64,000 nucleotides of DNA from the NCBI GenBank assembly GCA_965644265.1, contig OZ286459.1, positions 88,226,001-88,290,000 on the forward strand, written 5' to 3'. The stretch comes from Glycera tridactyla (lineage: Eukaryota). The translations under genes were made by a program, and so were the position numbers. Under the pieces are notes generated by a model. It was not told the DNA's origin and searched no databases. It saw only the letters and a program-made list of their open reading frames with translations. Below, in pieces: positions 1 through 64,000 of this stretch (position 1 is its first letter; each line of letters opens with the position of its first letter).

Positions 1-15030: not shown

Positions 15031-15319
15031 CGAGTACAAAAACACATTTACAAACATGACAATTCAATACATACAACAATATACAGTGAAAATTAAAATG
15101 CAAAATGAAGAATGAAAATAAAGAAAATACAACAACAACATTCAAAAATGCAACAGCTCATTTACAATCAAGTCAAATTCAATGCATAGAGCTATTTACA
15201 ATGAGGTTGAATATGCATAAATGCCAGCTAGATGACCGTGTCAAAGTCCGTTACACAGACAGCGCATACAGGGAGTCCAAAAAGACACATCAAGAAATTG
15301 TATCCGATATCTTACTATA

Positions 15320-18259
15320 CTAAACTACCTCGCGAGGATTAAACGACAGTAGGCCAGGGTCCTTCTTCAGACAATGCTTGAAACTACTAATAGAAGGTGC
15401 ATTTCGTGTATCTGTATCAAGGGCATTCCAAATATGAGCCCCACGAATGAAAAAGTCACACTCAGACTTTTTAAGACGAGTGCCTGGAATACGCAAACAC
15501 CCTCTCGTATTTGCCCTGGTCGTGCGTGTGCCAGGTATGAAAAGATCCTGGAATATGCTCCTGGAGCTTACTGCACAAATATTATTTACGATCTTATAAA
15601 ACTCACACGCAGTGTGAAAATTCCTTGTTTGAGTCAAGGTGTAAAGCCCAGTTTCCGAGTAGAGGAAATCTCTGGACGTGAGAGGGTCGCATTTCAGACA
15701 AATACGTATACCAGAGTTGACTAATACATCGAGCCTATTTGATAATTGCTTGTTTATACCGGCATATATCGTGTCGCCATAACTTGTCAACGATAGGATT
15801 AGCGTCTTGAACAGATGCAGTGCAAGTTTCCTGTCTATGAAAGGTCGGACACGTCTGAGCATTCCTAGCCTGGATTTCAATAGATTACACAGTTTATTAA
15901 TGTGTGCCTCAAATGATAGACAGGGGTCGAGCCAGACACCGAGATATTTGAGAGAGGTGACTGTTTCGAACTCCATGGTTGAGTCAATATGTGTGCAACT
16001 GGCAAGTTTCTGTGAAGTTCCAAAAAACATCATCTTCGACTTCGCAGTATTAAGGCTTAGTTTGTTAGTAGACAGCCACTCCCTAACTAGTTCCATATCG
16101 AGACTAAGTTTGTTACAAACTTCGACTTTGGTTCTTGCCGTGGCCAAAAGAGCAGTGTCGTCAGCATACATGAACACTCTGCAATTGTTAATAACTAAGG
16201 CCAGAGTGTTTATGTACAAGACAAAAAGCATAGGCCCCAGAATCGAGCCCTGGGGGACTCCATAGGTAACTGGTTTAAAATCAGACAATTTTGTGCAAAA
16301 TTTTACTGATTGTTTCCGATTGGATAGATAGGAGGCAAACCATGTTACACTGGATCGTCTAAAGCCCAAAAGACTCAGTTTCTCAAGAAGTAGCGCGTGA
16401 TCCACGGTATCAAACGCTTTAGTCAGGTCTAGGAAAACCACTCCACTCACTTCCCCATTATCCATTGCATTATAGATTGCATGTGTAAAACTTGCAAGAC
16501 AAGTGACAGTGGAGTGGCTTCTCCTAAAACCTGACTGACTATCCGAAAGTATATTGTGTGAAGAAAGGTACTCACTGCATTGTGAGTGAACTACCCTCTC
16601 AAGTAGTTTCCCAAAACTTGGTAGGACTGATATAGGTCGATAGTTGTGAACATCCGATAGACTGCCCCCTTTGTGGAGCGGTGTAACAACTGCTCTCTTC
16701 CATTGGGTTGGGAAGTGTCGATCTCGAATGCTACGGTTAAACAAAGATATAAGGTGACTTTTTAGACTATACCCTCCATCTCTAAGAATTCTAGATGTGA
16801 TATCATCTTCCGCGGATGCACCCGAGTTGCTCATTTTATTTAAGGCCTCGTCATAGTCATTTTCAGCAATTGCATGAAGTTCGAAGACAGGAGCCAAACT
16901 TGCTACGGGGGCGATTTGGCTATTCATTGGTGCTACTATCTCATTTGCTAGGGCTTCTCCTATGTTTGTGAAATGAGTATTAAACTTCTCCGCACTAACG
17001 CATGGGTCCTCGCTGATTCCACCCACAGTAAGCTTTGTGCTTTCTTTGACTGATTTCTTCGAGGGCCAGAATTCTCGTATTGCTTTCCACAATTTTTTCG
17101 GATCACGAGAGAACTTTTCGACTTTATTTAAAATATAATTGCGCTTTAGAGAATTCTTAAGCCTGGAGCATTTTAGGGCAGCTTCTTTCTTTTTCTTTTC
17201 ATGGACAGGATCCTGACTTCTATTGAAACGAGAAGACCAGTATTCCCTGCTGTCAACGGCAGCTAGGAATTCATTGTTGGCCCATGGGGCATTTGAAATC
17301 CGGCGACTAGATGTGATAACAGGTAGATGTTTGTCAAGAATTGGCAACAAAAGTGCATGAAAGGACTCTGTGCAGTTATCCAAGTTAGGGTATTCTTCAG
17401 ATTTGAAAGCCATCTCATCAATATCCTGTTGAAAAGCTAGCCAATTAAAATTTCTATATGATCTGAAGATGGTTTTTTCTTTTCTCTTACTCTGTTTTTC
17501 CCGCTGTCTGAATACATATATTAGGCAATGGTCACTGAGACCAGGATCAAGGACGCCTCTCAGACTGAATTGGGTACGATTATTACTGAGGATATGATCA
17601 ATGCAACTTCTGCTATGGCGACTAATTCTAGTAGGATTTGTTATCAGTTGATCGAGACAGTGATTTGTAAGAAACTCTTTATAACGGCGGGTATGTGCTG
17701 AAGAGACCAGAGTATTCAGATTCATATCACCTAGGCAGAGGACGTCAGCATGTACCGTGCCCACTGCAAGTTCCAGACTTCCCGAAAGAATATGGAGGGC
17801 ATTTTCTAAACTTCCATCTGGGGGGCGGTATATATTCCCTATAAAAGTTGGACGCGTCTGCGGGAGATCGAGCCTCACCCACATGATTTCGATATCTGGG
17901 GTACAAGTTGAAAATTTGTCCAAAAATGTATATGTGTGATTTCTGTTTGCATAGCATAGTAGTCCTCCTCCCCCATTCTTTCCAGACGCAGCTGTCCTGT
18001 CAGCTCGAAATAATTCAAAGCCATTTAGTTGTAATTCAGAGTCAGAGATGGAGCTGTTGAGAAATGTCTCGCTTAATGCTAAGAAGTCAATTTTCCCTCG
18101 TGTGAGTAGGACCTCAATTTCATCTTGCTTCCGAATAACGCTTCTTATATTCAAATGTGCAAAGCACATTTTGGGTTGTCTGCTGAGAGCAAGTATAGAA
18201 TACTCCAAAGGGTCTACCGCCCTATCTAGTGGGAACGGGGCATTATCGATGAGCGCCAT
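15320..18259 (-). CDS. LINE ORF2: apurinic-like endonuclease (APE/EEP) + reverse transcriptase, 979 aa
   Basis: APE motifs HLNIRS, LALSETFL, RADR, IGNIYRPP, LGDMN, PTR, CIDHI, LSDH. RT motifs YRPISVLP, QSGFR, FLDLTKAFDTVDH, GVPQGSILGP, YADDT, LNTAKSK, YLGVWLD. C-terminus FYKIVN...IWNAL with no CCHC knuckle or restriction-like endonuclease, typical of CR1/L2/Crack. No stops or frameshifts. Confidence 0.97.
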   Translation of the reverse strand: MALIDNAPFPLDRAVDPLEYSILALSRQPKMCFAHLNIRSVIRKQDEIEVLLTRGKIDFLALSETFLNSSISDSELQLNGFELFRADRTAASGKNGGGGLLCYANRNHTYTFLDKFSTCTPDIEIMWVRLDLPQTRPTFIGNIYRPPDGSLENALHILSGSLELAVGTVHADVLCLGDMNLNTLVSSAHTRRYKEFLTNHCLDQLITNPTRISRHSRSCIDHILSNNRTQFSLRGVLDPGLSDHCLIYVFRQREKQSKRKEKTIFRSYRNFNWLAFQQDIDEMAFKSEEYPNLDNCTESFHALLLPILDKHLPVITSSRRISNAPWANNEFLAAVDSREYWSSRFNRSQDPVHEKKKKEAALKCSRLKNSLKRNYILNKVEKFSRDPKKLWKAIREFWPSKKSVKESTKLTVGGISEDPCVSAEKFNTHFTNIGEALANEIVAPMNSQIAPVASLAPVFELHAIAENDYDEALNKMSNSGASAEDDITSRILRDGGYSLKSHLISLFNRSIRDRHFPTQWKRAVVTPLHKGGSLSDVHNYRPISVLPSFGKLLERVVHSQCSEYLSSHNILSDSQSGFRRSHSTVTCLASFTHAIYNAMDNGEVSGVVFLDLTKAFDTVDHALLLEKLSLLGFRRSSVTWFASYLSNRKQSVKFCTKLSDFKPVTYGVPQGSILGPMLFVLYINTLALVINNCRVFMYADDTALLATARTKVEVCNKLSLDMELVREWLSTNKLSLNTAKSKMMFFGTSQKLASCTHIDSTMEFETVTSLKYLGVWLDPCLSFEAHINKLCNLLKSRLGMLRRVRPFIDRKLALHLFKTLILSLTSYGDTIYAGINKQLSNRLDVLVNSGIRICLKCDPLTSRDFLYSETGLYTLTQTRNFHTACEFYKIVNNICAVSSRSIFQDLFIPGTRTTRANTRGCLRIPGTRLKKSECDFFIRGAHIWNALDTDTRNAPSISSFKHCLKKDPGLLSFNPREVV

Positions 18260-18605
18260 CGTAGATAAAGTGGCGTGGAATTATGTGAAATCGGGACTCG
18301 CTCTGTATCTGAAGATGGTGGAGCATTCAGATAAAACAAGTGTATAGATCAGGACCGTTTGTATGACCGAGGGTATGAGATAAGGTTGCATCTATCAGTT
18401 TTCTGTTTCAGGGAAATGATCAGATTTAAATAGACAGAGTGTGTGAGACATGACAAACACGACTACTCACCGACTGAGCCTGCAATCTTCAGCATTTTTA
18501 CAGCTGAATTTGTCAGATTAGCCCTTAAGCTGGCTGAACTCACCTGAGTATAGAGGCTTTGAGACACATGATAACAACTGTTAAGTAAATTTCAAGTCAA
18601 GGTTA

Positions 18606-20835
18606 GCCTGCCCCACATAGGGCCTGCAACCATTTTAATTACACATTCTCACACTGTATCATGGAGACCAGCATCAGTTATCACTGACGAAGTATCACCA
18701 TACAAACACCATAGATGAGGTTGATACACAGGGCTGGCACAAAACAGGAACTGTACAGGCGGATATTTGCAGCTAAAATCAAGCCCTCGATGTGGCTGGT
18801 ACAGCGATCAAGACATGTCAACAAATAAGCAGGCAGATATTTCTGCTTAACTCACCAGAGCATAGGTGAGCTCTAAGAAAAAGAAATTAATTGATGAGTC
18901 TATGTGCATTATGAATCCTAAACGTGTGAGTTCTACATGACATCTGGTGGCACAATAAAAGTCTGGCGGCAGTCGCCGATTCCACTAGGTGGTGGTGTAG
19001 CCTGAGCTGAATTGGAAAGAGGTGGCACTAGATGGCACTTCCAGGCCAAGGATGTTGACCGCTGGTAGTTCAGAGCTATTCCGATACAAACATGGTTCAT
19101 CAAGGTAAGGGCGGCATGAGGAAAACTTGGAACAGGGGGACGCTCTGTACAGATAGTTTGCATAATCAGATCAGAGGGAGAAATCTGTGCTGTCTTATGC
19201 AGGCACATATTGAAATCAGGTGAAATAGAGTACCGTGCATAAATCATACATCAATCAAAGCACATCAGTCAAGATTCATATACCCAGGTGTTGCGTAACT
19301 ACCGCTGGGGGCGTAGGTTGGTCGAGCTGAGATCTGATAAATTTGGTTGGAGCTGTTCATAGCTGATGAATGTCCGTTGGTATTGACTGAGGCATAAATG
19401 GCGGCACAGAATTACATGCAAAGCACAAGGTAAAGTTATATCTTCAAGAGGACAATACATACATCATGCAAAAATCAAGGCACATCAATCACGACCCATA
19501 TACCAGAGGTATTGCACAACTATCGCTGGGAGCGTAGGTCGGACAGGCTGAGGTCCGTCATATAAGTCTGAGTTCTAGACAGCTGATGATAGTCTACCAG
19601 TAACAACGAAAGCGAAGAGCTGTGGCACAGAATTTCATACAATGCAAATGATTCTATATGTCTCTCAAAAACACATGAGGTTCATATGACCTTTTCAAAA
19701 CTAGCAATTTGACCTGAGGCTGAATTGGCTTTACATAGATGACCTTCCACTCGAGACAGCTTCCAGAGGCTTATGGATGTGAAGACCAGTATCTGGGATA
19801 CAACTGAGTACACCTGCCCCACATGGGGCCTGTGTCATTTTTCGTGTGTAGTAATTTTTGCCTGCCCCAGATAGGGCCTGCATTCGATTTTCGAGAAGCC
19901 AGTATGTAATCTTGTATGGGGGTGAGACTTGAAGGCAAGCATAGAGAGCATCTTGTAGTGGTGATGCGTATATCCCGGTAAGTACACCTGCTCCAAATAG
20001 AGCCTGTGATCTGTGTAGTAGTGGCGCCAAAGAGAGAAAACTGGTAGAATGGAGAATGCCTGCCCCCGATGGGGCCTGCCTGCATGGAGAGCATTTCATT
20101 CAGCTATGATTTTGGGTGTGTAATATTCCAGTGAGTATACCTGCTCTAAGTGGAGCCTGTGATCTATGTGGTGAGGTGGCCGAGAGAGAGAACAAGAGAA
20201 ATGTGGGATAAATGCCGCCCCATTTCAGGCCTGTGAAACCTGTACAGAGTGACCGGTCGCTACTGTGACTACTCATCGATAACTCAGAGAGGCATGTGTT
20301 GGATCTGACTGCAAGTACAAACTTCCCATGTTAAGTGATTCATGCCGGTGGTGGAGTGACAATACGAAATCTGCATAGGCCTGCCCCAAGTAGGGCCTGC
20401 ACATGTTTGTTGTCAGTAAATCAGAACAGGCATGTGGTGGATCTGACTATAATATAGAATTTCCCAGGTCATGTGATTCACGCCAGTGGTGGAGTGACTA
20501 TACAAAAGCTGCATAAACCTGCCCCAAATAGGGCCTGCACATGTTTGTAGGATAGTTGTAATATTTTGCCTGCCCCAGATAGGGCCTGCCCACGATTTCG
20601 AGAAATTGGTGCATAAACTGGCATGTGGTCGAAGCAACTGGTGTGGGAGAGGACAATTTTCACGTTGAATCTATAGCAGTCGACATGAATTATACGCTTG
20701 CCCCACATAGGGCCTGCAGGATCAGGCGACAGGGTTTAGTAATGCGATTGATTGGCGAAGGCAGTGCAGGTCATTTGTAATTGGTGCTGGCTGAGTAACT
20801 CCAGTTGTGAATGCCTGCCCTACATAGGGCCTGCA
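18606..20835 (-). repeat. 12 dispersed copies of a 22-nt hairpin motif (sense consensus CAG-GCCCT-AYNT-GGGGC-AGG) in the inter-ORF region
   Basis: Plus-strand copies of CCTGCCCCacatAGGGCCTG start near 18606, 19812, 19860, 19986, 20058, 20139, 20214 (degenerate), 20379, 20517, 20568, 20696 and 20813. Start-to-start spacing within the cluster is irregular, about 48-165 bp. Confidence 0.88.
19258..19640. repeat. Diverged direct duplication, 220-bp period, inside the LINE spacer
   Basis: GCACATCA at 19260/19480, CGCTGGG.GCGTAGGT and AGCTGATGA in both copies, GGCACAGAATT at 19404/19624. Confidence 0.8.
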
Positions 20836-21047
20836 ATTTTCATCACACGAGACAAGTCTGTTTCATGATAATACATGCGTTGAGAGAGATGGGTCTGCTT
20901 AACATTCATACACAAGCGTCTCTCATATGCATGTCGAAGGCGACGTGCCATTATAGGATAGGGGTGGGGTATGAACCAAGTGCCGCTGGAGTTTGGTGAA
21001 GAGGACAGTTTGATTAAAGTTCAAGATCAGCGAGCCAAATTTTCTCT

Positions 21048-21968
21048 TCATGCATACCTTTTTTCGATTTGCAGCGATGTTCCGCAGTACTCCAAGATTC
21101 CATAGATTGCGTCACGTGCAAAGGCCTGGTAGCCCCAAGTGTTGAGGTGGGTGCCATCTTTGCACAGGAGGCCCCTCACTATGCACGCGTTTGCTGGATT
21201 GAAATGGTTTGCCCACTCAAAATCGTAATAGAGCGACTTGTAGATTGTACTCTTGACTCTTACGTATTTAGATACGGTTCTGTTCACAATGTATATGATT
21301 CTTGACACGAAGACACGAGTTTCGTAATCCCACCACTCTCTTGGCAAGATGGAGACAAATGAGATCGCAGCCCCGCGTGTGCGACTATGCACATCAATAA
21401 AGAAATCGATCATGTATGGTTCCAGAGACTCAAGCCACTCCTCTCGGGCTTCATCAATTGCAATTCTCGCTTGGGTGTCACTAAGAGCTCCACGAAGGAA
21501 TTTAACATGTTGATCGAAATCATCGGCATCATTTGACCCAAGATTCACCACGACATATTCAGCTCTGTGTCCCGTTTCTCGATATGTTTTCCAGATGTTG
21601 CCATATTCCTGAAACTTTCGGGTATTGCCTCCAAAATCACCATGCAAAAATCGTTTAGCTGTGTGAAATTTCAGCCCACTAATGCCTAAGAATTTTGATC
21701 TGGACAGCATATCATAGAGGTGTGAGGGGAAGTCATCCTTGACAAATTCTGTAATACAATGTGAGATGTGGGAATCGCCTATGAAGACCACCCTAGGGGG
21801 ACCATGATTGTACAGGTGTGTTTCCGCCACTCGACGTGATTTTTCTTCATACCAGGGCGTCACATGAGTCATGGCTTGGTACTTATCTGCGTCAGTTATG
21901 TAGATGTTCCTACGCTTCCAGATTGGTAGAAAACGACGAAAAATGGGTTCATTGCCAACGTATGCCAT
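21048..21968 (-). CDS. SGNH/GDSL hydrolase (esterase), ~306 aa from the first ATG; retrotransposon-encoded
   Basis: Block I VVFIGDSH (Ser nucleophile, ~21771-21779), block II FLGISG, block III VVNLGSND, block V KDGTH (Asp/His, ~21147-21158). The ORF-track start at 22049 is a TTG; the first ATG is at 21968, overlapping the last 20 nt of ORF1. Confidence 0.9.
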   Translation of the reverse strand: MAYVGNEPIFRRFLPIWKRRNIYITDADKYQAMTHVTPWYEEKSRRVAETHLYNHGPPRVVFIGDSHISHCITEFVKDDFPSHLYDMLSRSKFLGISGLKFHTAKRFLHGDFGGNTRKFQEYGNIWKTYRETGHRAEYVVVNLGSNDADDFDQHVKFLRGALSDTQARIAIDEAREEWLESLEPYMIDFFIDVHSRTRGAAISFVSILPREWWDYETRVFVSRIIYIVNRTVSKYVRVKSTIYKSLYYDFEWANHFNPANACIVRGLLCKDGTHLNTWGYQAFARDAIYGILEYCGTSLQIEKRYA

Positions 21969-24900
21969 GTTGAAGATTCGGAAATTCGCTTTGGATAAAG
22001 TTGCCACTTGCGTTTGGGTAGCTGTTATTCGAGACCTGATATTGCACAACCGGCTGTGGCGGCTGTGGTGGCTGTTGTGTTGGGGGGAGCAGTGGAGGAA
22101 TAAATCTCTGCTGGTTTTGTGGCGGTCCTTGGTTCCAGTATTGGTGTAGATTGCTCACAAGGGGACCATTTCCAGCAAAACCTTGAGTGCTTTGTTGGTC
22201 GGTCTGGTATGCGAGGTTACTGAGCCTTTCACTTATGTTCTGGTTGCTCTGAGTGTTGTAGTTTGTGAAATTGCTCCCGTTCTGGTTCACTGGTGGTGCC
22301 TGTGTGCGCTGCGGTGGGACAGGACCAGGTGGACGAGTAGCAAATCCCATGGCAGGAGTGTGCGGTGCTACTCGACCCTGAGTAGGCATACTCATGCGCG
22401 GTTGGAACTCGCATTGGTCATTCCATGTCTGCCTCCCGCGAGCACCCTTGAATCTATTTTGATTGCGCTGGATCTGATATGCGTCATTTTTTAATACTGC
22501 AGCTGGTCTTTCTCGGTGTCTGTCTTGATCATCGTTTGTCGGTTCTCTCTGCATTTGTAATTCTTCACGAAGTTTTGCTGAGTCGCGAAGAAGAGTTGGA
22601 ACTGAGTCAACTGTGCGAGTGGCCCAAATACGGCCCATGTCAGACCATACATGGTTATATCTTTTCAGTTTTCTTGCAGACCTTGCGAGATAGAAGATGT
22701 TATTATTGACTGGTGTTAAATGCTCATTGATGAAAATCTCAGTTCCTTTTAGTTTACCTTTTTGTTTCATGATCCACTTCTTCATATCTGTGCGGTACAA
22801 TTTTATACGAATGGCACGTGGTTCGGGGGGTTGAGTTTTGGCTGGCCCGAAGAAGTAGCAACTCTCGACTTCTTCTTTAGAGAGAGTGACCCCTAGTCTA
22901 TCATGAAACATTTGGATCACCGTAGGGAGCACTTCTGGGGGGGAGTTAACCTCCACTCCCTCAATTATCAGCACATTTCTACGCTCAAGCATTTCTGTTG
23001 TTTCCATACGAGCTAGTAGTTTGTCAAGTTCGGTCTTAAGGTAGTTAAGCTTGTCATTGTGGTCCTTGATGCTGGAAAGGCTCTCATTGGACGTTGACTT
23101 TTCTTCTGCCATTTTCAAAGCATTTTTAGCTTGAGTCAGGGCCTCCTTTGCTGCTGAATTTACTCTTTCACACTCCAGCTTTGCAGTGGCTATGTCCTTT
23201 TTCATTTGTTGGACTTCATTTGCTCTGGCCTTTTCGTCATTGTCATTGCGCATGTCGCTAGTGATTTTCAAGGCGTCTGTGGCCTTAGTTAGGGCTTCAC
23301 TTGCGGCAGAGTGAATCTTGTCACTCTCATTTCGTGCTGATACAAGCTCACGATGAATCTGTTCAAGGTCATTGTTATTTAATTGACTTAGTGTGTCGAG
23401 ACGTTTTGTCATTCTAGACAATTCCAGATCAAGCTTTAGAGTATCAGAGGATTGGGAGCCCAATTTGACATTTATCTTGTCAAGTGGGTTAGACATAGCA
23501 GTGTGTATAAGATCTGGCAGTCTCCCAAGCAACTTAGTCAAGATAGAGTTTTCAAGCTCCTGCATTGCTTTTATTGGTAGGTGGCTGAAGTCAGTTGAGG
23601 TCGAGGCATTCAGTTTGTTCTTAGGGCCAAGGAGGGGCGGCTGAGGAAGAGAGAGGGGACTAACGACTTCTGGTGGTGAAATTCCAGAGTGGATATCGAG
23701 ACCATTGCTGTCACCATCAGATGGCGGTTCCACCTTACTCGGATTATCATATGCTTCTGAATTCGTCGGTGATCTTTGCGCACATGGGATGGAGAGATCA
23801 AGGGAGCTGGCTGCAAGTTGAGAGTTTGAGTCAGGAGCATGTTTAATCGGTGTACTTGACAGGGGATTCATCTGCGGGTGGCCGCTAGGTGTCAGGCCAG
23901 TCATTATTGCATTTGAGTCGTCCATTCTATTAGCAAGTTCTTCTTGACTGATCGGAGATGCGACGCGTGTTTTCTTAGATTCAGTATTTTTGGTACTTTC
24001 AGAATCGGGTTCTTGCTGGTTGGATTCCTCAGATGGGCTGCTGTGGGAGCGTTTCGATCGTGGGGTAGTATGTGGGGTATCATGGGGTTTATGCTTGTGC
24101 CTGGGTGTGAGAATTGGTGAGGGTTTGCATTTCGAGGATGTAATGCGTCGTGTAGGCGTATTGGCTGAGAAAAGAATGGGGCTGCCTGTCGGAGAAGCGG
24201 TAAAGATCGCGGGGATGACATTTTGTTTAGGTGGAATGTCTGCGGATGAAGTCAGAGGTATGTTTGACATGTCATGTGTTGATGTGTTACGAATTGTGGA
24301 ACTACTCTTTTCGTTATCTTCGCCCGAATCCTCGTCATCAGACAAGACAATAGAGTTATCACCACTGACTATTTTCAAGTCTTCGACTGTCTTAAGAATA
24401 ATCTTGTCCTCTTTGCGAAAGAGCTCACTTTGCTGGGTTCCGTTTATGACAAAAGAATCTTCAGTTGTATCATGCCCAGAGTAACTGTCAGGGGCAGGAC
24501 TGGCAGCGGTGGCAACTGGAGTGACAGCCTTCAGGGCATTTTGGGGGCTAAGTTCTTTGATGCCGGGTATTTTGAGTGTTTCGCTTTTCTTTATTCCTCT
24601 TTCTTCTACTCCATCATCAGGGTCTGGAGTAGGGTTAGCTGAATTGGGAATGACCTGAGGGGGGCATGCCACAGAGTTGGCAGAAGAGTCAGCTGCGGTG
24701 TGATTGACCTGAGAGGGGCATGCTCCAATTTCAATGTTGCAGGTGTTATGCTTGATTGAGCTATCTGTGTCAGAGGTCATGTCAAGTGAGGGAATACTCG
24801 GCTCATTGAATGAGATTCTACCTGTATTGGGGGAGGGTTGTGCGTCCTCTGCTATACCTGTTTTCGCAGGTGTAGCTGGGTCAATTACTGCCTTGCTTGA

Positions 24901-25332
24901 TGGTGAAGCTAGCCCAGGGGGGTCAACCCTAAGGTCTGACATTGTCACTGAGACTCTCCCAAGTTTGTGTCGACTGCTATAGAGACCGTTTTCCATGTTT
25001 TCGCTACTGTTAGACATTGAGGGATCACCCAGGCCTAGTCTAGTAGCTTTATGAGGGCTCTTAGGGGAATGTGATGAGAGCTTGAAGCAGGGGTTCGCAA
25101 GACGGCGTCCTGGGAAGCAACTTAGTGGAGTACCCCCCCTCTGTTGTGCTGGGTTGCTGCGGCGGTCACCAATGTCAACATTTCCTTTGTCACCCGCAAT
25201 AGAAGATAAAAATGCCTCTGTTTGGCATGGTTTCACCTTATTTGATGAATCTGCATCCATCCCCAGAGTCTCATAAACGTATTCGGTCATCCGTTTTTGG
25301 TCCGGTCCTAGATCTTGTCCCAATTTGCGCAT
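21949..25332 (-). CDS. LINE ORF1 (RNA-binding chaperone-like), 1127 aa
   Basis: Long S/P/T/D-rich disordered N-terminus, heptad-rich coiled coil (~22985-23500), then RRNVLIIEGVE...RAIRIKL...KLKGTEIFINEHLT...YNHVWSDMGRIW (~22600-22985), resembling the RRM+CTD module of L1-type/CR1 ORF1 proteins. Q/N/P-rich tail. Same strand as, and upstream of, ORF2. Confidence 0.87.
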   Translation of the reverse strand: MRKLGQDLGPDQKRMTEYVYETLGMDADSSNKVKPCQTEAFLSSIAGDKGNVDIGDRRSNPAQQRGGTPLSCFPGRRLANPCFKLSSHSPKSPHKATRLGLGDPSMSNSSENMENGLYSSRHKLGRVSVTMSDLRVDPPGLASPSSKAVIDPATPAKTGIAEDAQPSPNTGRISFNEPSIPSLDMTSDTDSSIKHNTCNIEIGACPSQVNHTAADSSANSVACPPQVIPNSANPTPDPDDGVEERGIKKSETLKIPGIKELSPQNALKAVTPVATAASPAPDSYSGHDTTEDSFVINGTQQSELFRKEDKIILKTVEDLKIVSGDNSIVLSDDEDSGEDNEKSSSTIRNTSTHDMSNIPLTSSADIPPKQNVIPAIFTASPTGSPILFSANTPTRRITSSKCKPSPILTPRHKHKPHDTPHTTPRSKRSHSSPSEESNQQEPDSESTKNTESKKTRVASPISQEELANRMDDSNAIMTGLTPSGHPQMNPLSSTPIKHAPDSNSQLAASSLDLSIPCAQRSPTNSEAYDNPSKVEPPSDGDSNGLDIHSGISPPEVVSPLSLPQPPLLGPKNKLNASTSTDFSHLPIKAMQELENSILTKLLGRLPDLIHTAMSNPLDKINVKLGSQSSDTLKLDLELSRMTKRLDTLSQLNNNDLEQIHRELVSARNESDKIHSAASEALTKATDALKITSDMRNDNDEKARANEVQQMKKDIATAKLECERVNSAAKEALTQAKNALKMAEEKSTSNESLSSIKDHNDKLNYLKTELDKLLARMETTEMLERRNVLIIEGVEVNSPPEVLPTVIQMFHDRLGVTLSKEEVESCYFFGPAKTQPPEPRAIRIKLYRTDMKKWIMKQKGKLKGTEIFINEHLTPVNNNIFYLARSARKLKRYNHVWSDMGRIWATRTVDSVPTLLRDSAKLREELQMQREPTNDDQDRHRERPAAVLKNDAYQIQRNQNRFKGARGRQTWNDQCEFQPRMSMPTQGRVAPHTPAMGFATRPPGPVPPQRTQAPPVNQNGSNFTNYNTQSNQNISERLSNLAYQTDQQSTQGFAGNGPLVSNLHQYWNQGPPQNQQRFIPPLLPPTQQPPQPPQPVVQYQVSNNSYPNASGNFIQSEFPNLQHGIRWQ

Positions 25333-26965
25333 ATTTCGATAGAAAAATCCAGAGCTCCGTTGATGTGTGTCCTCTACTCTCGCATGCTCACAATCACATC
25401 AGCGAAGTCTCTAATTACTGAAATTGATATAATTAGTGCCTGGTAGCTTTTCCCTCAGCAAAAAGATATTCTTCTCTGAATCAGATCTTCTGACTATTGA
25501 TTTTCATCACAGCAATATGTTTTAGCACGCGTCTATTAACGATATCAATATTCGAAACGAATGTGCTATTTGATTCATCTTCCTTGACCCGCATGAGGCC
25601 GTTGATCCTGTTATACCCGAAACCGTACTGTGCATATTGTCAACATTTGGAATTATAGACTATTTGATTTGTTGATTCGGAATTCATCTGAGGGGTAGGA
25701 TGAGGCTAGTGGAAACCATTGCAAGTAGGTAATATCACTTGCCGGTTCCGACAGGGGTCGATTTCGGACCTGCTTTTGTTCGTGCTTCTAATGAATGACT
25801 CAGCAAATGTTATCAATTGTGGTATTGTTCGAATATATGAAAATGATACTGAGATTGGTGCTCACATTTTTGCGAGAAGGTAGACGGCTGTGTCTGGAAA
25901 ACGTCTACATGGATAATGTATTGGTGTGGTGAAACTGGTCCACGTTGCTCTCAGTTATTGAACTCTGACCTACATGTGATCCATTTCCGGTTGCCATTGT
26001 TCCTTTGGTCGTCCAAATCAATGATAGATTAGTGACTGGTCTTTTGAACAGCAGTGATCTCTGATACAGAAGCCAATTGAGCTCCGCCATTGTAATTCCA
26101 TGCCCGTTAAAGGACAGAATTGCATGGAAGAGGTTGGGAGATTAGATATTTTTCTTTTGCATTGGGGGAAAATTGGCTCAAGCCAATTCACTAACAGATG
26201 GGGTTCTCTACGTGAATCGGCTACTGGAGTAATACAGAGCTCATTCATGCCTGTCGTCAGATGATTCATTTATGTATGACACATGAAGCTGTGTGCAGGA
26301 TATGGCCTGCCTGAAAATATTAGTCATGAAACCCATTCCAAAGTCGATTGCCAATTGATTAGCTCTTTGGTGATAGGTATCGTGAGACTGTTGACGGAAA
26401 CTACAATTATTCATCTTATTCGGAAAGATTACAAGCAATTGATTACAATCTGTATGTCCAGAAGCCTTCTGGTTCTCACTAGGGGGATGTCATACTCTAC
26501 GGTATTCACAAAGAATATTCCTCAGGGAAACCTAACAAACGATTTTGCTGTTACAATGAAAGTTTGCCGGTGAGTGAGACATATTTTATGGAATCCACGA
26601 GAAGTATATGCTTTACAAGACAGCATCCTTATGAAAAAAGATTCATAACTCAGGTGATGATTGGTCATAATCCCGGTTAGGCGGAGACAGTAGCCTGATG
26701 GTAGCAAATACTGGCAGTGTACGAAGGTCAAAGTACCATTTTTCCTTCATTCCAAGTGTCCACTTCATCTCAGAACAAATGGGCACTGTCGATTGATATG
26801 AGTTTCCGTTGAAGATCCCAACAATCAGAAGTCCTCACAGGTATTTTTCCAGCATTTGGCCTTCTAGTGAAATAGTGATTCAGGGATCAGTATATCAATC
26901 CGGTACTCGCTTTCTATCCATCTTGATGATCAAAGACGAAGCTATTGGATAAGGACGAGAATGTC

Positions 26966-29645
26966 AACCGTCAGCATCTTGATCAGGTAAATGCTGTAGC
27001 GATATGTTAGCGGGGGTGATGACAAGTAGGGCCAAAGATGTCGAATATCACCATCTCACTGCTACTGAATGCTGTGGCGATATGTTAGCGGGGGTGATGA
27101 CAAGTAGGGCAGAAGATGTTGAATATCACCATCTCACTGCTACTGAATGCTGTGGCGATATGTTAGCGGGGGTGATGACAAGTAGGGCAGAAGATGTCGA
27201 ATATCACCATCTCACTGCTACTGAATGCTGTGGCGATATGTTAGCGGGGGTGATGACAAGTAGGGCAGAAGATGTCGAATATCGCCATCTCACTGCTACT
27301 GAATGCTGTGGCAATATGTTAGCGGGGGTGATGACAAGTAGGGCCGAAGATTTCGAATATCACCATCTCACTGCTACTAATGATCCATCATCACCCAGAG
27401 CAACCGTCAGCATCTTAATCAGGTGAATGTTGTAGCAATATGTTAGCGGGGGTGATGACAAGTAGGGCAGAAGATGTCGAATATCGCCATCTCACTGCTA
27501 CTGAATGCTGTAGCGATATGTTAGCGGGGGTGATGACAAGTAGGGCAGAAGATGTCGAATATCACCATCTCACTGCTACTGAATGCAGTAGGGATATGTT
27601 AGCGGGGGTGATGACAAGTAGGGCAGAAGATGTTGAATATCACCATCTCACTGCTACTGAATGCTGTGGCAATATGTTAGTGGGGGTGATGACAAGTAGG
27701 GCAGAAGATGTCGAATATCACCATCTCACTGCTACTGAATGCAGTAGCGATATGTTAGCAGGGGTGATGACAAGTAGGGCAGAAGATGTCGAATATCGCC
27801 ATCTCACTGCTACTGAATGCTGTGGCGATATGTTAGCGGGGGTGATGACAAGTAGGGCAGAAGATGTTGAATATCACCATCTCACTGCTACTGAATGCTG
27901 TGGCAATATGTTAGCGGGGGTGATGACAAGTAGGGCAGAAGATGTCGAATATCACCATCTCACTGCTACTGGATGCTGTGGCGATATGTTAGCGGGGGTG
28001 ATGACAAGTAGGGCAGAAGATGTCGAATATCGCCATCTCACTGCTACTGAATGCTGTGGCAATATGTTAGTGGGGGTGATGACAAGTAGGGCCGAAGATG
28101 TCGAATATCACCATCTCACTGCTACTAATGATCCATCATCACCCAGAGCAACCGTCAGCATCTTAATCAGGTGAATGTTGTAGCAATATGTTAGCGGGGG
28201 TGATGACAAGTAGGGCAGAAGATGTCGAATATCGCCATCTCACTGCTACTGAATGCTGTAGCGATATGTTAGCGGGGGTGATGACAAGTAGGGCAGAAGA
28301 TGTTGAATATCACCATCTCACTGCTACTGAATGCTGTAGCGATATGTTAGCGGGGGTGATGACAAGTAGGGCAGAAGATGTCGAATATCACCATCTCACT
28401 GCTACTGAATGCAGTAGCGATATGTTAGCGGGGATGATGACAAGTAGGGCAGAAGATGTCGAATATCACCATCTCACTGCTACTGAATGCAGTAGCGATA
28501 TGTTAGCGGGGGTGATGACAAGTAGGGCAGAAGATGTTGAATATCACCATCTCACTGCTACTGAATGCTGTGGCAATATGTTAGCGGGGGTGATGACAAG
28601 TAGGGCAGAAGATGTCGAATATCACCATCTCACTGCTACTGAATGGAGTAGCGATATGTTAGCAGGGGTGATGACAAGTAGGGCAGAAGATGTCGAATAT
28701 CACCATCTCACTGCTACTGAATGCTGTAGCGATATGTTAGCGGGGTGATGACAAGTAGGGCAGAAGATGTCGAATATCACCATCTCACTGCTACTGAATG
28801 CTGTGGCGATATGTTAGCGGGGGTGATGACAAGTAGGGCCGAAGATGTCGAATATCACCATCTCACTGCTACTGAATGCTGTAGCGATATGTTAGCGGGG
28901 GTGATGACAAGTAGGGCAGAAGATATCGAATATCACCATCTCACTGCTACTGAATGCTGTAGCGATATGTTAGCGGGGGTGATGACAAGTAGGGCAGAAG
29001 ATGTCGAATATCACCATCTCACTGCTACTGAATGCTGTGGCGATATGTTAGCGGGGGTGATGACAAGTAGGGCCGAAGATGTCGAATATCACCATCTCAC
29101 TGCTACTGATGATCCATCATCACCCAGAGCAACTGTCAGCATCTTAATCAGGTGAATGTTGTAGCAATATGTTAGCCGGAGTGATGACAAGTAGGGCAGA
29201 AGATGTCGAATATCGCCATCTCACTGCTACTGAATGCTGTGGCAATATGTTAGCGGGGGTGATGACAAGTAGGGCAGAAGATGTCGAATATCACCATCTC
29301 ACTGCTACTGAATGCTGTGGCGATATGTTAGCGGGGGTGATGACAAGTAGGGCCGAAGATGTCGAATATCACCATCTCACTGCTACTGAATGCTGTGGCA
29401 ATATGTTAGTGGGGGTGATGACAAGTAGGGCAGAAGATGTCGAATATCACCATCTCACTGCTACTGAATGCTGTGGCGATATGTTAGCGGGGGTGATGAC
29501 AAGTAGGGCAGAAGATGTTGAATATCACCATCTCACTGCTACTGAATGCTGTGGCAATATGTTAGCGGGGGTGATGACAAGTAGGGCAGAAGATGTTGAA
29601 TATCACCATCTCACTGCTACTGATGATCCATCATCACCCAGGGCA
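26966..29645 (+). repeat. 78-bp satellite, 32 copies in four higher-order blocks (5, 9, 12, 6)
   Basis: Unit GATATGTTAGCGGGGGTGATGACAAGTAGGGCAGAAGATGTCGAATATCACCATCTCACTGCTACTGAATGCTGTGGC. Each block opens with CAACCGTCAGCATCTT.ATCAGGT and closes with TGATCCATCATCACCCAG. Copies counted from the repeated peptides in the ORF track. Confidence 0.97.
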
Positions 29646-29899
29646 TTCTGACATTCTAATCCCACAGATTAGAACGTTTGTATTACTCGTAGCTATAGCA
29701 GAATTTCAGAAAAAATAAGTGTTTTGTTACAAGCTGAATAGGTATCACACATTTTAGGGACCGGTCTCCTGTTCGAGAGCATTAGAATTAGGATATGTGG
29801 GGAGGAACAGGATTTGTGGGGGTTCGGTTGGGCTTCGCTCAAGCATAGACACTGTATAGCTGGATACTATTACCAGCTGTTGGAAAGACATATTATTTC

Positions 29900-30340
29900 C
29901 ATCATCGTCATCAAAGTCCATTCAGTTATGTCGAAACCGATTCACGTTTCTTTTATCGTCATCAGTGTATAATGTCCATTTAATGAGGTAGCCGGTACCT
30001 TTGGCGACAAGACTCGAAACCGGTTAACGATTCTTCCATTGTCATCAGTGCACAAAGTCCATTTAATGATGTAGCCGGTACCTTTGGCGAGAAGACTCGA
30101 AACCGGTCAACGTTTCTTCCATTGTCATCAGTGCACAAAGTCCATTTAATGATGTAGCCGGTCCCTTTGGCGAGAAGACTCGAAACCGGTCAACGTTTCT
30201 TCCATTGTCATCAGTGCACAAAGTCCATTTAATGATGTAGCCGGTACCTTTGGCGAAAAGACTCGAAACCGGTTAACGTTTCTTCCATTGTCGTCAGTGC
30301 ACAAAGTTCATTTGATGATGTAGCCGGCGACAAGACTCAT
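29900..30340. repeat. 83-bp tandem repeat, ~4.5 copies plus one degenerate copy
   Basis: ATTTAATGA recurs at 29978, 30061, 30144 and 30227, with a partial copy at 30310. Confidence 0.93.
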
Positions 30341-31744
30341 CGTAGCTCTCCCCTACTTCTGGATGAAGAGATATGGTGCTTAAATGAATCTCAACATTGA
30401 ATTTGTATCAATGATGCAAAGCAAGTGCTGTGGAGTAGCAGGACTTGGTCAAAATACTATCCTTTTTTCAACCTATCGGACGATCATGCTGATCACTATC
30501 GGCATGAGAGCTGTCCTTTTCCATCATATGTGGATTGAACAGGGTGGCACAATGAAGCTTATCACACTGATTTGAATGATTGAGTTAAGTATCAGACTTA
30601 TAGCATCGGGCAATGGATAGATTGGAATTCGATGAGTTATATCTTAAGTGGTTTCTCGATCCATGGAAGGAGAGAGAGAGGGGGCATTAGCCGATGTCTT
30701 AGAGCCATAGACTTAATTCAGTGGTTGATATCATGATGAATTTATGTCCTCTACTATTCGCATGAGATGAGAATGGATCGAGCAGTGCTGATGTGTTTGT
30801 GAAATGTTAGCCCATCGGATGAGGCGGTTGTTTTAATTACACTGTGAATATTGCTTGCCTATTTACAACAACTCTCTAGCTTGTTTTAATTGCATACTGG
30901 CAGGCTCCAAAAGACTTTGGCAGAAGGTCAAGGACAGTGATAAACAAAACAACAGTTTACAAGTTAATCTGCTTTAAGCAGGCGACCAATCCCTCACGAT
31001 TTCTTCACATCCACTGCCAAAACACACACGATGTTTGTCTGTTTCTGTCAGTAATCCTGTTTATCAACCATTCGCGCCTTTTTGCCACTTTCTCCCAGTC
31101 TGTGTTATATGATATCTGCATTCTGAATCCAGACTATGAATCACTATGAGTATTCCAGAGAAATATCCATATTGTTAAGAAATCCAATCAGACACTGGGC
31201 TCCCAGTAGCCCTGATAAAGTCAAGAGCCTTGAACACATATTCTGCAGGCAGCAATGAAGTTTTAAGATTACGGAGCTTCTGTGAACTTTCCTGTCTGCC
31301 TCCTTGTCAAAGTTGCACGGGATATACTGGGATTCTCCTTCCATATTTAATCGAATTGATAACGTTATGTTCTTCTTATTTCACCGAATATGTAATCCCG
31401 ATCATTACCCTCATCAGTCTGACCGAGAGCTAACGACATATACAAGAGAACAATATAATTTGACTTGTCATATCGAATCAAATTTTTATCAGATCATAAT
31501 GATATTCAGAGATGTATTAAGTCTAGGCTGATGTTAGTGGTACACTGGGGAGTAGAAGGTACGTGTAATACACATTTCTAATGGAATACAATGGTATAAA
31601 CAACTATGGTATACCCAACTATATGAACGCATTCTCTCTGTATGAGTATCTGTACTACGTCTTTGGTTCATAACCTTCACATGGTCAGGAACAGGATAGT
31701 GCATGGATGTACATGGAAGTTATTCATGATAGCTTACTACCATT

Positions 31745-32250
31745 ACTTATGCTTATGTCAGGTCTCTATCCCGGGTCCCAGAATGGCCCTCCATTGTTGT
31801 CTGTCTGACATGATCCTCTTCAATTCATCGACCACAAATCCTGTGTCACGCTTCAACAAGTCTATATATTTTGTGGCAGGTCTTCCTTGTCTTCTGTGAC
31901 CTCTGTCCGGAGTCCAGCGGACCAATGATGAAGCCAGCTTGATAATAGGTGTCCAGCTAATTTCAGTCTTCTCTGCCTGATCTTTTCAGAGACTTCAGGA
32001 AGTTCACCCTAGTGCTCTTCATTTGTGACATGTTCTGACCAATTGATGCTTGCAGCCTTGTTCATCATCCTGGTATAGCACCCATCTAGAACCTTCTCTG
32101 ATCTTTTACTAAGGCTCTAAGTTTCACATCCATAGAGAAGAACTGACTCCAACGTAGCTGTCATAAGCCTGTGTCTGAGTCCTTTCGGGAGGCTGGATTT
32201 CCAGATGGTCTCCGTTTTGTTTCATACAGCCTGGAGGTCCTTCATCCATC
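31745..32250 (-). mobile_element. Decayed 3' fragment of an RTE-clade LINE
   Basis: Manual minus-strand translation: TIWKSSLPKGLRHRLMTATLESVLLYGCET*SLSKRSEKVLDGCYTRMMNKAASINWSEHVTNEEH*GELPEVSEKIRQRRLKLAGH, then after a frameshift LVRWTPDRGHRRQGRPATKYIDLLKRDTG...MSDRQQWRAILGPGIET* (stop 31758-31760). This matches the RTE post-RT C-terminal motifs (LLYGCETW, LDGCYTRML, HVTNEEL, RRLRLAGH, GRP, DR..WR). Two in-frame stops. Confidence 0.88.
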
Positions 32251-33215
32251 TACATCATTGCAACACGTACAGAAATGTCTGAAATAGAACCTTTCGCTTG
32301 TTTGTTTGTTTGTTTGTTTGACTATTTTTACTGATACCAGTCTAGTACTACTGTCAGAGCCTGATGGTGCTGATCTTTCCAGAGCTGCTGTCTGCTATTT
32401 ATAGGTGATAGGTCCTTGTTTATCACTGTCCTTGACAATCTTCCTGGCTCACCTCCAGCTCGTGGTCACAAAAAGTAGTCTCTATAGACATGACTAGTAC
32501 GTGTATATATGGTTGTATCTCAAACCGGTCCGACTGTAGTTAGGGGGATATGTATATTGATCTTCTCCAGGGCCATTTATCTGAGTGGTGCCAGATGGAA
32601 ATTGTATATTCTGAATATTAGTTTAGAATCGGCAGCGAGGGTTTCTGGAAGTTATCTCAGATGGTGATGTCCATTGCAAGGGGAAGCATCCATCAAGGGG
32701 TAACACCTCATCACTCATGATGCTGGTTAGGTGCATCTCTAGATAATCCAATATCTGCGGGGCCCATTTCACCCAACTATAACTACCTTCAAAATTGTCA
32801 GTGAGCGCCAAGACATCCTATGTCTTCTACATCATTTTCCAGTCCATTCTCTTACTTGTGAAATGTACCCGAAGATTATATGTCATTCCTCTAGATGTGT
32901 GAAGCAGGTATCTATCCACCACTTCATAAATTAACTCTGCGTGGCTCATAACTGCTGATTTTCTTTTCTTGCGATCAAAATTTGATCCCTCCCCCGTCAA
33001 ACCGGACCACAGTTCTACGTGGCGGAATCAATATCATCACAATGACATATACGTATTTGAAGAGGTCGTGTCAAGAAGGTCCTATGTGAAATTCTCATAT
33101 CAACGAATTCTCGATTATCTAATCTGACTTCATGTTCAGAGTGATCGCAGACGACAGTAGGAACCTATGGTCCATTGTGTGGTAGAATGAAATGAAGGTG
33201 GTAAACGGACAGGCT

Positions 33216-33246
<31 letters not shown>

Positions 33247-34959
33247 GGACAGACAGACGGACAGANNNNNNNNNNNNNNNNNNNNNNNNNNNNNNNNNNN
33301 NNNNNNNNNNNNNNNNNNNNNNNNNNNNNNNNNNNNNNNNNNNNNNNNNNNNNNNNNNNNNNNNNNNNNNNNNNNNNNNNNNNNNNNNNNNNNNNNNNNC
33401 GATGGAGGCAGGGGTAGATAGGCGGATTATCATAATCATCATCAGTAGCCGCCACAGCAATTCATAAACATCATTTATCATCCTCTCCTTTCTCCTACAT
33501 TGCCGAATGTATAGAATGAAGTGTTTGAATAAGGTGTTGCATTGCTTTTTTGATTGACATTTTGCCTCCTCCTCTGCCCATCCAATCCATCATCCATTGG
33601 GGTACAATGTGAAAGTGTTGCCTTCTCTCACCATTTTGATCAGCAAGGTCGTTCATCCTGTATGTTCGATGAGCTGCAATATCAATTTAGGTGGTGTCTG
33701 GCGGTGTACAAGGCGGAGGCGTTTGTTTGACGTTTTAATGGAGTAGAGAGATGGTGGCGGTGGGGGATCTGATGGACACCTCACTGACATCTGCAGACTC
33801 CGCTGAGATGCTATGTCATGGTGCTGCTGATACTATTGTCACCCTATACATCACCACCTAATGGAATGTATCACACATCCGGGATGCTTTCACTGGATAT
33901 AAAGTAGACTCGACACACCTCTGCTGTTCGCAGCTGCTAGTTCAAGCATGAGACCATGAAAAAATCACCGGATCCATGACTTTATCTATGATCGAGAAGG
34001 GGAAAACTGATCTTAGCTCCCATCGAAAATACACAAAACGACTAATGAAAAGTCATCAATACAATCGAACTGTTGCTACTCAATCACATGTTGATATGTG
34101 CAGCTAGATATGAAGAAAAATCATAAAAAAGATTTCAGAACAAGTTATTTGGGTATACTGCTGGTACAGTGTGTGTGTGTGTTTTTAGCAGACCACAGTC
34201 CTCCAATACTGATCAGACAAGACATATTGTGAATGGATTAGTCAATACAATCGAACTTTCACGTATATTGATATATGAATCATGATATGAAGAACATTCA
34301 TAAAAATGATTCCAGAAGAGGTTCAGTAGGTATACAGCTGGTCCAGTGTCATCAGCAGGCCATAATCATGCAATCCTGATCAGAGAGGACATATTGTGAA
34401 TAATTTTGGTTCGTTTTAAGTAAGTTAGCCTCAACTTATGAACAGTAAAGGAAACATATTCGCGACAGATTAATCTGTTGGTTGGTTGGTTGGTAGGTAG
34501 GTATGTTGGTTGGTTGGTCGCTGCACAACCCCGGAGCACCATAACTTCACCTTTCTGGGTGAACATTTATGAAGGTCACAGTCATCGAAGCTAACAAATT
34601 TTGGCAATTCAGGTTATTTAGTCACTTACGTGCAGTGGGATTAAAATTGCTCAATAGGAACATTTCAGAAAGCGACAACTAACCTCATAATGTAATACAT
34701 GTGAAACAACTGGGGTATATTGATTGTTTGAATCAATAGCAATTAACAATGTTTTTAGCTGTATGACAATCTCCTGGTTTACAGAACCGTAACGTGTTTT
34801 TCAATCGTATGTCCATGCCATGTCAGAATATATCATGCAAATGCGATTTTGCCATCTGATATATCCTTGATAAGGATACACAACTTCACGATTACAGTCC
34901 CAGAATATAGAGGGAGCAGGGATATTCTGAATTCATACTTACCGCCCAGTCTTGAATAA

Positions 34960-35360
34960 TTGTTTTGTAAGATGACTGGGTAAAAACCCCATCCTAATAA
35001 CACCACCCATATCAGCTATTTTTGTAAGATGACTGGGTGAAAACCTCATCCTGATAACACCACCCATATCAACTGTTTTGTAAGATGACTGGGTGAAAAC
35101 CCCATCCTAAAAACACCACCCATATCAACTGTTTTGTAAGATGACTGTGTGAAAACCCCATCCTAATAACACCATCCATATCAACTATTTTTGTAAGATG
35201 ACTGGGTGAAAACCCCATCCTAATAACACCATCCATATCAACTGTTTTGTAAGATGACTGGGTGAAAACCCCATCCTAATAACACCACCGATATCAACTA
35301 TTTTGTAAGATGACTGGGTGAAAACCCCATCCTAGTATCACCACCCATATAAACTGTTTC
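34960..35360. repeat. 56-57-bp minisatellite, ~7 copies
   Basis: Unit TTTGTAAGATGACTGGGTGAAAACCCCATCCTAATAACACCACCCATATCAACT; GATGACTGGG at 34971, 35028, 35084 and onward. Confidence 0.95.
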
Positions 35361-38300
35361 TACTACAACATAGTATTTATGCTATGCGTGGCTAAAATGA
35401 AGGTAGTGTGCTGTGTTAGGCCAGGGTGCCATACGTCTACTTAATGTTGATGAATAATTCATGAGCTTTATTAGCCCAATTACGTGCAATTTACTTGCCC
35501 GACATCCTGCCGTCAATGGTATATGCTTATCATGGTGTTGAGGAACATGAATAGCCATGCGTCACAACCAGTTTGTTAACTCTTTCACTGTTCGATCAAG
35601 CTATCCTTTATCGAGTGTCTCCCATCACCTGGGGAGAAATAGAACACAACCGCCGGATTTTTAAAAAAAACATAAAATATCAAATATCATCTTTATATTC
35701 ATCAACCTTCAATGCCAATCCGTGAATACTAGAAAAAAGGGGGCAGGAGTCTTTGTTTAGTTGGGAGTATAACGGTCTAGCATCGGCAGGTTCAAGCAAT
35801 CCTACACCACAGTGAGTTGATTTGGAATGAGCAGTAATGGTTGACCAAATTTTTGGGCTACTTCTCGATGGGGCGCTCCTGCATGGAGCAGGGTGCATTT
35901 TGAAAACCCCATTTATTTCCATTATGGTCTCATGAGATTGATCAGCCTTGACTGCAGATAATTCGAGTGGAATCAAACATCACGGGTACGGTCGTGAAAA
36001 TGTTTGCCAAACCCAGACTGTACATGCATCTAACACAGCCGGATATGATCATGAAAATGTATCATCATGAATCTTTGGACAGGTTGTACAGGCATTAAAT
36101 GTGATTTTTATTCTTCAGATTCACCAGAGAGGTCCCCGGCAGCAGGTGAAAGCCACCTTTCGTCATGAAATATTGTATAACATTTGCGGAGGTTTAATGG
36201 AAATTGTCGGATCTTCAAATAACATTCCTAGCAAGGCCTGTACAAAAATGAGTCCTACTATTCTTCGCAGGGTACATTCGGCTTATGATAGAGTAGAGTA
36301 AGATCGCTGCAAGTGCTACGACTACCTAGAGCATGGTACTCATTCATAGATGGGTGGTGTATACAAGCAGATACGTATGCGCTATAGTGTAGATAGGCTA
36401 ATAATAGTAGATGTATGGTTTTATGCACAGCTAGGTTGAGGTCCATGGTAGTGTGAGGGATATCTCCGCATATATTTGATTCCAGTTTATTGTTCGTCTT
36501 CAGGATGGCATGTCTCCCTCGTGAGAATATTAGATAATATGTAAGATTACGTGCGTGGAATTGATACCCTCCCCAGCTGGGTGGAGTGAAGTGGTAGAAT
36601 TTCTGAGGAAGTGCTACACAGAACTGCCTTCTGTAGAAGGGCGAATCTGTGTGAAAATGTAGATCGGGTATTGAATTTTCAAAATATGGTACCCGTTCAT
36701 TGTGGAGTGATGGAATACAGAGGTACTTTCACACAGAGGTGTATTCTTCATGAGAATAATGTAGTAGTTTAATAATAAAGAGAGGTATCGAATGGGCGAT
36801 CTGGTCACCGTGTTTTGCAGGACTTCTGCTCGCAGTTAACTAACAAAGCCGGAGTGTGGAGCATCAGAGTCACTGCCATATATCATGTTCCACACCACGA
36901 GCACATCTGCGAGTTTATTTATGGCTTCCTGCTGCTCAGTGTGATACTAGGATGAGTTATGTCCTCTGTGGTAGTCATATGTTCACACTCCTAAAAAGGC
37001 CGACGAGCATATGTCGAGTTGAATTTTTGTCAGTCGGCTGGCAAGCGAATGCCATATATAATTCACCATGGTGAGATGTACAAAGCTAAAAATAGCCTTG
37101 TTCAGTTGTATCTTCCTGCCACTTGTTAACCAACCTCTTTTATCAAGACAAAGAGGATCGCTGGACCACAGATCGCAATTTTTTTCGGATGGGAACTGCA
37201 GCTTTGGCATACGCCAAAGGTTGAAATCCAAGCATCAGTTTTGTATGACTTCAATCCGATTGAATCGGTATGTTCTGGCTTCCTAGGTAAGATTGGGATT
37301 TTTGCACACAGGATAGGGCCAAGGGCCAGTCATGAATGATATATCAGTTTAATTGGCCCATTTGTACCTATCTAAATCTCGCTAGAATGGCCAGACCAGT
37401 GCGTAATCAAAGCAACCACAGAAGACAGGGACAACATATAACCGGATATAAACGGAATTCCATGTACATTGCGACCCTACTTTTTGTTGCAGCAAGGTTT
37501 TCACCGACATGACATATATCATGTTCTGCTCTCATTACATGAAATTGGACATTCAGAACCCATACGTTTTGGCGGGATTTTGACCTTGGTTGGTCACCCT
37601 CAAAAGCGTTTCCAGATTTTAGTTAATATATTCTGACATACTTTGATGCTACGGACTCCAGGTTGCTGAATACCTATAAAATGCCATTAAATCACTTCTA
37701 ATCTGCTGCATTGCTCAATTATTTGTTCGCTTTTCTGTTTATTCGTTCAACTCTTTCTAAACCAGTAACACTGTCACAGGTGGTAGGGTTTTAAACTTTG
37801 CAGTACTGCTGTCAGCTATTCTTGTGTGAGACATCTGATCTTGGTTGGATGCAACCCTCTATCTGTGAATATATCTGTGAATCAATCTGAACGGTCCGCT
37901 CCTGCAGTTCAATGTGTGTATACTGAGGAAGTCGATTACCGTAGCCCGTTCATGAGTCAGAGAAATGTCACTGCAACCTTAGGACCATTGACTTCAGATG
38001 CTCTATAGGTATTCTCACCATCACCCAGCTCGGGCGGTGTTTACCTCATGTCTGCATGGGTGGATGACCTCCCATGTAGTCTGTGACCTCGGTGTGGCTA
38101 TAGATCGCACAGGCTAGCTATCACACCTCTCTCACGTCCACAAACCCCATGACTAACTGCAATAGCAGAATACTATATCCCAGGTATTAGATCAGTAGAC
38201 ATTCCCGTTCCCAAATAACATCTGTTCTGAGGAGCCAACTGTGAACCCTTTAATCGGTTGCTGGTTGGAACAGATTCGACTGTAGAGTCTGACTGATGGT

Positions 38301-38626
38301 GATTAAAGTGGTTGTAACGGAGATGTCAATGCTAGAGATAGTAATTTAAGTGATGGTGATTGTAATAGTGTTGATGGTGTGCTAATAATGGTGGCGATGA
38401 CGATGTTGCTGGCTAGGTGGTAGTGGTGTTGATATTGCTAGCTGGAGTGGTGATGGTTTCTATACACTATACCTGGGGCTTTGACACAGTTTCTCAGTCA
38501 AATGTGTTTTGTGTTCTATTGCCACGGATACGGGCGTCATAAGAAATCATTTGCTTGATGGTTTCCAACGACAAAAGCTTTGCGATGCATCAGAGGGAAC
38601 ACTAAGTTATTATGACAATCCCACTT

Positions 38627-38781
38627 TGACGTCATTGATGCGGTTGAAAAATAACACGAGTGTGAATATATGACGGAACAGAGCTGCTCATCTCTCACTT
38701 TAGTGACGTCATGGTGTGAAACATTGCTAGCGTGAATATATGACAGAACCCGGCTTCTCATCTCTCACCTTGGTGACGTCA
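38627..38781. promoter_or_regulatory. Three perfect CRE palindromes (TGACGTCA) in a ~70-77-bp duplication
   Basis: TGACGTCA at 38627, 38704 and 38774. Flanking TGAATATATGAC...CTCATCTCTCAC is duplicated. Function not demonstrated. Confidence 0.4.
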
Positions 38782-39747
38782 TATTGCTGGAAATGTATGA
38801 GTCTCTGTTGCGATCTGTGAACGTATTGACTCTGCATATTACGCCCCTCTCTCTCTTTTTTCTCTCCCTTTCTCTCTCACTCTCTATCTTTCGCTTCATT
38901 GCTCCCTTGTCATCTATTTGCCTGCCTTCCCATNNNNNNNNNNNNNNNNNNNNNNNNNNNNNNNNNNNNNNNNNNNNNNNNNNNNNNNNNNNNNNNNNNN
39001 NNNNNNNNNNNNNNNNNNNNNNNNNNNNNNNNNNNNNNNNNNNNNNNNNNNNNNNNNNNNNNNNNNNNNNNNNNNNNNNNNNNNNNNNNNNNNNNNNNNN
39101 NNNNNNNNNNNNNNNNNNNNNNNNNNNNNNNNNNNNNNNNNNNNNNNNNNNNNNNNNNNNNNNNNNNNNNNNNNNNNNNNNNNNNNNNNNNNNNNNNNNN
39201 NNNNNNNNNNNNNNNNNNNNNNNNNNNNNNNNNNNNNNNNNNNNNNNNNNNNNNNNNNNNNNNNNNNNNNNNNNNNNNNNNNNNNNNNNNNNNNNNNNNN
39301 NNNNNNNNNNNNNNNNNNNNNNNNNNNNNNNNNNNNNNNNNNNNNNNNNNNNNNNNNNNNNNNNNNNNNNNNNNNNNNNNNNNNNNNNNNNNNNNNNNNN
39401 NNNNNNNNNNNNNNNNNNNNNNNNGTTTGTCTATCTGTGTATCTGTCTGTACGTCTGTTCATTTATCCACCTGTCAGTTCTGAAAGCCTTGTTATACACA
39501 TGAACATATTCATGACACTTCCTTCATGCATGGAATTCCAAACTTCCCCAGAGAAAACGCTCAAACAGATAAGCGAGTGGCCCATCATCCATTCTCTTCG
39601 TATTTTTGTCTGCTATAGGCTCTCCTTTTTTGAAGCAATGAGATTCCGTCTTTCATGCCGAGATCGGATTATTGCATTGTGTCTGAGATATGGTGATTAT
39701 CGGTATGCTAATATTTATTCCTTTCTTTATTTTTGCTGTGTTTGCAG

Positions 39748-39876
39748 CATGTAAAGATATCAACAATGGATGTCGGCGACTGGGGCGGAGTCGGCCAGCC
39801 TCCCGATGCTACCGACGACACACCATCAGCAGATGCTGTGAAACATGCCAGAAACTCCGCAACGACCTCGCACCAA
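39748..39876 (+). CDS. Internal host exon encoding a six-cysteine PLAC/ShK-like module
   Basis: Pyrimidine-rich acceptor ...TTTGCAG and donor GTAAGA; 129 nt, symmetric phase 1-1. Translation CKDINNGCRRLGRSRPASRCYRRHTISRCCETCQKLRNDLAP, with C-x-D...C...C...CC-x-TC spacing. Confidence 0.78.
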
Positions 39877-41079
39877 GTAAGATAAGATATATCTGTCTGT
39901 CTGTCTGTCTGTCTGTCCGTCCCGTCCGTCCATCTGTCTGTCTGTCTGTCTATCAATCTTTCTTTCTTTCTGTATATCCTTCTATCCATGCATTCATCTA
40001 CAATAAGAATAGTAGTAATGATAATAATGATAGTAATGATGATAATAATAATAATAATAATAGTGATGATAGAGATGATGAATAGTTATCATCATTGTCA
40101 TAATCAAAGATCTTTCTATAGGTGCTAACTGAGGCGGAGTGGGTGTTAATTATGATACATGGATAGGTGTTATTGACCAATAATCACAAAGTAACATAGA
40201 ACGTAAAGGTGTAGTCTGTCGATGTAGCTCAAAACACTCCAATAACCAGATAATTGGGATAGTGATGCTCTATAATTTCACTTCCATGTGTGTGTTTACC
40301 CTCAGGTCTGCGCTAATGCATATACTCAAGCCTCTCCTATCATCGTTCTATTCATCATTGCTATTATCATGAAAAGTGGAGAAGGTGTCAGACAGGATAT
40401 GTAATGGATGTGACTATTCCCTTTCCTCACTATGATCTACTCCACCATTTCTGACCTCATGAGAATGGGTCAGCACTGCCAGTGCAAACTCATCTATACT
40501 CATTAATCCTTGGCCAAGCTGTCGCCACAGGGTGATGCATCAATTTAGCAGGCGTTAGCCAAATATTGCCCTGGGGCTGCATGCAATTTATTCCAACTAA
40601 AATATTGATTTCACCATCATATAGAATTATCGCTTGGATTATTTCTAGCAACAACGTGACGCTGTTCTGACGCCCAACTTTCTAGATGTATGAGCCATTT
40701 TACCTGGCTATTCAGCGCCTGAACGAGAGTGATACATCTAGTATGACATCATTTGTTGCTTTCTTCAATAGCCTTCATACCTCTCTCCTCTCATCCCTGC
40801 CCACCAGATTCATTTCAATGCATATCCAGCTCACCTTAATTCGATTATGCCCATATCCTTCGTACCGAAACGGTTCTCGAATATAATCTCACGTTGCTTA
40901 CCCATGGGAAGCAATAAGAAAGGGCTTATGAGGGCTTTTGGATATCTATAACATAATAAAAGTGACGGTGTCACCAACGAGCCTATTGAATACAATCATG
41001 ATTAGGGAGCTAATGCCAACATCATTGGTAGTAGCGAAACCACGATGATACTGATGATAATAGTGGTAATGTTTGAGGT

Positions 41080-41269
41080 ATGATAGCAGTAATAGCAGTG
41101 ACGGCACCAGCAGCATTGCAACAGTAGCGCAGTAGCAGAAGTAGTAGTAGTAGTAGTAGTAGTCGTAGTAGTAGTATAGTGGTAGTAGTAGTAGTAATAT
41201 TAGTAGTAGTAATAGTAGTAGTAATATTAGTAGTAATATTAGTAGTAGAAGTAGTGGTAGTGGTAGTAA

Positions 41270-41304
<35 letters not shown>

Positions 41305-41393
41305 TAGTAGTAGTAGTAGTAATATTAGTAGTAGTAATAGTAGTAGTAATATTAGTAGTGATATTAGTAGTAGAAGTAGTGGTAGTGGCAGTA

Positions 41394-41439
<46 letters not shown>

Positions 41440-41485
41440 TAGTAGTGGTAGTAGAAGTAGTAGTAGTAGTGTTAGTAGTAGTAGC

Positions 41486-41517
<32 letters not shown>

Positions 41518-41560
41518 GAGGAGGAGGAGGAGGAGGAGGAGGAGGAGGAGGAGGAACGAT
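41080..41560. repeat. Compound (TAG)n/(GGA)n microsatellite
   Basis: Imperfect GTA/TAG triplets 41080-41516, then GGA triplets to ~41555. This explains the low-complexity ORFs in the track. Confidence 0.97.
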
Positions 41561-44500
41561 AATATCAGCAACTATCATAAGAACGGTAATAACGATGATG
41601 ATAATTCTCGAAATGTTAACGATAGTCACTATTGTCATCATTAGCATCATCTTGATTGTCATCATCATCATCATGATCATTATTGATATCTAATAGTCAT
41701 TATCTCTATCGTCATCATGATACCAATATCAAAAATGATGATGATGATGATGATTTTGCTGCTTCGGTGTCGGAAATGGGTCTGGTATGGGTTGCTTCAT
41801 CATAATAAGCAGGACGGTGACTCCGTTCAATATTTGAAATTTTATGTTGAGGTACCTCATAGTTATGTGTCAATCTCACTCATTGTGGTATGTTTCGAGT
41901 GCAAGCTATCCACAGAGGTGGTTTCACCGTATAATCAAACTAATTATAGACTGACTGACGTAGCCCTCACCCGAACGAGACAGTTGTCACAGAAATTATC
42001 TTCAATATTAGCTTTTATAATTAGACAAGACAGTCGCCATCCAACCTGTCACACGCGCTTTGTGTCCCATTTAGCCGGCAAGCTAATATGCATATCTATA
42101 TCACGGTGGGTCAGATTCTCTGGGATCGCAACGTAGGCAATCGAGTGAGTGAAGGAGTACGACAAGGTGCACACACTTTCGTGAAACAACCCTTCCGTCT
42201 GCTCGTCGGGTAAATCACGCACTCACGAGATGTCGCTTCTTTTATCTCACCAGCTGGCGCCTGTCACAAAGTCTGATGTGTATTTCAATAATTAGAAGTT
42301 TTCTCTCTCACCCAAGTCACGACATAGACTTGAGAAATGTCAGGAACGGTGCGTGTAATCATATCTAGCCGTTGTGAATGTTCACAATGTCTGAAAATGG
42401 ATCTAATAAAAAACAGAGTTAATGCTAAACTGATTAGCTGAGAAAAAGTTCAAGCAGATTATTCATCTTTGATGATGCTATTCTGAAAGCCTGAAGGTAT
42501 TCGATATTCAATTTGATTTTTGTCGGGATCACCCATGTTCGTATTTCAGATTGCATTCGAATCTAGTGGGTTTATGGACGATGTGAACCTCGGCGTGGGC
42601 GTGGGCAGCGATGGTGATTCTCCTCCTGACTCCAGTCTTGCTTGTGTCTTAAAGCCTGTTCCAATTTGAACTTCAACTCACAGTTACTGAGGCAATCGGT
42701 GCCTGCCTCACAACTTATGGATGTGACTTCAACATTCATCCTGTCATTCTAAAATCACCGCGGATACTCCGTGAATAGGATTGACAAGGCAGGGTCGCAG
42801 AAACAACATATTTCTCACAGAAAATTAATCAGACAATTCGAGACTGAAGACATTGTGTTATCGATTGCGATTTGTCAACAGTCACCTATATACTATTTGG
42901 TTTCGGTTCGAGATGGATACGAGGTGATTCGAATATGTTATAAACTCGAACACCTCTTCATCATGTACGTTTTCTGAGTTGTGGAAGGGACTGAAATGTG
43001 CCCCTGATACATTCCCCTAAAATAAAGATAATGAAACATTATGAAGCCCGGCATGTATCTACTCGACATACCACTACCATGGACTGCAAACGAACCAGGC
43101 GAAACCAATCATGTCTATATCCTTGAGTATGGCATGGGGTAAGGACAAGAATAACTCTGAAATATATATTCGATCACAAAACCTAAACGTGATTCATAGC
43201 TCAGTGTGACCAAGTACAGTGTAAATTCTTTGAAGTGTTTGTGTACAAAAAGATGCAAGAGCATCCTCACTTATCATGGAAACAAGGCCGAATGAGCTTC
43301 TGTGTCATCATTCAAGAAAGCTGATTCTGAGTGAAATGGCACCCAGACTGCGTTTACTTTTGAATTCGGAAGTTGGGTTTGATTTTCAATAATTTAATCA
43401 AAAGCAAGACGCTATCGAATGCGAATGGACAGCGTAAAAACTAGTCATTTGAGATATTTCAAATGGATGATGGTGAAGCTGTTTTTTTTCAGGAGAATTA
43501 TGCATCAGCAGTGCAGGCAAGTTTGGACTCGCTTCGTTGTCTAAATATAGCAAATCTTATTGGCGCCTGTAGCTGTGTTCAGCCTGGGATGCGCGTACAA
43601 TTCGATACCTTGTGGTCTGCGCAAATGCAATCATAGGCTGATGTATCATTTTGATATAAGACATCCGAGCTGCGTGGTTTGGTTATTGTAATATATCTCG
43701 CCGTATTACATGCTTCATGGCCCACTTGTGGAGATTGAGGCCAGGCAATCGCTGCCCTCCCTCCAACAATCTCCCATTGACATCATAATGAATATCTATG
43801 GGAACAGCAACCCCCCCCCCCCTCGCCTGTCACATTTTTTCACTCTACCATGAGAATATTATCTAGAGGCCTTCATCTCAAGAAGACCAGGGAACGTAGA
43901 TTGATAACTTATGAATTCCATATATATGTTCGTCATCATTCTTGATTTACACATTTCTCACTTGGCAGGCCTCTCCATGCCCCTGCTCCTGTATTTCACC
44001 ATACCCTTCCCGCAGCCTTGTTCCATCTCAAGCCTATACATTCCCACCTTGATTATGTCATAGGCTATATCTGACCCCAGGCTCCATGTTCACATCTTGA
44101 TCGATATCCAGTCCTCTTTGAGCGAGCCTGCAGAATCACAATCTATCAGATAGACTTATTCCTACCCGAAAATCTTCAGCTATATATCTTCTCAGGCAAA
44201 TCCATGTATGTTCTTCAGCAATCTTGTTCTTGCTCCAGATCCAGACTCCCCACATATGTTCATAATTAGGCTTGTCCCTGATCCAGAATATTATAACTTG
44301 TTACTGCTCCATTAGCAAAATCTTAAGCCGCATTCCCGTGGCAGACCTTTTCATGCTCCAGACCCTAAATTCGCACATTCCCTGGAAAGCGTGTGCCTAC
44401 CTGTGCCCCGAAATCCACAATATCATCACAGGCAAGTTTGGTCCTTCCTCCAATCCTATACATGTAGTCCCTGGCTGGGTGGTCAACGCGCCATTTTCTG

Positions 44501-45348
44501 GATCTATGCATATATTCCAAGATATGTTTCTTCCTGATCAAGCATCTGGATCTACATTTGTATTTTCCCACAGTATTGTTTTGGCCAGTGTTCAGGTTTA
44601 TACCTGTATTTCCCGGCAGGCTTGGTTTTGTTTCGTCCCGAACTCGAACTTGTACATAGCGGCAATCTTGATAAGTTGATATTGCTCCATTCTCGAGATA
44701 TACAATTATCCTCCTGGTGTACTTGCTCCTGTCTCCAGGCTCCAATCGACACCAGTATTACCCGGCAACTTGTTCCAGTTCCAGTCTTGACATCTATACA
44801 ATATTTCCGTCTTCACGCTCACTTCAGACCCAGCCTCTGAATTTACCACCACTGTCCAGGTCTGACAGATGCTGCTCCATCCAGTCTACACTAATATCTC
44901 TGGCAGGGTTCCTGAATCCACACCTATAGAATTTGGCTATTCAGTTATTCACGATTATGCAGTTGCTTCAGGGTGGTCCCAATTCGTGACACTCTGGAAG
45001 ATCCGGATATTCGTGACCGTCTGTGATAATATAGCCATGCTGTTTTCTATGTACTTCTGTCTCAGCAGGACATCTATTCACCCATTGGGTGAGCTACTGA
45101 GCCCATGTCTTATGAGGGAACTGAGAATAGGGTGCCCGCACCCCAACTGGCATTGATATAGTTTGCCTACTCCACCGCCTGTCTCTCCTTGTGGTATTCC
45201 ATATCTATCTTCCATGAAATAATCTGCCTCTATAAGGGCATTAACCGTGCCAGTGCACTATGAATCAGTATGATGGATGATAATAACTCTGTTGTTTTGT
45301 ACTGCGTGGTCACCGACCGTCCACACTACCTTCAGTATATTCACTCAG

Positions 45349-45524
45349 TTGCATTGGCTGCCTATACATTATACATTAGTGGCGGCCTGCATCCCCGCCA
45401 CGGAGCACTTTGTAGAGTGGTGGCTGTCCCTGGACTGGCGGCTCCAACAATGGCATGCGGCCTGAGTGATGTTCCTGCTGACATGGCTGGCCTTGTCTTA
45501 GCTCTTAGCAGGTGCAAGATAGAT
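45349..45524 (+). CDS. Candidate exon, product unknown
   Basis: Acceptor CACTCAG, donor GTAAGC, open frame VALAAYTLYISGG...LVLALSRCKID with a strong G bias at codon position 1. Locally GC-rich. No family recognised. Confidence 0.3.
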
Positions 45525-48500
45525 GTAAGCACCTCTCGCCCACACGGCCCAGCAACCATCTCTCCTCATCTATCCATCTCTCCCTGTTTCTAGGTATCTA
45601 TCTATCCTTGAGTAAGATCCATGCTGACATGGTCTGCCTTTTCTTGGAACACGTGAGCCTGTATCGCCCGTACAGCCATGACTTTTTCCNNNNNNNNNNN
45701 NNNNNNNNNNNNNNNNNNNNNNNNNNNNNNNNNNNNNNNNNNNNNNNNNNNNNNNNNNNNNNNNNNNNNNNNNNNNNNNNNNNNNNNNNNNNNNNNNNNN
45801 NNNNNNNNNNNNNNNNNNNNNNNNNNNNNNNNNNNNNNNNNNNNNNNNNNNNNNNNNNNNNNNNNNNNNNNNNNNNNNNNNNNNNNNNNNNNNNNNNNNN
45901 NNNNNNNNNNNNNNNNNNNNNNNNNNNNNNNNNNNNNNNNNNNNNNNNNNNNNNNNNNNNNNNNNNNNNNNNNNNNNNNNNNNNNNNNNNNNNNNNNNNN
46001 NNNNNNNNNNNNNNNNNNNNNNNNCATACATCCCTCTATTCATCCATTCATTCGTTCATTTATCTATCTATGTTTCCATCCACACATCTGCCCATTTATT
46101 CATCGATCTGTCAACTCATAAATTTATCCTTCAATCGATCAACTCATCTATATCCATTCATCTATCGCCTGTCCAGGTTGTAGACCTCTCATTTACAGCC
46201 AATTCAAGCAGCACTTTTAATCAGATCAGCCACAGACCGCAGTGGAGTGTGTTTTGGGATTAAATTGACTGAAGGGGATGATCCTTGACTCTTAGTTGAC
46301 CTCTGATGACGTGATAAGCAATTAGAGTTAATGGCATTTTGTATAATTGGGCTTCAATTGTTCGGTAAAGGTCAAAAGAGCATCCTCTCTGCCAGCCTTC
46401 TCTCTCATCTATTCATCGCAGTCCGACGCCTTTACAACGTCGTCAACATCGTTACCTTGCATGTTACGACGGACTTCAGAAAGTCTACATTTGTCACCGC
46501 ATTACCGTAGTAGAATGAACACGTGATCGGTGGCTGAAATACTGGGACTTGAAAATGGCAATGGGATTGCACAAGGTCGACATTTGAGACCTACAATAAG
46601 TATAAGCGTATGTCGACAAATGCGATGCCTCAATACTTCAGAATATGCTTGATGAAAACTTGAAGAGAAGAGCTTCCATTGATGACCTCGAAACGGCATC
46701 TTCCCTAGCATTATGACGATTCTATTTCATTGAATATTCATATGATTGAGAACGTTGATATATCTTCAGTGATAGTTAACGCTGTGGAGGTATTTTGCCA
46801 CGGAAGGGGGGGGGGGTGGCTACCTGACTCCGACATATGTTGTTCAGGAATGAGAATGGTGAGCAAGAGCAAGTATCCCAGGTCCTGGTTCATGGTGGAG
46901 ATAACTCATCGTGGGCGAGCCATCCACCCCATCCAACTACTGATATCGAGAAAAAATGATAAAACAGAAGCATGTTGAATATGCGTGCTCGATATCAGTG
47001 CTCAACAACATGGATACTAATTCGTGGCAAATATGTAATATTGGATACTGATACACCATCTCATCAAGATTTTGGTAGTCTGACCAATATTGAGCATATG
47101 AGATTAGGCGTTGAATATCCTCTTGTCAGTTTTTCGGGAATGCTCACTTGCTTTTCCACTGATCTGATCCTGAAATGATACTCGAGCAAAAGTTCGCATC
47201 AAATAACTGATCCTTTCATATAACGGACGAGCTTGAGGTGAACACTGCTACCATGCGAAGGTGTTCAGTCTTTCTTACGATATTTCAGTTTCATGTCCTA
47301 TCTACATAATTTTTAAATTGCGTCCCGTATACCTGTGATATGTTTCAATTGGGAGCATTGTCTGACGAAAATGATGATAATCATGATAACAACGATGACG
47401 GCGATGATTGAAACATACGCAGTCTGGTCGTCAATTCAACGATAGTATATTTCGTGCCATATGAAAAAACATGGATATGGCTTCATTTGACTTTAGTTAT
47501 GCAGGAAGATGCGGTTGTCTGGAATGCCCATTCTCCTCGTTTCCTGATGGAGCATGAACTTATGAGGATGTTTGGCTGTCTGTAACAGCAGATATGAACT
47601 CATAAATACTGCTGCTGTTTTATGAGCCAACCTAACTCTAATGGAAAACCATACAGGCACCTGATAAAATATGCACAGCTGAGTTATGCATAATAAATCC
47701 TCAATAAATCATCTACCTGGAGTGTTATATATATACTACTTCGCCCTCATGTGCAGGGAGATTTGGGTCCATTTCAATGGAGTGTGAGTGTACACAACAT
47801 GATGTATGTGCTCCCAATCACAATGGTTGTCTAAGAGAACCAGGATAATTTAGTGTACACATACATCCCTAATGAAACGCGCCACTCGTATCTCTCGGCT
47901 CTCACTATCACACACCTAGGCACGAATCCTTGTGTATATAAGCCATGAGATACTGAGGTGTAGCTCCCATAGGCACTGAAGTGATGCTTACACTTGAATG
48001 ACCACGTGCCATGGTCTGTTGATGCGGGGTTTTTCTATGATCAACGAAGCAGTGGTGGTCGGAAATCATATTATGATGTGTTATCTGAGGTTCGAGTAAT
48101 ATTTCTTCAGCTATAATCCCACTGGTATACTTATTTTTTGCTAACTTTCACTGGGATGGGCAAATTGCCACCACATGAAATGTGGTCAGTGATGCATCAG
48201 GACATTTGACTTACTAATTTGTTTTGATAGGCTACTATATAATTCACAGCACTATGTGTTATACAATTGTAATGTACCCTTCAACACTTATTAGTATCAG
48301 TCCAAATAAATTCTCAAGTACCTAAAACACAGATATATCATTGAAATGCATAGACAGTAATAAAGAAAATTTTTCACATGGAGCGATATGCATACTTTGC
48401 CAAATCCTATTGTCGTATCATAGTTCTGCGTATTGCAGAAATATCTTAGATTTGTAGCATGTAGTACGACTACAGGTTTTATTGCATTATGCTGATCGAT

Positions 48501-51500
48501 GGTCCCTATTAATGGAGAATGAAGTACATCAGGTCTCAATCTGGCCGGTAGATTTTGCGTCACCCGTCGGCAATTGCTATCAAATTAAAATGAAATTCAC
48601 GGACAAGCTTTCTTGACAAGCGTCTCGACTGGTAATTTGATATCGCTGAAGTTCACGTGCATATTTAACACTGTCGGCCACTTCCATCTGGTGATCTTTT
48701 TGCTTCTTCATCAGGTTGTATTCGATGTTTGTAAGAGTGATGCCTGCGGGGGAGTTTGAAGCTTTCGTTGATCTGCAACACAAACCTTACATAATTCTTT
48801 GAGCTAACCGATCAAGCATTCCCTTCTGGAAATGTTCACGTCACTCATACACAGATCATACGTATAACTTTAACACATTTGATGGANNNNNNNNNNNNNN
48901 NNNNNNNNNNNNNNNNNNNNNNNNNNNNNNNNNNNNNNNNNNNNNNNNNNNNNNNNNNNNNNNNNNNNNNNNNNNNNNNNNNNNNNNNNNNNNNNNNNNN
49001 NNNNNNNNNNNNNNNNNNNNNNNNNNNNNNNNNNNNNNNNNNNNNNNNNNNNNNNNNNNNNNNNNNNNNNNNNNNNNNNNNNNNNNNNNNNNNNNNNNNN
49101 NNNNNNNNNNNNNNNNNNNNNNNNNNNNNNNAATAAATTCTCGAAGCGTGAAACATCCATATACGAATGCATATGTAGTGGTTTACACTCTAGTGCTCCT
49201 ACTTCTTACAAGCACAACTGATGCAAAAATCACATTTTCTACCTGGTCTCATCCCTCTTAACCCAGATTCTATTCACCGAGAGCAGTAGGTACCAATCCT
49301 CTGTCTGCGTCTCTGTCTGTGTCTCAGTATATCTGTCTGCCTGTCTGCCTCTTCCCCTCCCTTGCCCATCTCTCACATTGGTATATACATCATTGTTATC
49401 ATATTGCCCTTCACACTACCTGCTAATGTCCGAGACCAGGTTAGGACGGATCAGAAGATGGCTATATCGTATTAAGGAAAATAGAACTGATGGTAACTTG
49501 CAATGTGGAGGGAAAACATTTGAAACTTCAAAATCGTCATCAGCATTGAGTTATATCATATCTCATTCCAAACATAAGCCACGAAAAGAGAGCAACTTGA
49601 TATGGAATATCTCTATTTTCCTCTCTTCTGTTATCTCCCTCTTTCTGCATCTGTCTGTATGCCTGTCTGTATGTCTGTCTCTTTGTCTCTCTGCCTCTCT
49701 GTCTCTCTCCCTCCCTCTCCTCCCTCTCCGTCTCTCTCTNNNNNNNNNNNNNNNNNNNNNNNNNNNNNNNNNNNNNNNNNNNNNNNNNNNNNNNNNNNNN
49801 NNNNNNNNNNNNNNNNNNNNNNNNNNNNNNNNNNNNNNNNNNNNNNNNNNNNNNNNNNNNNNNNNNNNNNGGAACCGATCCGGGGCGACCCTCGTGGAGA
49901 ACGTGTTTTATCGCCTCTTTGGCCAACATCAGTTGTTGACATAGGCGGATGAGTATGGGTATAAACTATCGCCTGGTGGGGGTTTATCACCAACGTATAT
50001 TATGGATTATACCTAATTCGCTCGTAAAATGTACTATCAACGCTCGTCGACTTCTGTAATGTGCACTCCATTTGACAAGGTAAATGTTGGAACAACACCT
50101 GGTGGCGAATGATAGCTGTGAGAGGTGTACTTGCCGCCAGGGGACGCGGCCTCGAATACACTCTGGTTGTAGCCTGTGTCCTGAAACAGACCGCTAGATG
50201 GCAAGGCAAGCAGCTACCGCATCGACCGTGCGCCATCTGGTGATTCAGGTCGGGAACCGAACGAGGTTCATGGTTTATCATTCGCTCATCCAGCTCTATG
50301 TTGATTGCGGGAAACTAAATTATTTCTCGATGTCAGAATGATAATGGGAATGTTCACAAAATAAATGTTCCTACTGAAAAAAATGATGTAAACGAGAATA
50401 TGCTCCTGCCTATTCACCGTTGCTTCCATTTATTCCGAGATATACTGTGATGGGAAACTTTTCTGTCACCGATTGCAAAATTGGGCTCGATTTCCATATA
50501 TCTGATTTAGGGTTCACTATCTTCTTGTTATATGCATCACATCTTTTGGCGTGATGTGAACTATTGTTTTCGTCCCCACTCTACCGCCGTTGCTGCTTAG
50601 GCACGTGGGCTTTGACGTCACTCTTGTGACGCAAGTTGCGTGTGTTATTTCCTCATCACCTGGAGTAGCCATACAAATGTACTTGTCAACTGACCATCAC
50701 ACGGGCTTCCTAACACCCTCTCTTTAAATGTCAACCACACTCATCACCGGGCCAAGACGACAGACAACACTCTGTTACAATTGAAGCACCGCACTCGTCC
50801 GAAAGACAAATAGTATATCATTGGGTTTGACTTTAGTATTTGGCCGTCGCATATTTTGCACTACAAAGAATTTAATGTACATTGGAAGTCTGTTCTGGTT
50901 TCCTGCCCAACTGCTACATTGAAATTAGTATCCACTGGATCATTCACCCATCAATTTATTCATGTATTTTTCCATCCATCCATCCATTCTCTTAGCCACC
51001 AACTCACTCATCCGTCCATTCTTCTACTCCTATCTATCTAGGTCTAAACGTATCTCATATGCATGCATACATGCATACACACATACATATACATACACAT
51101 GCATACATGCACACATTGTACACGCGTGCTCTCAGGCATCGCATAAAGGCATGCATCTCTGAATGCACACAACTCCAACCTATATAGAAGTATCCATCAT
51201 GTAACTAAAAATAGTAACATACTTCACAATTCGCGCATTCATTATAAAAAGAGATGTCATTCATGGTGTAGTCAGTGTGCATCTATCTCGGAAGGTCCAA
51301 TGTCACAGCGATGTAATAGAATGACCCCGTGAGCATTAACAAATCAAATCATGACATATAAATCAATTTTGCTTGGTGCACTCTGGAGACTGGCCACCAG
51401 TTTTTCTGGTGGTGTATGCAGCGGGGCTCATTACCGGAGCACGTGGCCCCTATACACGCAGGCACTCACGCCGACCTCCATCCAATTAAAGAAGGATTAT

Positions 51501-52871
51501 CCGGCAACCAGCTCCACATCACTGATAAGCCCTTTCCATCCTCACATCAACTGCCACCCATCTGCTTATTTACTTCACTCAGGCTCAGACATTCTAACAT
51601 TCGTTAACTTTCCAAAATGACCAGCGTGTCATACCACAAATGGTGATGATTCCATGTATAATTCTGTGAGCCCTCGAAAAGATGTTCTCCAAGAGCCAAT
51701 TTCATCAACAGGTGGCTGCAGTCCACATGGTGCATGTTATCTCAATTGTACTCTTGGAAAACCATGATGAACAATGTTTTTACTTTTTGTTGAGTGCGCA
51801 TGCATCTGAAATGGACACGAGACCTCACGATATGCCAGACCTTGGATCATCGGTTGGCCCGGGCCCTTGACCCCATTCCCGCTCTCTTTCGGCCCATGGA
51901 TATCTCCCATTATGGGTCAGCAGGTCCAGCTCTCTCGTATCTGTTAACATCGATACAAAGCATATGCGCCATGTTATATCTAGTTCATGAGTCACAGGAG
52001 CTGACCCGCCTGGAACCAGTTCTCTGGTTCATTTCATAGAAGACGGGTCGGTTCATTTTTCTGACGGTCAAGGTACAAGATTGCGTGCAGATTGCCACAA
52101 GTTGGGAAAATGGAATCGATCTTTCGTGTTAATCTATATTTCATATGGAGACAATGGGCGTGATCAAAAATGCAGAGTGTTGATATATCATGAAATCTAT
52201 CGGGCACTTCGACCTTGGGGAAGGGGGGGGGCTAATTCATACACTGCGAATGTTTGTGAAGTCAAAATAGAATGGGTATATTTTCAGCGCAGCATCGCGT
52301 GTTGGCGTCCGATTGTAATGAAACTAACGGAATTTGTCGACATCTCCGGCGACTTGAAATGTAATCTTGGTGTATTTCAGTTGTACATTTCACCTCGCGC
52401 GAAAAACATGTCGATTTCACGTGGTGTTTTTTCTTCTTCGCAGCGGCCGTATCCCCATTGTCTTGCCATATGAAGCTAGGTCAACGTAAGCATCATATTT
52501 GGTTTTGGCAGTTTATAGTTATCATTATTATTATCATTGTTATCATCATTATGATTCTTATTATTGTTATCATCATATAATCAATATCATCAAGGTCCCA
52601 GTAGAAAAGCAATCATAGATAGTATCAGAGGAGTATTGTTTTCGATGGACCACCTAATGAACCACCTTTTTCATCAGATACAGGGGAGTGAATTGTAGCA
52701 CAATAGTGAGCAAATCTTTCTCGGCATCAGACGGATCAGGTTTGTTGATGATTAGATACTGGACCTACATATTGACGTACCTGACCTACTCCAATCATGC
52801 CATGAGGCTTGTGGACTCTCCCGACAGATAAGACAGCCTCATGATTGAATCTGTCAAAAATACTGACCCTG

Positions 52872-53045
52872 GTTGATTGATTGTTTGAGGTTTAACGGCA
52901 TGTATCAACCCACAGGATTATTTATGCCGTGTGTTCCTGCTTAATGAAAGCTAGATGTTCTCTCCCCTGCAGACATCACTCTCACAAACCCTGAACACAA
53001 GATGATGGGGAACCTGAAAGGTTGTCAAGTGGAAGTAGCTGACAG
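52872..53045 (-). mobile_element. SINE/LINE-like 3' end, dispersed family B (inverted copy)
   Basis: Reverse complement matches 12927-13075, including the (CAAT)n tail at ~52872. Confidence 0.7.
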
Positions 53046-53939
53046 TTCAAACACACCTCTACCTAATCTAAACATATACAAATAAACCTAAGATGGCATA
53101 TCTAACTATATAGCTGGCTGGAAGCTAACACCCAAGCCTGATAGCAATGCATTTTTTTTTTCGCAAAACGCAGCACTTGACACACGGAAAAGCATTAGGT
53201 TTGGAGAATACTCAACCGAAGTGTTCAATTACAAACTGCCAACTTCAAACCAGCTTTACAATAATTTCATGCCCTATACTCGCAGTACGATGCCATCACA
53301 CATCCTAGTAACCTAGTCATCAGCCCTAGTAACCCAGAACTGGTGTGCTTGGTACCCGCTTTTTTGCATAGTGACAATATCTGCAACAGGCAAACCGTTA
53401 GCTACCTACACCGGAGACCATTTCTCTGGAGAAATAAGAAGGAGCTCAGAGTGATAGAAAAGAGGTGAAGAGAAAGAAACCATGGTGATAGTGTAATTTC
53501 GGTAGAAATTGCCTAAAGACAGATGACAGAAATTCGGAAGGTATGTTTTCATTCAACCCCCACACCAAAAAACTATTGAGAAAAAGAGAAGGGATGATGC
53601 TACATCTAGGCCACATCATCCCCGATGGCAACACTTCAAAGAGAAAGACCCGCGCCAATTGGTGGCTGCCTTCTGTAGAGACCCTGGACTCCCACCCTAC
53701 CCACTACTGACCCTGGACACTTACAATCTTCCTTGATGTATTCATATATTGAAGTCTATTTGGAAATTTGTCACTTTTGTACGTTTCCAAATAAGGCATA
53801 AACTACGATAAAAGTGGTGATTTGGAGAACATGAGTCATAATGGGTTCGACGACCCTTCACCTTCAAAAGCAGACCCCAAGGTCGCCAGAAGAATGTTTT
53901 CAATGTAGCAGTAGAAGAGGGTCTAAGTACGAGACAAAT

Positions 53940-54100
53940 CTCGTAGCCAATAAACCATCAAATATCCGTCGCCACGTGCGCCTTTTGTTAGCGAGACAAG
54001 AAAGAAAATCGATGTCATATTGAACTCTGAATACCGGACGTGACGTCAGCCGGGTTGCCATAACAATGGCACGCCGTTTTGTCTGCTTTCGAGAGGTAAT
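53940..54100. promoter_or_regulatory. CpG-rich candidate promoter with E-box, CRE and X-box-like site; possible first coding exon 54066-54095 (+)
   Basis: CACGTG 53973-53978, TGACGTCA 54041-54048, GTTGCCATAACAAT 54054-54067 (one mismatch to the RFX X-box), acaATGg Kozak context, MARRFVCFRE then AG|GTAAT donor. Confidence 0.42.
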
Positions 54101-57100
54101 CAATTTACTTCACTCTCTTTGAACTTCACTTTGAACTGCCGACAAGCTTGTCCACATGAAAGTGTTGCGAAGAAACGTGGCTGATATGGTGAGGTGAGAT
54201 ATTTCACGAGGTGAAAATCCATTAGATCGTTATTTCCGTATATTGTTTTGCTGTACAGGTGACATCAGATTTTCTACATCTTCCGAGAGTATCATTGTGC
54301 TTATTTCGCAGGAAAAAAAAGAGTCCACTTGAGTCCACTCGGAAGTATAAACAGTTCAAACAATCTTTATTGAACCCTTTGAAGGAGGCCATACAAAGTA
54401 GACTTTTTCGTCCTGAGAAGAGTGCTAAATCAGGAAATCAAGGACATATGACGAGTGTAAAGGGGAGAGATGTTAGTAGCAAGTGGAAGTGAATAGTAAA
54501 GTTGTGCTGATACTACGCTCAATTTGTTCGCTTATGTATTCTCGAAACCTAACACATCTAGCTGATTACATGAATATTCATGCCACCAGTCGATTCATCT
54601 GCATCACTCTATATAGATGTAACTGTGTGTTAACCTGTGGCTACCTCCATACTACATCCTCTCTGGTGCCTCTCATCTTGTGTTCATGGTTTGTGAGAGT
54701 GATGTTTGCAGGTATCAGACCATCAAGACCTCAAATACCATATACGTGATCATTTGCTACATTCCGTTGAACCCAAATTAAGCAAGGAAGTCACTGTGGT
54801 TTCCATTCACACAACTTTCATTCAACGGAAGGTTTTTCGAGTTCATTTTTTCCGGATGACAACAGATACTAGGAGAATCTAAGATAGCGTTCGGGTACAA
54901 CTCAAGGCAGGACGCAGTTTGACACATCTCAAAGTTTCTGATAGAGTCTGTGTTTACAAGAAATTTGCAGTGTATGGTGATATTAGAGGGTCACCCCTTA
55001 AATCCTGAAAGTAATGAGATTAACAAACAAGTTCAATGAAATTTGCAGGTAGTCATGTCGGTACGACACACCCATGATCATGATCCACTTAAGCGTTTCT
55101 GGATATTGGTAATATTTTCAGAAAACTATTCCTGAAGTTTCTCGAATGAAGGGAATCATCCTGCGGGAAGGGGTGATGCGAATTGAAAAACGTTCGTCAT
55201 TCACTGATTTGTAGTCTATGGTATATTTCCTTTTTTTGGCCAATGGCTAGCCATTTTCATGATGTCTTTGATGTTCTAGCTTGTTCCTCACGCTTGCTGG
55301 GACATCAAAATTCAAATTAAAGGAGCATGTAACTGAAATCAGCTCCTAAAACGAGAAGATGAATTAGTGTGTCATGCCACCAGGCTCCTTCAAACATTTT
55401 ATCATGGGTTCATAGATATCACTCATGATGATGGCTATTATTTTTCACCATATTCATAACATTCATTCTATCACCACACTTCATCGTGTATTTCAACTCT
55501 TTCCTTGTTTTGTCATATGTACGCTCTCGTTATGTGATCGTCAAACTGATAAAGGACATATGTATGTATATGTGTGTAAATTACATTGACGTTTCAAAAT
55601 ATAAGTTTAAAAACAAAGACAAAACAAACAATAGCCCATCTCAGCCTTATGTCCATCGGAAAACTTAAATACGAAATACAATAGCCAGTATTTGTTCGAG
55701 GACATCTTTAGAATCATCCTTGTCATGTACGCTTTCCCAAGCATTCTCACAGCCACGTAAAAGACCCACCATTGCTGACAACATCACGTGATTATTCCGC
55801 GGACTGCCAATTAGGTATCCGAATAACGTTCAATATAAATCAATCATTTATACAAGCAGGCTATGTCAACTGAAGACAATGTAGCCGCGATAATGACCTC
55901 TCATTTCATGGCGAGCGATGCGCTGTGTTGTATACTATGGCGGGTTGACACGTGAGCAGCATTGTGCTTTGACACACATGGCAGGCCCCTGAGTTGTCGT
56001 AGCAGGGAATGTGCCCGAACATCTCATTTATTCTCATTAGTGCCATATATGTGCACTGCATAATGCGCACACCATGGCAACAGAAATCAATAATATAACA
56101 TCAGGCATCCATTTCAAAGACGTTCAACGTTCTCTGATCACGGTTTTATGCAATTTATCACCACCGCGCGTTGACGGTAAATATTCCACAGCTAAAAAAG
56201 AAAAAAGAATCAATTTCTATGGAAGCTTTAGACTCTCTCTGATGAACGCAATTCGAGAATGAATGAATTCCCATTTGAAAAGGTATGTCACACTGTTGAT
56301 CGAAGACAATCTTTCAGGCGAATATTTCAGGTTATATGAAGAACAAACTATAGGGAGAATAGTGGCACAGAAGCTGTATTTCATAATACATGCGAATAAA
56401 TATTATGATGTGAACGGGGGTCAATTATCATACGAATCTTTCGACTCACTGCTGTGAAAGGTCCTGAAAATCTACAAATTGATTTTCAGATGTTTTTTTT
56501 GAGAAAAATAGTTCTGAGATGCCCTGCATATGATAGCATTCATGGAATTGACAGAATGAACCTTTGGACAGGATATCAACTCCTTCAATCAATCAATCAC
56601 TATGACCTTTGTGCCTAGATAGCAGAGCTAACGTATAGATGTGGCAGTCATGACCGATACTACAGCATCCAGAGTGTCACTCCGACATCTGTCAGATCCA
56701 GTATACAACAAAATATGTTGGTTGGGTGTGACTTTCGGGTCTATAATCCGGAAATGGAAATATGTNNNNNNNNNNNNNNNNNNNNNNNNNNNNNNNNNNN
56801 NNNNNNNNNNNNNNNNNNNNNNNNNNNNNNNNNNNNNNNNNNNNNNNNNNNNNNNNNNNNNNNNNNNNNNNNNNNNNNNNNNNNNNNNNNNNNNNNNNNN
56901 NNNNNNNTGGGCTTTTATCTGGCGACTTCCTTTATCAAATAATTTCAACTTTTTCCACCCTTATGTCCAGCCAGTGTCTCGTCTAGGTATATGCTGTGCG
57001 AGTCAAGCGCATGACACAATTGCCATGTCATTTATTTCTCCAGATACCCACTCCATCATCTCTACTCCAAATGTGCATACGTCATCATTCTCTGTGAGGT

Positions 57101-57369
57101 CCATTTCAAGAAGTGGGCGTGCCTTCAAAGCCACTGTGAGGGTTCTGCATACCGATGCTTTCGTCAAATTGGCGGTTTCGGAGACAGGCGTCCGCGAATG
57201 TCGGCGCTACGTAGATAGTAGTGAATCTATCCCCTTGGATGTGCTGGGAAGGAGTGAACTCATGACTCAGCCCCATGCTCCCGGGATGACAAGAGCGTGT
57301 TAATGCTGAAGATCCCTTGTCAACCTCCCGGTTTACTCTAGAATAGCTAATGACAGTGAGGGTCGAGAG

Positions 57370-58760
57370 TTCACTATGCCATAGCACCTCATCTCTACAT
57401 GATAGATCGCATGGAATCTTGTCTCCAGATGACGATATGTTGCGACATTTCCTCTTGACATGGCAATGAACACAATGACCACATAGCGTAGCATTTCTAG
57501 GTTGCAACGACCATATAGCATCCCCTCTATGGATGGCACTGGTCACATGACAGCTCCTCTTCAAATGACAATGATCACAGGACATCCATCCATTATCTAA
57601 ATGATAATTATCTCATAGCATCTCCAAATGACGATGACCACATAACATCTACTTCCTAATTGACTATGATCTCATAACGACTAATATCTCAATAGCGATG
57701 ACCATATAGCATCTCCTCTTCAAATGACAATGATAACAAAGTATGATCCCTGATTGGCAATATGCCATGATCATATAGCATATCTTTTCTTTGCGAAAAT
57801 CATATAACATTGCCTATCTAAGATGCAATGATCATATAGCATCTCTTCTTTGAATTGCAATAATCATATGATATTCTCCTATCTAAAATGCAATGATAGC
57901 ATCCCTTGCTTGAATTACAATAATTATATGACATTTCCTATCTAAAATGCAATGATCATATAGTATCTCTTGTCTGAATTGCAATAATCATATGACATTT
58001 CCTATCTAAAATGCAATGATCATACAGCACCTCTTCTTCAAATGACGATGACAAATGAGAATTACAAGATAGTATCTCTTCTCTCTATGGCATATGATCA
58101 TTCAACATATCTCAGAATGACAGTGTTCACATAACACCTCCTCTCTACACGACAATGATCATATGGCATCTCTCTGAATGACAATGGTCGAATGACACTC
58201 CTTTCTGGATGATAAGAGTCACACAGCATCTCTAATCTGGATGGCGATGATCACATAACATCTCTCTGATTGAAGATAATCACACAGCATCTCCTCTCTA
58301 AATGGCGATGGTCATATGACATCTCTCCGAATGACAATAGTCACACAGCATCTCCTCTCTAAATGGCGATGGTCATATGACATCTCTCCGAATGACAATA
58401 GTCACACAGCATCTCCTCTCTAAATGGCGATGATCATATGACATCTCTCCGAATGACAATAGTCACACAGCATCTCCAATCTAAATGGCGATGACCATAT
58501 GACATCTCTCTGATTGAAGATAATCACACAGCATCTCCTTTCCAAATGGCGATGATCATATGACATCTCTCAGAATGACAATAGTCACACAGCATCTCCA
58601 ATCTAAATGGCGATGATCATATAACATCTCTCAGAATGACAATAGTCACACAGCATCTCCAATCTAAATGGCGATGGTCATATAAATATCTCTTTGAATG
58701 TCAATTGTAACACAGCATCTTCCCCTTAAATGGCCACGATCATGAAGCGTCTCCTCCTAA
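57370..58760. repeat. Diverged tandem array of ~30-bp monomers, homogenised as a 61-bp dimer in its right part
   Basis: GTCACACAGCATCTCCTCTCTAAATGGCGATGGTCATATGACATCTCTCCGAATGACAATA repeats with period 61 at ~58270-58720. Related, more diverged ...GATCATATAGCATCTC... units lie to the left. Confidence 0.9.
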
Positions 58761-61194
58761 AATTCCATCGATCATATTTCTGTTCGAAGAAATGTTCATA
58801 TTTGTGTCAAAATGCTCTCCATTCCCATGATACATAAAGCAGCTAGGTAAGAACGGGTGTCATTTGGAGGTCAAAGTCAAAGGTGATCTTGAAGGTGAAA
58901 TAGAGGAGTCTGGTGAAAAAAGAGTAACGAAGTGGGAATAAGACCACTCGGGGCTTGTCGTAAATGAATGAATATTCATTCTGATGGCAATTTATCTGGA
59001 CAGGTTTAGAGAGGGCGGTGTATTTTATGTCCATCTATTATTAATGCAGGCACCTCGCCTATGTCGTAATGGATCATACGGCGATATAACGTGCTCGTAA
59101 TGAAGCAGAAGGCTCGACTTTTATTATGTTTTATATAGCAACTCTGCCTTGCCTGGCCCTATTTCTCCATCAAACAAAGGGTCATATGCATGCGTCCCCT
59201 GTGTGTATGGTATATATGACATACACATACACAAAGGAGCGATCTAATCAGATGCACAGTGAGCTGGGTTCCTCTTTGTATTGGTGACCAAAATGGACAA
59301 TGTCGGGTATTCATCATCGGAACCATAACACTACCCACGTCCAGATCATCAAATTCTAATTCAATGCAATATATTTTTATGCTAGTGCTTCTAATAAAAA
59401 TACTAAAGACAAGTGCAGTCCGGGAACAGTGAGCTGTGACGCTTGTGGTACCATACGGCGAAAAAACCCAAATTAAAACGAGCGATAGTGATACTGCACT
59501 ATACGAACTGTACGACTTCATAGATACATGAAATTTGAATTAAATCTGAAATATCTTCATTTCACAATATCTAACAGAATAGGGGTATAGTCACACTAGT
59601 AAATAAAATATCTGCATACGTGGTTTAACATCACATGGCAGCATCGCAGATAGTATACATGGCATGACATCAGCTCTGGGCAGATATCACTGAGTGCAAC
59701 CCATAGAAAACCTTCCTGAATCACGCAGGTTGGAATGGATACACGACTATGTGAAGATAGTGCCTAGTTCTCGAGCATTCTGGATTACATGCTGTACCGG
59801 GCATTCGAAAGGAGGTCAAAAAGGTCTAGAGATTGTATATTCTTGTGCATTTGCCAAAGGGATAACATATTTGTGATATCATTGACATATAATTATATTC
59901 AACACTTATATGCCTGCTAATGTGCAGATAGGGATATGTTCATGCTCGTGACATGGGTCTGGATTGTTGAGTGAATTGTCAATGAGCTCAGGGGCCCAAC
60001 CCATCAAAATACGGATGTACTCAAGAATAGCAGATCTGCACCGGATAGAATGCACATGATATTTGGTGAACGGGTACCGGGGTTGGTGGGGAGACCCTAA
60101 TGAGAACGAATATGCATTCATGCACACATGCAAACAGGCAGACGCAAATATAGGTAGACATCTGTTGAATAGTTAGAGGGCCGAGATGTGAGGAGGCTTG
60201 TTTGTGGTGGTCCCTTATTAATCGGCCGACGTGGGCCGAGACAGGCCCCAGCGACCCACTAATGAGCTCGCAACATACTATATAGGCTATATAAGGGCCC
60301 ATTTCACCCCATTATAGAAACAACTAGGAATAACTCAGAGGCTCTTGGTGGTTATCATATTCTATCATAGCTATATCACTTCAGAATTCCCACGCCAAAT
60401 CGGAGTGTGTATAGACTTGGGTGAATCCGGTCTGTGGTCTCATGCCTTCACTGTGAACATGCATCATAAACATATGATGTGATGATCCGTGTTCATAACC
60501 TAGTAACATCTACGACCCTGAGAGCCAAATTGCAAACAATTACCTATAATGATTTCATACTCTTACTTGATATGTTGGATACATCGAATGTGTATTCATT
60601 GGTTGTAATCTTCATATATGTATTTATTCATCATTGAAGAGGAAAAGACGAAATAAACAGGGGAAATTCCAGGCTTAGCCATTCACCTCATCAGTTGCTC
60701 CCACGTGACTAATCATAGCAACAACCTCACGTGACCAGCCCACAGGCGTTCAATCAAAAGTCAGAAATATGTGTCAGAAATAATTAGATGAACAAAACAT
60801 AGTAACACGGGATCACATCGGAGATGAAAACTTGCAAAAAAGATAATCATGACTCTTATTTGGTTTCATCCTCTTTTGTGCGATTTCGGTGGGATTTGGC
60901 GTTTCTGGTATAGTGTATACTTTCTCCGGGCTCAGTCTATTATGCGGTTCGGTTAAATGTGTTAACACTTTCCTTGTTCATCAGAATATACACACTTGCA
61001 TGAAGTTTGGCCATTCACTGCGATTTGGCATGTGTCGGGTGACACCTGGTTTTAACCGAAGCAACTAATGGTTCCACCTGATCCATTATATGACTAACAA
61101 CATCTCTATGTTCCGGATGGAGGGTGCACTGCATATTTTCACAAAATGATAACGATGGAGATTCATGGTAATTTTTCCAAATCAAATATTGTTG

Positions 61195-61600
61195 GTGAAT
61201 TGTCTCACTCCTATAAACTTGATGGAGCCTCCTCGTGGGTGGCATGCAATCACTTCCGGACTCAGCTGTATAGCATTGTTTACAACATTTAGCAGGGCTC
61301 CTCCTTGGATGAGTGACCAACATGGGCAGTGTTCGCCATTCACTCTGTGAATTGTCTCAGTCCTATCAACATGATGGAGACTCATGGGTGGCTAAGAGGT
61401 GCAGTCACTCCCGTACTCAGCAGTATAGCATTGTCCACAACATTTAGCAGGGCTCCTCATTGGATGCGTGACAAAAATGGGCAGGGTTCACCATTCAGAC
61501 TGAACCTTCACCATTGTACCTATCATTATGTTCTGCGCTTTCCATCAGGGTGGCGCTACTGTGTGGAGGTAACTGAGTGGATCGTCTGTACCCACTCCAC
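61195..61600 (+). repeat. Family A copy with an internal 152-bp tandem duplication
   Basis: GTGAATTGTCTCA at 61195 and 61347; ACAACATTTAGCAGGGCTCCTC.TTGGATG occurs twice. Confidence 0.75.
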
Positions 61601-62519
61601 CCAGGTGTGAATAGGCACTTTGTTTTATGAACCGTGATGATTATTATAAAGTGCTTATGATTTTCTGATTGTGGTTGTACACTCCCCCAAAAGATAGGAA
61701 CGGCACAAGCTTGACCAGGTCTGATAAAGAATATAATTGTGAAGTCAGGTAAAGTTGTCGAGGATACCAGACTGTGAAGCACTATACTGACATCAACATA
61801 CACGTGCATATTATATCGGGCATATGGCGTATGGAGGAGCATAATTTTGCATACACAGTGTCCGGTATGTGTGGTAGATTCTCCGTTTAGCAGCACATGA
61901 CTAATAAATCATCAGCTCTATTGACTTCATATCAACAATCTGTTCATATGCTGTCTGGCATACTTCCTCACTAATAGGAACACTCACTTTTTATCAAGCC
62001 CTCTCAAACGCATTACATATCTCCTCTTATATAGCGGCACAGATACCTCCCATTCCGACATCCATCAGTACTGCTTTCATATCAGGAATAAGTCCTCGGA
62101 GTGGATCCTTCTGTTTCTCCCTGTAGAGGGTCTTACAGCTAAACCTATTCACCTGATTGCATTGCATTCCTTGCCCCCCCCCCCATTCTCTCTCCCTCTC
62201 CCTCTCTCTCTCTCCCTCTTTCTCTCTCTCCCTCCCTCTCTCTTTCTCTTCCTTTATGTTGTTCGACTGCACGGACAGTAATACAATACATCACCTATCA
62301 TGCAAAGAATACAGTCCTCGAGCTTTTGTGGAGAAGGGTGTTATCCGAAATATATATCAAAATGGCAGGGATTACACATTCTGAGCACATTTGTGCTGTC
62401 CTGTAATGGGTGATGGTAGTGTTTATGAGATATTTCATATTCTGTTCAACCCAGAAATGACACCTCGAGTGTCTGTGAATTTTATTAATGTTCGCCTTCT
62501 GTTCGGGACCCCGGAAGAA

Positions 62520-62705
62520 GAAGTCTTGAATGATCCCACGCATGTCCATCGCATGGGCATTACAATGTAGCACGAATGGAACTGACGTGACGTTAAACCC
62601 TCCACAAACCAAAAAAGAAGGAGTCTTGAATGACCCCACCCATGCCCATCGCATGGGCGTCATGATATAGCACAAATGAAACTGACGTGACGTTAAACCC
62701 CTAAA
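62520..62705 (+). repeat. ~100-bp direct duplication ending in GACGTTAAACCC (SINE-tail-like)
   Basis: GTCTTGAATGA.CCCAC.CATG.CCATCGCATGGGC...AACTGACGTGACGTTAAACCC occurs twice. Confidence 0.75.
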
Positions 62706-64000
62706 AAATGAATGAGTTTGTAGGGTTTACCGGTAATCTATAGTCGTTTGGTTTGGTTGGGAAAATATACCACTGATGTATAAAACCTATATCTCATATG
62801 TAATGCGCGCAGAAAATTACGCTGACCTTTGGTCTTGTGGAACGCTCCCATCAAATACCATGAATATGCGAGCACGCAATGGGGCATGAAGCTGCTGCTG
62901 TGGATTGCAACTGTAACATTTGTCGTGAGTGACAGTAGGTTTCTTCACATTAGGGGCAAGACGAAGGTATTTGTATGGATGCTGTCTAGATCAGGGCGAG
63001 TGGGTTTCCTTGTCTCTGTGAGGTGCGATTTAACTAGTGCCGCAACTCGCCACCAGATGCCGCTCGACATAGAATCGCACTCAGGTCCAAGACGAGGGGA
63101 AATAATCCGAATAGACAATGAAATCGGAATTCGTCCGGGCAGGTTCATTTGGATCCGCATGGTGGTTCAGGGAAGAGAAACTTCTGAATCAATTCACCTT
63201 CTATTTCCATATATGGGCCCGGTATTACCAACTAGTTAGCAAACCCAATAATGTGTCTTGGGGACACGTTGGTTTCCATGGGAACGTATTGTAATTCCGA
63301 GCACCTACGATGGAGGTGATTACACTTGGCCTTTAATGAAATTGACACAAACTCCAGTGAAAGCGACACCTGTCACTGAATATTTCTCTTTTCGCATCGA
63401 CACCATGTTTTCCTCAAAATCCCACTGCAATTCAAAATACATTCGCCAGATGTGATTCCACTCGCACTCAAGTGAGATAGGCACCAGACCGAATGGAATT
63501 TACACCTGTCACAGCATACACATGTTAGAGCATGTGAGACTCAAGTGAAACTGACACCCACTCTAATGAAATTGACTCGTGTCACTGCATATTTTGTCTT
63601 TGACATTCATGCTCCATTATGCACAATTTTCTATCAACGTCTTTCAACCCCCAGATATTTTTAGATGTTTTTTTACAAGCAGGGACGTGTGCACGGGCGA
63701 TGTACCTAGCCTGTAAACTCAACCATGATATACCAAGCTCTCGGCCCTTTTTGGTCATCTTGGATGTATGTATCTACTACATTATCCACATGGTAATGTA
63801 CATGGTGGGACATAAGGGCAAAATCCACCCCAGGGTCGACCCTAATAGCCATTCAGTGAGTTGCCCACCGGTCGGATTGACACCTACAGGCAACTGTTGG
63901 AAATGGGTGTTACAATCAAAATCCATGACACGGATAGACATAGCCTTTCCATACAGGGGATGTTTTCTTTTGATCCAGCCATACAGTAATTTCTCAGTGA

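Follow-up and report, generated by a model that had tools for sequence, protein, structure and literature searches.

Small structured RNA motifs that were multiplied by duplication and kept by selection appear to occupy the spacers of at least two related LINE lineages, with different sequences and a shared design, and we put the probability of this reading at roughly 75 to 80%. In the element analyzed here, the motif reads CAG-GCCCU-AYNU-GGGGC-AGG and is present in 12 spacer copies (10 good and 2 degenerate), all on the sense (-) strand of the LINE.

The - strand of the 64-kb window (the whole stretch of DNA that was analyzed) harbors an apparently intact LINE with the order ORF1, esterase ORF, spacer, ORF2, and 3' UTR, laid out as follows.

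25332 to 21949, - strand: ORF1, 1127 aa, read as a disordered N-terminal part, a coiled coil, an L1-type RRM, a C-terminal domain, and a Q/P-rich tail
21968 to 21048, - strand: esterase ORF (putative SGNH/GDSL type) with its own AUG at 21968
18260 to 21047, - strand: inter-ORF spacer, 2788 nt, noncoding, with tandem duplications inside
18259 to 15320, - strand: ORF2, 979 aa, apurinic-type endonuclease and reverse transcriptase
14953 to 15319, - strand: 3' UTR with a long terminal stem-loop, AAUAAA, and an (AAATTC)n tail

The element is a LINE, with an ORF for an apurinic-type endonuclease and a reverse transcriptase and with ORF1 upstream of it on the same strand. The 979-aa ORF2 matches the profiles RVT_1 (E value of 3e-35) and Exo_endo_phos (E value of 7e-7), and its own AUG is conserved with the homologous AUG of a relative, L001. 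The esterase AUG (21968) lies upstream of the ORF1 stop codon (21951-21949), the two ORFs overlapping in different frames, and the sense strand of the 2788-nt spacer contains 73 AUG triplets. A blastn search found no second copy of this LINE elsewhere in the 64-kb window.

For the C-terminal part of ORF1, sequence searches of Pfam and the PDB gave no match. The AlphaFold model of this part (pLDDT of 78) was compared with PDB structures and the ten best matches were all to the human L1 ORF1p trimer, with E values from 6e-6 to 2e-4 and ∼200 aligned columns at a TM score of only 0.33 to 0.40. From this model we read the C-terminal part as a coiled coil followed by an L1-type RRM and a C-terminal domain. 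The esterase ORF scores 22.2 bits against Lipase_GDSL, just under the cutoff of 23.6, and 21 bits against Lipase_GDSL_2, for which the cutoff is 32.9. The SGNH-like blocks FIGDSH, GSND, and DGTHLN can be read in its translation, and its identity to the esterase of L001 is 29% (E value of 5e-38).

A search with the 20-nt consensus CAGGCCCTATGTGGGGCAGG gave 10 matches at up to 3 mismatches, all on the - strand from 18607 to 20833, with a chance expectation of 0 in 100 shuffles for matches of this quality; relaxing the search to 6 mismatches added only the degenerate copies at 20140 and 20214 (- strand, 64 kb). A reading made from the sequence alone, from here on the sequence-only reading, had described a 12-copy sense-strand motif in the inter-ORF spacer of a LINE and had proposed a scan with a covariance model. 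The pattern search and the shuffles bear out the count and strand, the ORF coordinates and domain matches agree with the location, and a covariance model built from the 12 copies (R1), run on the 64 kb, recovered just these 12 spacer copies at 27 to 41 bits, with the next best hit at 10.9 bits. The copies, numbered along the sense strand, are listed below, with folding energies in kcal/mol.

20813 to 20834, - strand: h1, fifth pair U-A, ΔG of -12.5
20696 to 20717, - strand: h2, 3' side of the internal loop AA, not AG
20568 to 20589, - strand: h3, 22-nt core identical to that of h10
20517 to 20538, - strand: h4, outer pair G-U, 31 nt after h3
20379 to 20400, - strand: h5, 138-nt tandem duplicate of the h4 unit
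20213 to 20234, - strand: h6, degenerate, 4-bp stem, 6 mismatches to the consensus, ΔG of -6.1, 27.5 bits
20139 to 20160, - strand: h7, third pair U-A, outer pair A-U, fifth pair a C.A mismatch
20058 to 20079, - strand: h8, fifth pair C-G, loop AUCG, ΔG of -14.6
19986 to 20007, - strand: h9, third pair U-A and outer pair A-U, both compensatory, z score of -4.2
19860 to 19881, - strand: h10, 22-nt core the same as that of h3
19812 to 19833, - strand: h11, fifth pair C-G, outer pair A-U, 28 nt after h10
18606 to 18627, - strand: h12, exact consensus

Eleven of the 12 copies are packed into 1 kb (19812-20834), the first of them ∼213 nt past the esterase stop codon, and the exact-consensus copy h12 stands 1186 nt beyond h11 and 347 nt upstream of the ORF2 AUG. 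Spacing is irregular, from 28 to 1186 nt, and includes doublets at 28 to 31 nt. The spacer itself has clearly been duplicated in parts, with a 138-nt unit present 1.9 times, 50-nt and ∼215-nt repeats, and hairpin doublets that are themselves repeated.

Each copy is predicted to fold into an outer helix of 2 to 3 bp (R-C...G-Y), a 2x2 internal loop AG/AG, a 5-bp stem GCCCU/GGGGC, and a tetraloop A-Y-N-U. The stem and loop were part of the fold proposed in the sequence-only reading, and the outer helix and the AG/AG internal loop are newly recognized. Folded alone, the 10 good copies take one common shape; h7 keeps this shape with a 4-bp stem and a 6-nt loop, and h6 retains a 4-bp stem only. Folding energies over the 12 copies range from -6.1 to -14.6 kcal/mol. 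No copy departs from A and G on the 5' side of the internal loop or from the common first base of the loop, and there is little change in the bases on the 3' side of the internal loop or in the last loop base, while the paired positions vary. Such a pattern of conserved unpaired bases is typical of protein-recognized RNA, which from the alignment is what we take these hairpins to resemble. The same alignment agrees with the A-Y-N-U loops described earlier and with the variants reported for the fifth pair, which is U-G in 7 copies, C-G in 2, U-A in 1, and mismatched in 2. All the details given in the sequence-only reading were borne out.

Over the seven real pairs, 80 of 84 cells in the window copies hold standard pairs, and when the pair partners were slid along the alignment as a control, pairing fell from 88.5% to 27 to 49%. 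Two compensatory changes can be seen. The third stem pair (alignment positions 12-21) goes from C-G to U-A in h7 and h9 (the copies at 20140 and 19987), as the sequence-only reading had noted, and the outer pair (6-27) goes from G-C to A-U in h7, h9, and h11. That reading had called the hairpins covarying already in its title. The compensatory third pair stands and the outer pair can be added to it, but the signal is weaker than titled: the two changes amount to two successive events in one subfamily (h7, h9, and h11) and 20 of 500 shuffles reached the observed covariation score. The covariation within the window is for these reasons modest and, taken by itself, is suggestive, not decisive.

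The strand preference proposed earlier is found in every copy. Mean minimum free energy (MFE) is -11.2 kcal/mol for the sense strand versus -8.5 kcal/mol for the antisense strand, with the sense strand better in 12 of 12 window copies, mainly because the commonest fifth pair is U-G. As a caveat to the local fold, when the entire 1-kb array is folded as one molecule, the MFE structure has many copies pairing with one another and not locally.

Selection on the motif is suggested by the contrast with its surroundings, in agreement with the sequence-only reading, which had the motif conserved while the flanks diverged. The 22-nt core has a mean identity of 79% over the 66 pairs of copies, and the 40-nt flanks are 32 to 36% identical, the level of random 40-mers from the spacer (32%). 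In three independent pairs of recent duplicates (h3/h10, h7/h9, and h4/h5) the core shows 5 differences in 66 positions versus 48 substitutions in 255 aligned flank positions (one-sided Fisher test, P = 0.017). These figures compare paralogous hairpins within one genomic copy of the LINE and not orthologs, since a single copy was available and the database search gave no ORF2 closer than 41% identity.

Among 5.8 billion proteins, the closest ORF2 sequences (∼41 to 44% identity) belong to L001, L002, and L003, the related arrays coming from short metagenomic contigs (GCA_013332675.1, JAAUYI). L001 and L002 are 99.7% identical to each other, and all three elements have the gene order of the window LINE, namely ORF1, a separate esterase ORF, a spacer, and ORF2. 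Their ORF1 has a coiled coil and the same RRM-like block as the window ORF1, and their esterase ORF carries a long extra tail. Their 1.1-kb spacer contains 8 copies of a 26-nt motif, GCC-GA-UUC-AAUCCA-GAA-GA-GGC, followed by YUUAG. All 8 L001 hairpins have a 3-bp helix, a 2x2 internal loop, a second 3-bp helix, and a 6-nt loop, a design shared with the window hairpin. The first stands ∼215 nt past the upstream stop codon and the last ∼224 nt from the ORF2 AUG, and the copies are grouped in two triplets with a spacing of 36 to 45 nt.

Covariation in the L001 array, which we take as an independently evolved counterpart of the window array, is strong. In the alignment, all 48 cells over the six real pairs are paired, five of the six pairs show compensatory double changes, amounting to at least 5 events and including U-A to G-C or C-G, no pair is broken, and none of 500 shuffles reached the observed values. 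Sense and antisense energies are -6.55 versus -6.54, so that folding energy gives no strand discrimination in this element. Neither covariance model finds the hairpins of the other element. A regular-expression search for the window and L001 motifs in 86 fetched loci, and searches with the covariance models in 29 to 30 of them, brought up no further family member.

A third lineage, L090 (38% ORF2 identity), offers weaker evidence of a four-copy array. Its contig begins within the spacer and holds 4 copies of yet another motif, possibly with the order helix, 2x2 loop, and helix, with one A-U to G-C change and weak energies. L011 (36% ORF2 identity) has an esterase ORF but a spacer of only ∼0.5 kb that carries no array, so members of the clade can do without one. 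Relatives at ∼30% identity have NADAR-domain upstream ORFs and spacers of 1.1 to 3.7 kb; among these distant spacers, L004 has none of the motifs described here, L005 has a two-copy repeat, and L006 has 627-nt tandem repeats. The parts of the spacer outside the hairpins, from the stop codon to the first hairpin and from the last hairpin to the AUG, show no meaningful conservation between the window LINE and L001 or L011. An exhaustive search with the esterase returned 77 relatives, and the three best small ones, which were fetched, lie on contigs of 1.3 to 1.8 kb that do not include a spacer. Two other repeats were considered and set aside: a TATCCAGTGGATA palindrome cluster in L035, rejected as a spacer array because the reverse transcriptase there is a copy truncated at its 5' end beside an unrelated ORF, and repeats with a 9-nt period in L026, which look like a coding or minisatellite repeat and not like hairpins.

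As to what the arrays do, for which the sequence-only reading had suggested ORF1p or esterase loading, RNP condensation, or the recruiting of translation machinery, we tentatively favor a multivalent platform for an RNA-binding protein encoded by the element, most plausibly a trimeric L1-like ORF1p. The hairpins would act in cis within the LINE sense RNA, their copies having arisen by duplication in a long spacer and having then been retained under selection along the line of active elements. The array would form an element-specific docking platform on which several ORF1p trimers are nucleated on their own RNA near the ORF2 start, and this nucleation would lead to self-recognition and RNP assembly. 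An element-encoded binder is favored because the motif is element specific, because the unpaired bases are its most conserved part, and because the hairpins come in doublets and triplets, the doublets of the window and the triplets of L001 both fitting a multimeric binder. A different sequence within a shared architecture would likewise argue for coevolution with a binder encoded by the element over a conserved host factor. Against ORF1p as the binder, L1-type ORF1p is known as a largely sequence-independent RNA-binding protein.

A wider version of this proposal, possible but more doubtful, would take in a whole clade of three-ORF LINEs in which fast-evolving, element-specific hairpin arrays are the self-recognition (packaging) signals for each element's own ORF1p trimers. 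Each array would then be an RNA barcode that gives cis or self preference and coevolves with the RRM, and it may also couple RNP nucleation to the translation of ORF2.

Control of ORF2 translation is the main rival to the ORF1p platform, although we judge it somewhat unlikely. The hairpins would in that case bring in the small ribosomal subunit or a host factor, so that ribosomes start internally or shunt across a spacer that scanning cannot pass, or they would bind a protein that throttles ORF2 translation. With 73 AUGs in the spacer ahead of ORF2, which has a conserved AUG of its own, leaky scanning or simple reinitiation is implausible and an internal mechanism is needed. The arrays of both the window LINE and L001 are confined to the spacer upstream of ORF2, the loops are rich in pyrimidines (AUCU, AUUU, and ACUU), and mouse L1 is reported to have, ahead of its ORF2, an internal ribosome entry site (IRES) to which hnRNPL and nucleolin bind (PMC3592465). 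On the other hand, the last hairpin is 347 nt (window) or ∼224 nt (L001) away from the AUG with nothing conserved in between, no known IRES is built as an array of a single small hairpin, and L011 has a short spacer without any array. A conserved host factor might also be expected to keep its motif, yet no motif is common to both elements.

Quite unlikely, in our view, is a signal bound by a host protein for RNA localization, export, stability, or evasion of silencing, such as germline targeting of the kind served by the localization stem-loops of other LINEs. The same evidence of a selected, sense-strand RNA motif of the protein-bound type would support it, and repeated small hairpins that resemble zip codes are a common design for localization signals. 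The motif sequence, however, is not common to the related elements and has no match in Rfam.

We also considered that the array might be a neutral by-product of a spacer that grows by tandem and segmental duplication, with a near-palindromic motif carried along or homogenized. Duplications in the window spacer are clear (the 138-nt unit, the 50-nt and ∼215-nt repeats, and the doublets), spacers of relatives also contain tandem repeats, such as the 627-nt units of L006, and the window covariation is modest. Yet most pairs of copies combine flanks at the random level with a motif at 79% identity, recent duplicates differ less in the motif than in the flanks (P = 0.017), and the paired bases covary around unpaired bases that show little or no change. 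In L001, the compensatory double changes, at least 5 and with no broken pair, are not of a kind that drift produces. The motif-versus-flank contrast and the compensatory changes thus disfavor this explanation, which we consider improbable, together with a DNA-level one.

The latter, a cluster of transcription factor sites acting as an internal or antisense promoter or enhancer, for instance for an ORF2-only transcript that would solve the problem of the 73 AUGs, is the least probable of all. In its favor, a ∼20-bp motif clustered homotypically and in one orientation is a typical feature of promoters and enhancers, and the core has the form of an inverted repeat, GCCC..GGGC. Against it, the conserved flanks, CAG and AGG, are asymmetric, changes that keep complementarity are a signature of base pairing and not of protein-DNA contacts, and U-G, the most frequent fifth pair, is mismatched on the opposite strand and breaks the symmetry of the duplex.

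We regard the finding as a form of the cis-acting, protein-binding hairpins known from retroelements, which would here be present as a repeated array in the inter-ORF spacer. The sequence-only reading knew of no such array in a LINE, and our searches point the same way. A scan of positions 14000 to 27000 with Rfam 15 gave three subthreshold chance matches, none of them on the hairpins, and a scan of the L003 and L090 spacers gave no match, while full-text literature searches on LINE inter-ORF stem-loops, ORF1p packaging signals, and ORF2 translation signals turned up no description of such an array. Loop and stem rules spoke against the histone stem-loop, IRE, SECIS, k-turn, and Smaug/Roquin elements, and none of them was matched in Rfam.

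The closest resemblance is to the dispersed packaging signals of single-stranded RNA viruses and phages, such as the operator hairpins of MS2 and PP7, and to retroviral Psi. These too are several small stem-loops, conserved in the loop and in unpaired bases and variable in the stem, that lie dispersed in variable parts of the genomic RNA; they are element specific and suited to a cooperative multimeric protein that the element encodes. A LINE, in contrast, has no capsid, the copies described here are near-identical duplicates within one spacer, and their binding of a protein is a proposal. The A-repeat of Xist, which is bound by SPEN, similarly has ∼8 to 12 short conserved hairpin cores joined by nonconserved linkers, and its local hairpins compete with duplexes between repeats, as they do in the MFE structure of the window array. 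It differs in being part of a host long noncoding RNA with regular U-rich linkers, whereas the array has irregular spacing and sits in a retrotransposon mRNA. The mouse L1 IRES and the human L1 spacer share the position of the array and the need for an internal start of ORF2 translation, but mammalian L1 spacers are usually <100 bp (PMC4072516) and are not known to contain a repeated hairpin, compared to 2.8 kb with 12 hairpins in the window LINE.

It has long been asked by what means a LINE protein recognizes its own RNA (cis preference) and how translation of ORF2 is achieved on a polycistronic RNA, and the usual answers to both questions invoke no sequence-specific RNA signal. The array, if our reading of it is true, would give a concrete and mutable handle on both and would predict a specific RNA-protein pair, and the two or three related elements that have different hairpins of one design would provide a natural swap experiment. 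It would also mean that long inter-ORF regions of LINEs can be functional RNA and not junk.

The 3' stem-loop of stringent LINEs (L2/CR1-like) is likewise a cis-acting, element-specific hairpin that coevolves with a protein of the element, in that case the reverse transcriptase, but it is a single hairpin at the 3' end. No array hairpin was found at that end of the window element in the role of such a recognition signal, R1 giving no copy outside the spacer. The window LINE has a separate terminal stem-loop of its own in the 3' UTR, longer, different in structure, and bearing no resemblance to the array hairpin, and this terminal stem-loop is positionally conserved between the window LINE and L001.

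The LINE in the window carries, at 21048-25332 on the minus strand, both an L1-like ORF1 (coiled coil, RRM, and CTD) and a separate ORF for a probable esterase. The AUG of the esterase ORF (21968) lies inside the 3' end of ORF1, so that the two frames overlap and the element has three ORFs, with ORF2 as the third. The same arrangement of ORF1 and esterase is found in L001 and L002, two contigs with a related LINE. Among the esterase-containing ORF1 proteins of Repbase, none was reported to harbor an RRM or another known RNA-binding domain (Schneider et al. 2013, PMC3905857), whereas the window LINE unites esterase and RRM within one element, on separate ORFs.

More distant relatives, with ∼30% ORF2 identity, were found at three loci:

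L004, 6873-8870
L005, 7473-8831
L006, 1031-2449

In all three, the upstream ORF encodes a NADAR domain (Pfam E value of 2.5e-28) in place of the esterase, and it is followed on its 3' side by a spacer of 1.1 to 3.7 kb, which in L006 contains three tandem units of 480 to 630 nt each.

The first spacer hairpin begins at nearly the same distance past the stop codon that closes the upstream ORF in the window LINE (20834-21047) and in L001 (5775-5989), at ∼213 to 215 nt, and no alignment was obtained between these two stretches. The common distance may reflect coincidence or a constraint on spacing. Further into the window spacer, 1.2 kb separates h11 from h12, two of the twelve hairpin copies. The hairpin-free middle of the spacer contains an ∼215-nt tandem duplication at 19245-19650 (repeat families D6, D7, and D14). 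Apart from this duplication, the 1.2 kb between h11 and h12 could have been inserted later or have arisen by later expansion. In a third LINE, L090, whose ORF2 shares 38% identity with that of the window and whose contig starts within the spacer, four copies of GGAC(A/G)GCUCG..A(A/C)CCUGC(U/C)GGCCA are present at 17-417, upstream of ORF2, and may form another hairpin array of the design seen in the window and L001. Unrelated to the spacer arrays, locus L035 shows four perfect or near-perfect TATCCA-N-TGGATA palindromes within 90 nt (1394-1484), outside its 5'-truncated LINE copy.

The 3' end of the element and the region upstream of its ORF1 display the following features:

Window 14953-15050, minus strand, long 3'-end stem-loop (dG -21, z -3.7)
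L001 9925-10015, counterpart 3' end
Window 26990-29623, 78-bp tandem repeat, ∼32 copies with 94 to 96% matches
Window 29931-30327, 83-bp repeat, 4.8 copies

At the 3' end, the long stem-loop is followed by AAAUAAAGUU and then by a short microsatellite tail made up of (AAATTC)n in the window LINE and of (AAT)n in L001. The position of the stem-loop region is conserved between the two elements, and this region is probably where the reverse transcriptase recognizes the RNA and where polyadenylation takes place. The 78-bp and 83-bp repeats sit 1.7 to 5 kb upstream of the ORF1 AUG and share with the LINE one block of strongly skewed composition. By analogy with mouse L1, they may be 5' UTR monomers, in which case the window LINE would be ∼15 kb long. 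Elsewhere in the window, a long (AGT)n and then (AGG)n trinucleotide array of ∼140 units (41131-41555) lies inside a 244-amino-acid ORF on the minus strand.
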